Shown here piece by piece: positions 1-64,000 of a stretch of DNA of 64,000 nt (position 1 is its first letter; each line of letters opens with the position of its first letter). The position numbers and the translations under genes are program-made. The notes under the pieces were generated by a model that made no database searches, was not told the DNA's origin, and saw nothing but the letters and a program-made list of their open reading frames with translations. The stretch is from Staphylococcus phage AH12: sequence record OR455461.1, one strand, 5' to 3'.

Positions 1-1272
1 AATAAGACTACTTATAAAGAGAACGGTGAAATGAATATAGCTTTAACTGCTAACGGACAAGGTATTAAATTTAAATTAGATAAAGTGAGAAATAGACGTG
101 AACATGTATTAGGTTTTAATTTAGAAAAGAAAACTGGTACACTGGCAAATGTTGATATTAATATTCCTAATGCTTCTGTAACTTCTTGTTCTGTTAATGG
201 TAATAAAATTGGAAGTGATTCTAGAAGTATTACATTTAACGATACATCATCATTGACATTTATTGAAGTTGTATTTATACCTAATGACAGTTTTACAACT
301 AGTTCTCTTATAGAAATGGTTATTAATCGTAATGGTTCATTCCCATTATCTGTAGATATAGAAGGATTAAAAGTAGAAGAAGGTAATAAAGCTACTGCTT
401 GGCAACCTTCAATAAATGATAGTAATGCTAGAATAACTAATATGGAAAGTAGAATTAGTCAAACTGAATCTAAAATAGACTTATCTGTAACAAAAGAGAC
501 ATATAATGCAGATAAATCTAAAATGGAAAAAATGGGTTCTGCATTATCTATATTAGCAAATGGTATTTCTATGTCATCTAGTTCAAATGATAAACTATCT
601 ACTTTTGATATTGATCCTAATAGTATTGCTCTTAAATCTAATATGGTTAATATTAATGATGGAGACGTTATTATTCAAAATGGTAGAGCTACTATTAAAG
701 AAGCTTCTATTACTAATTTGATGTCTAAAAATATAGTTGTTCAAACTATGTTAGATGCAATGGGACAAGTTAAAGGCGGTATGACAATAAAACGTCCAGA
801 TGGAGGTTATATTATATACAATGGTATGCCTCAGTTTGCTACAGCTTATGTACGTTCAGAACCAGGTGTACAAGATTTAATGTCTAATGGTACTCCTAGA
901 TTTAAAAATGTTGGTAACGCATTTATGTTTAGTGACAAAACTACAGGAAGTTATTTCAGACGTGCAATGACTCTATACGGTCAACATGAAACTAGATGGT
1001 TGCATATAGGTATTTGGTATGCTACTCCACAATGTGGAATAGATATTAAGGTGGATTCATTTAATGAACAAAATGGAGTTATCTTTGATAAAACTATCTC
1101 TATAGCTAAAGATACTTCAACTAGTGTAACTAAAACTAAATTTAAAGAAATAAGAGTAGATATGGGAACTCCTCAACAATCTATAGCATCCATTGCTATT
1201 AGAGCTAGAGTAAAACCTGGTCAAAAAGGTAATGCTTGGTTCTTAAACTCTTATATTTATGGTAGAAATTAA
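1..1272 (+). CDS. tail fibre / receptor-binding-like structural protein (5' partial; frame is open to the window edge)
   Basis: Long ORF with no stop upstream of 31. Contains VEEGNKATAWQPS, resembling the EGNKATDWTP motif of Gram-positive phage tail-fibre proteins. One of only three + strand genes in the window. Confidence 0.45.
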   Translation, partial: NKTTYKENGEMNIALTANGQGIKFKLDKVRNRREHVLGFNLEKKTGTLANVDINIPNASVTSCSVNGNKIGSDSRSITFNDTSSLTFIEVVFIPNDSFTTSSLIEMVINRNGSFPLSVDIEGLKVEEGNKATAWQPSINDSNARITNMESRISQTESKIDLSVTKETYNADKSKMEKMGSALSILANGISMSSSSNDKLSTFDIDPNSIALKSNMVNINDGDVIIQNGRATIKEASITNLMSKNIVVQTMLDAMGQVKGGMTIKRPDGGYIIYNGMPQFATAYVRSEPGVQDLMSNGTPRFKNVGNAFMFSDKTTGSYFRRAMTLYGQHETRWLHIGIWYATPQCGIDIKVDSFNEQNGVIFDKTISIAKDTSTSVTKTKFKEIRVDMGTPQQSIASIAIRARVKPGQKGNAWFLNSYIYGRN

Positions 1273-1293
1273 TATATGAAAGGATGAAGAACT

Positions 1294-1728
1294 TTGTCAG
1301 AAGAAAATAAAGAAGAAGTTATGTTAGATTTAGCAGTAACAGTTGATAAAGAAGGAAATATTATTGACTATGAAACTCTTCAATATGAAGATGAACCTAC
1401 AACTTTACATTTAAAAACAAAAATACCTTTTAAATATAAAGATCAAATAGATAAATTTTATGTAGTTATGGAAGGATTTAAACCTGTAACTAAATTAAAA
1501 GAAAATGAAGAAATTGATGAAAATAGATTAATGTCAGAATCTGATATTGAAGATCATCAAAGACGTAAAATAGATCGTATTAAGAATATGAATCTTATGA
1601 GTGAAGAGTTATCTAAAGGTGTAGATACAAACTTTAAAGGAACTTATGGCGGAGATGATTTTCAGTCATTAGGTAGCAAAACAAACCCTTTAGATGGTAT
1701 TGATGCTTTTGGTAATCGTATATATTAA
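1294..1728 (+). CDS. hypothetical protein
   Basis: 144-aa ORF with a Shine-Dalgarno-like AAAGGATGA 5' of the start, co-oriented with the upstream gene. Confidence 0.45.
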   Translation: MSEENKEEVMLDLAVTVDKEGNIIDYETLQYEDEPTTLHLKTKIPFKYKDQIDKFYVVMEGFKPVTKLKENEEIDENRLMSESDIEDHQRRKIDRIKNMNLMSEELSKGVDTNFKGTYGGDDFQSLGSKTNPLDGIDAFGNRIY

Positions 1729-1743
1729 AAAAAAAATAATAAA

Positions 1744-1786
1744 ATTCCCCTAACCTAAATTAATAGGTTAGGGGATATATTTTTAA
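1744..1786. terminator. bidirectional hairpin terminator between convergent genes
   Basis: Inverted repeat CCCCTAACCT / AGGTTAGGGG flanked by an A-run and a T-run, between a + strand and a - strand gene. Confidence 0.55.
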
Positions 1787-1793
1787 ATTTTAA

Positions 1794-2420
1794 TTAACCG
1801 AAAATACGATCTAATGATTCTTCTAATGATTCGTTTGTGCTTTCTTCATCTTCTGAATCTTCTTCTTCGTCTTCATCTTCTTTAGTAATTTTATCTACAT
1901 CTTCTTCAGGTTTTTCTTTAGAATCTAGAGATTTTTCTGAATTCATTTTGTTAGCTTTAGTTGTCTGCTTATCCACATCCATCTCAGGCTTTTCATTTTC
2001 TTCGAATAGACGTTCTAATTCTTCTTCTAATGAATCTTCATCATCTTCAGAATCTTCATCTTCGTCTTCATCTTCATCTTCTTCTTCAGAATCATCTTCG
2101 TCAGACTCTTCAACTGAATCTTCATCTTCTTCAGAATCATCTTCGTCAGACTCTTCAACTGAATCGTCTTCATCTTCATCTTCTTCAGAATCTTCTTCAT
2201 CTGCCGATTCAATGAGGTTTTCAAATTGTTCTTCTACTGAAGTTTCCTCTGAATCTTCATCATCTTTTTTATCAGATTTTGTTTCAGAATCTTCTTTAGA
2301 TTCACTTTCATCTTCATCTGCTGATTCAATGATACTTTCGAATTGTTCTTCAAGAGCTTCTTCCTGAGCTTGCTCGAAAAGTTGTTCTAACTCTTCTTGA
2401 ATTGCATTTTGTTTTTCCAT
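1794..2420 (-). CDS. highly acidic D/E/S-rich hypothetical protein
   Basis: 208-aa ORF, extreme acidic low complexity with an internal tandem repeat. The + strand ORFs 1837-2367, 1961-2215 and 2027-2224 are its mirror images and spurious. Confidence 0.5.
   Translation of the reverse strand: MEKQNAIQEELEQLFEQAQEEALEEQFESIIESADEDESESKEDSETKSDKKDDEDSEETSVEEQFENLIESADEEDSEEDEDEDDSVEESDEDDSEEDEDSVEESDEDDSEEEDEDEDEDEDSEDDEDSLEEELERLFEENEKPEMDVDKQTTKANKMNSEKSLDSKEKPEEDVDKITKEDEDEEEDSEDEESTNESLEESLDRIFG
2088..2177. repeat. 2 x ~45-nt tandem direct repeat inside the acidic protein gene
   Basis: CAGAATCATCTTCGTCAGACTCTTCAACTGAATC(G)TCTTCATCTTC occurs twice in tandem. Confidence 0.6.
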
Positions 2421-2610
2421 AATAAGTAATTCTCCTTTTTCAAAATATTTATATAATGATATAAAAATTATGTTTTGTTATTTTTCTAAATACGTGTACA
2501 GATTAATAAAAAATTGTTCATATTAATCTAAAAAATACAATTTCTGATAAAAAAAAAATAAATCACATATCTTAAAATTAATTAAGATATGTGATTGTTA
2601 TTAATAAATA

Positions 2611-3309
2611 TTAAATAAATGCATTTTTAATTTTTGCTTTTCTTTCTATATCTTTGAATTCATCTTCTTCTATAAAATCAAAATTATAATTAGACATTAA
2701 TGCATAAGTTAATGTATTAAAAATAGGACTTTCCTTACAATATTTTTCTCCTAAATTACTTATCAAATATATTATAGAACAAGTGTCTTCATCATTATAA
2801 TTCTTTATATTAATTATTATTCTATCTCGTTTTCTATTTTTAGGTTTACTTAATGTAAATATATAGGTATACTTATCCCTTAAATATTTTATTTCTTTAT
2901 GAATATTTTTTATTAATAATTCAGCTTGTTCTTTTTGTTCTTTATTACTAATCATGAATTCAAAGCTCATATTTAATAATGCTCTTTCATCATTAGGATT
3001 ATAAGGTCTATTGTAATTACTTTTATATAACACTATATTTAAAAAATCTTCATTGTTATAATAATCCATATTATTATAATCATTTAAAGATTTCAGTATA
3101 TCAACTATAGTTTCTTTATTTATAAAAGTTTTTAAATAGTCTATATTCATATCACTTAATCTTACTGATTTATCAAAATTGTTAACCATGTTTGGTATTC
3201 TTAAATAAACTGGGTTATCTTTATATAAATCACATAATTGATTAAAACTTAAAGGAATTACTCTAGGACCTATTAGTTCTTTTTCTTTAATTATTCTAAT
3301 ATCAATCAC
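2611..3309 (-). CDS. hypothetical protein, C-terminus ...KIKNAFI (loose member of the xK(D/E)xF(K/I) tail family)
   Basis: 232-aa ORF in a co-oriented array. Confidence 0.5.
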   Translation of the reverse strand: MIDIRIIKEKELIGPRVIPLSFNQLCDLYKDNPVYLRIPNMVNNFDKSVRLSDMNIDYLKTFINKETIVDILKSLNDYNNMDYYNNEDFLNIVLYKSNYNRPYNPNDERALLNMSFEFMISNKEQKEQAELLIKNIHKEIKYLRDKYTYIFTLSKPKNRKRDRIIINIKNYNDEDTCSIIYLISNLGEKYCKESPIFNTLTYALMSNYNFDFIEEDEFKDIERKAKIKNAFI

Positions 3310-3322
3310 TTTCTTTCTATTA

Positions 3323-3985
3323 TTATATAAATAATTCTTTAGTTAATATTGAATTATATTCTTTTTTATCTATAATTTCTACAAAATTTCTATGATCCAA
3401 AAGAACTTTTATCTCATTATTGAATTTATTATAATCATCTGCATACACTGCAATATTATCCAAAATGAATTGAATGATCTTAATATAGTTTGAATAAAAT
3501 AAATTCTCTATAAATTCATCTATTTTATTTTTATCTATTAAAAATATTAATGTCAAATCTAGTACATACTCTCTATTGTAATGATCCAGAGAAACAGATT
3601 TTAAAAAATCTAGATCAATTTCATGTATACTATCTATAAATTCTTTTTGGTTTTCAATTAAATCTGTATAGCTTTTTAAACTGAAATACATATTCATTAT
3701 ATATCTATTTTTAGATGTTTTACTAATAAAGAATTCCAATTTACTATTAAAGAAATCCATATGAACTACTTTCATATTTTCTCTATTAAGAATTTCAAAT
3801 ATTTTATTAGCTATACATTTAGATGCTTTTTCCATATTATTAATTTCTTCATCAGAATTAATTAAATAAATTGATCTGTCTTTATTATCATTAAAGTCAT
3901 AGATCTTTTTATTACCGTTGGCACTTTTTTTATGATAAAATATATTTACATTTTCTTTGTTAAAACGATATAAGTAGTTAACCAT
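3323..3985 (-). CDS. hypothetical protein
   Basis: 220-aa ORF. Confidence 0.5.
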   Translation of the reverse strand: MVNYLYRFNKENVNIFYHKKSANGNKKIYDFNDNKDRSIYLINSDEEINNMEKASKCIANKIFEILNRENMKVVHMDFFNSKLEFFISKTSKNRYIMNMYFSLKSYTDLIENQKEFIDSIHEIDLDFLKSVSLDHYNREYVLDLTLIFLIDKNKIDEFIENLFYSNYIKIIQFILDNIAVYADDYNKFNNEIKVLLDHRNFVEIIDKKEYNSILTKELFI

Positions 3986-4061
3986 AAAAGCATCTCATCC
4001 ATTTCTATATTATAATATAATAAAAAGTTACTATATTACTATGGATGAGATGTTATATAAT

Positions 4062-4904
4062 CTATTTAAAACTTTCTTTTACTGCTATCTTCTTATATTC
4101 ATCTTCTTGTACAAAAGTTATTTTTTCTTTATTTTTATTAATAATATCTTTATACGATATAGAATCTAAATTATCTAGTACTTCATCTTTAAAATATAAA
4201 GAATATAATTCGATACCTTTTTTATCTCTAAAGAAATTACAATTTAGTATTTGGTAATTATATTTTCTCATTAAAACTGATAAGAAATTATTTAATTCTT
4301 CTTTATTAGGAATTAAAAAGAATTTCATATTTTTCATTTCTTTATCATTTATACGATCTCTCCTAGATATATTGATATATGAAGTTATTGTTTTTGAAAT
4401 AACTTCATATAATTTATTTGGAGATGAATAATTATTAAAAAGATAAGGATTGATTTGCTTTCTATTTTTACCTTTTACATAATTATCTAATTTAAATTGA
4501 TACTCTTTAAATCTATTTAATATTTTTCTATTTACTTTATTAGATAAAATTAAATAATAACCTTCTTTAGTACCACGATTTTCTATATATAATATATCTA
4601 TTCTATTATCTATATCTTTTTTAACATGTCTAAATAATTTTTTATTAAATAATTGCATTACTTCATTTATATTAAAATAATTGTCACTATATCTTTCATC
4701 TTCAGGTGTAATATCATGTACAAATATTGTACCTACTTGTGGCATAAATTTTCCATCATTTTTATAATTTGAATTATAATTTACAACAGAATTGATAAAG
4801 AATTTATAAAAATTTTCATCTTCATTATTTTTATATAGCATATTGAATTTTATACTCTCATTATTCTTCTTAGTTAGTCTTTTATCTATTTTAATGATTT
4901 CCAT
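4062..4904 (-). CDS. paralog-family protein (C-terminal ...KIAVKESFK)
   Basis: 280-aa ORF. The C-terminal tail motif is shared with more than 10 other ORFs. Confidence 0.55.
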   Translation of the reverse strand: MEIIKIDKRLTKKNNESIKFNMLYKNNEDENFYKFFINSVVNYNSNYKNDGKFMPQVGTIFVHDITPEDERYSDNYFNINEVMQLFNKKLFRHVKKDIDNRIDILYIENRGTKEGYYLILSNKVNRKILNRFKEYQFKLDNYVKGKNRKQINPYLFNNYSSPNKLYEVISKTITSYINISRRDRINDKEMKNMKFFLIPNKEELNNFLSVLMRKYNYQILNCNFFRDKKGIELYSLYFKDEVLDNLDSISYKDIINKNKEKITFVQEDEYKKIAVKESFK

Positions 4905-4922
4905 AATATCAATTTCCTCTCC

Positions 4923-5462
4923 TTATTTAAATGTCTCTTTTACTATAAATTTCTTGTATTCTTCTTTAGACATATCATCTATATATCCTTTATATTCATA
5001 TAAATTATAATCAGAACTATAGAAAATAACGTCTTCTTCTTCTCCATCATGTTCTGGAAGAAAATCAAAATTGTATGAAAAAACTATATACATATCTTCT
5101 TTAATATTACGTATATAACTATTAAAAATAAATTTATTCATATTTTTACTTTTTAAGAAACTAATATTTTTAGTATATTCTTCTCCATTTTCATGAACGT
5201 GAATTATATTATTTAAATGATTATCTTCAACCCATTCAGGGCTATTCTCAAATGATATGTGTTTAACTACTTCATTATTCATATTTATCAATTTAAAATT
5301 AATCAATACGTTTCCTGGTGTAGTTTCTACATTATGTTTAAATCTATAAGACATATAAGTGTCGATGATTTCCTTATTTGAAATTTCTCCTTCATCTCTT
5401 ATTAAATGAAATATGTCAAAGTGACCGTCTTGTTCTATTCTAAATTTTTTAATGATTTCCAT
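4923..5462 (-). CDS. paralog-family protein (C-terminal KEEYKKFIVKETFK)
   Basis: 179-aa ORF with the conserved tail. Confidence 0.55.
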   Translation of the reverse strand: MEIIKKFRIEQDGHFDIFHLIRDEGEISNKEIIDTYMSYRFKHNVETTPGNVLINFKLINMNNEVVKHISFENSPEWVEDNHLNNIIHVHENGEEYTKNISFLKSKNMNKFIFNSYIRNIKEDMYIVFSYNFDFLPEHDGEEEDVIFYSSDYNLYEYKGYIDDMSKEEYKKFIVKETFK

Positions 5463-5463
5463 T

Positions 5464-6090
5464 TTATTTAAATCCCCTTTTTATTAATTCATTTTTATAT
5501 TCTTTTTCATTAATTTTATTTATTCTAGTATTTATAATATTCATAAAATTATATAACCTCATATTATTAACTTTATACATTCTTGCATTATTTCCATTAT
5601 CATACCCAATATTATTATTTATAGGTTCGATAATTTCTTTAGAGTTACAATGTGAAATTAATTCAAATACAATATTTCTATTTTCACTTATATCGATAAT
5701 TAATTCTAGGTTTGAAAATTCTAAATCTAAATTATTAATATCCTCTTTAATTAGATTAAATATATTTTTAGAATTTTCTATATCATGGGTCAACCTATAA
5801 TAATCTCCATATACGTCTTCTCTAAATAAACCTATATTACCTTTTGATATTATATGGTATTTAAATTCTATAATATTTCTTAAACTATTCAATTCAATAG
5901 TGATTGTGTTATATTTAATTATTTTTCTCATTCTATCAGTATAAAATTCATTGAAAAATTGTTCAAATAAAATAATATTTAATTCTTGAGAATCAATACT
6001 ATCTTTATTCTGTTTATATGGTAATTTTAGTGTATCAATATTTTTAAAATTTCTTAACAAACCTCTAAAATCCAACATGAAATAATTCAT
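5464..6090 (-). CDS. paralog-family protein (C-terminal NEKEYKNELIKRGFK)
   Basis: 208-aa ORF with the conserved tail. Confidence 0.55.
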   Translation of the reverse strand: MNYFMLDFRGLLRNFKNIDTLKLPYKQNKDSIDSQELNIILFEQFFNEFYTDRMRKIIKYNTITIELNSLRNIIEFKYHIISKGNIGLFREDVYGDYYRLTHDIENSKNIFNLIKEDINNLDLEFSNLELIIDISENRNIVFELISHCNSKEIIEPINNNIGYDNGNNARMYKVNNMRLYNFMNIINTRINKINEKEYKNELIKRGFK

Positions 6091-6171
6091 CTATCATTTT
6101 CATCTCCTTCAAATAAAAAAATTAATTATAATAGAGATGATACTTTAATTAAAGTATCATCTCATATTTTA

Positions 6172-6486
6172 TTAAATTACATTTTTATAGATAGTTTCAG
6201 GTACAAATTCTTCATCATAATCATGAATAGTTAATAATACACCTTCATGAGAATATTCTAAAGTATACATGTCATTTTCATCATTAACATTAACTACTGA
6301 ATAAGAGAAAATACTTGAATCTTGGTCTAATCCTAATTCTTCAATTAAACCTGATTCAGTTCCATAACCTTCATCTACACCTATTTCATTACTTTCTAGT
6401 ACTTCATACTCTCCGTCTACTTCGCCTCTAAGTTGTAAATCTCTTAATACTTCTTCGTTTAATTTTGTCATAATAAATTCCTCCAT
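6172..6486 (-). CDS. small acidic hypothetical protein
   Basis: 104-aa ORF. GGAGG ribosome-binding site upstream. Confidence 0.5.
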   Translation of the reverse strand: MEEFIMTKLNEEVLRDLQLRGEVDGEYEVLESNEIGVDEGYGTESGLIEELGLDQDSSIFSYSVVNVNDENDMYTLEYSHEGVLLTIHDYDEEFVPETIYKNVI

Positions 6487-6496
6487 TAATTTTATT

Positions 6497-6544
6497 AGAA
6501 AGATATATGATAATATCTTTCTTCATTATTATAATATATACTTA
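6497..6544 (-). promoter_or_regulatory. conserved intergenic hairpin + TATATATTATAA element (candidate phage promoter / 5'-UTR hairpin)
   Basis: AGAAAGATAT...ATATCTTTCT hairpin next to TCATTATTATAATATATAC. The same architecture recurs at 16126-16175, 16821-16870 and 57121-57170. Confidence 0.4.
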
Positions 6545-6548
6545 ATCT

Positions 6549-6854
6549 TTATTTCGTTTCAAACTTTTCAATGCCTTTTTCTTCAATAACTACATCTGCA
6601 TTTAATACTTGTAAACGTTTACCATCTACATTAATAACAATGTAACTACCGCCTGCTTCATCACTATATTTAGTTCTGATTTTCTTTCCTTCATATTGAT
6701 GTAATACTTTACCATCTTTACTATATATAGTTACTTTTCTTTCTAGACCTGATGTATCTGATTTATGATCTTTAGTAGCATCATCAAACCATGTACAACC
6801 TGCTAACACTGTTGTTAATAATAAAACTCCAAATAACATTAAAATCTTTTTCAT
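6549..6854 (-). CDS. lipoprotein (lipobox LAGC)
   Basis: MKKILMLFGVLLLTTVLAGC signal peptide with lipobox. Confidence 0.6.
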   Translation of the reverse strand: MKKILMLFGVLLLTTVLAGCTWFDDATKDHKSDTSGLERKVTIYSKDGKVLHQYEGKKIRTKYSDEAGGSYIVINVDGKRLQVLNADVVIEEKGIEKFETK

Positions 6855-6871
6855 AATTTATTTTCTCCATT

Positions 6872-7357
6872 CTATTCTAGATAATATATTCCTTCACTAA
6901 TATCAATTCCATGCTTTTTTAAATCAGAAGATTTGACTAAATTATTTTTACATACTAATTGTCCATCAAATCTATTTGTAATAATTCCTTTATTATTTAC
7001 TTTTTTAGCAATTGCATGATCTGAAATTCTAATGAATTTAAAATTATTATTTTTTACATATATTGATATAGACCTTTTATTACCGGAAAAATTAGTTATA
7101 TAACCACTTCTAACTAATTCATTTGTTAAACTTCCTTTTACATTACCTAATTCTAAAATACTTTCATTTGTTTTAGAATTAATAAATTTCTTCTTAATAT
7201 CTTCCCCTAACATCACATGGTCATTAATCTCTTTTACTATAGGCATCGTATTAAAGTTGTTCTTCTGTGAGTAGTCTAGAAGAAAGAATAATAAATCTTC
7301 AATTCCTTCTTCTGTGACTGGAAAGACCTCCTTATTTTTATTCTCTAAATACTTCAT
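6872..7357 (-). CDS. hypothetical protein
   Basis: 161-aa ORF. Confidence 0.5.
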   Translation of the reverse strand: MKYLENKNKEVFPVTEEGIEDLLFFLLDYSQKNNFNTMPIVKEINDHVMLGEDIKKKFINSKTNESILELGNVKGSLTNELVRSGYITNFSGNKRSISIYVKNNNFKFIRISDHAIAKKVNNKGIITNRFDGQLVCKNNLVKSSDLKKHGIDISEGIYYLE

Positions 7358-7384
7358 CCGTTTAATCTCCTTTAATTATATTAT

Positions 7385-7717
7385 TTATACAAAACTATTT
7401 AATTCTTTCATATGATAACTTCCTAACTCTAATTTAAGATGGAAATTCTCTATCATTTTATAATTTAAACCATGTTCTTCTAATAATTCTACATTGATAG
7501 TTTCTTCATCAATTTCTAATATTTCTTTTAATGTAAATATATCTGAAGATACTACTGTTAGAGAATCTGCTAAATTATCAAGATCTTTTTCTCTAGAATC
7601 ATCTATATTATAGACGAAACTTTCTTCCATTAAATGCTTGCAATTAGATATAACAATTAAGTCTCCTACAATTTTATCATAAATTCTATCTATAACTTTT
7701 TTACTATCTTTTAACAT
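7385..7717 (-). CDS. hypothetical protein
   Basis: 110-aa ORF. Confidence 0.5.
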   Translation of the reverse strand: MLKDSKKVIDRIYDKIVGDLIVISNCKHLMEESFVYNIDDSREKDLDNLADSLTVVSSDIFTLKEILEIDEETINVELLEEHGLNYKMIENFHLKLELGSYHMKELNSFV

Positions 7718-7788
7718 TATCCATTCACTCCTATTATTTTAATTGATATGAAGTTTATCAACTTCATTTATATAATATATACTTATAA

Positions 7789-8259
7789 TTAATTTAAATA
7801 GATATTTTTATTGTAACTATCCTTACCTAATTTATTACTTATATTAATATCAAATATTAAATCTCCAGTTACAGATTTATCTTTACTATTAATACTTTTT
7901 ACTAACATCATTGTAATTGAATTATTGTAAGTTAAAGTTTCTATAGTTGTATATATTTTAATATCTTTACTTATATCATCTTTTTTAATATTCCTTACTA
8001 ATTTTAAATCTCCATTGTCTATTAAAGTACCCACTTCTGTATCTAATAGTTCAATAATGCAATCAATAAAATCTTCTGCTTTATGAAACAGATTGTGTTT
8101 TTCATTAAGAATATAAGTTCTATTTGGTTTAACTTCAGTTTCTTTATTAATTGTATTTAATGATTTGTATATGAAATTATTAATATAATTTTGTGTAACT
8201 TCAACTGGTAATTTTAAATTATTATTTATTAATTTGTCTATATTCTTTTTATTCTTCAT
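7789..8259 (-). CDS. hypothetical protein
   Basis: 156-aa ORF. Confidence 0.5.
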   Translation of the reverse strand: MKNKKNIDKLINNNLKLPVEVTQNYINNFIYKSLNTINKETEVKPNRTYILNEKHNLFHKAEDFIDCIIELLDTEVGTLIDNGDLKLVRNIKKDDISKDIKIYTTIETLTYNNSITMMLVKSINSKDKSVTGDLIFDINISNKLGKDSYNKNIYLN

Positions 8260-8711
8260 TATACAAAATTATCCTTTACTAAATTATTTTTATACTCTTT
8301 CTCTGTTATATCTTTTAAATTAAAATCCATTGAATTATGATATTCTTCATTGAGATTATTTTTAATAATTAATAGTACTTTGTCTATTATTTTTATTAAT
8401 CCTTCTTCATCTTCTGGAATAAGTATCGTATCATCATAATATTGTTCATATTCAAATTCATTTTTTAATTTACTTATAATTAAATTATTATCATCTTTAA
8501 CTATTAAACCATCATCTTCTTCACCATAAAAGAAAAATATAGTATTTTCAGATAAATTTTCGATACCAAAAGATATTTCACTGGATAGTTTTAATCCAAA
8601 ACTATTCACCTTAAATATTTCACTTTTTATTAATTCATCAAAGACTATTTCTTTACTTTTACCTTGAAAATAACATTCTTTTCCTCTTAAAATTGTTTTA
8701 AAGTATTCCAT
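8259..8711 (-). CDS. paralog-family protein (C-terminal TEKEYKNNLVKDNFV)
   Basis: 150-aa ORF with the conserved tail. Confidence 0.55.
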   Translation of the reverse strand: MEYFKTILRGKECYFQGKSKEIVFDELIKSEIFKVNSFGLKLSSEISFGIENLSENTIFFFYGEEDDGLIVKDDNNLIISKLKNEFEYEQYYDDTILIPEDEEGLIKIIDKVLLIIKNNLNEEYHNSMDFNLKDITEKEYKNNLVKDNFV

Positions 8712-8723
8712 ATTGAGATCTCC

Positions 8724-9188
8724 TTAAATTTCATTAATAATATTAGCTAAATATTCATTGTGATTTAATTCTATACGTCTAGATTCATCTACATTATTTT
8801 CTATATCATCTATAAAGCTATCGAAAAGATTATCAAGTAATTCAATAAATTTCTCATCAGAACCTCTTTCTTTATATCTATTTAGATAAATTTCTTTGTC
8901 AGATCGTTTAGGATAAACCACTACAAATTCTAAACCACTATCATTTAATCCTTGAATAACTTCTTTATGAGTAGATACAAAGATATAATCCATTACATTC
9001 TTAAAGTATAAGTCTCTAATGTAAGTTAAATAATTCTTTGGAAATCTAGGATCTCTAACTTTTTCTCCATCTTTTACTAACCATGAGAAGCTAGTTGAAT
9101 CTGAATCGGATGTTCTTAAGAATGTGATATTATTTTTAATATAAGATTTACCTGTACCTGGAAATGCTGCGATTATTTTAGTATTCAT
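8724..9188 (-). CDS. P-loop NTPase (small nucleotide-kinase-like)
   Basis: Walker A motif AAFPGTGKS close to the N-terminus. 154 aa. Confidence 0.45.
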   Translation of the reverse strand: MNTKIIAAFPGTGKSYIKNNITFLRTSDSDSTSFSWLVKDGEKVRDPRFPKNYLTYIRDLYFKNVMDYIFVSTHKEVIQGLNDSGLEFVVVYPKRSDKEIYLNRYKERGSDEKFIELLDNLFDSFIDDIENNVDESRRIELNHNEYLANIINEI

Positions 9189-9799
9189 TTTTTAATTTCT
9201 CCTTTAATATTTAAGTTAAAGTAATCCTGAAATTCTTTTATATTATTATCAATTTCTTTATATTCTCTTGATTCTAATTTACTACTTTCATATTTGAGAA
9301 ATTCTCCATAAGTAAGTAATCTATTAGTATCAATACTGTTCTTCCAATGTTTTCTTTTCTTTCTTTCTTCAAGTTTTACTATTTTAGTAGCATCTATAAA
9401 TGATTCTCCTAGTAAAATTCCTGTTAAGTTTTTTATATTATAATACTCTATATACCAGTTTTTTTCATTTTTAAAATTATTAAAAGCTTCTTTAAAAATC
9501 TCATTATTCCCATTTAATTCAATATACCATAGAGAATAATATTTACCCTTAATTTTATATGATTGATTTAAAGCTCTATATTCTTTCATAATATTATTAT
9601 TAAAGAATATTATAGAGATAATTATCATTGGTATAAATATTAATAAAGATAATAATGCTAATTTAGTATTAATTGACGATATAAAAATAAATAATGTTAT
9701 CAGTACTGAAAATAAAATTGCATTAAATAAAAAAGGAAATATTGTTGAATTTCCATTTTTATAGATGCACCAATCAAATAGGTTTATTTTATTTTTCAT
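9185..9799 (-). CDS. membrane protein, tandem paralog 1 of 3
   Basis: N-terminal transmembrane segments. Shares ALNQSYKIKGKYYSLWYI...FKEAFNNFKNEKNWYIE...HWKNSIDTNRLLTY with the next two ORFs. Confidence 0.55.
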   Translation of the reverse strand: MKNKINLFDWCIYKNGNSTIFPFLFNAILFSVLITLFIFISSINTKLALLSLLIFIPMIIISIIFFNNNIMKEYRALNQSYKIKGKYYSLWYIELNGNNEIFKEAFNNFKNEKNWYIEYYNIKNLTGILLGESFIDATKIVKLEERKKRKHWKNSIDTNRLLTYGEFLKYESSKLESREYKEIDNNIKEFQDYFNLNIKGEIKK

Positions 9800-9806
9800 T
9801 TTATTA

Positions 9807-10424
9807 TCATTCCCCTTTAGTGTTTAAATTATAGTAATCTTGAAATTCTTTTATTTCTCGTTCCATATCATTTAATTTTTCAATTTTAAGTTTATTCTTT
9901 TTATATTTAAGGAATTCTCTATAAGTGAGTAATCTATTAGTATCAATATTGTTCTTCCAATGTTCTCTATTTTCTCTGACTGCATATTCCACTATTTTAG
10001 TATCTTTTATAAAGAATCCTTCTAGTAAAATTCCTGATAAGTTTTTTATATTATGATCCTCTATATACCAGTTTTTTTCATTTTTAAAATTATTAAAAGC
10101 TTCTTTAAATAACTCATTATTTTCATTTAAACTAATATACCATAGAGAATAATATTTACCTTTGATTTTATATGATTGATTTAAAGCTGTATATTCTTCC
10201 GAATTTTCATCATTTATACACTTAATCATTTTACGTGATATTATAAATATTATTAAAGATATTAAAGGTGAAAATAGAATTACACTTATATTAAAACTAA
10301 ATATAGAAATTATAGGTATAACTATTGCTAAAGATGTTAATAAAATATCTAAGTATTCGACTATTTTGAAAATCTCATTTCTTGTATATAAATTCCAATC
10401 AAATCTATTTACTGTATTTTTCAT
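9807..10424 (-). CDS. membrane protein, tandem paralog 2 of 3
   Basis: Very high similarity to 9185-9799. Confidence 0.55.
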   Translation of the reverse strand: MKNTVNRFDWNLYTRNEIFKIVEYLDILLTSLAIVIPIISIFSFNISVILFSPLISLIIFIISRKMIKCINDENSEEYTALNQSYKIKGKYYSLWYISLNENNELFKEAFNNFKNEKNWYIEDHNIKNLSGILLEGFFIKDTKIVEYAVRENREHWKNNIDTNRLLTYREFLKYKKNKLKIEKLNDMEREIKEFQDYYNLNTKGE

Positions 10425-11019
10425 TTAGTGTATCACCTCTTATTTTTAAATTAAGATGTTCTTTAAATTCTTTTATATACTTATCCAACTTAATATTTTC
10501 TTCTAATTTTAACATATTCTTTCTATATTTAATAAATTCTCTATAAGTTAGTAATCTATTTTTACCTGTATTATTTTTCCAGTTATATCTATCCAATTCC
10601 CTTAAATTAAATTTACTAATATTGAAAATAATTTTATTCAATTCGTGAAGTTCTTTTTCAGTTTCAATAACTCCTGTCATGTTAAAAAACCATCTAGAGT
10701 AATAATTTCCTTTTATTTCATAAGAAAAATTTATAAATTTGTATTCTGACATAATCTCATCATTAAAATATTTCAAGTATATAAATGTAGAAATTATTAA
10801 TATAGGGATAAAAATTGATAAAGATAATAAAAATAGATTGATACTATATAGTAAAGATAAAAAGGATATTAAAATTGACAAAATAAATATTGATGTGAAA
10901 CATCTGAAGGGGATTATTGCATCTTTACCTTTTCTATAAATATGCCAATCAAATAGATTCACTGTTTTTCTCATTTTATTATCACTCACCTTTCTTTTTT
11001 CTATAAAATGTTCTTCCAT
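10405..11019 (-). CDS. membrane protein, tandem paralog 3 of 3 (more divergent)
   Basis: Same architecture. Conserved NWKNNTGKNRLLTYREF. Confidence 0.5.
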   Translation of the reverse strand: MEEHFIEKRKVSDNKMRKTVNLFDWHIYRKGKDAIIPFRCFTSIFILSILISFLSLLYSINLFLLSLSIFIPILIISTFIYLKYFNDEIMSEYKFINFSYEIKGNYYSRWFFNMTGVIETEKELHELNKIIFNISKFNLRELDRYNWKNNTGKNRLLTYREFIKYRKNMLKLEENIKLDKYIKEFKEHLNLKIRGDTLNEKYSK

Positions 11020-11176
11020 GCATTGTTTCGTAGTATTTAATAATATTAGTAATGCATCCCCTACTCACATTAAATCTTTTTGCAAATTGATCTAATGTTT
11101 TCCAATTATTATGAACTATATATTGCATTATTTCTTTTCTTTCTTTAGGTGTGAATTTATAATTTCTTCCAGACAT
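10982..11176 (-). CDS. small helix-turn-helix DNA-binding protein
   Basis: 64 aa. KTLDQFAKRFNVSRGCITNIIKYY looks like a helix-turn-helix. Confidence 0.4.
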   Translation of the reverse strand: MSGRNYKFTPKERKEIMQYIVHNNWKTLDQFAKRFNVSRGCITNIIKYYETMHGRTFYRKKKGE

Positions 11177-11191
11177 AATTAAACTTCTCCT

Positions 11192-11698
11192 TTAATAAGC
11201 AATATATAATTTCTTAGCCTGTTTATTACTGATATTGTATTTATCTTTGAGTCTATTAACTTCATCCATTAATAAATTAATCGTATCCATATCAAGATCA
11301 TGGCCCTTCTTATTTACTTTCTTAAAATATTCAAATTCAATAACAGATTTAATAATTTCACAAGCTCTTTCATCATCAGCTTTCTTAATCATGAAAGTCT
11401 CTAACATATCTTGAATGTCTTCATTAAGCGTATACTTGATTTCTTTTTCATTATTAACTTTAAAAATTAATTTTATTTTCAATGAAGGATCATAGAATTT
11501 TTCTATTTCTTTAAATTCAGCTGTATTATTTTCAAACTCCCATCCAGATAATAGATTATCTTTTAAAAATCTTAAATTGATTACTAGATCTTGATTTAAC
11601 ACTTTTAACATCGCCTCTTCCATATATTTTGTTTTCATTAATTCGTTATTAATAATATCTTGGTTAATTTCAATATCTTTATTTTTTAACATATCCAT
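11192..11698 (-). CDS. hypothetical protein
   Basis: 168-aa ORF. Confidence 0.5.
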   Translation of the reverse strand: MDMLKNKDIEINQDIINNELMKTKYMEEAMLKVLNQDLVINLRFLKDNLLSGWEFENNTAEFKEIEKFYDPSLKIKLIFKVNNEKEIKYTLNEDIQDMLETFMIKKADDERACEIIKSVIEFEYFKKVNKKGHDLDMDTINLLMDEVNRLKDKYNISNKQAKKLYIAY

Positions 11699-11764
11699 TT
11701 CAACTCCTGATTAAGTAATTAAATAATCCCAATGAGAATAATACATCTCATTGGGATATTATAT

Positions 11765-12295
11765 TTATAATTTTTTATATTCCTTAAATAATTCATCTAA
11801 TTCATTATCTTTATATTCACTTACTCTTTCTTTTAAGTTCTTTTCTTTATTTAATTTCTCCATTCTTATTTTCATTAATTTTTCTAATTTTTCTTTTTTG
11901 TTATCTTTAGAAATATATTCAACATGTGTTGTTAATTCATTATCAAAGAATGTTATAATATTTTTATATTCAAAAGATTCACCTTCTTGATTAATTCTTT
12001 GATCTAAATCGTCTACAGAGTTTACATATTCTGATTGTATAAATTCTTCTTCATCCATAATTTTTAATACTTTAACAGCTTTAACTGAACTTGCAAATTT
12101 TTCTAAATCTTCTTTATAAACTCCCTCACCATTTAAATTAACTTCACTTAAATTTAAATTAGAAACCAATGCATATTTATGGAAATAAGAATTTTCTTTT
12201 TCTAATAAATATTCTGGTATTTTATAAATATACTCTCTTCCTTTAAACTCTTTTTGACTTTGAAATTGTACTACTCCATAATAGTTATTTTCCAT
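11765..12295 (-). CDS. hypothetical protein
   Basis: 176-aa ORF. AAAGGAG ribosome-binding site. Confidence 0.5.
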   Translation of the reverse strand: MENNYYGVVQFQSQKEFKGREYIYKIPEYLLEKENSYFHKYALVSNLNLSEVNLNGEGVYKEDLEKFASSVKAVKVLKIMDEEEFIQSEYVNSVDDLDQRINQEGESFEYKNIITFFDNELTTHVEYISKDNKKEKLEKLMKIRMEKLNKEKNLKERVSEYKDNELDELFKEYKKL

Positions 12296-12319
12296 GATAA
12301 AAACTCCTTTAATTTTTTT

Positions 12320-12367
12320 TGAGTAATATCAATTAATATTACTCATTTTTATAATATATATTTAAAT
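12320..12367 (-). promoter_or_regulatory. conserved hairpin + TATATATTATAA intergenic element
   Basis: GAGTAATATCAATTAATATTACTC hairpin next to TTTTTATAATATATATTTAAAT. On the sense strand the order is upstream stop codon, TTAAATATATATTATAAAAATG, hairpin, ribosome-binding site, ATG. Confidence 0.45.
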
Positions 12368-13033
12368 TTGAGATAATAGAAAGTATATAGTTAATAATCC
12401 CATTATAATATGAAAATAGAATAATTTTTTATTTATTCTTTCTTCATATACTTTAAATATTATGCTATCTAAATACTTTTCTAAGTCCTTATTATCTTTA
12501 AAATTTTCTATAAGTTCTTCAAATTTAATTATATTTCCATCTTTATCTTTCATTTCTAAATTACTAAATACATATTTCTTATTTTCAAAACTTAAATTTC
12601 CATCACTTTCTTTTATTAATTCATATTGAAATAATGTATGTCTTATCATAGGTATTAGACTCATTATAATTATAATGAATATACCCATATAAGTAATATC
12701 AGTTATCTCATAGTTTGCATTCACTATATATAAAGAGTAAAATATTATTGTATAAATAATTACATCATACCCTTTCAAAATTTTTCTTATAATTATATTT
12801 ATTATAAGTATTATAAAGAAATAATATACGATATATGATTCAACTACTTCATGGTTAAATACAAGTGAAACTATTGGAAATACTAAGCATGATAATGTTA
12901 ATACAGTTGGTAAAAACTTCTTATCTAATTTTTCTTTATATGCTGCTATAAGAATTTTAAATAAAGAAAAATAAGTAATGTATACCATTATTACAGTTAA
13001 AATTGTTACTATGATTTCTTCCACTTTATACAC
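12362..13033 (-). CDS. polytopic membrane protein
   Basis: 223 aa with multiple hydrophobic helices. Confidence 0.5.
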   Translation of the reverse strand: MYKVEEIIVTILTVIMVYITYFSLFKILIAAYKEKLDKKFLPTVLTLSCLVFPIVSLVFNHEVVESYIVYYFFIILIINIIIRKILKGYDVIIYTIIFYSLYIVNANYEITDITYMGIFIIIIMSLIPMIRHTLFQYELIKESDGNLSFENKKYVFSNLEMKDKDGNIIKFEELIENFKDNKDLEKYLDSIIFKVYEERINKKLFYFHIIMGLLTIYFLLSQI

Positions 13034-13099
13034 TTCTTTCTTGTAAAAAAATAATTAATGAAGATCATGGATCTATGAAAAGATCCATGATCAAATAAT

Positions 13100-13342
13100 T
13101 TAAATGCCTTTTGTTATATTGAGAAATAAGTCTAGATCATCATTGTATTCATCTATAATAACTACTTTGGTTAATTCACTATGATGATTTTTATACACTT
13201 CAATTTCATCAAATTCATTTAATTTAATAAATTTAGGACCTGATGGTACATGTATAATGAAACTATCATATACGCTAGTTAAACCTAAATTTGAAATAAA
13301 TCTATTAAATACTTCTTCTTTTCTAGTTAATGTTTTAATCAT
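13100..13342 (-). CDS. hypothetical protein
   Basis: 80-aa ORF. Confidence 0.45.
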   Translation of the reverse strand: MIKTLTRKEEVFNRFISNLGLTSVYDSFIIHVPSGPKFIKLNEFDEIEVYKNHHSELTKVVIIDEYNDDLDLFLNITKGI

Positions 13343-13366
13343 TTTTTTTCTCCTTTATAATTTATA

Positions 13367-13798
13367 TTATTCTTCTTCAAATAATTCTGGGTCTGTTTCT
13401 GGAGTGATTTCTCTTGAAGTGCTTCCTGGTTCACCTGGTGATTTAACTTCACCTTCTGCTGCTAACTCTTCTTCACGACCATTAGCTGAATATACTGGCT
13501 CTTCTGTTGTTTCATTTTGTTGAACTTCATTACTAGTGTCTACATTGTTATTTTCTTCTACATTGTTATTTGTAGTTTGTTGATTATTTTCATTTGTAAC
13601 TTGTTGTTGAGATTCTGTATTTTGCTGTTGTTCTTTTTCTTTCTTATTCTCTTTTTCCTTTTTAACTTCTTTTTGTTCAGTTTGTAATTTTTGTTTTTCT
13701 AATTGTAAATCCTTATAACTTGTATATGCGAATAAAGCTACTACGAATAATGCTGCTACTAATACAATTGCACCTAAACTTATTAATAATTTTTTCAT
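13367..13798 (-). CDS. N-terminally anchored low-complexity (Q/N/E/T-rich) protein, tandem paralog 1 of 3
   Basis: MKKLLISLGAIVLVAALFVVALFAYTSYKDL anchor followed by low-complexity sequence. Confidence 0.5.
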   Translation of the reverse strand: MKKLLISLGAIVLVAALFVVALFAYTSYKDLQLEKQKLQTEQKEVKKEKENKKEKEQQQNTESQQQVTNENNQQTTNNNVEENNNVDTSNEVQQNETTEEPVYSANGREEELAAEGEVKSPGEPGSTSREITPETDPELFEEE

Positions 13799-13825
13799 AA
13801 TAATTTCCTCTTTTCTAATTTATTT

Positions 13826-14299
13826 TTAGTTTGCCCATTCTTTAATGATGTCTGGGTTATTGTTTACTTCTTCTCTGATACTATCTACATATTCATTACC
13901 ACGTTGTGCTTCTACTTTCCCTTCAGTAATAGCTCTGTCGTTTTCATCCATGTAAGTCATATAGTATTCCATTAATTCTTCATCACTCATAGTACCAATA
14001 TCTGTATTAACTTCATTACTAGTGTCTACATTATTATTTTCTTCTTGACTTGGAGTTTCTTCTTGACTTGGAGTTTCTTCTTGAGCTACTTGTTCTTGAT
14101 CGTTATTTGTTTGTGTGTTACTTACTGTTTCTTGATTTTTACTTTCTTCAGAATCTTTTTGATTATTTTCTTGAGATACTTTATTTTGCTCTTCTTGAGT
14201 TTCATTTAGATCTTTATATACTGAATAACCAAATAATACTGTTGCTCCCAATACTGCTAATAATACTAATACACCTAATACACCTAATAATTTTTTCAT
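13826..14299 (-). CDS. N-terminally anchored low-complexity protein, tandem paralog 2 of 3
   Basis: MKKLLGVLGVLVLLAVLGATVLFGYSVYKDL. Repeated ETPSQEE units. Confidence 0.5.
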   Translation of the reverse strand: MKKLLGVLGVLVLLAVLGATVLFGYSVYKDLNETQEEQNKVSQENNQKDSEESKNQETVSNTQTNNDQEQVAQEETPSQEETPSQEENNNVDTSNEVNTDIGTMSDEELMEYYMTYMDENDRAITEGKVEAQRGNEYVDSIREEVNNNPDIIKEWAN

Positions 14300-14337
14300 A
14301 ATAATTTTCCTCTTTTCATTTTATTTATTTTATTTAA

Positions 14338-14946
14338 TTAAATACCTTCGCCTGGTTCTGGAATTTCTCCTCTTGATGCTTTTTCATACATCTCTTTTTG
14401 CTTTTCATATTCTTCATCCATGTCTTCTTCTTCATCACCACTATGTTTTTCTTCTTCGCTTAATTCATATTTTTTATGGTTTTCAGGGTTTGCCATCTCA
14501 GGTGAAATTGGTTGGAACTTACCTTCTTCAGTTAATCTATTTAACTCTGGAGTCATTTCATCTGTTGTAGCAATTCCATCTCCATTTTTATCAGCCTTAC
14601 GAATTGCTTCACTTACGATTTCAACGTCATCTTCTTTTGGTTGATCAACGTTATCACTGTTATCTACTTCTTGAGTATCTTCAACGCTAATATTATCCTC
14701 TGTTGAATCTGAACTTTGTTCTGTTTCTAAAGATTGATTCTCTTCGTTGTTTACTTCATTGTTTACTTCGTTGTTTACTTCCTTTTTATTTTTATTAGGT
14801 TTTTCTTTAACTTCTTGTTTTTGTTCTGTTTTTAATTCTTTATCGTTACTTTTTATATTCTTATATTGACTGTATCCAAATAAAACTGTTACACCTAATA
14901 CTGCTAATAATACTATTACACCTAATACACCTAATAATTTTTTCAT
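14338..14946 (-). CDS. N-terminally anchored low-complexity protein, tandem paralog 3 of 3
   Basis: MKKLLGVLGVIVLLAVLGVTVLFGYSQYKNI. Repeated NNEVNNEV units and an acidic C-terminus. Confidence 0.5.
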   Translation of the reverse strand: MKKLLGVLGVIVLLAVLGVTVLFGYSQYKNIKSNDKELKTEQKQEVKEKPNKNKKEVNNEVNNEVNNEENQSLETEQSSDSTEDNISVEDTQEVDNSDNVDQPKEDDVEIVSEAIRKADKNGDGIATTDEMTPELNRLTEEGKFQPISPEMANPENHKKYELSEEEKHSGDEEEDMDEEYEKQKEMYEKASRGEIPEPGEGI

Positions 14947-15158
14947 AATAATTCCACCTTTACCTTTTAATTTTTAATATGTAGAGTGGATCATAGAAAT
15001 AATCTACTCTTTTAAATCTATTTATCTTCATTGTTATTATTGAAGACTTCTTTCATAAATTTGAAACAACCTGTTGCTTTCATGAATACAAGTAACACGA
15101 TGATTGTAATAAAGTTTGCGATTAACATATCCGATACACCTCCTTATAGTTTAATTGA

Positions 15159-15356
15159 TTATTTCCAAAAATTTCCTTTTCTAATTTCTCCTACTGTATA
15201 ATTAATTAATAATGATATTGCTGCTAGTACTAATCCAAGTGCTAAAGATTTTCCTTCTACGTATCCAATCATTTCTCCTATGATAAAACCAAGTATAAGA
15301 GTAAACCAAAATAATATCCATGGCTTTAGTTTCAATAATCTTTTTTCTTCATTCAT
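15159..15356 (-). CDS. small two-helix membrane protein (holin-like)
   Basis: 65 aa, two transmembrane helices and a charged C-terminus. Confidence 0.4.
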   Translation of the reverse strand: MNEEKRLLKLKPWILFWFTLILGFIIGEMIGYVEGKSLALGLVLAAISLLINYTVGEIRKGNFWK

Positions 15357-15592
15357 TATCTAAACACATCTCCTTTATCATTATTCACTCTAATATAATA
15401 CACTTTATTACTTTCTTGGATTTTAGATTTTCTTTCATCTCCAATTACATAATTAATTGCTATAGTAATTAATGGTGTTAACATAGAAATTGTAGCTCCT
15501 ACAAAGAAATCATTTGACATTAAACCAATAGTTGAACCTAATATCATACCTACAACTAACGCCCATTCAGTTTTTAATCTTAAAATTTTCAT
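15356..15592 (-). CDS. small two-helix membrane protein (holin-like)
   Basis: 78 aa, two transmembrane helices and a charged C-terminus. Adjacent to the previous ORF. Confidence 0.4.
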   Translation of the reverse strand: MKILRLKTEWALVVGMILGSTIGLMSNDFFVGATISMLTPLITIAINYVIGDERKSKIQESNKVYYIRVNNDKGDVFR

Positions 15593-15613
15593 AATAATTT
15601 TCCTCCATTTATA

Positions 15614-15937
15614 TTATTGAATTACTAATTCTTCTTCTTTCCATAGATTATGCTCTTCTTTACCTTGGAAAGATTGATGTAATCTTCCAGCTTTAGAATA
15701 ATCACTTTTACTTTTATACTCTTTAATTTTATTCTTTTTGACATTTCTCAGATATCTTTCTGATCTAATGTCAAATCTTAATTTGTCTATTTGTTTCATT
15801 AAATTTAATTTCTTTTCAAAATCTTTATTTGAAATTGTTTTGCCATTAGACCTGATTTCTTTGTCTCGTATCACTTGTAATTCTTTTTTTAGTTGTTTAA
15901 TTTTTTCTTCTCTCACCATTTTAATTACACCCCCCAT
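15614..15937 (-). CDS. coiled-coil basic protein with C-terminal SDYSKAGRLH motif (paralog of 16214-16522)
   Basis: 107 aa. Shares the S(D/E)xSKAGRLH C-terminal block with 16214-16522. Confidence 0.5.
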   Translation of the reverse strand: MGGVIKMVREEKIKQLKKELQVIRDKEIRSNGKTISNKDFEKKLNLMKQIDKLRFDIRSERYLRNVKKNKIKEYKSKSDYSKAGRLHQSFQGKEEHNLWKEEELVIQ

Positions 15938-16125
15938 TTTCTTAATCCGAAAGCTGTAGTATCAAAGCTCTCAATCATTGAATCTATTTCTCTATAAGCC
16001 TGTTCTGATGGATATCTTACTTCATCATAGTAATTGATTAAATCCTCTTCGTTAATTTTAGTTTCCTTTTCAAATTCAATTCCATTTAATAATTCTAACA
16101 TAATAATTTCTCCTTTTAATTTTAT

Positions 16126-16175
16126 TAGAAAGAGATTATGATAATCTCTTTCTTCATTATTATAATATATACTTA
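16126..16175 (-). promoter_or_regulatory. conserved hairpin + TATATATTATAA intergenic element
   Basis: AGAAAGAGATTATGATAATCTCTTTCT hairpin next to TCATTATTATAATATATAC. Confidence 0.4.
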
Positions 16176-16213
16176 TTTTAATATACGTTACGCTTTTTCA
16201 AATTCAATTGATT

Positions 16214-16522
16214 CTATGAATTATTGAATATTCTGTGTTTCTCTTGTTTCTGATATTTTCTATGAAGTCTACCTGCTTTAGAAAATTCATCTGAACCTTT
16301 GTAGATATTATCTTCATAATTTTGATCTTTAACTTTCGCTATATGTTTTTCTCTATCGAAGATGTTTTGTTCCTGTTCTACTAGTTCATTAATTTCTTTA
16401 ATTAGTCTTTCTTTTTCTTTGTAAAGTCTTTCTGTTATAGTGCTTGTTCTACTTACTCCCATATCAGAATATATGTTTTTTAATTCTTTTCTTAATTCTG
16501 CTAATTTAGTTTTGTTATTCAT
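16214..16522 (-). CDS. coiled-coil basic protein with C-terminal SDEFSKAGRLH motif (paralog of 15614-15937)
   Basis: 102 aa. Confidence 0.5.
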   Translation of the reverse strand: MNNKTKLAELRKELKNIYSDMGVSRTSTITERLYKEKERLIKEINELVEQEQNIFDREKHIAKVKDQNYEDNIYKGSDEFSKAGRLHRKYQKQEKHRIFNNS

Positions 16523-16820
16523 TGATTTTAGCTCCTTTTTATTGTTGGATCATAGAAAATTATAGACTTAATGAACTTGATACATTATATTCATTAAGTC
16601 TTTAAAACAATTATCCTCTTTCCTCCTCTATCCTAAATTAGAAAACGGATGTCCAAACTTTATTTCTGAAGCTCTTTTAAGAACTTGTTTTTCCATTTCC
16701 TTTTCCATGATTAATTCGTCAATTTTATTGTTTAATATACCTAATACAATCCCTACTCCAAATCCTACTAATGTTTTTAATACTAATTTTTTCATAATAA
16801 TTTCTCCTTTAATTTTTATT

Positions 16821-16870
16821 AGAAAGATATTAATATTCTATCTTTCTTCATTATTATAATATATACTTAT
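16821..16870 (-). promoter_or_regulatory. conserved hairpin + TATATATTATAA intergenic element
   Basis: AGAAAGATATTAATATTCTATCTTTCT hairpin next to TCATTATTATAATATATAC. Confidence 0.4.
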
Positions 16871-16881
16871 TTTAGTATACA

Positions 16882-17514
16882 TTACGCTTTTTCTAATATA
16901 CCTAAATCATATAAATGGTTAACCATAATATAGAATTCATCTTTATCTATATTTTCATTATTTGGTATCATTTCAAATAAATCATATTTATTTATATTAA
17001 TAATATCTACATTATCCTTATTTTTATCTAAAATACTCTCTATACGAATTGTATTGTGTAATAGATTATTTAGTTCAGGTAGATAAAAATAGATATTTTG
17101 ATACTTACAATTATCTGAATTTAACTCTATAATTAATCCATCTAGTTTGTCTTTAATGTATTTGATAACTCTATCAAATGTGCTACCGTTTGTTAATTTA
17201 AAACCAGTAGATCTGATTACTTCTTTAGTATCAAAAATATTAGATTTAACAATATCATTTAACATCATTAAATCTTCTTTCAATAATTTGATATTTAAAT
17301 TAGATTCATTAAAGTTGTTAGATTTTAATGCTTGATATCTAGATTTTTCTAAATAGTAAATAATGAAATTGTAATAATCTTTTAACGGTTTATAAGATAT
17401 ATATTCTTCATTAATAATATCCATATACTCATTTATTAGTTTTGTATAACTATCATTCGTTTTTATTTCTTTAATATTTGTTACTAGTTCATTGACTTTA
17501 ATCATACATACCAC
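16882..17514 (-). CDS. hypothetical protein
   Basis: 210-aa ORF. Confidence 0.5.
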   Translation of the reverse strand: MVCMIKVNELVTNIKEIKTNDSYTKLINEYMDIINEEYISYKPLKDYYNFIIYYLEKSRYQALKSNNFNESNLNIKLLKEDLMMLNDIVKSNIFDTKEVIRSTGFKLTNGSTFDRVIKYIKDKLDGLIIELNSDNCKYQNIYFYLPELNNLLHNTIRIESILDKNKDNVDIININKYDLFEMIPNNENIDKDEFYIMVNHLYDLGILEKA

Positions 17515-17545
17515 ACCTTTATTTTTATTGTTGGATCATAGAAAA

Positions 17546-17788
17546 TTACATACCTAGAAAACTAGATATAACATTTACTCGCATTTCAACTATTGATTTT
17601 ACTGTTGATGATAACATAACAAGTGATATCGCTAATATAAGTTTTGTCCTTAAGCTTAATTTTCTTTTAAATATATAATTCTCTAAATAAGTAGATAAGT
17701 ATTTAGAAATTTCAAAAGATCCAAAAGCTATCGCTATTGGTATTAGCGTGTAATATAACAAAGCGATTATTATATCTAATATAAACAT
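17546..17788 (-). CDS. small membrane protein
   Basis: 80 aa, hydrophobic. Confidence 0.4.
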   Translation of the reverse strand: MFILDIIIALLYYTLIPIAIAFGSFEISKYLSTYLENYIFKRKLSLRTKLILAISLVMLSSTVKSIVEMRVNVISSFLGM

Positions 17789-17913
17789 TGATTCATCTCC
17801 TTTTTATTTATTTAAAATATATTATTATATATCTTCATTATTATAATATATATTTAAATTAATGATAATTACGAAAAAAAAAATATTAGAGGTAACGATC
17901 ATTAATTTGATCG

Positions 17914-18639
17914 TTACCTCAATTTTATTAATTCTTTTATTACTGTATAAATATTAATATTGAAACCTTTAAATATAATTACAATCATATTCCATATTAA
18001 TAATAATATTTGAACTGATATAATTATATATTTTTCATTGATATTGTTATTAATATTGTAATGTGATAATTCAAAATTTATTGTATTCATATTTAAAATT
18101 AATATTGAAAATATTAATGGAAATAAAGAAAAGAATGAGGCAAAAGTAACTCTCATACTTTTATCTTTATAAATTCCATAATCTGAAGAATAATGTAATA
18201 CCGTTATTATAAGCAGTATCATTATAAAAAACATAAATACTGAATTTAATATAGAAGAATCTGATATTAATAAACCAAATAAAAATATATTAGCAACAAT
18301 AAATATTCTTAAAATACTTTTCATTTTAATAAAGCCAACAAATACTAAACCTAATATTGTATCAATAAGTATTGCACTTAATATTACGATTAAAATACTC
18401 CAATCCCATATTAAATTTCCATATGAAGATATATCATCAATTATAATTTGTAAAAATATTATTAATAATAAACTTAAATAAACTGTAAAAGAAACTGGAG
18501 TAATGTCATATATACTACTCTTTTTATCTTTTATACTCTTATAGGTATAAAAATAAAATGTAATATATACTGATATTAATAAGAAAGGTATATTCAATAT
18601 CAATGATATAAAATTTAATTTATTTATTAAATCCATCAT
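17914..18639 (-). CDS. polytopic membrane protein
   Basis: 241 aa with about 7 hydrophobic helices. Confidence 0.5.
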   Translation of the reverse strand: MMDLINKLNFISLILNIPFLLISVYITFYFYTYKSIKDKKSSIYDITPVSFTVYLSLLLIIFLQIIIDDISSYGNLIWDWSILIVILSAILIDTILGLVFVGFIKMKSILRIFIVANIFLFGLLISDSSILNSVFMFFIMILLIITVLHYSSDYGIYKDKSMRVTFASFFSLFPLIFSILILNMNTINFELSHYNINNNINEKYIIISVQILLLIWNMIVIIFKGFNINIYTVIKELIKLR

Positions 18640-18658
18640 AATTTAAAACACATTCTTT

Positions 18659-19276
18659 CTATTCTGATTTACTAAATTCATTAATAAAATTATATTCTTG
18701 ATCAATATCTTTAAAGTATTCATCTATAATTTTACTCTGTTTAGATAGTATATTAATCTCTGTTACACTTGGTTTAAGATTAAGAACTTTCTGATTCACT
18801 GTCTCTGATTTAAAAACATCATTTAAACGTTTATTCATAAGAGTAGTATCTATTTTAGAAATATATTCATTTAATTCAATTGTATCAATATCAACAGGTA
18901 TAATAAAGTATAGGTTGGTCTTAATTATTTCATTATCTTCTGTTTTATTTCCTGTATAAATAATATTAACTTTATCAACTGATTTTAATTCAGAATTCAT
19001 AATATTATCAATAATTTTAGCATTTGAATTTTTAAAGTCTTTATCAATATTATCTAAATAATTGTAAAACTCATCAAATCTAACGATATGACCTGTATGG
19101 AAATCAAATCTCATTTTAAACTGATTTTTTCCTTTTTTATTGAATTTAACAACTTCATTAATGTCTTTTATATCATGTGTGTAATCTGGTTTAACTTTTT
19201 TATTAAATTCAAAATTAGACAATAATAAATAATTATTATTGTCTTTATCTTGAAATATTAGAAATTTATTTTTCAT
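18659..19276 (-). CDS. hypothetical protein
   Basis: 205-aa ORF. Confidence 0.5.
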   Translation of the reverse strand: MKNKFLIFQDKDNNNYLLLSNFEFNKKVKPDYTHDIKDINEVVKFNKKGKNQFKMRFDFHTGHIVRFDEFYNYLDNIDKDFKNSNAKIIDNIMNSELKSVDKVNIIYTGNKTEDNEIIKTNLYFIIPVDIDTIELNEYISKIDTTLMNKRLNDVFKSETVNQKVLNLKPSVTEINILSKQSKIIDEYFKDIDQEYNFINEFSKSE

Positions 19277-19290
19277 AATTCATTTCATCC

Positions 19291-19818
19291 TTATCTGTTT
19301 TTAATTTTGTCAAATCCGTCCATTAATTTAAGTAATTTATATGATATTAATGTTATTGATAAATTATTATAAGTTGATACATAAAGTTCTTTAAGTTCTT
19401 TATTATTAAATTCATCTTCATTAAGTTTATTAATAATTTCATCTAAAGATGTTTCTAATATTAATACTGATTTATAATCATCTTTATTAATATTTGTCTT
19501 AATATCATTTGATGTTTTTAATATAGTACTAATATTCTCTTTATCAGTTCCATTAACTTCATTATTTTTAAATATATCAATTATATTATCTTCAATATTC
19601 TTTAATTCTTTTAGTGAATTGTTAATATTGATACTTATATACATTTTATTATTTTCTAAATCTCTCTTATTACTGATATTCTCTAATATACCTTTTAAGA
19701 TATTCTTATTAGGAAATTCTTCCAATTTACTACTTGTTTGAAAATCCGTTAATTCTTTAAATATTTCTTCAAATGTAAAAACTTCTTGTTTATTTGACAT
19801 ATCCATTTCACTCTCCAT
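19291..19818 (-). CDS. hypothetical protein
   Basis: 175-aa ORF. Confidence 0.5.
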   Translation of the reverse strand: MESEMDMSNKQEVFTFEEIFKELTDFQTSSKLEEFPNKNILKGILENISNKRDLENNKMYISININNSLKELKNIEDNIIDIFKNNEVNGTDKENISTILKTSNDIKTNINKDDYKSVLILETSLDEIINKLNEDEFNNKELKELYVSTYNNLSITLISYKLLKLMDGFDKIKNR

Positions 19819-19890
19819 TTTAATAATTTAATATAGGTAATGAGCGTTATAATATTTGCTCATTACCTATTTATAATATATACTTATTTC

Positions 19891-20952
19891 TTATTTAATA
19901 CTACTGAATAATATTGGATCTGATATTTTAATTCTGTCTTTAGGTACTCCAAAATCTTTTTCTTCTTCATGTAAATTGTAATAAATATTAGCATCATTAA
20001 GTTTAACTGCAATTGAATTACCTAACATTCTATAACTTTTATAATCTGATAATTTAACATCCTTATCAGAATAAATATTTATATTCATATTAAGTAAACC
20101 TAATTTACTTAAATAATCAAATACAAATTTATATCCTTTTCCATTATTAGCTATAAATAAATCATTATCATTTATCTCCCTATTATGAATATGATTAAAT
20201 ACAGATATAATGTCAAAGAAACCTTCTGCTATGTGAACATTATAAACATTTTGGTCTAATACCAAATTATTTGTGATTGAATAAAATCTATTACTTTCTT
20301 CTGCTAAATTTTTAAATATCTTTTGTTTAAAGTGTTTTTTACCAGTAACTTCATTAAACATCTTTCTACAATTTATAGTGTTTCTATCATTTAACATATA
20401 ACTAAAATAATTTTGATTTAATGTATTTATTTGAAGCTTATTATCCATATCAAAATTATTCTTTCTATAGAAATCATTTATATTTAATATTAGTTTATAT
20501 AAACTAATATCTGCTTTACTAATAGTAATTCCTAATCTTTCATTGATATAATTAATTTTTCCTATTTCTAATTCATTGTATTGATCTGGATAGTAATCTA
20601 ATATTTTAGTATTTCTATCTATAAAACTTTTACCGTATTTTCTATTTAAGTTAGATAAGTAATTATTATATTCACTATTAATATAACTACCAATATCTGC
20701 TTGATTAGAGTTTAACATTTCTAGTACTTTACTATTCATAACTCCTGAAGCATTACATCTTTGACAGAAATATTTGAATGGTGTATTATTTTGAATATAC
20801 ATATGTGTTGATTTATTAGATTTTTTAGAATCACCACAAAATGGACATCTAACCATTGTTTCATCTTGAGAAGAAGTTAATCTACATGGATTAACATTCT
20901 GTTTTAGATGATGATATAAAGTTAAATCGTATTTACTCATGTAGATTAACAC
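19891..20952 (-). CDS. DNA primase (Zn-ribbon + TOPRIM, DnaG/T7-like)
   Basis: N-terminal zinc ribbon CPFCGD...CQRC. TOPRIM-like acidic motifs VHIAEGFFD (EGxxD) and NIYSDKDVK (DxD). Confidence 0.55.
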   Translation of the reverse strand: MLIYMSKYDLTLYHHLKQNVNPCRLTSSQDETMVRCPFCGDSKKSNKSTHMYIQNNTPFKYFCQRCNASGVMNSKVLEMLNSNQADIGSYINSEYNNYLSNLNRKYGKSFIDRNTKILDYYPDQYNELEIGKINYINERLGITISKADISLYKLILNINDFYRKNNFDMDNKLQINTLNQNYFSYMLNDRNTINCRKMFNEVTGKKHFKQKIFKNLAEESNRFYSITNNLVLDQNVYNVHIAEGFFDIISVFNHIHNREINDNDLFIANNGKGYKFVFDYLSKLGLLNMNINIYSDKDVKLSDYKSYRMLGNSIAVKLNDANIYYNLHEEEKDFGVPKDRIKISDPILFSSIK

Positions 20953-20966
20953 TTCTTTCTTTTATA

Positions 20967-21611
20967 TTATAATAAACTAATAATTTTTCGAACGATTTTA
21001 TCAAAGATAGATTCTTGTTTTCCTGCTTTTTTAATATCTACATTATCACGATATTCTTTACCTGTTTCAGGATCTTTTTGAACATTTTGCATTTTATCTT
21101 TAATATTTTTAGCTTTTTCTTCTGTTTTATTTTTAAGACCTTCTGCTGCTTCTTTTGTTTTCTCTACTGTAGGTGATTCAACTACAGTTTCCACAGCTAA
21201 TTCTACTTTACTTGGTTTAACATCATCTCCACGTAAAATTTTCTTATATTCGTTAAATGTAGGATAACCTTCTTTAGCAAATCTATAATCTTCAGTTAAA
21301 TGTCCAAAATATTCAGCTCTACGAATATGAGTAATAGTGTGAGTTTTTCTTTCAGTTCCATATTTTTCTTTGAATTCTTTTAAGATGTAAGTATTACCAT
21401 GTCCTTTATCGATTAAACCAGCAATGAAGTGAACTTGCTCTTTAGTTAATTTTGGTGTACCTTTAGTAGTTGTTTGTTTTTTAGTCATTTTTGAATCATC
21501 CTTTTTATTATTTTTTGACAAATCTATAATTTTTTCGTTATTTGAGTTTTCTAATTTAATTTCTTTTTCTAACTTTTTTCTTTGTCGTTTATTCATGTCG
21601 CATTTCTCCAT
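20967..21611 (-). CDS. basic lysine-rich hypothetical protein sharing an N-terminal QxHFI..IDKG module with 46904-47548
   Basis: 214 aa. KEQVHFIAGLIDKGHGNTYILKEFKE resembles SQLHFISKMIDKGYNNKLILLLFKE of 46904-47548. Confidence 0.5.
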   Translation of the reverse strand: MEKCDMNKRQRKKLEKEIKLENSNNEKIIDLSKNNKKDDSKMTKKQTTTKGTPKLTKEQVHFIAGLIDKGHGNTYILKEFKEKYGTERKTHTITHIRRAEYFGHLTEDYRFAKEGYPTFNEYKKILRGDDVKPSKVELAVETVVESPTVEKTKEAAEGLKNKTEEKAKNIKDKMQNVQKDPETGKEYRDNVDIKKAGKQESIFDKIVRKIISLL

Positions 21612-22187
21612 TCAATTTAATAGTCTATCAATAAAAATATTATTGTTAAATGTATAAGCACCAGTATTATCTAATTTTTTATAATTAAAATTACTTCTAA
21701 TATATTTTCTAATTCTACTTTTAATGACATTTTCTAAGAAATTAGTTGTATTATATATTTCTGAAATTAATTCGTTTCTCCACTTATTAATTCCATCGGT
21801 TATATCATAAGTGCCAGTTATTCCTAATGATTCATTTTCATATTTATGTCCTAAATTTCCTCTATTAACGCTATATAAAGTATTTAAAACCATATTAAGT
21901 CTTTCAGCAAAAGTGTTACATAAAAATCTAGATATTTCATAATGTGTTGTAGTTAAAGTTACACTTACAACTTTATTAATATCATTGTTAACAATCTTTT
22001 TAATATGTTTTTTAGAATTATCTTTAAAACTGTTAGATTCTTTTATAATATCATTAATAATATCTTGATTAATATAATCCTGATCAATCTTAAGTAATTC
22101 TTTATAAATTTCTTCATAAAATATATCTAACGATTTTTCAGCCATATCGATTAAATTCTTTTCATTATTCTTTTTATATTTTATCAA
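21612..22187 (-). CDS. RNA polymerase beta-prime fragment (trigger-loop / region G-like polypeptide)
   Basis: FAERLNMVLNTLYSVNRGNLG...ITGTYDITDG aligns to the bacterial beta-prime block [21 protein letters not shown]...SGYLTRRLVD. Separate TTG start with a GGAGG ribosome-binding site. Confidence 0.45.
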   Translation of the reverse strand: MIKYKKNNEKNLIDMAEKSLDIFYEEIYKELLKIDQDYINQDIINDIIKESNSFKDNSKKHIKKIVNNDINKVVSVTLTTTHYEISRFLCNTFAERLNMVLNTLYSVNRGNLGHKYENESLGITGTYDITDGINKWRNELISEIYNTTNFLENVIKSRIRKYIRSNFNYKKLDNTGAYTFNNNIFIDRLLN

Positions 22188-22254
22188 TTCTATAAACCCT
22201 CCATATTTATAAAGTATAATAAGAATGGATAATCATAAAGATTATCCATTAAAA

Positions 22255-22455
22255 TTACTTATTCACTTTGATTGCATAATCATAAAGTATCAAAGCAGTA
22301 TTAAAAGCTATATTATCTAATTTATTAATTCCCCTTTTAATTCTACCAATTTTAGCTCTACTTATTCCAGTACATTTTTCAATTTCATAATTACTAATCT
22401 CTTTATTATTTAATAGTTTTTCTATCTCATATTTAACTTCTTCAGCTTTATTCAC
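22255..22455 (-). CDS. RNA polymerase beta-prime fragment (66 aa) continuing exon 2 in the -1 frame; GTG start overlaps the upstream stop
   Basis: AEEVKYEIEKLL...CTGISRAKIGRIKRG aligns to the beta-prime block PKEAERLYRSGL...TTVGRAILW. It starts inside AAAGCTAGTGAATAAAGCT, which overlaps the stop codon of exon 2. Confidence 0.4.
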   Translation of the reverse strand: MNKAEEVKYEIEKLLNNKEISNYEIEKCTGISRAKIGRIKRGINKLDNIAFNTALILYDYAIKVNK

Positions 22456-22664
22456 TAGCTTTAATACCTACATTTTTTGATTTAGGGTTATTTAGTAAAT
22501 AAACAGCTATTTGTGAGTCTTTATTAAGCGAGTAAGTTCTATTAAATAATCCATCATTATATGAAATTAATTGATTTACTGGATCTTGGACTTTTAACTG
22601 TTCGTATTGTTCTTCTGAAAATAGTGCTATGATGTTTAAAGTGTCACCATCATACGTTTATCTT
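22448..22664 (-). CDS. RNA polymerase beta-prime N-terminal subunit, exon 2 (starts YDGDTLNIIALFSEEQYEQL...)
   Basis: YDGDTLNIIALFSEEQYEQLKVQDPVNQLISYNDG...SQIAVYLLNN aligns to [39 protein letters not shown]...SQDVVLGLYYMT (catalytic Mg-binding loop). There is no start codon. It is preceded by an intron-like element ending in G. Confidence 0.6.
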
Positions 22665-22834
22665 AATCTATATAAATATTATCATATAGACGAGACTATA
22701 TCATTACCATTTAAGGTAGAATATATTTAGTCGTTGAACAAATTATATTAATTTGATGCTGATTAATTTAATAATCTTCTCAGCAATTAATATTCTTTTC
22801 TATAAATCTCTCAATTTAAAGCGACTATTATTTA
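22665..22834 (-). ncRNA. compact group I intron B in the beta-prime gene (~170 nt)
   Basis: P AATTGCTGAG, Q AATCAGCATC, R GTTCAACGACTAAAT, S GATATAGTC and a P9 hairpin in canonical order. The element ends ...AAACG immediately before the YDGD exon. Confidence 0.6.
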
Positions 22835-22840
22835 ATCGGC
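22835..22840 (-). CDS. proposed 6-nt micro-exon GCCGAT (Ala-Asp) restoring NADYDGD
   Basis: Inference only. GCCGAT lies between the two intron cores, is preceded by ...CAAATG (a possible terminal G) and ends in T. Joining SNN + AD + YDGD reproduces the universal NADFDGD motif. Confidence 0.3.
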
Positions 22841-23041
22841 CATTTGTATTAACTTCATAGAGATTTTTCTATAAAGATTAGACTATATCAAACTCATATT
22901 AGTGAGTGAATTTATTTAGTCGTTGAACAATCATCTTGATTGATGCTGATTAATTTAATAATCTTCTCAGCAATTAAAATTCTTTTGACATTATATTACT
23001 ATAATGAAAGGCTACCTTTATAACCCATACCAGCAAGTATA
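22841..23041 (-). ncRNA. compact group I intron A in the beta-prime gene (~200 nt)
   Basis: Second copy of the P/Q/R/S core (core 22868-22986) immediately 3' of ...VVGISNN. The upstream exon's reading frame runs on into the intron and stops by chance at 23000. Confidence 0.55.
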
Positions 23042-24120
23042 TTATTACTAATACCTACTACTGATGATTCTATATCTTGAATTATATCTTTAATTTTCAA
23101 TATTTGAACAGAGCTTTCACTAATTGAGGGATTTCTATTTAAAATAACTCTCATTCCATTTTCAGTTTTATCAACTAGTTCTCTCATATATTTATATACT
23201 TTAGGATTAAATGTATCTAATGCTCTGTCTAATATTTCTTCACCTTTAGCTAAAGGAATATTTTCTGTTACATACATTAAATTTGCTAAGATAGGTTTAT
23301 ATACTTCTAAGAAGATAGTGTAATTTAATCTGATTTCATTTAATTTAAGGTCAGGTGCTGGAACAATTACTGAACGTGCAGAGAAACCAACACGACTACC
23401 CATTAGTAATTTACGAATAGTTCCACCTTTACCTTTAATATTCTCATTAATTACACGATCACTAATATTAATACTATCATTCTGAATTTTACTTAATAGA
23501 TTTAATTTTTGTAACTCCACTGAATCATCTGTATAATGTCTATCAAGTTCTTTAATACTATTACTATGTGCAATTAATAAATTATAATCTTTATTAATTT
23601 CAGAATGTCTAAAAGTTTTAGTAGCTTTGTTAACTGTAGCAGGTCTTAATTTAGGACTAAATACAGTTACATAATTTTGGAATAGTAAATCAGATAAATA
23701 CCATTGTACTACTCTATTGTAATCTTTAGTTTTACGTTTATCACGTTTAACTTCTTCTTTAAGAATTTTTAAGAAATTCTTTCTAAATTCAATTAAACCA
23801 ATATAAGAGTTATGATCATCTTCAGGTTCAATTACATTACCATTCTCATCAATAGGTTTTTCAGAACTAATAATTTCTTGGAATCTTTTATTACCAATTA
23901 ATTTTTTAACACGTTCATATCCTAATGGATTTAATATATAATTATTACCTAAATCTACAATAGCTTCATTAGTAATATTATCTGCTTCTGAATCAGGACC
24001 GAAGATTTTTTCACTGAAAATACCATCTTCAGTGAAATCTCCTTTTTTATCTATTGATTCATGATTAGTTACAACTGGAACATTTTCTAAATCCTTTTTC
24101 TTGAGTAAAAATCTAACCAT
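23042..24120 (-). CDS. RNA polymerase beta-prime N-terminal subunit, exon 1
   Basis: IKGKGGTIRKLLMGSRVGFSARSVIVPAPDLKLNEIRLNYTIFLEVYKP aligns to [46 protein letters not shown]. ...VILNRNPS aligns to VLLNRAPT. The exon stops just before the DFDGD loop. Confidence 0.65.
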
Positions 24121-24123
24121 AAC

Positions 24124-25746
24124 TTAATCTTCTCCCTCTTCTACAATTTCTTTAATGTCCATAACAACTTCTTGATCATCATTTTCTTTCTCTAATTTAT
24201 CAATATTTTCAATATCTTCAATTTCTTTGATATTAGGTTTATTTTCAAAATAGAATGAACCATTTTCACCAGGATCTTTAACTTCACAGAAAGGTGTTAA
24301 AGTACGAGTAATACCTGGATTATTTGATGAAGTAGCAATCAAATCAATTCTACCGAAATAAGTGTTATTGATATTGATTGTTCTAATAGATGGTTTACTA
24401 GTGTCTACAGCTGATTGTGGACCTGCTTTAGTCATTTTAAGAATTCTAGTAAATAAGTCAATTGTATTAACTGCATTAGAATAACGTATACCGTCAGAAG
24501 TTCCAATAGTCTTCAATAGATAATCTCTAGGTACTCCTGAGAATAATCCTTTAAGATTTTTAATTGTACGTTTTTTATCTGAGAAGTTAATCATACGATA
24601 TGAAGTATCAGAGTTTTTTCTATTCAGTGGATAAGTTAAATATTCTAATACTCTTAAACGTTTATTAGCTAAATCTGTATTATCTAATAAGTTAAGATTA
24701 TCAAAGTTCTTAAACATGTATTTAACCACATGATAAGTTGATTCTTTATCTTCTGATTCTAATCGTGATATAGCTTGAGTACGACTATCTAATATACGAT
24801 CAAATGAAAGTATCATTGAATTCGCTTTATCTATTTTAGTGTCAATATTAGTTGAACCACTGAAGATAGAACCTAAAGCTTTTAACCAGAATTCTCTATC
24901 GTATATTTTATCTAATCCCGCTCTCATTCCTTTGAATAAATCTTTAATACAAAGGATCATAGAATTTCTATAACGATCATCAACGTCTAACCATTCTTTT
25001 TCAACTTTTAAAGAAAGTTTATTATTAATTTTAAAGTAATAGTAATTATCTTCTTTTTCATCATTAATATCTATTACTTTACAATGGTCTTTAATTTCTA
25101 AGAATTCAAATGTTTCATCAAATCCCATTTTTGCAACAAAGAACATAAATGCTGGAACACTCTTATTTTTATTGAACACTTCTAGATATAGAGTTCTTCC
25201 TCTTTGGACATTATTCATCTTATTATCGTCATCCATAATAGTATCTTTTTTAGAACCATTGACTGATAGTGGTTGCAATAAGTTTTTCATTACTACAGTA
25301 CTAGCTTTTGGTTTATAAAATTCAGCATCTGCTAATTGTAGAATTGGGAAAAATTTGTTATTATTAATATAGTAGTATTGACCTTCAATAAGTTCAGGGA
25401 AATCTAATTTGTGTGTATATTCTTCTTTATTACCTTCTGAATCTTCAAATTCTACTGTAATTTGAACTTCTAGTAATTTAGATTCCTCAACATTAATTTT
25501 TCTGTAATCTTTAGATTTAAGTTGTTTATCTGTCATTTGATTAAATTCATAAACCTGACTTGGTGAAACGACTTTACAATCTAAGAATTTAATTCCTTTA
25601 ATAAATTCTACTGATCTATAAATGTCTGAAATGATTTTTTCTAAACTTTCATTTTGTCTGAAATAGATTACGTCTTCGTTAAATGGTTCTTTTTTGCTAA
25701 TGTCTTCGTTGATGTTCTTTGTAACTTTACTTAAGTATTTACTCAA
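24124..25746 (-). CDS. RNA polymerase beta subunit, N-terminal part (split-beta type)
   Basis: NTYFGRIDLIATSSNNPGITRTL aligns to [22 protein letters not shown]. 540 aa, ends before the NRALMG region. Confidence 0.65.
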   Translation of the reverse strand: MSKYLSKVTKNINEDISKKEPFNEDVIYFRQNESLEKIISDIYRSVEFIKGIKFLDCKVVSPSQVYEFNQMTDKQLKSKDYRKINVEESKLLEVQITVEFEDSEGNKEEYTHKLDFPELIEGQYYYINNNKFFPILQLADAEFYKPKASTVVMKNLLQPLSVNGSKKDTIMDDDNKMNNVQRGRTLYLEVFNKNKSVPAFMFFVAKMGFDETFEFLEIKDHCKVIDINDEKEDNYYYFKINNKLSLKVEKEWLDVDDRYRNSMILCIKDLFKGMRAGLDKIYDREFWLKALGSIFSGSTNIDTKIDKANSMILSFDRILDSRTQAISRLESEDKESTYHVVKYMFKNFDNLNLLDNTDLANKRLRVLEYLTYPLNRKNSDTSYRMINFSDKKRTIKNLKGLFSGVPRDYLLKTIGTSDGIRYSNAVNTIDLFTRILKMTKAGPQSAVDTSKPSIRTININNTYFGRIDLIATSSNNPGITRTLTPFCEVKDPGENGSFYFENKPNIKEIEDIENIDKLEKENDDQEVVMDIKEIVEEGED

Positions 25747-25907
25747 TTATCCGACACTCTCCCTCTTGGTAATAAAAACTTTATAAGATATGAGTTATTT
25801 CTGGTTTTTATTTTTTTACAAAATGAAAACTCATAACAATATTATATCATAAAACTTAGAAAAATGCTAGGAAAATAATACTATTTTTCTAAAAATTTTA
25901 AAAATAA

Positions 25908-26240
25908 ATGAAAGAAAGGAATCTAAAAATGAATAGACAAATTCAAGATCAAAAACATTTCTTCCGTGAATGGTCTAAACGAACTGGTTTATCTCAAAGA
26001 GAATTAGTCGATGCTTATTCAGAAATGATCGATATTTTAGTTGAATCAGCTAATGATTCAGATCAAACTAAAACTATTATTCCTGAAATTGGTGTTTTAG
26101 AAGTTAAACCTGAAGATATGCGTAAACGTAGAAATCCAAGAACTAATCAAATTGTAGTTACTGAACCTACACGTAAAGCACACATTCGTTTATATCCTAG
26201 ACTTAAAAATAGATTTAAACCTGAAGAACTAGAAAAATAA
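25908..26240 (+). CDS. HU/IHF-family (TF1-like) histone-like DNA-binding protein
   Basis: TGLSQRELVDAYSEMIDILVE...IPEIGVLEVKPEDMRKRRNPRTNQIVVTEPTRKAHIRLYPRLKN matches the HU fold pattern (GxFxV..R..R.GRNP.T...). Isolated + strand gene. Confidence 0.65.
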   Translation: MKERNLKMNRQIQDQKHFFREWSKRTGLSQRELVDAYSEMIDILVESANDSDQTKTIIPEIGVLEVKPEDMRKRRNPRTNQIVVTEPTRKAHIRLYPRLKNRFKPEELEK

Positions 26241-26290
26241 AAATAATTCAAAAGCCATAATATACTTATTTGTATATTATGGCAATTTTA

Positions 26291-26569
26291 TTATTCATTT
26301 TCATTAATGTCTTCTTTAGTTTCTTTTCTTTTAATAGTTAAATTAAGTACTTTTCTGAAAAATTTAATTTTAAGATTTAATAAGAAATTACTATCTGATT
26401 TAATCTTAACATCAAACTTCTGCTCTTTATCTTCTTCAGTTTCAGGTAAAGTAACAAATTCAAAGTCTACTCTTTCTAAGTCTTCTCTAGATAATAATTC
26501 TTTCTTTTGACTTTCATTAAGTTTTAACCCTAATCTTTTTTCTAATTTCTTTTGATTTCTTTTATTCAT
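26291..26569 (-). CDS. basic hypothetical protein
   Basis: 92-aa ORF. Confidence 0.45.
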   Translation of the reverse strand: MNKRNQKKLEKRLGLKLNESQKKELLSREDLERVDFEFVTLPETEEDKEQKFDVKIKSDSNFLLNLKIKFFRKVLNLTIKRKETKEDINENE

Positions 26570-26598
26570 ATTAATAAGTCATCTCCATATTATAATTA

Positions 26599-26982
26599 TT
26601 AATCTTTATAGTCTGGTTTAGCTGGAATCCACATCTTAGGATTATAATTAATTTCATATTGATATTTGCTAACATTCTTAGTTGTAACGTCTTCAACAGT
26701 ATATGAAACATTATCAGATAGACCAATGATGTGTTTTTGATATTTACCATTTTCATTTTCTACAACTATTTCCAACTGATTATCATCTTTATCTGCTTTG
26801 ATAGACATACGTCCAGACATCTGAAAAATAATATCATTCTTAATAGCATTTATAACAGTTACTTTTCTAACTACATTAAAATTATCTGACTCTTCAGACA
26901 TATTCTGACTAACCTTATCTGCTTGAGAACACCCTGTTAATAATAAAACGAATAATAATGGTAGTACTAAAAATTTCTTCAT
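26599..26982 (-). CDS. lipoprotein (lipobox LTGC)
   Basis: MKKFLVLPLLFVLLLTGC. AAGGAG ribosome-binding site. Confidence 0.6.
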   Translation of the reverse strand: MKKFLVLPLLFVLLLTGCSQADKVSQNMSEESDNFNVVRKVTVINAIKNDIIFQMSGRMSIKADKDDNQLEIVVENENGKYQKHIIGLSDNVSYTVEDVTTKNVSKYQYEINYNPKMWIPAKPDYKD

Positions 26983-27016
26983 GATTGTTTTCTCCTTTGA
27001 TTGTCTTAATATATTA

Positions 27017-27070
27017 GAGGTAATGACAAATTGTATGTCATTACCTCATTTTTATAATATATATTTAAAT
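27017..27070 (-). promoter_or_regulatory. conserved hairpin + TATATATTATAA intergenic element (GGTAATGAC-type hairpin)
   Basis: GAGGTAATGACAAATTGTATGTCATTACCTC hairpin followed by ATTTTTATAATATATATTTAAAT, placed between the stop codon of 27065-27286 and the ribosome-binding site of 26599-26982. Confidence 0.45.
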
Positions 27071-27286
27071 AATATCTTCCTCATAATTAGGAATAATTAA
27101 TTCTTGTTCTAATAAATTATCTAACTTACTTTTTTCTAATACAAATCCATTACCATCTTTATCTGAATATAAAAGTAATTCAGATTCACCATCAATAAAG
27201 TTTTTTAAACCTCTACGGTGTAAAAAGAATTTTCTTTCGTTCTTCTTATATTCAAATGAGAATGGTATTTTTCCTTCTTCCATCAT
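27065..27286 (-). CDS. hypothetical protein
   Basis: 73-aa ORF. Confidence 0.45.
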   Translation of the reverse strand: MMEEGKIPFSFEYKKNERKFFLHRRGLKNFIDGESELLLYSDKDGNGFVLEKSKLDNLLEQELIIPNYEEDII

Positions 27287-27576
27287 GCTACAACATCTCC
27301 ATCTTTAGTTTCAACATTCTTTGAATTTAATTCAATACTAAAATTCTTAATATGATTCAAGTGATTTAATTTTAATTTACTTCTAAAACTTTCCTTATCA
27401 ATACTTTCGATATTATAAGTATTCAATATCATTTGCATTGTAGTAAAGTTTTCTGAATCATATATTTCTAATAACGTAATCTCCAATTTATTAATAGCTT
27501 CTTCAAACGTATCAAACGTAAATGATTCAACTATTCTTCTATTGAATTTTAATTTAAATCCATATACTCTTTTCAT
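27283..27576 (-). CDS. hypothetical protein
   Basis: 97-aa ORF. Confidence 0.45.
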   Translation of the reverse strand: MKRVYGFKLKFNRRIVESFTFDTFEEAINKLEITLLEIYDSENFTTMQMILNTYNIESIDKESFRSKLKLNHLNHIKNFSIELNSKNVETKDGDVVA

Positions 27577-27596
27577 TTAAATTCTCTCCTTTCTAT

Positions 27597-28247
27597 TTAA
27601 CTAAATAAAGAATTTATAAATATAGATCTATATTCTTTAATTGTAATTTCTTTATTATAATTGAAGAATATATTTTTAGACTGCTTTAAAGTTAAAAAGA
27701 ATTCAGCTAATGTTAATGCTTTAAGATATTGCTTTTCATTGTCTCTATTTTGTTTAAATAAATTAATGAATATATCTTCAATTCCTATTTCTTTAAAATT
27801 GTCTATATAGAATTCTTCTTTAATATCCTTCTCTACATATGGTACTTTAGTTATTGTAAAATATGAATTATTAGTTTTAACTAAATTATTTGAATCTAAT
27901 AAATCATCTATTTCTGGTTCAGTAAGACTATTAATTTCTTTAAAATCTCTGAAATTATTTACTTTTTTAATATTCTCTTTTATTAAATTTAATGTCTGAT
28001 GATTTACTATTTTACTATAAAAATTCATAGTAGTTCTTTCATTTGAGAATATATTTTCCTCCAATATTAAAGAATAACTAGCATTATTAATCATTAAAGC
28101 ATTACTATTTTCTGTAATATCCAATTGCTTTTCAATTTGTTCCATTATATCTTTATCGTAATCTATAAGTAGAACAATTGTGTTTAAATTCTTTTTATAC
28201 GTATTCCTAGATCTTTTTTGAAAATTAATTAAGTACATTATAACCAA
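27597..28247 (-). CDS. hypothetical protein
   Basis: 216-aa ORF. Confidence 0.5.
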   Translation of the reverse strand: MVIMYLINFQKRSRNTYKKNLNTIVLLIDYDKDIMEQIEKQLDITENSNALMINNASYSLILEENIFSNERTTMNFYSKIVNHQTLNLIKENIKKVNNFRDFKEINSLTEPEIDDLLDSNNLVKTNNSYFTITKVPYVEKDIKEEFYIDNFKEIGIEDIFINLFKQNRDNEKQYLKALTLAEFFLTLKQSKNIFFNYNKEITIKEYRSIFINSLFS

Positions 28248-28310
28248 CTATATCACCACACTTATATATTAATGAATTTATAATAATTACACGTTAGTTT
28301 CATTCATTAA

Positions 28311-28715
28311 TTATTTAAATGAATTCGTTATAATTAAATTTTTAAATTGCTTTTCAGTTAATATATCTTTTAAATATCGATGGATAGTTTCTTTAAAATC
28401 ATATATTATATAATTATCATTTTCTTTTATTAAAGCACATAAATTATCACTACCATTATTATATTTCTTCAATATTTTATTTATAGTATAGTAGTCAATC
28501 TTATTATTTTCAAATATTATTGATGATAAAGCTGGTTTAATAATCACTTCATAAAAATTACTAAATGATTTTGTATAAGATTCTACATCATCTTTATCAT
28601 CAATGTGACTGAAAAATATTTGTCTTATTACAGGATAAGTATATGATCTCAATACATTATACTTAATTATTTGACTTGACAATTCATCATAATCAAATTT
28701 ATTTAATTTTTTCAT
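28311..28715 (-). CDS. paralog-family protein (C-terminal TEKQFKNLIITNSFK)
   Basis: 134 aa. Confidence 0.5.
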   Translation of the reverse strand: MKKLNKFDYDELSSQIIKYNVLRSYTYPVIRQIFFSHIDDKDDVESYTKSFSNFYEVIIKPALSSIIFENNKIDYYTINKILKKYNNGSDNLCALIKENDNYIIYDFKETIHRYLKDILTEKQFKNLIITNSFK

Positions 28716-28811
28716 TATCTAACACCTCCTCATATAATAAATATATTTAAGACAACGTATATATTTAGTATACATTTTCTCATTTTAATAATATATATTT
28801 AAATCATATTT

Positions 28812-29213
28812 TTATTTAAATGTATTTTTTATTTTATTATTCATATATTCTTTTCTTGTGACTTCAGTATAATAATTTTCATCAGATATATCAAAATCCA
28901 TTTCAGATACAGTTCTAATAAATATATGATGTATATCATCTAAATCTTTCTTTTTACTTCTTTTTATTTTTACTTCAAGTCCTTGATAACTATTATATTT
29001 TATCTTAATATTTAATAATACAGCTAAACCCTTTCTTATTTTACCTATAGAAATAGTATTATAAAAATCAAAATGAGTTAGTATATCCATTATAGATAAA
29101 TTTTCATCTTCACTAAAATAAATATTATATCTATTAAAATCTGATAAGTTTACACGTTCTTCTATATTAAGATTTTTTACTATCCCTATAGGTGTTAATT
29201 TATAATATTTCAT
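28812..29213 (-). CDS. paralog-family protein (N-terminal MKYYKLTPIGIV, C-terminal TRKEYMNNKIKNTFK)
   Basis: 133 aa. Confidence 0.55.
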   Translation of the reverse strand: MKYYKLTPIGIVKNLNIEERVNLSDFNRYNIYFSEDENLSIMDILTHFDFYNTISIGKIRKGLAVLLNIKIKYNSYQGLEVKIKRSKKKDLDDIHHIFIRTVSEMDFDISDENYYTEVTRKEYMNNKIKNTFK

Positions 29214-29226
29214 ATCAATTCCTTAT

Positions 29227-29658
29227 TTATATTATTGATTTATAGAAATCTAAATCTTCAGATAATAAATTTTTTATTGCTTTTGTTACATACGTTTGTT
29301 TATCGTATATTTTATACTCACCATCAATTTTAACTAAAGCAAATAAATCACTAGCAAAATCTGGTTCTAGTAAGATGGAAACCATCTTTTTGTTTAAAAC
29401 ACTTTCTTCATAATGATCTTCGAAGATAATGTCCGATATTGAAGGTAGTATAATTTCTTCATAATAATCTTTTATGTCATCCATTTCATTATAAGCTTCT
29501 TCTGTTCCAATATCATAATCGTCACTAAAAAATAATTCTCTTAGAACTAAATAACTATTTGACTTTAATTCTTTAGGAACACTCACCATATTTTCTTGTG
29601 TAATTTTTATTGAATCTTTTAGACTGTCTGAATCAAATAAATTGAAAAACTCATCCAT
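29227..29658 (-). CDS. hypothetical acidic protein
   Basis: 143 aa. Confidence 0.5.
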   Translation of the reverse strand: MDEFFNLFDSDSLKDSIKITQENMVSVPKELKSNSYLVLRELFFSDDYDIGTEEAYNEMDDIKDYYEEIILPSISDIIFEDHYEESVLNKKMVSILLEPDFASDLFALVKIDGEYKIYDKQTYVTKAIKNLLSEDLDFYKSII

Positions 29659-29675
29659 TTTATATCTACTCCTTT

Positions 29676-30149
29676 TTATTTAAAATTTTCTTTAATTTTA
29701 TTATTTCTATATTCTTTTTCAGTTATTTTTATATAATCTTCATTAATTATTAATCCCATTTTATTAATACCTTCTGCATTGAATGTGAATTTATCGTTAT
29801 ACCCATGATTTCTTATATTATCATATATTTCATTCAAAGTTTCTTCACCAGTTAAATGCATACTATCTTCCCATATTTCATAACCTTTAAGATCAATCCA
29901 GTAATTCACGTACGTGTTTTCTTCTTCATCTCTTAAAAAATTAGTTTCTATTTTTATAGGAAAATCTTTAATTAAATCAATTAATATAATTTCTTCATCT
30001 TCTTTTACATATAAAGATTCTAATAATTCAATATCTTTACCGTCTTTTTTCTTAATATACCAATTTCTTTCCATTAATTGAGAATAAATATCAGGATTAA
30101 TAAATAAAATTTTAGATATTCCACTTTGAGTTATTTTGTAATAATTCAT
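29676..30149 (-). CDS. paralog-family protein (N-terminal MNYYKITQSGIS, C-terminal TEKEYRNNKIKENFK)
   Basis: 157 aa. Confidence 0.55.
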   Translation of the reverse strand: MNYYKITQSGISKILFINPDIYSQLMERNWYIKKKDGKDIELLESLYVKEDEEIILIDLIKDFPIKIETNFLRDEEENTYVNYWIDLKGYEIWEDSMHLTGEETLNEIYDNIRNHGYNDKFTFNAEGINKMGLIINEDYIKITEKEYRNNKIKENFK

Positions 30150-30171
30150 GCTATATATATATACTCCTTTT

Positions 30172-30669
30172 TTATTTAAAAGTTTCTTTAACTTTATTCT
30201 CTTTATATTCAGTTTCAGATATTTCTATATATTGGATATTCTCTTTTAAATCATAAATTTCTTTATCTCTGCTAAAAATAAAATCTTTATTAAAAACTAA
30301 ATCTTCTGCATATTCATGAACCTCCTCAAGCGTATGGTTTTTAAAATTATCTAAAATAATACCTACACTATTCGTCAAATATCCGCCTTTCATTTCTAAA
30401 TGAGCATCCATAGTTAAGGGTCTATTTGAATTTGTAAAGACGGTGAAATTAAGCTTTAAGCTATCTTGATCTTTAATCAAGTAACGTGTTTTAATGACTT
30501 CATTTTCTTCAAAACAAAAATTTTGTTTAAGATTATCATAACCACCACCATAAGTTTCTAAAATTTGAACTACACCATCATTTATTAATTTATAATATTT
30601 CATTTTATAATATCTCTCCTTTTTATTTATATAAAAAATATAGATAACGGTCTTAAAGACCGTTATCAT
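30172..30669 (-). CDS. paralog-family protein (MKYYKLINDGVV ... SETEYKENKVKETFK)
   Basis: 165 aa. The real start is probably the internal MKYYKL. Confidence 0.55.
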   Translation of the reverse strand: MITVFKTVIYIFYINKKERYYKMKYYKLINDGVVQILETYGGGYDNLKQNFCFEENEVIKTRYLIKDQDSLKLNFTVFTNSNRPLTMDAHLEMKGGYLTNSVGIILDNFKNHTLEEVHEYAEDLVFNKDFIFSRDKEIYDLKENIQYIEISETEYKENKVKETFK

Positions 30670-30671
30670 AA

Positions 30672-32717
30672 TTATAAATCTCTTTTAGCTTCTTCAATGT
30701 TAATGATTCTAATACCTTTTTCCTTAGCTTTCTTAATTTTAGATGAACCTGAGTTTGGATCTGGAGTAACTAATAAGTCAGTTTTACCTGAAACTGATGA
30801 AGTTACTTTATGACCTTTAAGTTCTAATTGTTCTTTAAATTCAGCATCTCTAAATCCACTAAATACAATATTCATTGGCTCCACTGAATCATCTTTATTA
30901 GCTTCCATTTCTTTCTTAAGTGATTTAATATTTAATTCATTGAATAAGAATTCAATTAAATCTTTATTCTGTTTATATCCATTAATAATAATCTCAGCAG
31001 TAATATTGGCAATTCCTTTAATATCACTTAGATCTTTAATTGATAGAGTTGAATAATCAACTTCCTGTGGATCATAGACTTTTGTAACTAATTTAAATGT
31101 AGTTCTACCTACGCCATTTAATCCTAATGAACCTAATACATCATAATCATAATATTCTTTATTCTTATGAATCGTATTAATAATATTCTGAGCTGACTTC
31201 TCTTTAAAAGTATCAACTTCCATAATATCATCTTTATCAATTTCATATAGACTTTGAATACCATTAGGTAATTTATTACCTTTATATAATTTATCAATAG
31301 TAGAGTATTCAATACCTTTAATATCCATCTTAGATACATAGTTATTAATAATTCCTTGAACTCTACATTCACAATCATTATTGATACAAGATACAAATGT
31401 TTCATTTTCATTAATTTCAAGTTCTTCCCCACAATACTTACAAGTCTTAATGAACTCTATAGGTTCTCCTGTAACAGTATTTGTTGGAGATGGAGTTAAA
31501 TAACTTAACACATCATTACGATACTCTATAATAACTTCTTGACCTTTAACTAATTGAAGTTCTTTAAATCGTTTATAGTTAGCAATAGAAACTCTTTCAC
31601 ATTTAGCTCCATTAAAGTAAACAGGTTCAAATCTAACTACAGGTGTATATCTTCCTGTACCGTTTTCTGACACATCAAACTCAATATCAATTACATTAGT
31701 CTTTTTAGTCATATAAGGGAATTTTAAAGCTACATCAAACTTATTACGGTCATTTAATCTACCTAAACGATTTCTATCGTCTTCATCAAGAGCTTCAATA
31801 ACTAATCCATCAATCATGTATTCATAATCTTCTCTTTCATTAGCTATTTGATGATATAATTCATTAAAATCTTTATAATCGTGTTCATCTTCCATAACAA
31901 AATTATACTGTGGATCAAGTTGATCAAATACTTTGCTATGTGATGTAATTGCATGAATAAGATTCAATTCTTCTTGTCGAGTTAATTCTTTATTACTGAT
32001 ATTAATTCTTAATGGTAATAAATTAATTAACTTACGTTTTTTATATCCATCATCTGAGTTTAATAATCCTGCAACAATTGATCTAGGGTTAGCATACTCT
32101 TCATCAATCTTATTAAAGTTACTATAACTCATTACTGCTTCACACTTAATAGCAATATCAATATTATCTTCAGATAAATCAACTGCATTAATATCTACAT
32201 CTGATTTTTTAATTTTAATATGACTGAAGAAATCAGTTAAGTCAGCTCCTTTACCGTCTTTACCTCTTGTTAAAGCTGATTTAGTTACTAAATAATCTCC
32301 TTTAGTAGTTAAAATAACTAATACACTATTACCGTCATATTTTTGAGTAATTAATAATTGTTTACCATTTAAACTTTTATCATATATCCATTCAGATAAT
32401 TCTTCTACAGAATTAACCTTAGAAACTGTTCCTACTAATTCAGGATATTCATGAGAAACATCTACTAACTTTTTACCTTTAGAAGGTAAAGCTCCACCAT
32501 TAAATGGACGGTACTTTTCATATTCTCTTAATAATTTGTCAAACTCTTCATCAGTTAACTCTGGTTGGTCTGATGTGTTATAATATACATAAGATTGATC
32601 CTCTAAATATTTTTGTACTTCATCTAAATTACTTTCATTTACTTCGTTAAATTTTGTCATTATCTTTTCCATCTCCTTATTAATATAAAAACGTATTGTA
32701 CAACAAATCAAAAACAA
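30672..32717 (-). CDS. ligA: NAD-dependent DNA ligase (LigA-like)
   Basis: KYDGNS adenylation lysine motif. C4 zinc finger CKYCGEEL...CINNDCEC. C-terminal BRCT domain (IVFSGFRD...GKTDLLVTPDP..SSKIKKAKEKGIRII). The true start is probably the internal MEKIMTKF near 32672. Confidence 0.8.
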   Translation of the reverse strand: MFLICCTIRFYINKEMEKIMTKFNEVNESNLDEVQKYLEDQSYVYYNTSDQPELTDEEFDKLLREYEKYRPFNGGALPSKGKKLVDVSHEYPELVGTVSKVNSVEELSEWIYDKSLNGKQLLITQKYDGNSVLVILTTKGDYLVTKSALTRGKDGKGADLTDFFSHIKIKKSDVDINAVDLSEDNIDIAIKCEAVMSYSNFNKIDEEYANPRSIVAGLLNSDDGYKKRKLINLLPLRINISNKELTRQEELNLIHAITSHSKVFDQLDPQYNFVMEDEHDYKDFNELYHQIANEREDYEYMIDGLVIEALDEDDRNRLGRLNDRNKFDVALKFPYMTKKTNVIDIEFDVSENGTGRYTPVVRFEPVYFNGAKCERVSIANYKRFKELQLVKGQEVIIEYRNDVLSYLTPSPTNTVTGEPIEFIKTCKYCGEELEINENETFVSCINNDCECRVQGIINNYVSKMDIKGIEYSTIDKLYKGNKLPNGIQSLYEIDKDDIMEVDTFKEKSAQNIINTIHKNKEYYDYDVLGSLGLNGVGRTTFKLVTKVYDPQEVDYSTLSIKDLSDIKGIANITAEIIINGYKQNKDLIEFLFNELNIKSLKKEMEANKDDSVEPMNIVFSGFRDAEFKEQLELKGHKVTSSVSGKTDLLVTPDPNSGSSKIKKAKEKGIRIINIEEAKRDL

Positions 32718-32964
32718 AAATGGCTATTACACATACTATAAATGAAATCAATGTTATCAACGATCCCATAAATAATATGTGAGAATCTTTTGCACAGATT
32801 GCCACAACAAGTGCAATTATTCCTACAATTATACTTATTATTGATCCCATTATTAAAAATGCTATTAATGCAAGAATGAAATTTACTGCAATTACCATTA
32901 TCTTTTCTATCTCCTTATATAAAAAAATTATTAAATTAAGAGTAATGATGAAGTTAATCATCAT
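32680..32964 (-). CDS. small hydrophobic membrane protein
   Basis: 94 aa, almost entirely transmembrane. Confidence 0.4.
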   Translation of the reverse strand: MMINFIITLNLIIFLYKEIEKIMVIAVNFILALIAFLIMGSIISIIVGIIALVVAICAKDSHILFMGSLITLISFIVCVIAIFVFDLLYNTFLY

Positions 32965-32992
32965 TACTCCATTTTTATAATATATATTTAAA
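32940..32992 (-). promoter_or_regulatory. conserved hairpin + TATATATTATAA intergenic element
   Basis: GGAGTAATGATGAAGTTAATCATCATTACTCC hairpin followed by ATTTTTATAATATATATTTAAAT. Confidence 0.45.
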
Positions 32993-33001
32993 TAATAATT
33001 T

Positions 33002-33199
33002 CTAAAAAGAAGTCAAATGCCAGTATATAATAAATGTCAATGATAATGATAATACTATTTTTATTAAATTTATTTTTATATCTTCTCTAAACATTTCATT
33101 AAAAATTGAAATAAATAAAAATGAAATTTCTGTTATAAAAAAACTTAAACTAATAATACCAATCCAAAATAAAATAATCACATATATACCTAACAGCAA
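33002..33199 (-). CDS. small membrane protein
   Basis: 65 aa, hydrophobic. Confidence 0.35.
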   Translation of the reverse strand: MLLGIYVIILFWIGIISLSFFITEISFLFISIFNEMFREDIKINLIKIVLSLSLTFIIYWHLTSF

Positions 33200-34368
33200 C
33201 TTAAAAACATCCTTTCTCGTTTATCTTTTTCCACTTTATTAAATAAAGGACCAAAATATAAATTATCGCTTATTTTTTTATTTTCTTTTTCATATTCGAA
33301 AATTTCATATAACATATTAAAAGTAAAGTTATTACTTCTTATATAAGGAGTATCGTATAAGTTTGATACTGTATAAACATTCATAATGTAATATTTGATA
33401 GCTTCTAAGAAATTGTTGAATTTATATTCTTTATCATTTCTAAATAATTTTAAATAAAAATTATTTGAAAGTTCAAAGTCATATAACCTTTCAATTTTAA
33501 TAAGAGTATTAAATAGATGATTATTTTTATGGTCTTTATGATTCTCTATCAAATTATCTTCAATAATCTCAGTATCTAAAAATATAAATTTATTTCTTTC
33601 TTTAGTATATTCAATGATATTATGAATATTGCCATTCATCATTAAGTTTAAAATTAAACCATTACTATATTTATTGTCTAAATTTACAAATTCATTAATA
33701 AAGTCTGAAAACGTATCTTCTGAAAGGATAAAACGTGTAAAGTTACTCTCAATATCATCTGATGGTTCTATATATTCATAATAGCTATCAACATTATCAA
33801 TATCAAGAAAAATGGTAGACATCTTTGAAGTGTAGTATTTTTCGTCATTATCTAATTCATTAAAGAAATTATTATTTTTAGAAAATTCTTTAATTAATTT
33901 TTTATTAAAATCGTATGGATGTACAGTTAATGCACCTAACGAACTCATTAAATCTTCATCAGTTAATATATTTAAATATAACAATATAGTCTTAATATAA
34001 GATATCGAAACTACAAAATCTTTTCTTTCATAATTTTTAAAATTTTTTTCCATATCTAAAAATATTTCATATTGATTTACTTGATTTTCTTTAATTAAAT
34101 TACCTAAATACATTATTATTAAATCATCATTATTTTCATTTGATAATTCAATTAATGTATCTTTATATTTACTTAATTTATCTTCTATATCTTTATAAAA
34201 GATGGATGTTTTTCTAAAGAAAGTTTTACCACTAAAATAAATTAGGTAATCCATTAATTCTTCAAATAATAATTTTTCATCTTTTCTAATTTTCTCTTTA
34301 TTAATCTTTATATTATTATACTTATTCTCAATTAATAACAAATCTTTTTCTTCAATTACATATTTCAT
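33190..34368 (-). CDS. hypothetical protein
   Basis: 392-aa ORF. Confidence 0.55.
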   Translation of the reverse strand: MKYVIEEKDLLLIENKYNNIKINKEKIRKDEKLLFEELMDYLIYFSGKTFFRKTSIFYKDIEDKLSKYKDTLIELSNENNDDLIIMYLGNLIKENQVNQYEIFLDMEKNFKNYERKDFVVSISYIKTILLYLNILTDEDLMSSLGALTVHPYDFNKKLIKEFSKNNNFFNELDNDEKYYTSKMSTIFLDIDNVDSYYEYIEPSDDIESNFTRFILSEDTFSDFINEFVNLDNKYSNGLILNLMMNGNIHNIIEYTKERNKFIFLDTEIIEDNLIENHKDHKNNHLFNTLIKIERLYDFELSNNFYLKLFRNDKEYKFNNFLEAIKYYIMNVYTVSNLYDTPYIRSNNFTFNMLYEIFEYEKENKKISDNLYFGPLFNKVEKDKRERMFLSCC

Positions 34369-34382
34369 ATCTTTTCCATCTC

Positions 34383-35090
34383 CTAATTAAATGATTTTGA
34401 TGCATAATGTGTTTTTAATTTTTTAGATATGTGTTCTTTATCTTCTTTATTTATTTGATTAAATAATCTTAGATTGAAGTTTTCCATTTCTTTAATTGAA
34501 TCTAATCTTAAGGCATAATCATCTAGCAGTGCCATAACACGAGCTCCATTCATTATTGAACTATTAAGCGAATCTTCACTTACTAAAAAATCTTTATCAG
34601 ACACTACTTCAGAATTCATGACAATTTTAAAACTGGTATTTTCATTATATTCTGAATTAATAGATTTTAAATAATTTATTAAAGTCTCTACTATTAAGAA
34701 TAATTTTATTTTTACTCTACTTATTGTTAGATGATTCTTAGTTGCGTTTATTTCAAATTTATGATTAAAATGTGAATATACAATATTAAATAATTTCTTT
34801 TCATTATAGTAGTCTATTATTTCTTTAAGAGAATCTATATTTAGTTTATCAGATAATACATATTGAAAAGCAGTAACTAAGAGTAACTCATATCTTCTAG
34901 CATTATCAAACAATTCATTGTCATCCATTTCACTTTCTTGTTGTTTAATCATGGGTATAAGTCTATCTATTTTCTCTGAATCACTTATTTTGCTATTATA
35001 TTTATTTTTCATTTCTTTAGTATCCATATAATCCATTAGATCTAATTTAGTTCTAATGGATATATTAGGATTTTTATTATAATTATACAT
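34383..35090 (-). CDS. hypothetical protein
   Basis: 235-aa ORF. Confidence 0.5.
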   Translation of the reverse strand: MYNYNKNPNISIRTKLDLMDYMDTKEMKNKYNSKISDSEKIDRLIPMIKQQESEMDDNELFDNARRYELLLVTAFQYVLSDKLNIDSLKEIIDYYNEKKLFNIVYSHFNHKFEINATKNHLTISRVKIKLFLIVETLINYLKSINSEYNENTSFKIVMNSEVVSDKDFLVSEDSLNSSIMNGARVMALLDDYALRLDSIKEMENFNLRLFNQINKEDKEHISKKLKTHYASKSFN

Positions 35091-35103
35091 AATATTAATC
35101 TCC

Positions 35104-35664
35104 TTATTTAAAATTATTTCTGACTAGATATTTTTTAACTTCTTTCTCAAACTCTATAGATAAATCTTCATAAAATTCTTTTTCTTCTTTAATATATTCC
35201 ATTAAAGCTTTTAAGTACATAATGTGATCAACTATAATTATCTTATTTAATGTTGTATTATAATATAAATATATTACATCATCTTTTGAAGAAAATTGAC
35301 TTAAAGTTTCTTGATTAGGTGTAAATAAATCTCTTTCTAACATATTGACAAAATCTTCAAAATTCTGGAACTTACCCGAATGTAAATCTAAAAATTCTTT
35401 TAATAAATTTATTAAATGATAATCAACAACGGAATGTCTAATGAAATTCTTTAAATCTTTTGACATTACTATCATGCTAACACCTTTTCTCATTAACTCA
35501 TGTTTGTAATTATTAAGTATATATGTTAAAACTTCATTTTCATCATTAACTTCATTATACATTCTTCTTTTATCATTAAAAGACATATCTTTTCTAATAA
35601 TTTCGTCAAAAGCCTTTCTATCTTTTTCCATTATATCTGCATTAAATATTTTTTCAATATACAT
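35104..35664 (-). CDS. paralog-family protein (C-terminal EKEVKKYLVRNNFK)
   Basis: 186 aa. Confidence 0.5.
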   Translation of the reverse strand: MYIEKIFNADIMEKDRKAFDEIIRKDMSFNDKRRMYNEVNDENEVLTYILNNYKHELMRKGVSMIVMSKDLKNFIRHSVVDYHLINLLKEFLDLHSGKFQNFEDFVNMLERDLFTPNQETLSQFSSKDDVIYLYYNTTLNKIIIVDHIMYLKALMEYIKEEKEFYEDLSIEFEKEVKKYLVRNNFK

Positions 35665-35677
35665 CTAAAATCTCCTT

Positions 35678-37540
35678 TTATCTAAATATATTTTTAACTA
35701 ATTCTGATTTAAAACTCTTTCTCAATTTAGTAGATTTTTCTGGCATGTAATTATCTAAATAATCACATAAACCATTGCAGAACTCATTAATTGATAATCT
35801 ATTAATATTAATCTTGTCATATGATATAATTAATTCATTGACTTCAAAACTATATCTACCTTTCAGTTTCTTAGATATATTAGTTATTATAGTTTTAGCT
35901 ATTTTATCATATTTAATATCAAATACAACATCTATATCTAAATCATGTAATAATTCAATATTAATTCTATTTTCAAAATAATCATTTAAATCTTTAAAAT
36001 AATATTTATCAAAATTGATATCAATATCGTAAGTGAAATTATTAAATATAGTATTAATTATATCTATTTGATCTTCATTATCATTACCTTTATTGAATAT
36101 TAAAGGTGTAATAATATTACCTACGGATAGGTCAATATGGTTAATCTTACTTAATCCTTTTTGGTAGAAAATAGAATTAATATTCATTTTAATTCCAATC
36201 TCTATAACTTTTTTAATCTCCTTTTTATCCATTAATTTATTTATAATAACGCTATTATTAATTTCATTAATAATACGTTTTAATTTATAACTATTAGAAC
36301 ACATTATTAATTTAATTAATATATTAGAAATTTCAAATTCTTTTCTAGTAAGATTTTTCGGATCATAGAAATATTTAAATAGAGTATCATAATATTCTTT
36401 AGAACCAATTATACATCTTTGATTGGTTAAATATGATAATGATTTGAGTACTCTTGTTTTATTAATCATTTTATGTTTATTTAATTTATTCTTTTCTATA
36501 TAAATATCATTAATATAATGACCTAATAAATGATTACAATAAGGATCTCTATGTTCACTTGTAGATGAAATTGCTTGTATATTTTCTCTACTAGATACTA
36601 AATCTTTATCTCTGAAAGTATTTCTTCTAACAGTAATAATTTCATCATTAAATAAATCTATCAAAAGAATATTAGGTTTATAAATATCGTATAGAAATTC
36701 TTGTTTAATATCTTTATTAAAGCTATTATTCATTACTTTATTTATTAATATATAAATGAGATCTTCAAATTCATTAAAATATCTGTCTATTATCAATGAA
36801 AACAGATTATTCCCTGTTCCTTCTTTATAATCTATATATTTAGGCGATCTATAATATTCATGCTCATTAGTTAATACATTTAATAGACCTTGCAAATTTT
36901 CATTAGATTCTATTTTTGAACTTATATATTCTCTAACTAAGTTAATAAAATAATCATGTAAATTAATATTAGTATTTTTTATTTTAACACTACTCATTCT
37001 ATCTTTTGTTAAATATAATAATCTATAATAAGGAAATACTATATTTCTATTAAATTCATTTATATTCATACTAGATATTGATAAAGGATAATCTAAATTC
37101 ATAGATTTTAAATAAGTGATTACTATGCTAAAATATTCTATATCTGAAATATATTCGGTTATTACATTTCCTTGCATCTCTGTTCTTAGTTTTTCATTTT
37201 TATATTTGACTTCTAAAGTACTTAATAAATCTTTATATAAACTTCTTTCACGTGCGTCTAACTTACCTGATTTCAGTTGATCCTTTAAATATCTTATTGA
37301 TGTTTCTGAAGACATATATTTTTTATCATCATATATAAATTTTTCATATAAATCATCCATATAATTATAACTTATCTTATTTATTATTCCTATTGATTCA
37401 CTAAAATACTCTTCTAGAATATATTTAATTTTATTATCTTCAATATCAAATATATCAGATAACTTTAAATCAACACCTTCTAAATATTTAAAACTTTCTT
37501 TAATGTAGAACTCTAAACTTTCTGTCATTATCCAATTCAC
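35678..37540 (-). CDS. large hypothetical protein (620 aa; C-terminal ...ELVKNIFR tail)
   Basis: Long ORF. The other-strand ORF 35775-35981 is spurious. Confidence 0.55.
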   Translation of the reverse strand: MNWIMTESLEFYIKESFKYLEGVDLKLSDIFDIEDNKIKYILEEYFSESIGIINKISYNYMDDLYEKFIYDDKKYMSSETSIRYLKDQLKSGKLDARERSLYKDLLSTLEVKYKNEKLRTEMQGNVITEYISDIEYFSIVITYLKSMNLDYPLSISSMNINEFNRNIVFPYYRLLYLTKDRMSSVKIKNTNINLHDYFINLVREYISSKIESNENLQGLLNVLTNEHEYYRSPKYIDYKEGTGNNLFSLIIDRYFNEFEDLIYILINKVMNNSFNKDIKQEFLYDIYKPNILLIDLFNDEIITVRRNTFRDKDLVSSRENIQAISSTSEHRDPYCNHLLGHYINDIYIEKNKLNKHKMINKTRVLKSLSYLTNQRCIIGSKEYYDTLFKYFYDPKNLTRKEFEISNILIKLIMCSNSYKLKRIINEINNSVIINKLMDKKEIKKVIEIGIKMNINSIFYQKGLSKINHIDLSVGNIITPLIFNKGNDNEDQIDIINTIFNNFTYDIDINFDKYYFKDLNDYFENRINIELLHDLDIDVVFDIKYDKIAKTIITNISKKLKGRYSFEVNELIISYDKININRLSINEFCNGLCDYLDNYMPEKSTKLRKSFKSELVKNIFR

Positions 37541-37573
37541 TCTCCTTATTTATAAAAAATAATGATTTAACTA

Positions 37574-38194
37574 TTAAATAAAATTATCTTTTACTGCATA
37601 TTTATTCATTTCTTTAATTAATGATTCAACTATTTCTTCTTTTAATGAATCTAATAAAAACTTCTCTAAAGAATCTATAAATTGTTTGTATGTTAATTCT
37701 TTCCATTCTGATTTAATATTAATATATAAAGATCTTTGTCCTGAACTAAATGCTTCATATTCTTTATAAAATACTTTAGCAATTTCTTTGAATGTCTTCT
37801 TACTAATTATAGGTAATTCTTCTACATTATCTAAGAAGAAATAATATAGAGGATATACTTCATCTTCTGTATATATTTTAGAATCTATAGATATTTTTAT
37901 AGTATGTGCATCCAATTTTTCTTTACCACTATTGTTATACAGAGATATATCTCCTATTTCTAAATTATTTAAACTCATATCACTATTTTCCTCCATATCT
38001 TTAGATTTAGTAGAAGACGTTTTCCAAACTTCAGTAGTAGAAAAAAGATTATTTTGAGATGGAAGGTTATAATTTACTTTTTTTATATCTGTATGAACTC
38101 CAATATTATCTACATCTATATCAAATCTTTCAGCTAATTTTTTATATGTTTCCATAAAATCTTTATTAAAATCTCTATTAATTTTAATCACCAC
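37574..38194 (-). CDS. paralog-family protein (C-terminal ...KYAVKDNFI)
   Basis: 206 aa. Confidence 0.5.
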   Translation of the reverse strand: MVIKINRDFNKDFMETYKKLAERFDIDVDNIGVHTDIKKVNYNLPSQNNLFSTTEVWKTSSTKSKDMEENSDMSLNNLEIGDISLYNNSGKEKLDAHTIKISIDSKIYTEDEVYPLYYFFLDNVEELPIISKKTFKEIAKVFYKEYEAFSSGQRSLYINIKSEWKELTYKQFIDSLEKFLLDSLKEEIVESLIKEMNKYAVKDNFI

Positions 38195-38248
38195 TTTTTA
38201 TTAAATAAGGAGTAATGATGAATTTAATCATCATTACTCCAATTATAT

Positions 38249-38635
38249 TTATTTTGAATCTTCTTTAATTTCTTTAACTAAATTATTTATTTCTGTAGAT
38301 GTTAAATCTTTAATATCATCTACATTTTCGAATTTTTCCATTAAGAACTCTAATTGATCTGGAGAAAGATCCATAATTGAATAAAGATCTTCTTCTTCTG
38401 CTTTATTGTAATCAATACTAACATTTAATGGACTAAAGTAAGCATTAAGTACTTTAGTGTTGTTATTTTGATATCTTTTTTCAAATGTAGTATTTAATTT
38501 AAAAGGATTACCTGTATATAACTCTACTAATAAACGTTTTCTTAAGTCTTCATTATTAGAGTACATATTAGTTAATTCATTAATAGCTTTGATAGATCCA
38601 CCGATCATCATGTTAGTTGTTTCCATCTCACCGCA
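38249..38635 (-). CDS. RNA polymerase beta C-terminal gene #1, terminal exon (starts ..GEMETTNMMIGGSIKAINEL)
   Basis: The frame is open upstream of the first Met back to ...CGGTGAGATGGAA. GEME + 21 residues align to the universal [22 protein letters not shown] block. Preceded by an intron core ending ...AATAACTG. Confidence 0.55.
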   Translation of the reverse strand, partial: CGEMETTNMMIGGSIKAINELTNMYSNNEDLRKRLLVELYTGNPFKLNTTFEKRYQNNNTKVLNAYFSPLNVSIDYNKAEEEDLYSIMDLSPDQLEFLMEKFENVDDIKDLTSTEINNLVKEIKEDSK

Positions 38636-38781
38636 GTTATTCTAAATATTATTATTTAGCTAGACTATATCATTACCATTTAAGGTAGAATATATTTAGT
38701 CGTTGAACACTAATTAAAGTGATGCTGATTAATTTAATAATCTCTCAGCAATTAATATTCTTTACATTTATACATTTCTAT
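38636..38781 (-). ncRNA. compact group I intron (beta #1, core 38664-38761)
   Basis: P/Q/R/S core, the P3 pairing GAATA/TATTC and a P9 hairpin CTAAAT..ATTTAG. Confidence 0.55.
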
Positions 38782-38834
38782 ATAACGGAGCCTTTTATTT
38801 GACTCTGAGAGGATTGTTGTTTATTCTTGATCTG
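38782..38834 (-). CDS. proposed micro-exon (...KQQSSQSQIKGSVI) of beta #1
   Basis: Inference. The frame QIKNKQQSSQSQIKGSVI, joined to the terminal exon through a split ATC codon, gives QIKGSVIGEME, which aligns to [11 protein letters not shown]. The segment is locally richer in G+C than the flanking intron sequence. Confidence 0.35.
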
Positions 38835-39037
38835 TAAAACTTAGACATTTATATTAACTATATTTATTTAAAAAATAGATTAGACTATATCATTACCATT
38901 TAAGGTAGAATATATTTAGTCGTTGAACCTCTTATTTGAGGATGCTGATTAATTCAATAATCTCTCAGCAATTAATATTCTTTACATACATATTATTTCT
39001 AATACATGGGACACAAAATTTATCCGGTGTTCTTGTG
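38835..39037 (-). ncRNA. compact group I intron (beta #1, core 38882-38980)
   Basis: P/Q/R/S core with the hairpin variant TACCATTTAAGGTA. Confidence 0.5.
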
Positions 39038-39060
39038 GGAATACCACTGTAATTATTAAA
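39038..39060 (-). CDS. proposed micro-exon (..YSHKNTG) of beta #1
   Basis: Inference. TATTCCCACAAGAACACCGGAT encodes YSHKNTG, comparable to SRSMKTG in beta #2 and HARSTG in bacterial beta. Confidence 0.3.
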
Positions 39061-39262
39061 GTCAATTGATTTTGCACTTAATTTCTATTTTATTAATCTT
39101 TATAATATAATTTATAAAGTATAGACTATATCTTCATTCTATATTATAGAAGAACTATATTTAGTCGTTGAACACTATTTAAAGTGATGCTGATTATTTT
39201 ATTACTCTCAGCAATTAATAATTTAATAATTCTTTAATTTATATAAAGAACGGCAAATAATT
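39061..39262 (-). ncRNA. compact group I intron (beta #1, core 39122-39225)
   Basis: P/Q/R/S core. P8 hairpin variant CTTC...GAAG with compensatory substitutions. P9 hairpin CTTTATAAattataTTATAAAG. Confidence 0.5.
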
Positions 39263-39283
39263 TACCTGATGGTTCATGTTTTA

Positions 39284-40829
39284 CGAATCTATATTAACTT
39301 CATATAGATCCCAGACTATATCTTAAAGTCTATGAAGACCTTTCACTTATTTAGTCGTTGAAGCTCTTTAATTATATTTTCAATCTCTTTTAAATGGTCT
39401 TGTTTATAGTTTATTCTATAAAGAGGAATATTTTTATTGATACAATATTCATCTTTCATTTTATCTTTCATTCTAATCTCTTCTAATTTTTCTTTAGGAA
39501 ATCTGCTACTAGGATTTTTCCTAAAATGCTGTTCACCATCATATTCAATTAGTACATTATAATCTACTAAATAAAAATCAAATCTTAAATTTTGATTTAT
39601 TTTTAGATCTTCAAATGTTTTCTCAAACTCAACATTTGTATTCGTATCAATTAAATATTTTTCTATTTGACGGTGAGCTAATGAATTTGCATACTGTTTT
39701 GCACAAAAAGGACATTTATTTATAGAATCTTTAAAATATTCTGCTTTCATTTTAAAATTATTTCCACATTTTTTATGATGAAAATTGTAAATATTTTTAG
39801 TTCCCTTGAATTCATTATCTAGTATTAAATATTCATTTGAATTAAATTTTTTATTACATATTTCTAGAAATTCTTTTTTTGTTAAGAATTTATTCTCTAA
39901 GCTACAATGTGGACATTTATAATCATTATTTAACATATTATTTGCTAGCATATTAAAACTTCTGTTACATTTTTTATGAAGGAAATTATGTTTAGTTTTA
40001 ATTCCTTTAAACTTGTCATCTAATAATTCGTAATCATCATAATCTTTTCTATTTTCTTTCATTTTTTCATTAAATGACTTTTTATCGTATTTTAATAATT
40101 TAATTTTATCACAATTAGGACAAATAATAACATTATTTAAAAAACTTCCTCCGGTCATTTCAAATTCAGTTCCACAATCATCATGTTTAAATTTTGTTAT
40201 TTTAGAGAATCCATTATACTTTCCTAAAATAGAATACCCACTTATATTTTTCTCTTTTTTAGCCTTTTCTAAAAACTCTTCATTACTATATTTCACAGAG
40301 AAACAACAATTTGGGCATCGATTCATATTGTATAAAAATTCAGAACCTTTCATTGTAAAATATTTTCCACATTCTTCATGGTAAAACTTATGGTGTTTTT
40401 TAGTACTTTTAAAATCATCAATTAATTTATAACCTTCAGTACTTTTTCTTTTGTTTGCTTCTTCCATAAAAGTTTTATTATTGTATTTTAAACCATTTTC
40501 ACATTTAGGACATCTCTTAGAGTAATCTAAAAAACCTCTACCTGTCATTTCAAATTCAGTTCCACAATCAACATGTAATATTTTATGATTAAATTTATAA
40601 CCTTTATACTCTTCTAATAATTCATAATTTCCAATATTCTTTTCTTTTATTTTATTCATATATTCTTCATGTGTTAATTTTACCATTTATTTCCTCACCT
40701 TTCCAGACCAATAGAAAGGATTTTAATATAATTAAATTAGCATGCTGATTACTTTTAAAGCTTCTCAGCAATTAAAGTGATTTTTCATTTATTGTTACCA
40801 ATATAAGGAAGCTAAAACATAATTTGTCT
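39284..40829 (-). ncRNA. group I intron with a homing-endonuclease ORF in the P6 loop (beta #1)
   Basis: P AATTGCTGAG and Q AATCAGCATG lie at about 40745-40785. The ORF 39343-40686 follows Q. The ORF's stop codon lies inside the R element (CAACGACTAAATAAGTGA). S GATATAGTCTGG and a P9 hairpin follow at about 39290-39330. Confidence 0.55.
39343..40686 (-). CDS. intron-encoded homing endonuclease-like protein: 5 tandem Zn-ribbon modules + C-terminal PD-(D/E)xK (DUF559/Vsr-like) nuclease domain
   Basis: Five repeats of the pattern ...F.H..CG..F.M....FL....CP.C. C-terminal ...RFDFYLVDYNVLIEYDGEQHFR. Own ribosome-binding site AGGTGAGG. Embedded in the intron. Confidence 0.55.
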   Translation of the reverse strand: MVKLTHEEYMNKIKEKNIGNYELLEEYKGYKFNHKILHVDCGTEFEMTGRGFLDYSKRCPKCENGLKYNNKTFMEEANKRKSTEGYKLIDDFKSTKKHHKFYHEECGKYFTMKGSEFLYNMNRCPNCCFSVKYSNEEFLEKAKKEKNISGYSILGKYNGFSKITKFKHDDCGTEFEMTGGSFLNNVIICPNCDKIKLLKYDKKSFNEKMKENRKDYDDYELLDDKFKGIKTKHNFLHKKCNRSFNMLANNMLNNDYKCPHCSLENKFLTKKEFLEICNKKFNSNEYLILDNEFKGTKNIYNFHHKKCGNNFKMKAEYFKDSINKCPFCAKQYANSLAHRQIEKYLIDTNTNVEFEKTFEDLKINQNLRFDFYLVDYNVLIEYDGEQHFRKNPSSRFPKEKLEEIRMKDKMKDEYCINKNIPLYRINYKQDHLKEIENIIKELQRLNK

Positions 40830-41402
40830 TTACTTCAGGTGATACAAATCTCCAACCATAAATGTTCTATTACTAACATCTAGTCGGTTTTTCTTAATAT
40901 TGTATTTATTGAATAAGTATCTGATTTGTTCAGATTCAATATTATCAAAGAAAGGTGCTTGATGAAGTACAATACCATTTTTAATAAAGTCTTCAATAGC
41001 TTCTTTAGTTTCTTCACTATCTAAACTATCAAATAATCTTACATAATTATCATAAGATACTTTATCTGCATCTTTGATATATTCTAATAAATATTCTTTC
41101 TGCTTATTAACATCATCTAACTTACTAATACGATGTCTAATAACGCTTGAAATATGATTTAATTCTAATTCCACTAATGCTGAAGGATTTCCTCTATTAA
41201 TAATACCCATATTATTATGAATTAAGTCTACTCTTTTCTTAATAGGAGTTTTATTATCTTTGGTGAAATCTTCTCCATCAAATTCAGTAATCATTGGCAT
41301 TTCATTATCTGGAACAATCTTAGCTACTACACCTTTTCCACCGTATCTTGTGCTTATTTTTGCATTTATGTTAATGAACTTCATAGACTTTACTAAGAAG
41401 AT
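40830..41402 (-). CDS. RNA polymerase beta C-terminal gene #1, exon C (GRHGNKG region)
   Basis: AKISTRYGGKGVVAKIVPDNEMPMITEFDG aligns to [29 protein letters not shown]. The end ...MVGDLYHLK aligns to VGYMYMLKL. The frame is open 18 nt upstream of the ATG (IFLVKS). Confidence 0.6.
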   Translation of the reverse strand: MFLVKSMKFININAKISTRYGGKGVVAKIVPDNEMPMITEFDGEDFTKDNKTPIKKRVDLIHNNMGIINRGNPSALVELELNHISSVIRHRISKLDDVNKQKEYLLEYIKDADKVSYDNYVRLFDSLDSEETKEAIEDFIKNGIVLHQAPFFDNIESEQIRYLFNKYNIKKNRLDVSNRTFMVGDLYHLK

Positions 41403-41537
41403 CAGACTATATCATTACCTTCATATAAGGTAGAATATATTTAGTCGTTGAACACTATTTATAGTGATGCTGATTAATTTTATAATTCTCAGCAATTAAT
41501 ATTCTTTACATATAAATTTTCATTCATAAGGGACCTA
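41403..41537 (-). ncRNA. ultra-compact group I intron (~135-145 nt; core 41404-41505)
   Basis: P/Q/R/S core, P3 pairing GAATA/TATTC, P6 pairing CACTA..TAGTG. The element ends with the S element + G directly before exon C. The 5' boundary is uncertain by a few codons. Confidence 0.55.
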
Positions 41538-42115
41538 TTAATTTGATCCATGCACTAAAGGTTTCTTCTCTAATACTTTAACTCTAAATACGATTTTATC
41601 AAATTGATTTCCATCATATACAAGTTTAGCATTAGGATCAATGTAGCTCTTAAATCTATTATAAGTTCTAATTAAATCATTACTAAATTTCTTCTTACGT
41701 ACAATATCATCAGTAACAGTTACAAATGTACGGTAGAAGTGTTCTAAATCTTTGATATATTTTAGGAATTGTTCAGAGTACTTTTCATTCTCTAATTTTT
41801 CAATTGATTCATTGTTAAGTACATCAATATCAATAACTTTACCATGCAATTTATAAGCGTTATCACTTTCAACAATTTTAGATAACATATCATTTTTAAA
41901 TTTATGGATTAACTCATCATAATTTAATCGTCTTGTTGCAGTTAATACACCGTCTTTAATTTCTTCACCAACGTCTGGAAATGCTTTATAATATTCTTCA
42001 TCTCCATAAATATTTAAAGGAATATCATTTGTATTTATAGTTACATTAACTACATGAACGAAATAACTTGACATTTTCTCAGCTAATGATTCTGATACAA
42101 CAATACCATCTTCCT
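41538..42115 (-). CDS. RNA polymerase beta C-terminal gene #1, exon B
   Basis: EDGIVVSESLAEK... and ...GEEIKDGVLTAT align to DSGVTAVAKRGGVV ... GEPVERGDVLADG. The end KIVFRVKVLEKKPLVHG aligns to KIVKVYLAVKRRIQPG. It begins right after the element's terminal ...CCTATAG. Confidence 0.6.
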
Positions 42116-42262
42116 ATAGGTTATAATTAATAAAATTATACCATAGACTATATCATTACCGTTTAAGGTAGAATATATTTAGTCGTTGAACACTGTTTTT
42201 AGTGATGCTGATTAATTTAATAACATCTCAGCAATTAATATTCTTTACATACATAAATTTCT
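42116..42262 (-). ncRNA. ultra-compact group I intron (~147 nt; core 42146-42242)
   Basis: P, P5, Q, P6, R, P3', P8 (TACCGTTTAAGGTA), S and P9 (GGTATAATT..AATTATAACC), then TATAG followed by the exon. Only about 22 nt is available for P1/P2. Confidence 0.55.
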
Positions 42263-42814
42263 TTATGCAGGAACAAAGTTAATTTTATTCGTGAATCCTT
42301 TATCTGGTAAAAATACTGAAGTAGCATTTGTACCATATTGGAAATTATTTGATTCTTCATCATAGTTTTGATCTTTATAAAGTACTTCATTTTTATTAAC
42401 ATTACTACCAATTTCTAAAGAATCAATTTTTTCATTTTGATATTTATTACCAAATTTCTCAGCTAAATGATTAGCTTCTTCTCTAATAATGATATCATAC
42501 TCATCATTATCTTTATACTTCACTAAATAGTATTTTACATATTTATTCTTTTCAAATATAAAAATAACTTCAAAATCTCTTTCAGCTTTCTTATAACCAG
42601 TTGAATATTTACCTACTTGATTCTCAAAACCAGTTTGAATTAATGGTGGTTCAGCTTCAGTTAATTGAATACATTGACCTATATGTGAAGTGAACATTTG
42701 TGATCTGTTACCATTAGTTCTATTAACATTAGGCATTAATAGTAATTCTGATAAAAATTCATGACTTTTCTTATCTTCAATCTCTTGCATTCTTTGTGTT
42801 CTTTCCTTTGTCAT
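42263..42814 (-). CDS. RNA polymerase beta C-terminal gene #1, exon A (region F)
   Basis: NGNRSQMFTSHIGQCIQLTEAEPPLIQTGFENQ aligns to ANRALMGSNMQRQAVPLL..EAPLVGTGME. Confidence 0.6.
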   Translation of the reverse strand: MTKERTQRMQEIEDKKSHEFLSELLLMPNVNRTNGNRSQMFTSHIGQCIQLTEAEPPLIQTGFENQVGKYSTGYKKAERDFEVIFIFEKNKYVKYYLVKYKDNDEYDIIIREEANHLAEKFGNKYQNEKIDSLEIGSNVNKNEVLYKDQNYDEESNNFQYGTNATSVFLPDKGFTNKINFVPA

Positions 42815-42851
42815 CCTATAAACACTCTCCCTGTAATATAAAAGATAATAT

Positions 42852-42898
42852 GGAATAATATTCTCTTATTATTCCACATTTTTATAATATATATTTAA
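42852..42898 (-). promoter_or_regulatory. conserved hairpin + TATATATTATAA intergenic element
   Basis: GGAATAATATTCTCTTATTATTCC hairpin followed by CATTTTTATAATATATATTTAAT. Confidence 0.45.
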
Positions 42899-42970
42899 TA
42901 ATAATTTTGTGCAATGGAATGGATCCAATGACAACTATTCATGTCATTGGATATTCCATTTTAAATATAA

Positions 42971-44290
42971 TTAACCTTTTTCTACTTCAACCTCATTTTT
43001 ATCTGAATCATAGTATTTTCCATCTGAACCTAACCAAATATCTTCTTCACTATTAATACATTCTACCAAATCTAACTCTTCTTCATCTAAACTTGATTCA
43101 TGTTCAATTGAAGCTAAGAATTTATCTTTATAGATATTTCTAATGTATTTATCAAAGTACTCTTGGAAATCTTTGTTTCCTTCGTATTTCTCTTGGAAAG
43201 TTTTAAGTGTAAAACTTACATCATCATAACCATCAATACGATAAGCACGAGGATTACCTTTTAATAATTTTTGTTCTTGTAAATATAATAAGTTTGATAG
43301 AGTATTATTAAATCCATCTTTTTGTTCAAAGATTAAATTAAATTTAGCTCCAGCTGCATTTGAACGTGATTTAATAACTTCAACTGTATTGATAAAACCT
43401 TTAATTCCATATTTAGCTTGATTAGAACTTCCTTCTGGATCTAAAGCTTGTGATGGACTAATCTTAAACATGTTATTTGCCATATAGTTGATTGCTTTAC
43501 CACCTGGTAGTGCTTCACCTTGTTTGAGATAATTTAATTCTTTCGGTGTAGCTGCATAAGGATTAATATCAATTTTAGTTGTAATATGGTTAATTAAAAT
43601 AAGCATAATATTAGCCGAGTTTAATGTAGATGAACCAATAATACGTTTAATAAAGTTAGTATTATCTTTGGCTTGTTTGGTAGCATTCATTTGACCACCT
43701 TCACCATCTTTATCATCAATTTCTTTAGATGCCATTGTAGCAACAGAGTCAATAATAACTACTGTAGGTGCCATATAAGATACTTTTTCACCAGTCTCTG
43801 GATCAATTTTATCTGTATGAATAGTAAATTCTTCTTCACTTTCTAATTTAGTATCACGAATGCCACGAATTAATTGATCTACTGAATCTAAACTAATCTT
43901 TTTATTTAATTTAGTGTATTTATCTTGTTTCATTTGTTTAGACCAACCAGTTAATTGATAAATACGTTCATCAGTAGTTGCATCCTCAAAGTCATAATGA
44001 ATGATACTAGCATTTTCAAATGGTTCAACAATTTTAGCTGCAGCTTGAATTGCTAATGTTGTTTTACCTGAACCCGATCCACCAATAAATGTTGTAACTT
44101 TACCACCCATTAAACCAATACGTTCATCATCAGTTACAGTATTTAAAAAACCATTTCTATAATCTAATAAGTTGATTCCTGATTCATACATTGGTGTATA
44201 ATTATCTTCTTTACCATATACGTTAGGGTTTGATTTGATTAAATCATGAATTTTACTTGTTAATTTTGCCATTGAAATTTCACTCTCCAA
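42971..44290 (-). CDS. RecA/RadA-family ATPase (recombinase- or helicase-loader-like)
   Basis: Walker A motif TFIGGSGSGKTTLAIQAAAK. 439 aa with an acidic C-terminal tail. Confidence 0.5.
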   Translation of the reverse strand: MESEISMAKLTSKIHDLIKSNPNVYGKEDNYTPMYESGINLLDYRNGFLNTVTDDERIGLMGGKVTTFIGGSGSGKTTLAIQAAAKIVEPFENASIIHYDFEDATTDERIYQLTGWSKQMKQDKYTKLNKKISLDSVDQLIRGIRDTKLESEEEFTIHTDKIDPETGEKVSYMAPTVVIIDSVATMASKEIDDKDGEGGQMNATKQAKDNTNFIKRIIGSSTLNSANIMLILINHITTKIDINPYAATPKELNYLKQGEALPGGKAINYMANNMFKISPSQALDPEGSSNQAKYGIKGFINTVEVIKSRSNAAGAKFNLIFEQKDGFNNTLSNLLYLQEQKLLKGNPRAYRIDGYDDVSFTLKTFQEKYEGNKDFQEYFDKYIRNIYKDKFLASIEHESSLDEEELDLVECINSEEDIWLGSDGKYYDSDKNEVEVEKG

Positions 44291-44401
44291 AAATATATTT
44301 TAATACTATAACGTTATTTATTATACCAAATTTTTTATAAAAAAGCTAGAAATTTTTCTTAAGAATTAAAAGTTTTTTCTAGCTAAATGATATTAATATT
44401 A

Positions 44402-44587
44402 CTAATTAGTTAATATGAAAATCACTAAGAAAAATAATAACTGTATAAAAGCTAAACTTAATAAAACATATAAAGCTTTGATTCTTTTTCTTTCTTTACT
44501 AACTGTTTCTATTCCATAAAATGTTTTCAAAATATATAACATTATGAAAAGCATTACAACATTTAAGATTATCGTGAATAAACTCAT
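44402..44587 (-). CDS. small membrane protein
   Basis: 61 aa, hydrophobic. Confidence 0.35.
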   Translation of the reverse strand: MSLFTIILNVVMLFIMLYILKTFYGIETVSKERKRIKALYVLLSLAFIQLLFFLVIFILTN

Positions 44588-44615
44588 TAAAAGGTTTCTC
44601 CTTTCTAAAAAAAAA

Positions 44616-44668
44616 AATATATTAACTCAACCTAACCCATTTATATAAATGAGTTAGGTTGAGTTTTT
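44616..44668. terminator. hairpin terminator flanked by A-run and T-run
   Basis: AACTCAACCTAAC / GTTAGGTTGAGTT inverted repeat, then TTTTT. Confidence 0.5.
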
Positions 44669-45161
44669 AATTTAATTTTGTAAATTTAAGATCTATATCG
44701 TAATTATTATTAAGTTCATTGACTTTCTTAACTATTTTATGAGCACAATAATCGTAATTAGTTTTATCCAACAATATATTGAGTTCTTCAATGAAATATT
44801 TATTTAAACGATACATATCTGGGTTTTCTTCTTTTAATTCTATTAATTTATTATTTGTAATTTCTATTTCTTCATTTATTCTTTTTCGAATGAATTCTAA
44901 ATCATTAATATACACTTTACGTTTTTCTAAATCAAATACTATAGCTGGTTTATTTAAAAAAGTTAAAGTCATTTTTCCATCTTCATCAATGACATTGTAA
45001 TTATAAGAAAAGTATTTCATATCAATTGTTAAGTGATCTAGAATAAAAGGCATGAATAATTCATAATTTAAAAATTGACCCATATCTTTCTGTATTTTAT
45101 TTATAATTTTATATTTGGATTCAATTTCTTTTATATTCTTTAATATTTCTTTATTATCCAT
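44667..45161 (-). CDS. hypothetical protein
   Basis: 164 aa. Confidence 0.5.
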   Translation of the reverse strand: MDNKEILKNIKEIESKYKIINKIQKDMGQFLNYELFMPFILDHLTIDMKYFSYNYNVIDEDGKMTLTFLNKPAIVFDLEKRKVYINDLEFIRKRINEEIEITNNKLIELKEENPDMYRLNKYFIEELNILLDKTNYDYCAHKIVKKVNELNNNYDIDLKFTKLN

Positions 45162-45274
45162 TATAATATCATCCTTTATTTTTTATATGAAGCTAAGTTT
45201 ACTAATCCTAATACTAGAATTGAAAATAACGTATACGGTAGTATGAATAACATAAATAAATCACCATCCTTTTA

Positions 45275-45526
45275 TTATATTTTGTCCATGATAAACGTAA
45301 AATTAAAATAAATTAACAATATTGTTAAAGTACCGAAAAAAGGAAACCCTAAAATAGCTATAATGATTTGAAGGAGTCTTTCCTTTTTAGTAAAATAACC
45401 ACTATTATTAATATCAGTTAATTCTCTAAGCATTTCTATTGGTACTGCAAATGCTAAAAAACCTAAAACTCCTATTATAGTTAGTAAAAATAAAAATACA
45501 AATAAGAAAAATATAAAAGTCATCAT
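45275..45526 (-). CDS. small membrane protein
   Basis: 83 aa, two hydrophobic helices. Confidence 0.4.
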   Translation of the reverse strand: MMTFIFFLFVFLFLLTIIGVLGFLAFAVPIEMLRELTDINNSGYFTKKERLLQIIIAILGFPFFGTLTILLIYFNFTFIMDKI

Positions 45527-45536
45527 AACACTCTCC

Positions 45537-45809
45537 TTATACTACATCAGCATACATAATATATTCATTATCAATATATCCATAATATGCCATAATAGCT
45601 TTAATTTTATTTTCTACTTCAAAAGTATCTGCATCAGAATAATACGATGGTCTCATATTACATTCAGGATCATCAAATAATAAATACTCAACTTCAATTG
45701 ATTTACCTTCTTTTTTAATTACTGCAGATATATTTTCTTCTTTGAATTTATTCTGAATTAATTCAAATCTTTTATTTGTTTTACTTTTAAATATATTAAA
45801 TAAATCCAT
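45537..45809 (-). CDS. hypothetical protein
   Basis: 90 aa. Confidence 0.45.
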   Translation of the reverse strand: MDLFNIFKSKTNKRFELIQNKFKEENISAVIKKEGKSIEVEYLLFDDPECNMRPSYYSDADTFEVENKIKAIMAYYGYIDNEYIMYADVV

Positions 45810-45840
45810 ATCTTATTCATCTCCCTATTTAAATAATTAT

Positions 45841-46032
45841 TTATATTGTTAATAGTACAGCTAATACAGTATATATAGTAAATGACACTATCAATAGTAT
45901 TACTAAAATAAATGTAATGATTCCATTTAAATCTTCAAGACTATCTGTAACAACTCCTATTACAAATGATATAGTTGTTAAGCACAGTAATACAATTGTA
46001 GTTATTAATGTTATAATTGCAAATGTTTCCAT
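45841..46032 (-). CDS. small membrane protein
   Basis: 63 aa, hydrophobic. Confidence 0.35.
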   Translation of the reverse strand: METFAIITLITTIVLLCLTTISFVIGVVTDSLEDLNGIITFILVILLIVSFTIYTVLAVLLTI

Positions 46033-46050
46033 TTAATTACCTCGTATCCA

Positions 46051-46584
46051 TTATTTATTTTTATATAAATTTCCATTCATATAATCATTAAATTCTTTTA
46101 TCTGTTCTACATTAAGAATACCATTTATGATGTCATTATATTCTTTACTTATTTTCTTAGTCTTCTTCATATTTAATTTTTCATTGTTTTCAATGAAATT
46201 AAACCAATGGTCATAAAACATAGGTCTTTTTACTGATCTAGAGAATAAATATTCCCTTTTATCTTTATTCGATAATAATTCTTCTGAAGTTACACCCAAT
46301 TCACCTTTTACAAAGAATTTTTTATCTGGATTTTTTAATAAATAATGACCTGCATATAATCTTTCGGCACCATCTTTTTCTGAAATCAATAAAAAAGACA
46401 TATTTAAAAATTCCATGATTCCTTTTTCATTAGATCCAAAAATACTTTGACTATTATGAAATTCATTTTCGTCAAAATGTCTATTATTATTTTTATTAAT
46501 GTTTTTTATTTGATTTGCTTGTGAGAGAACAATTACAATGAGTATAAGTATAATGAATGCCAATGCAATTACCATTAATGTCAT
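46051..46584 (-). CDS. N-terminally anchored protein related to 48732-50060 and 54502-55659
   Basis: ERLYAGHYLLKNPD resembles ERYYSLHYLLSHPE. C-terminal HWFNFIENNEKLNMKKTKKIS resembles HWSNLIETNYKLSNKEKKKFI. Confidence 0.5.
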   Translation of the reverse strand: MTLMVIALAFIILILIVIVLSQANQIKNINKNNNRHFDENEFHNSQSIFGSNEKGIMEFLNMSFLLISEKDGAERLYAGHYLLKNPDKKFFVKGELGVTSEELLSNKDKREYLFSRSVKRPMFYDHWFNFIENNEKLNMKKTKKISKEYNDIINGILNVEQIKEFNDYMNGNLYKNK

Positions 46585-46586
46585 AA

Positions 46587-46901
46587 TTATTTTCTCCGAT
46601 CTTTAATTAATTTTAAATTCTTATTTCTACTTTCATGTTTAATATTTCCATTCCAATCAACTATATCAATTTCATAACCATAATCTTTAAATTTTTTATC
46701 ATTTCTAAATTTATTAATTACTGACTCTAAATAACTTTTAGAGTCAGCTTTAATATAGATTAATTTATATTCTTTACTTGCCATGTAATATCTAGGTAAA
46801 TTTTCAGTATAATTATCATTTGATACATTTTTAGTTTTATAATTTATGAATATCATCAAAGCTAAAATGTTTAACATTATCATTACTATTATCATACCCA
46901 T
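46587..46901 (-). CDS. small N-terminally anchored protein
   Basis: 104 aa. Confidence 0.45.
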   Translation of the reverse strand: MGMIIVMIMLNILALMIFINYKTKNVSNDNYTENLPRYYMASKEYKLIYIKADSKSYLESVINKFRNDKKFKDYGYEIDIVDWNGNIKHESRNKNLKLIKDRRK

Positions 46902-46903
46902 GA

Positions 46904-47548
46904 TTATTTCACCGTCTTCTCATATTTATTATACAAATGGTAATTTATTATAGTATCCATTCCTTTAATAGAATAAAGCAATATACACATTATTGTCTCA
47001 TATTTATTTAAATTCTTAGTATCTATACTTATATAAGAATCTCTATATTCCACATTCAGAACATTCATACCATGAGTTATACTTTTGATTCTTTTCGTAA
47101 AATCCTCATCAATAATTTTATCATCTACAGATTTAACTATTTTAAATCCATTATCAGTTTCTTGCAAGTATGCAATTAATTTAAATGTATTACTTTTAGT
47201 AATTAAGAACATATCATCTTCTTCAATTTTATCTTTAATGTAATTACCAAATTCTTCAAATTTAGTTTTATGATAGATACTATTCTCCATTAGGTATTCT
47301 ACCCACTCATAATAAGTGGGATAGTTACTGTCAATATCAAATTTATAATTTTGATCTATAGCAAATTTATAATGTTGACTTATATTTTTTCCTTGATTTC
47401 CTCTACGAACTTGAGTTATATATGTTGATATTGTTTCTTCATTAAACTCTTCTTTAAATAATAAAAGAATTAATTTGTTATTATAACCTTTGTCAATCAT
47501 TTTAGATATAAAATGTAATTGTGAGTCATTAAATTTTTTAATATGCAT
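46904..47548 (-). CDS. hypothetical protein with an N-terminal QLHFI..IDKG module
   Basis: 214 aa. The N-terminal module is shared with 20967-21611. Confidence 0.5.
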   Translation of the reverse strand: MHIKKFNDSQLHFISKMIDKGYNNKLILLLFKEEFNEETISTYITQVRRGNQGKNISQHYKFAIDQNYKFDIDSNYPTYYEWVEYLMENSIYHKTKFEEFGNYIKDKIEEDDMFLITKSNTFKLIAYLQETDNGFKIVKSVDDKIIDEDFTKRIKSITHGMNVLNVEYRDSYISIDTKNLNKYETIMCILLYSIKGMDTIINYHLYNKYEKTVK

Positions 47549-47574
47549 ATTAAAATATCTCCTTTAATTTTTAT

Positions 47575-48669
47575 TTATTCTTCTAAGTCTGCAACCCTTT
47601 CTTCTAACTGTTCGTATTCAATATCAGATACATCTTCTTCAACATGATCCATTTTCTCACCATCAGTAAGAGCATTATATTCATCAACCAATTCATTATA
47701 TGTTTCTGCTGACCAACCGCTAGTATCATATCCTTCATCACTTTCAATATCAGATGTATCTTCTTCTAAGGATTCCTCATCTTCTACAGATTCTGCATCT
47801 TCTTCCATATCTTCATAACTATCTACTCCAGCATCAGTATTAGCACTTACAACAGCATTTCGGATATCCATCATATTACCATTTTCTGTAGATGATACCA
47901 TTTTATCAGCTTCTTTATAATGAAGAAATTCTGGTGCAAATTTATTAAACATGTTCACAGATTCATTATATTCATTTTTAGAAGTGTCTGGTTCCTCTTG
48001 AATCATTATTTCTTTTTTAAGTTCATCTCGATATTTAGTATCTGATAATATTTTTTGTTGCTCTTGTGTTAAATCTGTTTCTTCATTTGCAACAATACCA
48101 GTACCATAATCTTCAATTAACTCATCAAGTTCATAAGCTGGGAAAGTTGATAAAATATCAGTGATTTCTTCATTAGCTTTTTTACCGATAGTTTCATTTT
48201 TATATGATACATCGATTGAATCATAATCTTCATTTAAGCTTTCTAAAGCTTGTGCGGTATTAATTCCTACATCAACAAGAGATAAATTATATTCAAATTC
48301 TTTATCTGGATTATCTTCATTAAATTTCTCCAATTCATATATACGACCATTCATAATTTCAACAGACTTTCCAACTTTTAATGCTAAATCACCGACTTGA
48401 GTATCTACACTATCTAAATTTTTAGTTTTATCTTCATATCTATCTAAAGATTTTTTAAAGTCATCTGTGACTTTATTTGTATCTTCATCAAAAGCACCTT
48501 CATCACTTATTGCTTTACCTAATAGTTTAGCTTCTTTAGTATATATTTCTTCTTGCTTTTCTGGTTTTAGGTTTGATTCTTTATTTTCTGATGTAGATCC
48601 TTCATTTCCACAAGCTCCCAATAGTAATACAGTACTTAGTAATGATGCAGTTATTAATGATTTTTTCAT
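47575..48669 (-). CDS. acidic lipoprotein (lipobox LGAC)
   Basis: MKKSLITASLLSTVLLLGAC with an acidic C-terminal half. Confidence 0.55.
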   Translation of the reverse strand: MKKSLITASLLSTVLLLGACGNEGSTSENKESNLKPEKQEEIYTKEAKLLGKAISDEGAFDEDTNKVTDDFKKSLDRYEDKTKNLDSVDTQVGDLALKVGKSVEIMNGRIYELEKFNEDNPDKEFEYNLSLVDVGINTAQALESLNEDYDSIDVSYKNETIGKKANEEITDILSTFPAYELDELIEDYGTGIVANEETDLTQEQQKILSDTKYRDELKKEIMIQEEPDTSKNEYNESVNMFNKFAPEFLHYKEADKMVSSTENGNMMDIRNAVVSANTDAGVDSYEDMEEDAESVEDEESLEEDTSDIESDEGYDTSGWSAETYNELVDEYNALTDGEKMDHVEEDVSDIEYEQLEERVADLEE

Positions 48670-48731
48670 TTTAAACTCTCCTTATAATATATTAGAGGTA
48701 ATGACAAATAATATGTCATTACCCTCCATTT

Positions 48732-50060
48732 TTATTGATTCATATAATGTTTATATTCTTCAATATATTCCATTTTTTCTTTTTCAATTATACTTCCATT
48801 TAAATTCTTAATAAATTTCTTCTTCTCTTTATTACTTAGCTTATAATTAGTTTCTATTAAATTAGACCAATGATCTTTATCAGGATTACGATCACATTGG
48901 TATTCTTTTAATAAATCAAATTTGCTATCATCAACTTCTTTTTCTTCATATTTCTTGTAAATATATTCCAATAAATCTCTCATATTGACTTTTACTTCAT
49001 CATATTCATCATCACTTAGTAAACTAATAGTCATTACTTTATCTATATTTTTAGTATATTTTAAAGATTCTTTGTTTAATATAAATTCACTTCTTTTATT
49101 AATTGCATATTCAATTCCATAATAATCTTCTTCTAGAAATTCATCATATATAAATCTCGTAATCATATTTTTATTTAAATACTCTCTACCTTTTTCATCA
49201 ATATTAACAATTTCTATTTTAGGAGTTAATATATTATTTATACAAATATCATCTTCAGAACCATAGAGATCATCTAGTCTATCTAATTCTCTCATATAAA
49301 CATTTTTATTTTCATCTATAGCAGCTAAGATTATTTTATCTAATTTTTTAGTTACTAGTATCATTATTTTACTTCCTAAAAAAGACACTATACTAATATT
49401 TTTTAAATCCTTTATTGACATAAATAATTTTTCTTTTTCTAACCTAACTAAATCATTAATGTCTTCATTTATCATAATATTAAAGCTACTATATATATCT
49501 TTTGATTTTAATGTATCTTTATAATTATTATTTATAAAGAGATTTACAAATGTATCCAATTCCATTCTTCTATCATAAAAAAGTAAACCTTTTTCTACAT
49601 TACCATTATTAAGATTAAGACTTCCTATATTGTATATTTGTACAGGGGATTTAAAGAAATCTTTACTGTCTTGTATATTAGCTTCATATAGATTGATTTT
49701 CTCTTTTAAATAAAATTCTAATTCTGGATGACTTAAAAGATAATGGAGAGAGTAATATCTCTCCTTATTATCAAAAGTATTTTTTAATTTAAAAGATTGA
49801 TTTAATATTTTAGATAATTCATTATTGTTAAAGTCTATTAATTTATCAGATTTCTTTATTACTGGGACTTTATTATAATCTTTTTTATCTATCTTTATTT
49901 TAGATTTATTAATCTTTCTTATATTACTCTTTCTTTCTTCTTTATATAATTCAATCTTATCTTTTATATAATGTATCATTATATAAATTGATATACTTAT
50001 AAACCCTAATACTGCTGCCGTTAATACAAAGTAAATTAATAAATAGAATAAACCACGCAT
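48732..50060 (-). CDS. N-terminally anchored protein, paralog of 54502-55659
   Basis: Shares ERYYSLHYLLSHPELEF and the C-terminal DKDHWSNLIETNYKLSNKEKKKFIKNL. Confidence 0.55.
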   Translation of the reverse strand: MRGLFYLLIYFVLTAAVLGFISISIYIMIHYIKDKIELYKEERKSNIRKINKSKIKIDKKDYNKVPVIKKSDKLIDFNNNELSKILNQSFKLKNTFDNKERYYSLHYLLSHPELEFYLKEKINLYEANIQDSKDFFKSPVQIYNIGSLNLNNGNVEKGLLFYDRRMELDTFVNLFINNNYKDTLKSKDIYSSFNIMINEDINDLVRLEKEKLFMSIKDLKNISIVSFLGSKIMILVTKKLDKIILAAIDENKNVYMRELDRLDDLYGSEDDICINNILTPKIEIVNIDEKGREYLNKNMITRFIYDEFLEEDYYGIEYAINKRSEFILNKESLKYTKNIDKVMTISLLSDDEYDEVKVNMRDLLEYIYKKYEEKEVDDSKFDLLKEYQCDRNPDKDHWSNLIETNYKLSNKEKKKFIKNLNGSIIEKEKMEYIEEYKHYMNQ

Positions 50061-50061
50061 A

Positions 50062-51159
50062 TTATCTCTCCGTTTCTTGCATTTCTATTCTTTCAGTATT
50101 TTGTTTAATTTCTTTAAGTTCTTCATACCCTCTTTGTCTTTCATTATAAGCTTCTTCAGACATACGTTTTAAATCTTCTGTCATCTCAATCATATTATTT
50201 TGAGTTTCTTTTAATACATCAATATCAATAAATGATTTATTAGATTCGTTAAACATTTGGATAGCATTATCTTTAAGGATATTAGAGTTACTCAATAGAA
50301 TATCAGAAGTTGCTTCTCTAATAGCTTTATTAGTCTTAATAGCTTGTTGCTGTTGAATTAAAATAACTGCTTTAGTTAATTGAGACTTCCAAATAGGAAT
50401 ACTATTTACTAATGAATTATTAATACTTTCTTTTAAGTTATGGTTAATATTTTTAACCATTTCTAATTCGTAAACATTTTGTTTTGATAGAGCTAATGAA
50501 GTTCTTAAATCGTATAAACGTTTATCTAAATTATCTAAACCTTGTTCTTTATCTGATACTAATTGAATTTGATTTTGTTTACTTTCATCGTCATTAATAT
50601 TTTTAACTTCTTCTCTATCTTGCTTGACTTCAAGTCTTAAGTCTTCTTGCTTTTGGCTAGCTGCTTCAATGTAATCATTTAAAGTTTCATAATAATCTTT
50701 ATTAGATTGAATTAATTTATCTAATGAACTATTTGAATGATCTATATAAGAGCTTCCTTCTTTTAATTGTTTCTCTATGAATACCATATTATTTGATGCT
50801 GAATCAACTTTAGATAATTCTTTACCAATTAATTTGTTCTTTTCTTTATTAAAGATACCTTTGATTTTCTCTAATATACCAGGTTTATCAACATCTGTAT
50901 TAGCATCATCAACAGCCTTCTGCGGATCATAGGAATTAAACACATCTAACATTTCTTCTAGAACTTTATTTATTTGCTCATTTGAATCATTTTCTTTAAT
51001 ACGTTTTAACACTTCATCTGATTCTTTAGAAAGTTTATTTTGAACTTCATGACCATAATTAATAATAGTACTTTTATCAAGTACATTAATCTTATCTGCT
51101 TTCTTAATTACCTCTGGTGAAATATCTTTTCTTTCTACTAATTGATTATTATTTTCCAT
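50062..51159 (-). CDS. coiled-coil hypothetical protein
   Basis: 365 aa, rich in heptad-like charged repeats. Confidence 0.5.
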   Translation of the reverse strand: MENNNQLVERKDISPEVIKKADKINVLDKSTIINYGHEVQNKLSKESDEVLKRIKENDSNEQINKVLEEMLDVFNSYDPQKAVDDANTDVDKPGILEKIKGIFNKEKNKLIGKELSKVDSASNNMVFIEKQLKEGSSYIDHSNSSLDKLIQSNKDYYETLNDYIEAASQKQEDLRLEVKQDREEVKNINDDESKQNQIQLVSDKEQGLDNLDKRLYDLRTSLALSKQNVYELEMVKNINHNLKESINNSLVNSIPIWKSQLTKAVILIQQQQAIKTNKAIREATSDILLSNSNILKDNAIQMFNESNKSFIDIDVLKETQNNMIEMTEDLKRMSEEAYNERQRGYEELKEIKQNTERIEMQETER

Positions 51160-51230
51160 ATCCTATACATCTCCTAATTTAATTATTTATTAAGTAAGTG
51201 AGTCTGATATTATTTTCAGACTCACTACAT

Positions 51231-51821
51231 TTATTTTATTTTTAATTTATTATTAGAATACTTAACAGTATCCCCTTCTTTAATTTTATCGTAATCTTTT
51301 TTAGTAACAGTTAGTAATTGTTTCTTATTATCTTTAGTTTTAATTGTTATTGTATATAACTTTTGATCTTTATTCATTTGGTTCATTAGAATTGATTTCT
51401 GTTTCTTTAAATTATTTTGATTATGAAATCCGCTAAATAATAAATAATACATCATTATATTATTCATGTAACTACTTTGCCTAAGTTGTGAATTATATGA
51501 ATTCATTTGATTATTTTTATTATACATATTATTCGGATTAGTTAAAGATGATGAACTATTTCTATTCATACTGCTGTTCAATGAACTATTTCGACTTGCA
51601 CTATTAGCACTATTTTGTGCGTTCATACTACTTTGCATAGCTGATCTACTTGCTGCTGATGAAGAACTCATACTAGAACTTGATGAAACTGATGATCGAC
51701 TTGAAACTGATGAAGAAGATGAAGAACTACTGGAAGTTGAACTTCCAATAGCTAATACATCTTGACTAGTAAATGATAATAATGTAATTATTGACACTAG
51801 GACCATAGAAAATTTTTTCAT
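51231..51821 (-). CDS. secreted serine-rich low-complexity protein
   Basis: Signal peptide, then long poly-S / S-rich tracts and a basic C-terminal domain. Confidence 0.5.
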   Translation of the reverse strand: MKKFSMVLVSIITLLSFTSQDVLAIGSSTSSSSSSSSSVSSRSSVSSSSSMSSSSAASRSAMQSSMNAQNSANSASRNSSLNSSMNRNSSSSLTNPNNMYNKNNQMNSYNSQLRQSSYMNNIMMYYLLFSGFHNQNNLKKQKSILMNQMNKDQKLYTITIKTKDNKKQLLTVTKKDYDKIKEGDTVKYSNNKLKIK

Positions 51822-52195
51822 TATTTTTCCACTTCCTCTTTACTTTCTACTTCTCCTTCAATATCTTCTTGATTATAAGTCATATATGGCTGTCTATATA
51901 CATGATATTTATTACCATCAATAACTAATTTAGGTTTTTCATCTGGATCTTTTAAGATATGTTCATATAATTCACGACTTTCAATTGATTTAGTTTTTAC
52001 TTCATTGTCCTTATTCTCGTAAGCAATTTCAGCTCTAGGATACTCACTATCTCCATTATTTAAAACCTCATAATATACTAATTTATAATTACTTTTCTCT
52101 GATTTTTCTTTACTAGGTTTTTGTTCTTCGCCGCTACATGCTGCTAAAATAACTGCTAAAAATATTGTTAGTCCTAAAATCATTAATTTCTTCAT
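51821..52195 (-). CDS. lipoprotein (lipobox LAAC)
   Basis: MKKLMILGLTIFLAVILAAC. Confidence 0.55.
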   Translation of the reverse strand: MKKLMILGLTIFLAVILAACSGEEQKPSKEKSEKSNYKLVYYEVLNNGDSEYPRAEIAYENKDNEVKTKSIESRELYEHILKDPDEKPKLVIDGNKYHVYRQPYMTYNQEDIEGEVESKEEVEK

Positions 52196-52201
52196 TTTAA
52201 T

Positions 52202-52459
52202 TTAAATCCCCTTTATCCTTTTTATTAAATCTCCAAATTCACTTATAGAATTATAAACTTTATCTCCATTCTCTTCTGTCTTCTTAGATAAATAATACTG
52301 AATGTCATTTTTATCCATTACCATATAAACTTCTAAAATTTCTTTTCTTTCATTTTTTGCTAAATTAGAGCTATCAAAATCACATCTAAATAGATAATTA
52401 CTTATGGCATTTAACTTATATACATCGACATATTTTTCTATCTGTTTTATTTCATCCAA
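52202..52459 (-). CDS. small protein, paralog of 55678-55968 and 52479-52766
   Basis: IEKYVDVYKLNAISNYLFRCDFDS resembles IEKYLDVNKLNAISNYLFECDYNS. Confidence 0.5.
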   Translation of the reverse strand: MDEIKQIEKYVDVYKLNAISNYLFRCDFDSSNLAKNERKEILEVYMVMDKNDIQYYLSKKTEENGDKVYNSISEFGDLIKRIKGI

Positions 52460-52478
52460 TGTTTTACCTACTCTCTAT

Positions 52479-52766
52479 TTAAATTTTACTTGCAAAATTC
52501 TTTAGAACTGATAAAATTGCTTCCTTGTCTACACTACTTGAATCTGATTCTTTACGTGAAATATCTTTTAAACCTTCTGCAATCTTACCTAATGATTCTT
52601 CATATCTATATTCTACATGTAATTTTTCTAATTTTAAGTATTTTTCAAATACTTCTTCTTTAGATTTTGGTTCTAAAGAATCAAAATCATCTCCTTGTAA
52701 AGATATACTTAATGCATCCAATTTTTCTTTATTAATATAATCGCTTAATTCTTTTCTCATATTCAA
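52479..52766 (-). CDS. small protein, distant member of the same family
   Basis: KLDALSISLQGDDFDS. Confidence 0.45.
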   Translation of the reverse strand: MNMRKELSDYINKEKLDALSISLQGDDFDSLEPKSKEEVFEKYLKLEKLHVEYRYEESLGKIAEGLKDISRKESDSSSVDKEAILSVLKNFASKI

Positions 52767-52799
52767 TTCATCTCCTAATATTATTTGTATTTCTTTCTT

Positions 52800-53168
52800 C
52801 TAACCATGTACTCTCCAAAATGACTCATTAATTCTTTTCCCAATAACTTCATTTAAATTAATTAAACCACTTATTAAATCTTGATCCTTAATAATATCAT
52901 ATACTGCATTAAAATCAATCGTTTCACGTTCAATTTCAGGAATAGTGATATAATCTTCTTCTTCCATCGCATTACTTTCAGTATCATAATAAAACATATC
53001 ATGACTTTCCACATTAACACTCAAATCTCTACTATTTAACTTTTCACCATCAATAAAAAGATTATAAAAAGCACTACCTGGTTCCGATGGATACCATGCT
53101 CTTTTATTCAACTCATTCAATAATTGTGCCGCTTCTTTAATTGTAAAAACTTCTCCAAATTTTTTCAT
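52800..53168 (-). CDS. hypothetical protein
   Basis: 122 aa. Confidence 0.5.
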   Translation of the reverse strand: MKKFGEVFTIKEAAQLLNELNKRAWYPSEPGSAFYNLFIDGEKLNSRDLSVNVESHDMFYYDTESNAMEEEDYITIPEIERETIDFNAVYDIIKDQDLISGLINLNEVIGKRINESFWRVHG

Positions 53169-53242
53169 ATCTAAATCATCCTTTTCATTATTTTATTTTA
53201 TCTTTCAATGTTATAATATATATTTATAACATTTTTAAGTGA

Positions 53243-53449
53243 TTAACCACCATATTGTATGTCTTCATTAACTCTACTACTAATCAAATTATCCTTCTCA
53301 TATATTAGGTAGCTAATAAAAGCAGATGCTTGTTTTACTGTCATGTTCTTAATTTGTTCCTCATTTCTATTATGCTCTAAATAACCGCCTATAGAGAATA
53401 TATGATCTTTTAACTCATTTATAAAATTAATTTGTTTTTCTGTTGGCAT
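53243..53449 (-). CDS. hypothetical protein
   Basis: 68 aa. Confidence 0.4.
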   Translation of the reverse strand: MPTEKQINFINELKDHIFSIGGYLEHNRNEEQIKNMTVKQASAFISYLIYEKDNLISSRVNEDIQYGG

Positions 53450-53463
53450 GATTATCTCCTCCT

Positions 53464-53820
53464 TTATAATTTATATAATGCCATTACTGTATTGATGGTT
53501 AATACAAATAAACTTATCATATAAATATTTTTATATAAGCTTGATACATTATTCTTATCAATTGATTTAAATAAAAAGAATATAAATGAACCACCAAAAA
53601 CTATTATTGATAATAATGAAACTCTTGGGTCAATATAGTTATTAAATAACATAATAAAGTTTGATATTAAAAGTATGAAGCTTATTGAAAATAATAGCTT
53701 CATTTGTTTGATTACTATATTCTGTTTCATATTTCCTATATTACTAAAAACAAACATTAACACCAACAAAGTATAGGTAATTAATGAAACCATTGTAATT
53801 AAATTTATAAACATATCCAT
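53464..53820 (-). CDS. membrane protein
   Basis: 118 aa with 3-4 transmembrane helices. Confidence 0.45.
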   Translation of the reverse strand: MDMFINLITMVSLITYTLLVLMFVFSNIGNMKQNIVIKQMKLLFSISFILLISNFIMLFNNYIDPRVSLLSIIVFGGSFIFFLFKSIDKNNVSSLYKNIYMISLFVLTINTVMALYKL

Positions 53821-53833
53821 TTCACTCTCCTAA

Positions 53834-54493
53834 TTAAATATTTGAATCCCAATAATAACTATTTTTAGATTTTAATAAAAAGTTATTACTTATAGAATTC
53901 CTTATATTATGTGTAATATTTTCATTTCCAACTAAAGACCATATAGTGTATATAAAAATTGATTTAAAAGTATAACCTCTATCATCTTCATTTAATATAT
54001 CTTTTTTATACTGTAATAATTCTTTAAATTCGAAATATTTATTTATAATATCATCTACACTAAATTCAGGTATATATTTACTTCCAGATACATATAGTAT
54101 TGCAGAAACTTTAATTATATATTTTTCTAAATCGGATTCTTTAATATTCTCATTTCTTATCTCATCTAACATCTCCATCAATCTCTGTTCGTACGTTAAA
54201 TGAGGTTTATGATTATTAAAACCAAAACGATTTATTTCATCATTAACTCTATTTTCTATATTATCTAGTCTTCTTTTTAGATATTTATCATTTCTATTAA
54301 TTTGTCTTCTATAATCTTCACTAAGATTAATTGATGTATGACCATAATGATTATCTCTATTATATATTCCTGAATTCATTCCATTAATAATACTATTCAT
54401 TTGTCTTTCTATATTTTCATTACTTCTATCATGTATATTATCTAAACTATTTATTAAATAATCAAAATCTTCTTGCATTCCCATATTTTTCAC
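53834..54493 (-). CDS. hypothetical protein
   Basis: 219 aa. Confidence 0.5.
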   Translation of the reverse strand: MKNMGMQEDFDYLINSLDNIHDRSNENIERQMNSIINGMNSGIYNRDNHYGHTSINLSEDYRRQINRNDKYLKRRLDNIENRVNDEINRFGFNNHKPHLTYEQRLMEMLDEIRNENIKESDLEKYIIKVSAILYVSGSKYIPEFSVDDIINKYFEFKELLQYKKDILNEDDRGYTFKSIFIYTIWSLVGNENITHNIRNSISNNFLLKSKNSYYWDSNI

Positions 54494-54501
54494 CTCTTAC
54501 T

Positions 54502-55659
54502 CTATTTGGAATATTCTTTAAATTCTTCAATATCATTTAGTCTTTTCTGTTCTACTAATTTTTTATGAAGATTTTTAATAAATTTTTTCTTCTCTTTATC
54601 ATTTAATCTATAATTAGTTTCTATCATGTTAGACCAATGATTTTTATCTAGATCTCTATCAATTCTTTTATCTTCAAGATAACTTAAATTATCATTTCTT
54701 CTTTTAATATCGGAAAGCACATATTTCAATAATCCTTCAGTGTTAAAAGAAACTTTTTCAACTTTTATATCATATAAATATAAATACAATTTTTTATCAA
54801 TAAGAGATTCATTATTTAAAGATTCATGTTTAAAGAATATTTCAGAATTTTCATCCATATGATAATATTTGTACTGTCTGCTATTAAAGAAAGCCAATTC
54901 ATTATTGGATTGGTTTATGAAAAATTCTGGGCGATATATTAATCTCATTTCATTGCCGCTATTTTCATGAAATTGTAATTCATGTTTTTTAATATAGACA
55001 TTTTGATTTTCATCCACTATAACTAATTGAATCTTCTCATTTACTTCAACTAGTCCAATTAAAATTTTAGTTCCGAGAAAAGAATACTTATACATTTTAT
55101 TAATATAGTCAGAATGAAGTTCAAAAGAAGATTTTTCTAATTTAGGTAATTCATTTATATCCCTGTCTATTAAATCTTTAAATTGTCTAATAAAATTATT
55201 ATCATCCTTTTTCATTTCATCTATATTTTTATAGAATGTATTTAATAATAATATTGGTAACATTTCAAATGACATTTCATAATCAAATAATTTACCTTTT
55301 TCAAATGGATCTATTGCAAAATGTGATGTTTGTGATGGATCTTTGTCTAATCTAGCATCAAATATTGGTATATCAATATTTCTGTTAAACTCTAATTCTG
55401 GGTGACTTAATAAATAATGTAAAGAATAATATCTTTCTTTTCCATCGAAAGCATTTTCTAATTTATATGAATGATTAAGTTTATTCATTAATCTTTCTTC
55501 ATCTAAAGTTATTAATTCTTCAGCTTCTTTAAATTTTTTATCTTCATTATTACCTATTTTTCTTTTATTTTTTCTAAAAATAATATTTGAAATTACTATT
55601 GTAGTGATTCCCCCTACAATACCAGTTCCTGAAAATGCATATAACAAAATATCAGACAT
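54502..55659 (-). CDS. N-terminally anchored protein, paralog of 48732-50060
   Basis: Shared ERYYSLHYLLSHPELEF and HWSNMIETNYRLNDKEKKKFIKNL. Confidence 0.55.
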   Translation of the reverse strand: MSDILLYAFSGTGIVGGITTIVISNIIFRKNKRKIGNNEDKKFKEAEELITLDEERLMNKLNHSYKLENAFDGKERYYSLHYLLSHPELEFNRNIDIPIFDARLDKDPSQTSHFAIDPFEKGKLFDYEMSFEMLPILLLNTFYKNIDEMKKDDNNFIRQFKDLIDRDINELPKLEKSSFELHSDYINKMYKYSFLGTKILIGLVEVNEKIQLVIVDENQNVYIKKHELQFHENSGNEMRLIYRPEFFINQSNNELAFFNSRQYKYYHMDENSEIFFKHESLNNESLIDKKLYLYLYDIKVEKVSFNTEGLLKYVLSDIKRRNDNLSYLEDKRIDRDLDKNHWSNMIETNYRLNDKEKKKFIKNLHKKLVEQKRLNDIEEFKEYSK

Positions 55660-55677
55660 ACATTTATTCCTCCTTTC

Positions 55678-55968
55678 TTAGTTGAAATGTTGATCTCTAA
55701 TTTCTTCAGCTATTTCTTTTGTTGCTTCTGAGTTTGATTTCCCTAATTCTTCTATCTTTTTAGCTAAGTAATAATTAACATCAGTTTTATCCATTTCCAT
55801 ATATAATTTTAAAATTTTTTCTCTTTCTGGAACTCCTAAATTTAAATATTCAACCTCATTTCTTTGAGTTACACTGTTATAATCACATTCAAATAAATAA
55901 TTACTTATCGCATTTAACTTGTTTACGTCTAAGTATTTTTCTATTTGACTTATTTTGTCAGAAACCAT
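55678..55968 (-). CDS. small protein, paralog of 52202-52459
   Basis: 96 aa. Confidence 0.5.
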   Translation of the reverse strand: MVSDKISQIEKYLDVNKLNAISNYLFECDYNSVTQRNEVEYLNLGVPEREKILKLYMEMDKTDVNYYLAKKIEELGKSNSEATKEIAEEIRDQHFN

Positions 55969-56076
55969 TTATTTCCCACTCCTTAAAATTTATAATTTAT
56001 TTATTTGTACAAAAAATTAAAATAATAAGGATAATGACTAAATAGTCATTATCCAAATTTTAAATATTAATTTATA

Positions 56077-56358
56077 TTATAATAATCTTCTTTCTTCCTG
56101 AATATATATTACTTTATTTCTGTTGATTGTAATTCTCTTTTCATCAACCAATTCAATCTCTATGAAGTCCTCATTCCCTTCATATAATCCATGGAAAATT
56201 CTATCAATGGAATTTGATTCACTATTCAATACATGATAAGCGTCATATCTTAAATCATTCATAGTTATGGTTTTTCCTTCTAGGTATTCACTTTCATAAA
56301 ATTCAATTTTTTCTCCATTTTCAAGTGCCATAATATAAACTTTAACTTTAGTTTTCAT
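56077..56358 (-). CDS. hypothetical protein
   Basis: 93 aa. Confidence 0.45.
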   Translation of the reverse strand: MKTKVKVYIMALENGEKIEFYESEYLEGKTITMNDLRYDAYHVLNSESNSIDRIFHGLYEGNEDFIEIELVDEKRITINRNKVIYIQEERRLL

Positions 56359-56374
56359 AATTAATTCTCCTATT

Positions 56375-56722
56375 CTATATTTGATTATTTTGTTTTAAAT
56401 GAGGTATTAAATCATCATATACATAATTATCTACTCTAATTCCAAAATCCTCAGATGAATCTGTTACCAATATATTATTGAATGTGAATTCATCTTCAAA
56501 TAATAAAGATTTATCAGAAGTATCAATTCTAAATATTCCCTTTATATTGACTGTGTTGTTATAGTTATTTTCATATTCTATGTCTTCGAAAACTAAATAA
56601 ACGTTCTCATCATATTTCTCGCTGTATACTTTCCAAAATCTGTATAAAGATGATTCAATATCCACTCTACCCAATATTTCATTTATAGAATTTAACTCTG
56701 CTTTTTCATAATCTTTACTCAT
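56375..56722 (-). CDS. hypothetical protein
   Basis: 115 aa. Confidence 0.45.
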   Translation of the reverse strand: MSKDYEKAELNSINEILGRVDIESSLYRFWKVYSEKYDENVYLVFEDIEYENNYNNTVNIKGIFRIDTSDKSLLFEDEFTFNNILVTDSSEDFGIRVDNYVYDDLIPHLKQNNQI

Positions 56723-56807
56723 ATCTAATTCACTCTCCTATTTAAAATAATAATAATAGATAATAACTTTTTTAATTATTATCTATTATTTAGTTCATTG
56801 AAATCAT

Positions 56808-57098
56808 TTATCTAATGACTTCTTTAATTTCTTGTAATGCATAATATCCTGGGTTAAATACATGCATTAATCCATATCCAAATAAAGCTAAATCAATTCC
56901 AATAACTAAAATAACGATCAATACAATGATAGGTGATAAGTTACCCATGACATTTAATTTTTTAAATGCATAATACAAAATAGCAAATACGATTAAACTT
57001 AATAAAACTAAACCTAATCCTACGAAAACTTGATGTGTTACTAATGCACTCCAACTTGTACCTGCTGCCTTTTCTACTGAACTTGTTAATTCTTTCAT
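56808..57098 (-). CDS. membrane protein (2 transmembrane helices)
   Basis: 96 aa. Confidence 0.45.
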   Translation of the reverse strand: MKELTSSVEKAAGTSWSALVTHQVFVGLGLVLLSLIVFAILYYAFKKLNVMGNLSPIIVLIVILVIGIDLALFGYGLMHVFNPGYYALQEIKEVIR

Positions 57099-57233
57099 AT
57101 CTATTACCTCCTGTTTTTTATTAGAAAGATAATGATTGATATTATCATCATCTCATTATAATAATATATGCTTAAAATACATTTAATTTCAATATAATAG
57201 AGGTAATGACAAGTTAATGTCATTACCTCTTTA

Positions 57234-57384
57234 TTCACCTTAGTAAGTAAAATACTATTACTATAACTAAAATTGCAACTACAATTCCAGACCATCCCAC
57301 AGGTGGTATTATTGCTAATGGTCCACGGAATATAATACCTAGTATTAATAAAATTACTAGTATAGCTATTAACCAAGTAATCAT
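57234..57384 (-). CDS. very small membrane protein (49 aa, missing from the ORF track)
   Basis: MITWLIAILVILLILGIIFRGPLAIIPPVGWSGIVVAILVIVIVFYLLR read from the sequence. Follows a GGTAATGAC-type hairpin. Confidence 0.3.
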
Positions 57385-57450
57385 ATAGTTACTCCTTTCT
57401 TAATCTCCATATATTATGAGATATAAGGATAAAAGGTTGTTTTATAATTA

Positions 57451-57750
57451 TTATTCTTCTTGATCATAATCAGTTCTAGTATCTTTAAGTAAATCTGAAT
57501 CTATACCAGCACCTAATAAATAATAGTAAGTGGTATTCAAAGTAGTTTTATCAGAAAGATCGTCTGGTAAATCTTCTAGACGAGTATAACCATACATTGA
57601 AATGTTTTTATTCATTTCCTGTTTAGCATTCATAGAGTCTGAACGAGGACCCATTAATTCTCTTAATATATCTTGAGACCCAATTGCTCTTAATGCTGAA
57701 GCTTCCATATTTGATACAGAAGCTACCTTGTCCGCACCTGAGAGTTGCGA
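57451..57750 (-). CDS. RNA polymerase beta C-terminal gene #2, terminal exon (starts ..QLSGADKVASVSNMEASALRAIGSQDILRELMGPRSDS)
   Basis: The frame is open upstream of the Met. QLSGADKVASVSNMEASALRAIG..LRELMGPRSDSMNAKQEMNKNI aligns to [48 protein letters not shown]. Confidence 0.6.
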   Translation of the reverse strand, partial: SQLSGADKVASVSNMEASALRAIGSQDILRELMGPRSDSMNAKQEMNKNISMYGYTRLEDLPDDLSDKTTLNTTYYYLLGAGIDSDLLKDTRTDYDQEE

Positions 57751-57897
57751 TTATCCTATATATTTCTATATAAGTCAGACTATATCTTATACTCTTTATG
57801 AGTACCATTATATTTAGTCGTTGAACAATCAATTTGATTGATGCTGATTAACTTTAATTTTCTCAGCAATTAATAATATTATCATTATCATATTACT
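57751..57897 (-). ncRNA. ultra-compact group I intron (beta #2, core 57777-57880)
   Basis: P/Q/R/S core. P9 hairpin TATATAGAAATATATA with a GAAA tetraloop. The element ends ...GGATAATCG before the exon. Confidence 0.5.
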
Positions 57898-58020
57898 ATA
57901 ATAAGCGGCCAAAATTTTTTCATTAAAACCGGTTTTCATTGATCTCGAGGAAGCGTCTAGACTGTATGCGTTTTTCTTTGAGAGGAGCTGCTGTACAATA
58001 ACTTCATACACTATTTTTAA
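57898..58020 (-). CDS. RNA polymerase beta gene #2, internal mini-exon (~120 nt; ..LKIVYEVIVQQLLSKKNAYSLDASSRSMKTGFNEKIL..)
   Basis: Locally G+C-richer island flanked by intron cores. SRSMKTG aligns to ARSTG. The ORF-track entry 57829-58011 reads through into the intron. Boundaries approximate. Confidence 0.4.
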
Positions 58021-58161
58021 TTAGTGTTTAGACTATATATTCATCCTATTAGGAGTTTTAATTTTAGTCGTTGAACTTTATTAAGATTATTCACTTAATA
58101 TTAGATGCTGATTAGCTTCATAAACTTTCCCAGCAATTTAAAAAATTTTACATATACATTA
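58021..58161 (-). ncRNA. ultra-compact group I intron (beta #2, core 58030-58140)
   Basis: P/Q/R/S core. P has TTGCTGGG, which gives a G-U wobble with Q, a change tolerated only at the RNA level. Confidence 0.45.
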
Positions 58162-58205
58162 CTGCATAAGGAGGCTACAACAGTATTTAACCTCTTAACA
58201 TGTAA
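58162..58205 (-). CDS. proposed micro-exon (..HVKRLNTVVASL..) of beta #2
   Basis: Inference. HVKRLNTVV aligns to MLKLNHLVD of bacterial beta. A G+C-richer island between two intron cores. Confidence 0.3.
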
Positions 58206-58340
58206 GTCATTTATCTTTACTATATTCATTTTATAGATGAGACTATATCTTCTTTGCCATATATTTAGTCGTTGAACAATTCAATTGATGCTGATCAACT
58301 TTAAATGTCTTTTCAGCAGTTAATATGATTTTAATTGAGC
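58206..58340 (-). ncRNA. ultra-compact group I intron (beta #2, core 58242-58325)
   Basis: P/Q/R/S core with correlated P and Q substitutions (CTGCTGA / GATCAGCATC). P9 hairpin CTATAaaatgaaTATAG. Confidence 0.45.
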
Positions 58341-60026
58341 TCATACATAAGTTAACCCAACTGGTACTTTATATCTAGTTCTTAATGGATCTTCTTTATT
58401 TCCATCATGTCTATAATAAACAAATTCATTCATAGGAACTTCTAATTTGTCTAAAGCTTCTTGTATTTGATTAATATCAGCTTCAGATTTATTAGGTAAA
58501 ACTTCTATATAGAAATTCTCATCACTATTTATGAAACGTTTAATATATCTCATAAATTCTTCATCATTCATTTCATCGTAAAATGATTTATAATTTCTCA
58601 TATTACTTTGATCTTTATCTAATGAAGATATAACATCAAGTATTTTATTTTGAATTTCTTGACGTTTCTTTTTATTGTCGCTTACTGCTTCATTTAAGAT
58701 TGATTCTGGTTCTAGAATAGTTTCATTTAAAGTATTTTCATTGAATTCCATAAAGAATCTTTCGATTATTTCTATATCACTAGATATTGCTTTTTGGAAT
58801 TCAAAACTAGCAGGAATTTCTTTAACACTAAATTTGAATTCTCCATTATCTTTAACATTCTCATCGAAACCAAATTTGTCTGCACTATATCTATTAATAT
58901 CTTCCATATTACCAAATATAATTGGACTATCAATACTAAAGTCTGCTAATACATATCCTTGTCCATTATATGACACAGGGAAAAGTTTTATTCTATTTTT
59001 AGATGGTTCTACATATGAAATTAACTCTATAGATTTGATCCCTAATTTCTTTTCCAATATTTTAAAATAAAGTAAAGATAATAGGTTAGGATTTATTCTT
59101 CCTTGATCTGGTTTAATAGAGAAGTTTTTATCTAATATCATTGAAGGAGTTACTGTATAATATACTTCTTCAGATTTATCTTCAGTAAATACAGGTTTAG
59201 AATTTTTAGTTTTATTATATAGGTAATTAAAAACATCTAATTCATTTTCTAATTGATACTCATAAATTATATCATTTAATTTATTATCAAATTCATAGTC
59301 TCCATAGAATTTATAGATGTCAGTTTCATTATATTTCAAAACTTCTTTATTTGTGAATAAAGGTGAATTGAGTACATTATTCTCTGTAAATATTTTATTG
59401 TATATAATATCTTCTTTAGAATCTGAGAAAATATTATTTCCCATAGATTCTAAAACTTTTACTAAAGTTCTTAATTTAGCATCATTATAGAAATTATACT
59501 TATCTTTATTATAACTTACATATTCTTCAGAATTTAAATACTCACTAAAATCTTTTCTTTTAGTTGAATCTTTACTTAGAAATCTAACTTTAGTAACTTC
59601 TGTAAGCTTATCAATATCATTCAAAATAGTTTTAATACTGCCAGTATCGTTAATAACGATAGGATTTCCACCTTTATAATCTCCAGCATAATCTATTAAT
59701 ATATCTTCTTCTCTACTCTTTTGATTTTGAAGAACGATGAATCTAATTTGTGTATTATCATTAAAATACTTAATTAAACTAATATCAAACCAACAAGAAT
59801 TTCCTTTTTTATCATGAATTTGATTTTCATTATAATCTAATAGAAAATCTATTTCTGATTCAGTGACTAATATTTCTGTTTCATTCACTAAATCAATAGG
59901 AGATTTAATTACACTGATATTATCTGATCCACATTCAGAACAAGATGTAATATCTTCATTATATTCTTGAACTTTGCTACAAGAATTACATCTAACGTAT
60001 TTATTTTTCAATTCATTCACTTCCAA
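58341..60026 (-). CDS. RNA polymerase beta C-terminal gene #2, exon 1 (N-terminal Zn ribbon; AGDYKGG and ..[19 protein letters not shown] blocks)
   Basis: [14 protein letters not shown] aligns to [40 protein letters not shown] aligns to [22 protein letters not shown]. The ORF ends where gene #1 is also interrupted. Confidence 0.5.
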   Translation of the reverse strand: [561 protein letters not shown]

Positions 60027-60088
60027 TTCTTTTTATTTCTTAATATGATGATGTTTCTTTACAAATTTACCAAAAAATTAAATAAAAT

Positions 60089-60147
60089 AGGTAATGACCA
60101 AATTAATGATCATTACCTGTATTTAATATTATTTATAATGAATATAC
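60089..60147 (-). promoter_or_regulatory. GGTAATGAC-type hairpin + AT-rich TATAAT-like element
   Basis: AGGTAATGACCAAATTAATGATCATTACCT followed by GTATTTAATATTATTTATAATG. Confidence 0.35.
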
Positions 60148-60172
60148 TTTACTAATTACAAATCAAACTTTT

Positions 60173-63100
60173 TTAATTTGTTTTAATAATTGATGCATCA
60201 ACACAATACTCACTATCATTTAATTTCATTAAAGGATTTCCGAAAGTTGTACGTTTATAAGTGTTTATTTCAGATAAAGGTACATTGATAGTTTTATTTT
60301 CAGTAACTAATAATAGATTGTCTTCTTCATCATTATCAATCATACTAATGTACATTACTGAATCTTTATCATCTTTAAATTTAGCTGCAATAACTCCTTT
60401 AATTGATCTAGATTTAACTGGTATCTCATCTATTTCAACTTTCTTAGCTAAACTTTTATGAGTGACAATTAGTACTTTATCTTGACCTGAATCAATGACA
60501 GTTGAAGCAACCTTATTATTTTTATTAATTGTAGTATTACTGAAAATAGCTGATCCTATAGTTGTTCGTTTTTGAACTGGAACTAACTCATGAGAGAATC
60601 TAATCATATTTCCCTTTTCAGATATCGCAACTAAATTAAAAGGTTTCTTAGAGTGTACATTATGAACATTTACAACTCTATCATCTTCATTAAGCTTAAT
60701 TAAAATTACTCCTGATCTACTAATTTCTTCAACCATAACCATTTTAATTTTATTTAATTCAGTAGTGACTACAAAAGCTGTATCTGGGTCTTTTAATTCT
60801 TCATCAGTTAATGTGAAAGCTTTAACGATATTTTCTTTTTTAGTAAATCTAGTAATATCTTTACCAAAGTTATTTAATGATTTAATTTCTGGGAATTCAT
60901 ATACCTTATCATAGAATAACTTACCTTGATCTGTTACTAGGAATAAATTATCTTTACTATTAGCGTTGAATATATTTAGAGGTACATCTCCATCAGATAA
61001 TTTGCCAATACTAATACCTTTACCATTACGTTTTTGAGGTTTACTCACTTCAGCTTTAACCTTTTTAATTTTACCCTGTTTAGTTATAATGACCATGAAT
61101 TCTTCATCTTTAACTAATAAATCTTTATTGTCTGATTTAAAATCTAAATCGGAATATTTAGTAATTCTAGTTCTCTTAAGTGTATTTTTATCTTTCTTAA
61201 TTTCTTTTAATTCTTCTACAATAAGATTTTTTAGTTTATTAACATCTTTCATGTATTCCATTTCAGAATTAACTATTTCTTCTTTTTCATTCTTTTCTTC
61301 AATAAGTTTATTTACTTCAAGATTATTAATTGTATATAGCTTCATATCAGCTACATATGCTGCTTGAGCATGTGATATATTAAATTTCTTACTAACTGTA
61401 TCAATAATATCTTCTTTACCTTTACCAGACTTAACAATCTTAATTAATTGATCTATATTCTTAGAATCTAATACAACTAGCAATCCTTCTATAATATGAA
61501 TACGACTTCTTAAATCTTTAATTTTAAATGACTTAATACGTTTAACAGTAGATTGTCTAAATTCAATCCATCTATCAAGAATATTTAATAAATTAGTTTC
61601 AATAAGCTTATTATTATCTACTAATTTAATATCAAAATTAACTCTAGAAGTTACAGTTTTAATTTTATATAATTGATTAAGTGCTAAATCTAAGTCTGTC
61701 GATTTTGTATATTGTAATATTAAATTAACATTACCTTTTTGAGATCCATCAGAAATATTCTTAAGTCCATCTAATCTTTCTTCTTTATAAGCTTCTTTAA
61801 TAGCTTCAATCATTCTTTCTAAAGTTATATTATATGGAATTTCTGTTATTGTTAATGTAGATTTACTTTCATCTTTTTCAATAACTGATCTTAATAACAT
61901 TGATCCTTTTCCTGTTCGATAATATTTCTCTAGATCATCTACATAAGCTTCTCCACCATAAGGAAATTGTGGTCTAAAATTATTATCTTTAATTAATGTC
62001 TTCAATTGTTTATTAGGATTTTTAAGTCTATCAATAGTAATATTAACTACATCATTAATATCATGTGGAGGTAAATCAGAACGATGTCCTCCTCCACCAA
62101 TACCAAAACTACCATTGACTAATATATAAGGTAATTTAGAAGGTAACACTAAAGGTTCTAACATTGATCCATCAAAGTTTTTAACCATATTAACTGCATT
62201 ATCATTGATATTATCTAATAAGTTTCTTTCTGAGAACTTATTCAATCTCATCTCTGTATTATGGTGAATAAAACCTTCAGCCATAAATGAGTGGTCTTCA
62301 GTATCAACTCTAATTGAGTATACAGTTTCTTCTTCATCTAAAGATTTAATAGATTTAACTTTATCAAAATATGTGTTATTATCTAAATACTTAGATATGA
62401 ATAATAGTAAGTGATCATTATCCAATATTTCAATACCATATTCTTCCTCTAATAGATTAAAATTATTTAAGAAATTCTTTCTTGTATTGAATAATTCTGG
62501 ATAAAAGTAATTAGTCATTTTTCTTTCATCTAATACTTCATCTAAGAAAGGTATAATTTGATATTTATTAGGTTTATCATCTCTGTACATATCTATTATA
62601 CTTTCGATTTTACTATTATATAGTTCATCATCTTTAATTAAATGATTAACTAAGTTTTTAAGTGAATGAATATCTTGTATTTGTAGTCTAAACGTATCAG
62701 TACTGAATTCATTTATCACAGAATATATTCCAAATTGAGATAATAATACAGATATTTCTTGCATAAATCGTTTACTATAACTTTCTATAATTAAACCAAC
62801 ATTATCTACAATCTCACTATCTTGTCTAAATAATTCCATTAAAAATTCTCTTTTATATCCTAAACAAGCTTCAAGAATTTTATCAGGTAATATTTTTTCA
62901 GTCTCAATAGATTTCATTAAAATTCCATATTCAGGGTCTAAAGTCTTTTTAAAATATTTTTGAGATAAAAGTTCTCCCCATTTTCTAAAGCTCTCTTTTT
63001 CATTATCATTTAGATTTTTACTTCTGAAATCCTTAAGATCATTCTTTTGTAAAGTTCTATTTATCAAGTAATCATCTTCATTAATTTCATCCATTGTCTT

Positions 63101-63727
63101 CCATTTAAAGTCTAAACCTTTACTTTCATGTTTAGTAATAGTTAATAAAGGATGATTTGATGTTGCTTTAATATTCTTACCAGATTCAGTTTCTAATTCC
63201 ATTACTTTATGTTTTCCTGAATTAAAGAACTTACTAGCTTTTACTGATTTTCTTCTAAAATCTTTTACTACTTTATCAATATTATGTGTAGTATCTAAAT
63301 CTGTATTAGGTACAATATCTTTAATACGTTTTAGTTCACCTTCAGATAATTCTACAATATGATTTCCTGTTAAACAATAACGTGAAGCGGCTGCAGAAGC
63401 TCCTGTAATAGAACCAAATGCACCATGTCCTTCAATTAATGGTTGGTTCATAGAAAACGGTGTAATCATATTAACAGCAGAATCATAAATACCATCATTA
63501 CTATGTGGATGTAATATAGTAGTATCACCAGCAATTCTAGCAGATTTAGCAAATTTCTTATCGGATCTATAACCGTTTTTATACATAATGTATAATATTT
63601 TTCTTTGAATAGGTTTCAAACCATCTCTAATATCTGGTATTTGACGATTTGTATTAATCTCATTAAAATAAATCATCATATTATCATGAACTACTTCTTT
63701 TAAATCTTTCTTAAAAATCTCTGCCAT
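60173..63727 (-). CDS. type IIA topoisomerase subunit A (GyrA/ParC-like) precursor containing an intein
   Basis: N-terminal RDGLKPIQRKILY and GDTTILHPHSNDGIYDSAVNM, then AASRY (catalytic tyrosine). C-terminal GyrA-box-like QKRNGKGISIG and beta-pinwheel-like repeats. Confidence 0.75.
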   Translation of the reverse strand: MAEIFKKDLKEVVHDNMMIYFNEINTNRQIPDIRDGLKPIQRKILYIMYKNGYRSDKKFAKSARIAGDTTILHPHSNDGIYDSAVNMITPFSMNQPLIEGHGAFGSITGASAAASRYCLTGNHIVELSEGELKRIKDIVPNTDLDTTHNIDKVVKDFRRKSVKASKFFNSGKHKVMELETESGKNIKATSNHPLLTITKHESKGLDFKWKTMDEINEDDYLINRTLQKNDLKDFRSKNLNDNEKESFRKWGELLSQKYFKKTLDPEYGILMKSIETEKILPDKILEACLGYKREFLMELFRQDSEIVDNVGLIIESYSKRFMQEISVLLSQFGIYSVINEFSTDTFRLQIQDIHSLKNLVNHLIKDDELYNSKIESIIDMYRDDKPNKYQIIPFLDEVLDERKMTNYFYPELFNTRKNFLNNFNLLEEEYGIEILDNDHLLLFISKYLDNNTYFDKVKSIKSLDEEETVYSIRVDTEDHSFMAEGFIHHNTEMRLNKFSERNLLDNINDNAVNMVKNFDGSMLEPLVLPSKLPYILVNGSFGIGGGGHRSDLPPHDINDVVNITIDRLKNPNKQLKTLIKDNNFRPQFPYGGEAYVDDLEKYYRTGKGSMLLRSVIEKDESKSTLTITEIPYNITLERMIEAIKEAYKEERLDGLKNISDGSQKGNVNLILQYTKSTDLDLALNQLYKIKTVTSRVNFDIKLVDNNKLIETNLLNILDRWIEFRQSTVKRIKSFKIKDLRSRIHIIEGLLVVLDSKNIDQLIKIVKSGKGKEDIIDTVSKKFNISHAQAAYVADMKLYTINNLEVNKLIEEKNEKEEIVNSEMEYMKDVNKLKNLIVEELKEIKKDKNTLKRTRITKYSDLDFKSDNKDLLVKDEEFMVIITKQGKIKKVKAEVSKPQKRNGKGISIGKLSDGDVPLNIFNANSKDNLFLVTDQGKLFYDKVYEFPEIKSLNNFGKDITRFTKKENIVKAFTLTDEELKDPDTAFVVTTELNKIKMVMVEEISRSGVILIKLNEDDRVVNVHNVHSKKPFNLVAISEKGNMIRFSHELVPVQKRTTIGSAIFSNTTINKNNKVASTVIDSGQDKVLIVTHKSLAKKVEIDEIPVKSRSIKGVIAAKFKDDKDSVMYISMIDNDEEDNLLLVTENKTINVPLSEINTYKRTTFGNPLMKLNDSEYCVDASIIKTN
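62258..63376 (-). mobile_element. intein (373 aa) inserted immediately after the catalytic Tyr of the topoisomerase (AASRY | C...HN | TEMRL)
   Basis: Starts with Cys (CLTGNHIV, block A). TxxH block B (ATSNHPLL). Ends ...SFMAEGFIHHN followed by Thr. The exteins rejoin to AASRYTEMRLNKF, the canonical GyrA active-site context. The central region is large enough for a homing-endonuclease domain. Confidence 0.7.
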
Positions 63728-63786
63728 TATCTATGTCATCCTTTACTTTTAAGTATTATAAATTCTCGTTAATTATATTTTTTAAA

Positions 63787-63826
63787 TAAATTAAACCTAA
63801 TACCCATTTTTATTATAGGTATTAGG
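63787..63826. terminator. hairpin terminator
   Basis: AACCTAATACC...GGTATTAGGTT inverted repeat with an AT-rich loop, located between gene ends. Confidence 0.45.
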
Positions 63827-63833
63827 TTAGTTA

Positions 63834-64000
63834 TCAATCATCTTTATTATTACATTTGTTCTTTTTAATTTTATCTTTAGTTTTTTTAATTCTAAAAATA
63901 ATAAAAGATATAACTAATGCTAATATAAGTGATAGGGTTAAAAAATTAATAATCCCATCATTATTATCTACATGGAATTCATCAACTGCATTTTCAGTAA
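63834..64000 (-). CDS. C-terminal fragment of a membrane protein (N-terminus beyond the window)
   Basis: Open frame ...DNNDGIINFLTLSLILALVISFIIFRIKKTKDKIKKNKCNNKDD* running off the window edge. Confidence 0.4.
   Translation of the reverse strand, partial: TENAVDEFHVDNNDGIINFLTLSLILALVISFIIFRIKKTKDKIKKNKCNNKDD

Follow-up and report, generated by a model that had tools for sequence, protein, structure and literature searches.

A GyrA intein with a degenerate LAGLIDADG domain in a Staphylococcus jumbo phage

The gyrA gene and the intein within it

The window, that is the whole stretch of 64,000 nucleotides analysed here, comes from a Staphylococcus jumbo phage that shares 96.2% nucleotide identity with phage Machias, where the match of its gyrA gene is named 'intein-containing DNA gyrase subunit A'. 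To judge by the sequence, it represents an isolate different from Machias, and its exact GyrA sequence is absent from a collection of 15 billion proteins. The gene is an open reading frame on the minus strand, as are all features described below, that spans 60173..63727 with the stop codon counted in and encodes a precursor of 1184 residues composed of GyrA and an intein. The N-extein (63377..63727, residues 1-117) ends in AASRY, with the codon of Tyr117 at 63377-63379; the intein (62258..63376, precursor residues 118-490) runs for 373 residues from Cys1 to Asn373; and the C-extein (60176..62257, residues 491-1184) begins with Thr+1, encoded at 62255-62257. The borders are identical to those of the 'intein' mat_peptide in the GenBank feature table of Machias. 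Terminator-like hairpins lie on the 5' side of gyrA (63794..63828) and directly past its stop codon (60089..60118), where Machias has a terminator annotated at the equivalent place. A putative ribosome-binding site, AAAGGA, is found about 8 nt ahead of the ATG.

The product matches the Pfam families DNA_topoisoIV (PF00521, 301.8 bits) and DNA_gyraseA_C (PF03989, six stretches corresponding to blades), and the DNA_topoisoIV alignment picks up again at Thr491, which is profile position 92. Once the intein is removed, the sequence is colinear with Staphylococcus aureus GyrA and gapless across AAAMRYTEARM, so that AASRY of the N-extein pairs with AAAMRY. By this alignment and by established knowledge of gyrases, Tyr117 is the catalytic residue, the equivalent of the active-site Tyr122 of Escherichia coli. 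In the C-extein, the motif QKRNGKG (61016..61036, residues 898-904) at the beginning of the C-terminal beta-pinwheel resembles the gyrase hallmark QRRGGKG and is presumably the GyrA box. The phage protein has the features of a DNA gyrase subunit A, a cleavage-religation domain with the catalytic tyrosine and a beta-pinwheel with a putative GyrA box. It is a divergent GyrA, since the NCBIfam gyrA equivalog models score around 500-540 bits, under their cutoffs of 877-1850. The exteins are under strong purifying selection (dN/dS 0.04-0.15), and therefore the gene must give a working GyrA.

The insert itself is a class 1 intein; an earlier note made from the DNA alone had proposed an intein at precisely these coordinates in a GyrA-like topoisomerase. 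Its junctions read AASRY/CLTGNHIV and GFIHHN/TEMRL, with Tyr117 and Thr491 as flanking residues, in keeping with the note's placement of the insertion at the catalytic tyrosine. The N-terminal splicing region (63053..63376, intein residues 1-108) holds blocks A and B, the latter including the predicted TxxH motif as T72-S-N74-H75 (63152..63163), opposite TANH of the GyrA intein of Mycobacterium xenopi (Mxe GyrA). The C-terminal splicing region (62258..62392, intein residues 329-373) holds blocks F and G and reads VYSIRVDTEDHSF...GFIHHN. The residues needed for splicing are all in place, namely Cys1, T72-x-N74-H75, Asp358/His362 and the final His372-Asn373, followed by Thr+1. Among the intein profiles, Pfam Intein_splicing (PF14890) reaches 84.9 bits where its cutoff is 35.8 (E 6e-24) and TIGR01445 reaches 38 bits against 24.5 in the N-terminal splicing region, matches that chance could not produce, while TIGR01443 is borderline, with 15.7 bits for the whole protein and 15.0 for the intein alone against a cutoff of 15.6. 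In our two alignments, A1 and A2, Cys1, Val352, Ser354, Val357, Phe364, His372 and Asn373 are invariant; so are Asn74 and His75 in A1, and in A2 His75 is invariant and Asn74 nearly so. In the AlphaFold2 (AF2) model, the N-terminal splicing region is all-beta with pLDDT above 90.

Relatives and the shared insertion site

The same gene is interrupted at the same point and with the same borders, by inteins of 373-374 residues, in Machias (CPT_Machias_238), PB50, MarsHill (gp228), Madawaska, S6, PALS_2, DC4, LY01 and SA1. The intein can thus be regarded as fixed, being present in 9/9 related GenBank phages. The window intein is 94.9% identical in amino acids to those of Machias and PB50, around 76% to those of the MarsHill group and 64% to that of SA1. 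The element is already known from GenBank feature tables and from two papers on the phage group; in particular, the intein of MarsHill gp228 was placed between Y117 and T492 and described as carrying a LAGLIDADG domain (Korn et al.). As the intein is annotated and published, and GyrA is among the commonest intein hosts in bacteria, the discovery value is small. What is added to the published accounts is the degeneracy of the LAGLIDADG domain, the purifying selection on the central domain and the old vertical inheritance of the element. A tblastn search across the window finds solely the GyrA intein and no second one. The 11 introns that the earlier note had counted alongside it could not be confirmed, as Rfam, applied to the window and to the LY01 locus at the gathering threshold and at E<=1, returns no intron family; introns in relatives were inferred solely from protein alignment.

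Beyond phages, the intein belongs to the GyrA allelic family, both by its site after the catalytic tyrosine and by homology of the intein itself. Indeed, its first residue falls on position 117 of the NCBIfam model NF038098 ('intein-containing DNA gyrase subunit A'), which the intein alone matches with E 3.6e-38. Relatives are found in genomes of at least 375 species, and the best-ranked HMMER representatives are nearly all GyrA inteins; of the best 150, 122 bear either or both of the junction motifs. These wide relatives came from a full HMMER scan; when 5.8 billion proteins were searched by word index, just two fragments from close relatives came up. Among the 80 best loci in bacterial and archaeal genomes, many of them from Mycobacterium, 78 interrupt GyrA at AA.RY/C...HN/TE.R, and the claim that the phage uses the site of mycobacterial GyrA inteins therefore holds.

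The closest known structure is likewise mycobacterial. The Mxe GyrA mini-intein, a laboratory workhorse (1AM2, 4OZ6), shares with the phage intein the host protein, the site, the numbering of C1, T72, N74 and H75, the terminal His-Asn and Thr+1. 1AM2 is the best match in the PDB (E 3.4e-21), and both halves of the intein align to it: residues 1-108 pair residue for residue with Mxe GyrA 2-108, and residues 329-373 with 156-199. The phage element is thus of the same allelic family, but where the 198-residue Mxe GyrA intein has a short linker it carries a LAGLIDADG-derived domain of 220 residues. The full-length bacterial and archaeal GyrA inteins of NF038098 (from Mycobacterium, Solirubrobacterales, Aquificaceae, Cytophagales and others) have the site and the domain order in common with the phage, although they are only 21-40% identical to the window intein. 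They are typically 419-421 residues long, with intact LLGalvSEG and FLxxLFEGDG motifs around 70 residues apart, whereas the phage intein has 373 residues, a spacer of 27 residues and a Gln in place of the first Glu.

A decayed LAGLIDADG domain

The central domain (62393..63052, intein residues 109-328) is a degenerate derivative of a LAGLIDADG endonuclease. The remnant of motif 1, WGELLSQKYF (62951..62980), has Gln139 where the family has its catalytic Glu, and motif 2, FLMELFRQDS (62816..62845), keeps Asp186. Across 82 sequences, the acid column of motif 1 holds Glu in 53 and Asp in four, and that of motif 2 holds Asp in 64; in the phages, motif 1 has Gln in the window and Machias, Asn in the MarsHill group and His in SA1. 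The stretch between the motifs measures 27 residues against around 70, and the intein 373 against around 420, with around 45 residues of the first half-domain gone. In agreement with this, the AF2 model of the intein (pLDDT 86.9, pTM 0.89), built on a shallow alignment of 24 sequences from which two rows translated from GenBank loci were left out and with low confidence at residues 149-156, contains one complete half-domain, a single alpha-beta-beta-alpha-beta-beta-alpha unit. Strands occur solely after helix 172-186, the helix of motif 2, while helix 124-136 is followed just by short helices.

The earlier note had seen room here for a homing-endonuclease domain and had suggested a profile search of the 373 residues. 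A LAGLIDADG-derived domain does occupy the region, but it is a truncated remnant: the intein profiles exceed their cutoffs, whereas LAGLIDADG_3 (PF14528) scores 19.0 bits with the intein and 14.0 with the full protein, under its cutoff of 22.5 and over a single stretch. An HNH endonuclease was considered as the content of the region and rejected, as neither Pfam nor NCBIfam gives an HNH signal there. The domain hence lacks what an active LAGLIDADG enzyme has, namely two catalytic acids, two complete half-domains and a profile score above the cutoff. Published accounts of the Staphylococcus jumbo phages present it as a homing endonuclease; here it is found to be degenerate.

By structure, the model matches PI-PfuI (E 3e-15), TliVMA, Mxe GyrA (TM 0.79-0.82 by target), many mini-inteins and the hedgehog Hint domain in Foldseek. 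PI-PfuI (1DQ3), TliVMA (7QSS) and PI-SceI (1VDE) resemble the phage intein in having a Hint domain with a LAGLIDADG insert (E 3e-15 to 5e-8), but they sit in other host proteins, are 9-16% identical and have two full half-domains with two catalytic acids.

These likenesses bear on the reading in which the intein is still fully mobile and bifunctional, its LAGLIDADG domain, perhaps as a dimer of its one intact half-domain, cutting intein-less gyrA and homing between co-infecting jumbo phages. We consider it unlikely. The resemblance of the fold to PI-PfuI and PI-SceI speaks for it, as does the conservation of Asp186 in all Staphylococcus phage alleles; single-motif LAGLIDADG enzymes can work as homodimers, so that some nuclease activity may remain. 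The central domain is also under purifying selection (dN/dS around 0.2), unlike the neutral drift of a dead domain, and may therefore still have some function, and the proportions between intein and extein branch lengths vary among the three phage lineages, a possible trace of past exchange. On the other hand, the motif 1 acid is gone in all alleles, replaced in three different ways, the first DNA-binding half has its deletion, the LAGLIDADG_3 score remains under the cutoff, and the clade has no known intein-less gyrA allele to invade. In the reading that we prefer, the first half-domain has lost its beta-sheet and the enzyme one of its catalytic acids, so that the intein probably no longer homes, and the decay of sequence and modelled fold suggests that the central domain is probably inactive as a nuclease. 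The endonuclease would accordingly be an intermediate of decay rather than a working homing enzyme, in line with the homing-cycle picture for an element that has reached fixation.

Predicted splicing and persistence of the element

Our preferred reading, which we hold to be very probable, is that of a class 1 GyrA intein that excises itself by means of a split Hint domain, carries a decayed LAGLIDADG domain and is kept by vertical inheritance. The phage would make the precursor of 1184 residues, from which the split Hint domain (intein residues 1-108 and 329-373) would cut out the intein of 373 residues. The predicted steps are an N-S acyl shift at Cys1, transesterification onto Thr+1, cyclisation of Asn373 and an O-N shift. 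The expected product, and the mature form to be annotated, is a GyrA of 811 residues with the predicted junction AASRY-TEMRL, corresponding to the junction peptide AASRYTEMRLNK. No protein-splicing experiment was found, for this phage or its relatives, in the papers on the phage group. With the active-site tyrosine cut off by the insert from the remainder of the cleavage domain, the precursor very likely has no activity before splicing.

An insert that no longer splices, leaving the gene dead or functional as a protein of 1184 residues, is exceedingly improbable. All splicing residues are intact in the ten alleles despite an amino acid divergence of the intein of 24-36%, the selection on the exteins points the same way, and the protein would probably not tolerate an interruption directly behind its catalytic tyrosine.

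The position of the insert raises another possibility, namely that it was co-opted as a conditional switch whose temperature- or redox-dependent splicing, tuned by the central domain, sets phage gyrase activity. An insertion at the catalytic tyrosine would let splicing gate activity, the nucleophile is Cys1, and purifying selection acts on the central domain despite its decayed nuclease motifs. However, the need for a precursor that can fold explains this selection equally well, and many inteins sit at catalytic sites with no demonstrated regulatory role; we thus regard such a switch as very unlikely. The Staphylococcus jumbo phages neither plaque nor propagate efficiently at 37 °C (Korn et al.), which agrees with the idea as a coincidence of facts and not as a link. 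There is a faint prospect that the decayed LAGLIDADG domain is retained because the intein gates gyrase maturation by temperature or redox state, and that this could add to the failure to grow at 37 °C.

In the preferred reading of a self-excising intein kept by descent, the element persists by vertical inheritance in the jumbo-phage lineage, in which its precise loss from a catalytic site would be hard. A recent horizontal acquisition was considered and is disfavoured, since the GC content of the intein (24.1%) is close to that of the extein (26.1%) and of the window (23.6%) and since every relative carries the intein. In IMG/VR, neither the window intein nor the P0003 intein gave a match. 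A more distant relative is provided by the syntenic phage contig L010, 68% identical, whose intein is 40% identical and has lost both motif acids. The presence of the intein in this distant contig argues that it is old and vertically inherited; it predates the Staphylococcus clade.

The gyrA gene and its intein

The only long open reading frame across the interval is a minus-strand gyrA precursor of 1184 aa (60173-63727), and the plus-strand translation of the same interval has stops throughout. With CLTGNHIV beginning at residue 118 and TEMRL at 491, the insert comprises 373 aa and spans 62258-63376 on the minus strand, so that an earlier note, which had placed an intein in a GyrA-like topoisomerase here, was correct in coordinates, length and junctions. 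The GC content of the insert (24.1%) is in line with its surroundings. Terminator-like hairpins flank gyrA (63794-63828 and 60089-60118, minus strand; 2 in the region vs 0.5 expected from shuffled sequences), and the gene thus looks like its own transcription unit.

The host protein is recognizable from its sequence as gyrase A. Pfam DNA_topoisoIV matches with 301.8 bits and continues behind the insert from profile position 92, Pfam detects six DNA_gyraseA_C blades, and removal of the insert leaves a protein colinear with S. aureus GyrA in alignment (AAASRYTEMRL and AAAMRYTEARM, respectively). The tyrosine before the insert is well established as the DNA-cleaving residue of GyrA (E. coli Tyr122).

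The 373-aa insert scores 84.9 bits against Pfam Intein_splicing (E 6e-24; curated cutoff 35.8), NCBIfam intein_Nterm reaches 38 bits (cutoff 24.5), and the short intein_Cterm model is borderline on the whole protein (15.7 bits; cutoff 15.6). The canonical class 1 residues are complete, namely the splicing nucleophiles Cys1 and Thr+1, T72-S-N74-H75 in block B, Asp358 and His362 in block F (VYSIRVDTEDHSF), and His372-Asn373 in block G. Two alignments, with 17 and 23 relatives at 23-37% identity, show no variation at C1, H75, H372 or N373 and little or none at N74. The profile search proposed as a check and the canonical residues, including the TxxH block B that had been described, confirm the observation and support its interpretation as a GyrA intein; an insert that does not splice is highly improbable. 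Most likely, as judged from the conserved residues, the 1184-aa precursor would undergo standard class 1 splicing to an 811-aa GyrA and the 373-aa intein. Since the insert lies directly behind the catalytic Tyr, the unspliced precursor is presumably inactive.

Family relationships and the degenerate endonuclease domain

The closest solved structure by sequence is the Mycobacterium xenopi (Mxe) GyrA mini-intein (1AM2, E 3.4e-21), with whose two halves intein residues 2-108 and 329-373 pair, the block B numbering being identical. The intein alone also matches NCBIfam NF038098, 'intein-containing DNA gyrase subunit A' (E 3.6e-38), its residue 1 falling on profile position 117. Scanned by HMMER without filters, 1.84 billion representatives yielded 435 matches; among the best 150, one or both of AA.RY|C and HN|TE.R, the junction motifs, occur in 122, and both in 94. 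At least 375 genomes, counted as one per species, encode a relative, and the junction is identical in 78 of the best 80 genome loci, which include Mycobacterium, Solirubrobacterales, Aquificaceae, Cytophagales, Chloroflexota and a few archaeal MAGs. That GyrA is one of the most frequent intein hosts in bacteria had been noted before (PMC4760082). The shared junction and 1AM2 as best structure match bear out the claim that the phage uses the mycobacterial site; by sequence, the inteins are moreover themselves homologous, and this allelic relationship to the Mxe GyrA family is a useful refinement.

Complete members of the family have 419-421 aa, and some 70 residues separate their two clean motifs, LLGalvSEG and FLxxLFEGDG. 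In the window intein, motif 1 reads WGELLSQKYF, with Gln139 in an alignment column where 57 of 82 sequences have an acid, Glu or Asp (the MarsHill-like phages have Asn, SA1 has His); the inter-motif stretch has 27 residues; and motif 2 reads FLMELFRQDS, with Asp186 retained. Pfam LAGLIDADG_3 gives one match of 19 bits, under the cutoff of 22.5. In an AlphaFold2 model (24-sequence alignment, pLDDT 86.9, pTM 0.89), the Hint domain is all-beta and split, and the central domain has a complete beta-beta-alpha-beta-beta-alpha unit after helix 172-186 but nothing more than short helices, in part with low confidence, after helix 124-136. Foldseek matches the model to PI-PfuI (E 3e-15), TliVMA, PI-SceI and Mxe GyrA. 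On these motif, spacer, profile, model and Foldseek results, the element is an intein of the bifunctional type that has lost its first catalytic acid and, by deletion, the first half-domain of its endonuclease. Of the endonuclease domain suspected earlier, a LAGLIDADG-type central domain is thus present, but it is degenerate and scores below the profile cutoff, a state that usefully refines the description. The intein probably no longer cleaves DNA, although single-motif LAGLIDADG enzymes can function as homodimers. That it is a homing element still mobile today is unlikely.

Occurrence, history and selection

At the DNA level, gyrA is 96.2% identical to Machias and PB50 and 80-83% to S6, PALS_2, DC4, MarsHill, Madawaska, LY01 and SA1, all related Staphylococcus jumbo phages. 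The GenBank entry for Machias names the protein 'intein-containing DNA gyrase subunit A' and marks, in the corresponding place, a 1119-nt mat_peptide labelled 'intein'; MarsHill and Madawaska are treated likewise. An intein with a LAGLIDADG domain has been described between Y117 and T492 of MarsHill gp228, the AR9 homolog being without one (Korn et al., bioRxiv 10.1101/2020.12.14.422802), and the DC4 paper repeats the description (PMC10638138). The exact window GyrA is missing from a collection of 15 billion proteins; the window is a new isolate with an intein feature already known.

The intein occupies this site in each of the nine related GenBank phages, with amino acid identities to the window of 95% (intein) and 99% (extein) in Machias and PB50, 76% and 86% in the MarsHill-like phages, and 64% and 86% in SA1. 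GyrA or ParC homologs occur in 258 phage records, and within these the split match is confined to the Staphylococcus jumbo-phage clade, the nearest uninterrupted homolog being that of Listeria jumbo phage LPJP1 (46% identity). Outside the clade, P0003 is the closest relative; it is encoded on Logan contig ERR13865851_8411 (run ERR13865851; 10.3 kb, 10350 bp; GC 25%), and is 68% identical in the extein and 40% in the intein, with the same insertion site and both LAGLIDADG motif acids gone. The contig is syntenic with the window, the gene after gyrA sharing 34% identity with the 561-aa neighbour in the window. Since this syntenic contig carries a diverged intein at the same site, the intein predates the Staphylococcus clade and has been decaying under vertical inheritance. 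The unannotated contig itself seems to represent a hitherto undescribed jumbo phage of the window's lineage, at a greater distance.

Nei-Gojobori dN/dS is 0.14-0.24 in the splicing regions, 0.17-0.22 in the central domain and 0.04-0.15 in the extein, so that the central remnant is not in neutral drift. This constraint is most simply explained by the need of the precursor to fold and splice. It is also one of only two supports for co-option of the intein as a conditional switch, the other being the 37 C growth failure reported for related phages (bioRxiv 10.1101/2020.12.14.422802), and such a role is very improbable.

Relative distances of intein and extein are discordant among the window, MarsHill and SA1. 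In the C-extein, MarsHill and SA1 share 87-92% nucleotide identity and each 78-86% with the window; in the intein, MarsHill shares 77-81% with the window but only 69-77% with SA1. With only three lineages, this could reflect past recombination, intein exchange or a lineage-specific rate change.

Other interruptions and repeats

The 11 introns mentioned in the earlier note are not confirmed by RNA models: Rfam searches of the window found no group I or II intron family, whether at the gathering threshold or with the limit relaxed to E<=1. The DC4 authors likewise report no Rfam intron in that genome (PMC10638138), and introns of related phages were inferred from protein alignments (bioRxiv 10.1101/2020.12.14.422802). 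Downstream of the 561-aa ORF (58341-60026), 2.7 kb (55660-58340) are devoid of ORFs of at least 120 aa; the Machias equivalent, the N-terminal part of virion RNA polymerase beta, is annotated as a three-exon join on an alignment basis only. If true introns lie in 55660-58340, they are of a kind missed by current covariance models.

In LY01 (OR836606.1), gyrA has a second interruption, a clean 2.0-kb insertion (~2814-4814) just past the GyrA-box (…QKRNGKGISIGKLSDG), corresponding to window ~60989, and GyrA is annotated as separate hypothetical proteins. The insertion encodes a 401-aa TnpB ORF (OrfB_IS605, 65 bits; Cas12f1-like TNB, 68 bits) and represents either an insertion of the IS605 family or an IStron-like element; no Rfam intron was found in it, and no TnpB homolog in the window.

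Finally, a palindromic hairpin of ~74 nt lies at 44604-44677 on both strands. An Rfam model of a plant miRNA precursor matches it weakly and far below threshold on both strands (34 and 31 bits; gathering score 102); the hairpin is almost certainly a mere intergenic inverted repeat or terminator.
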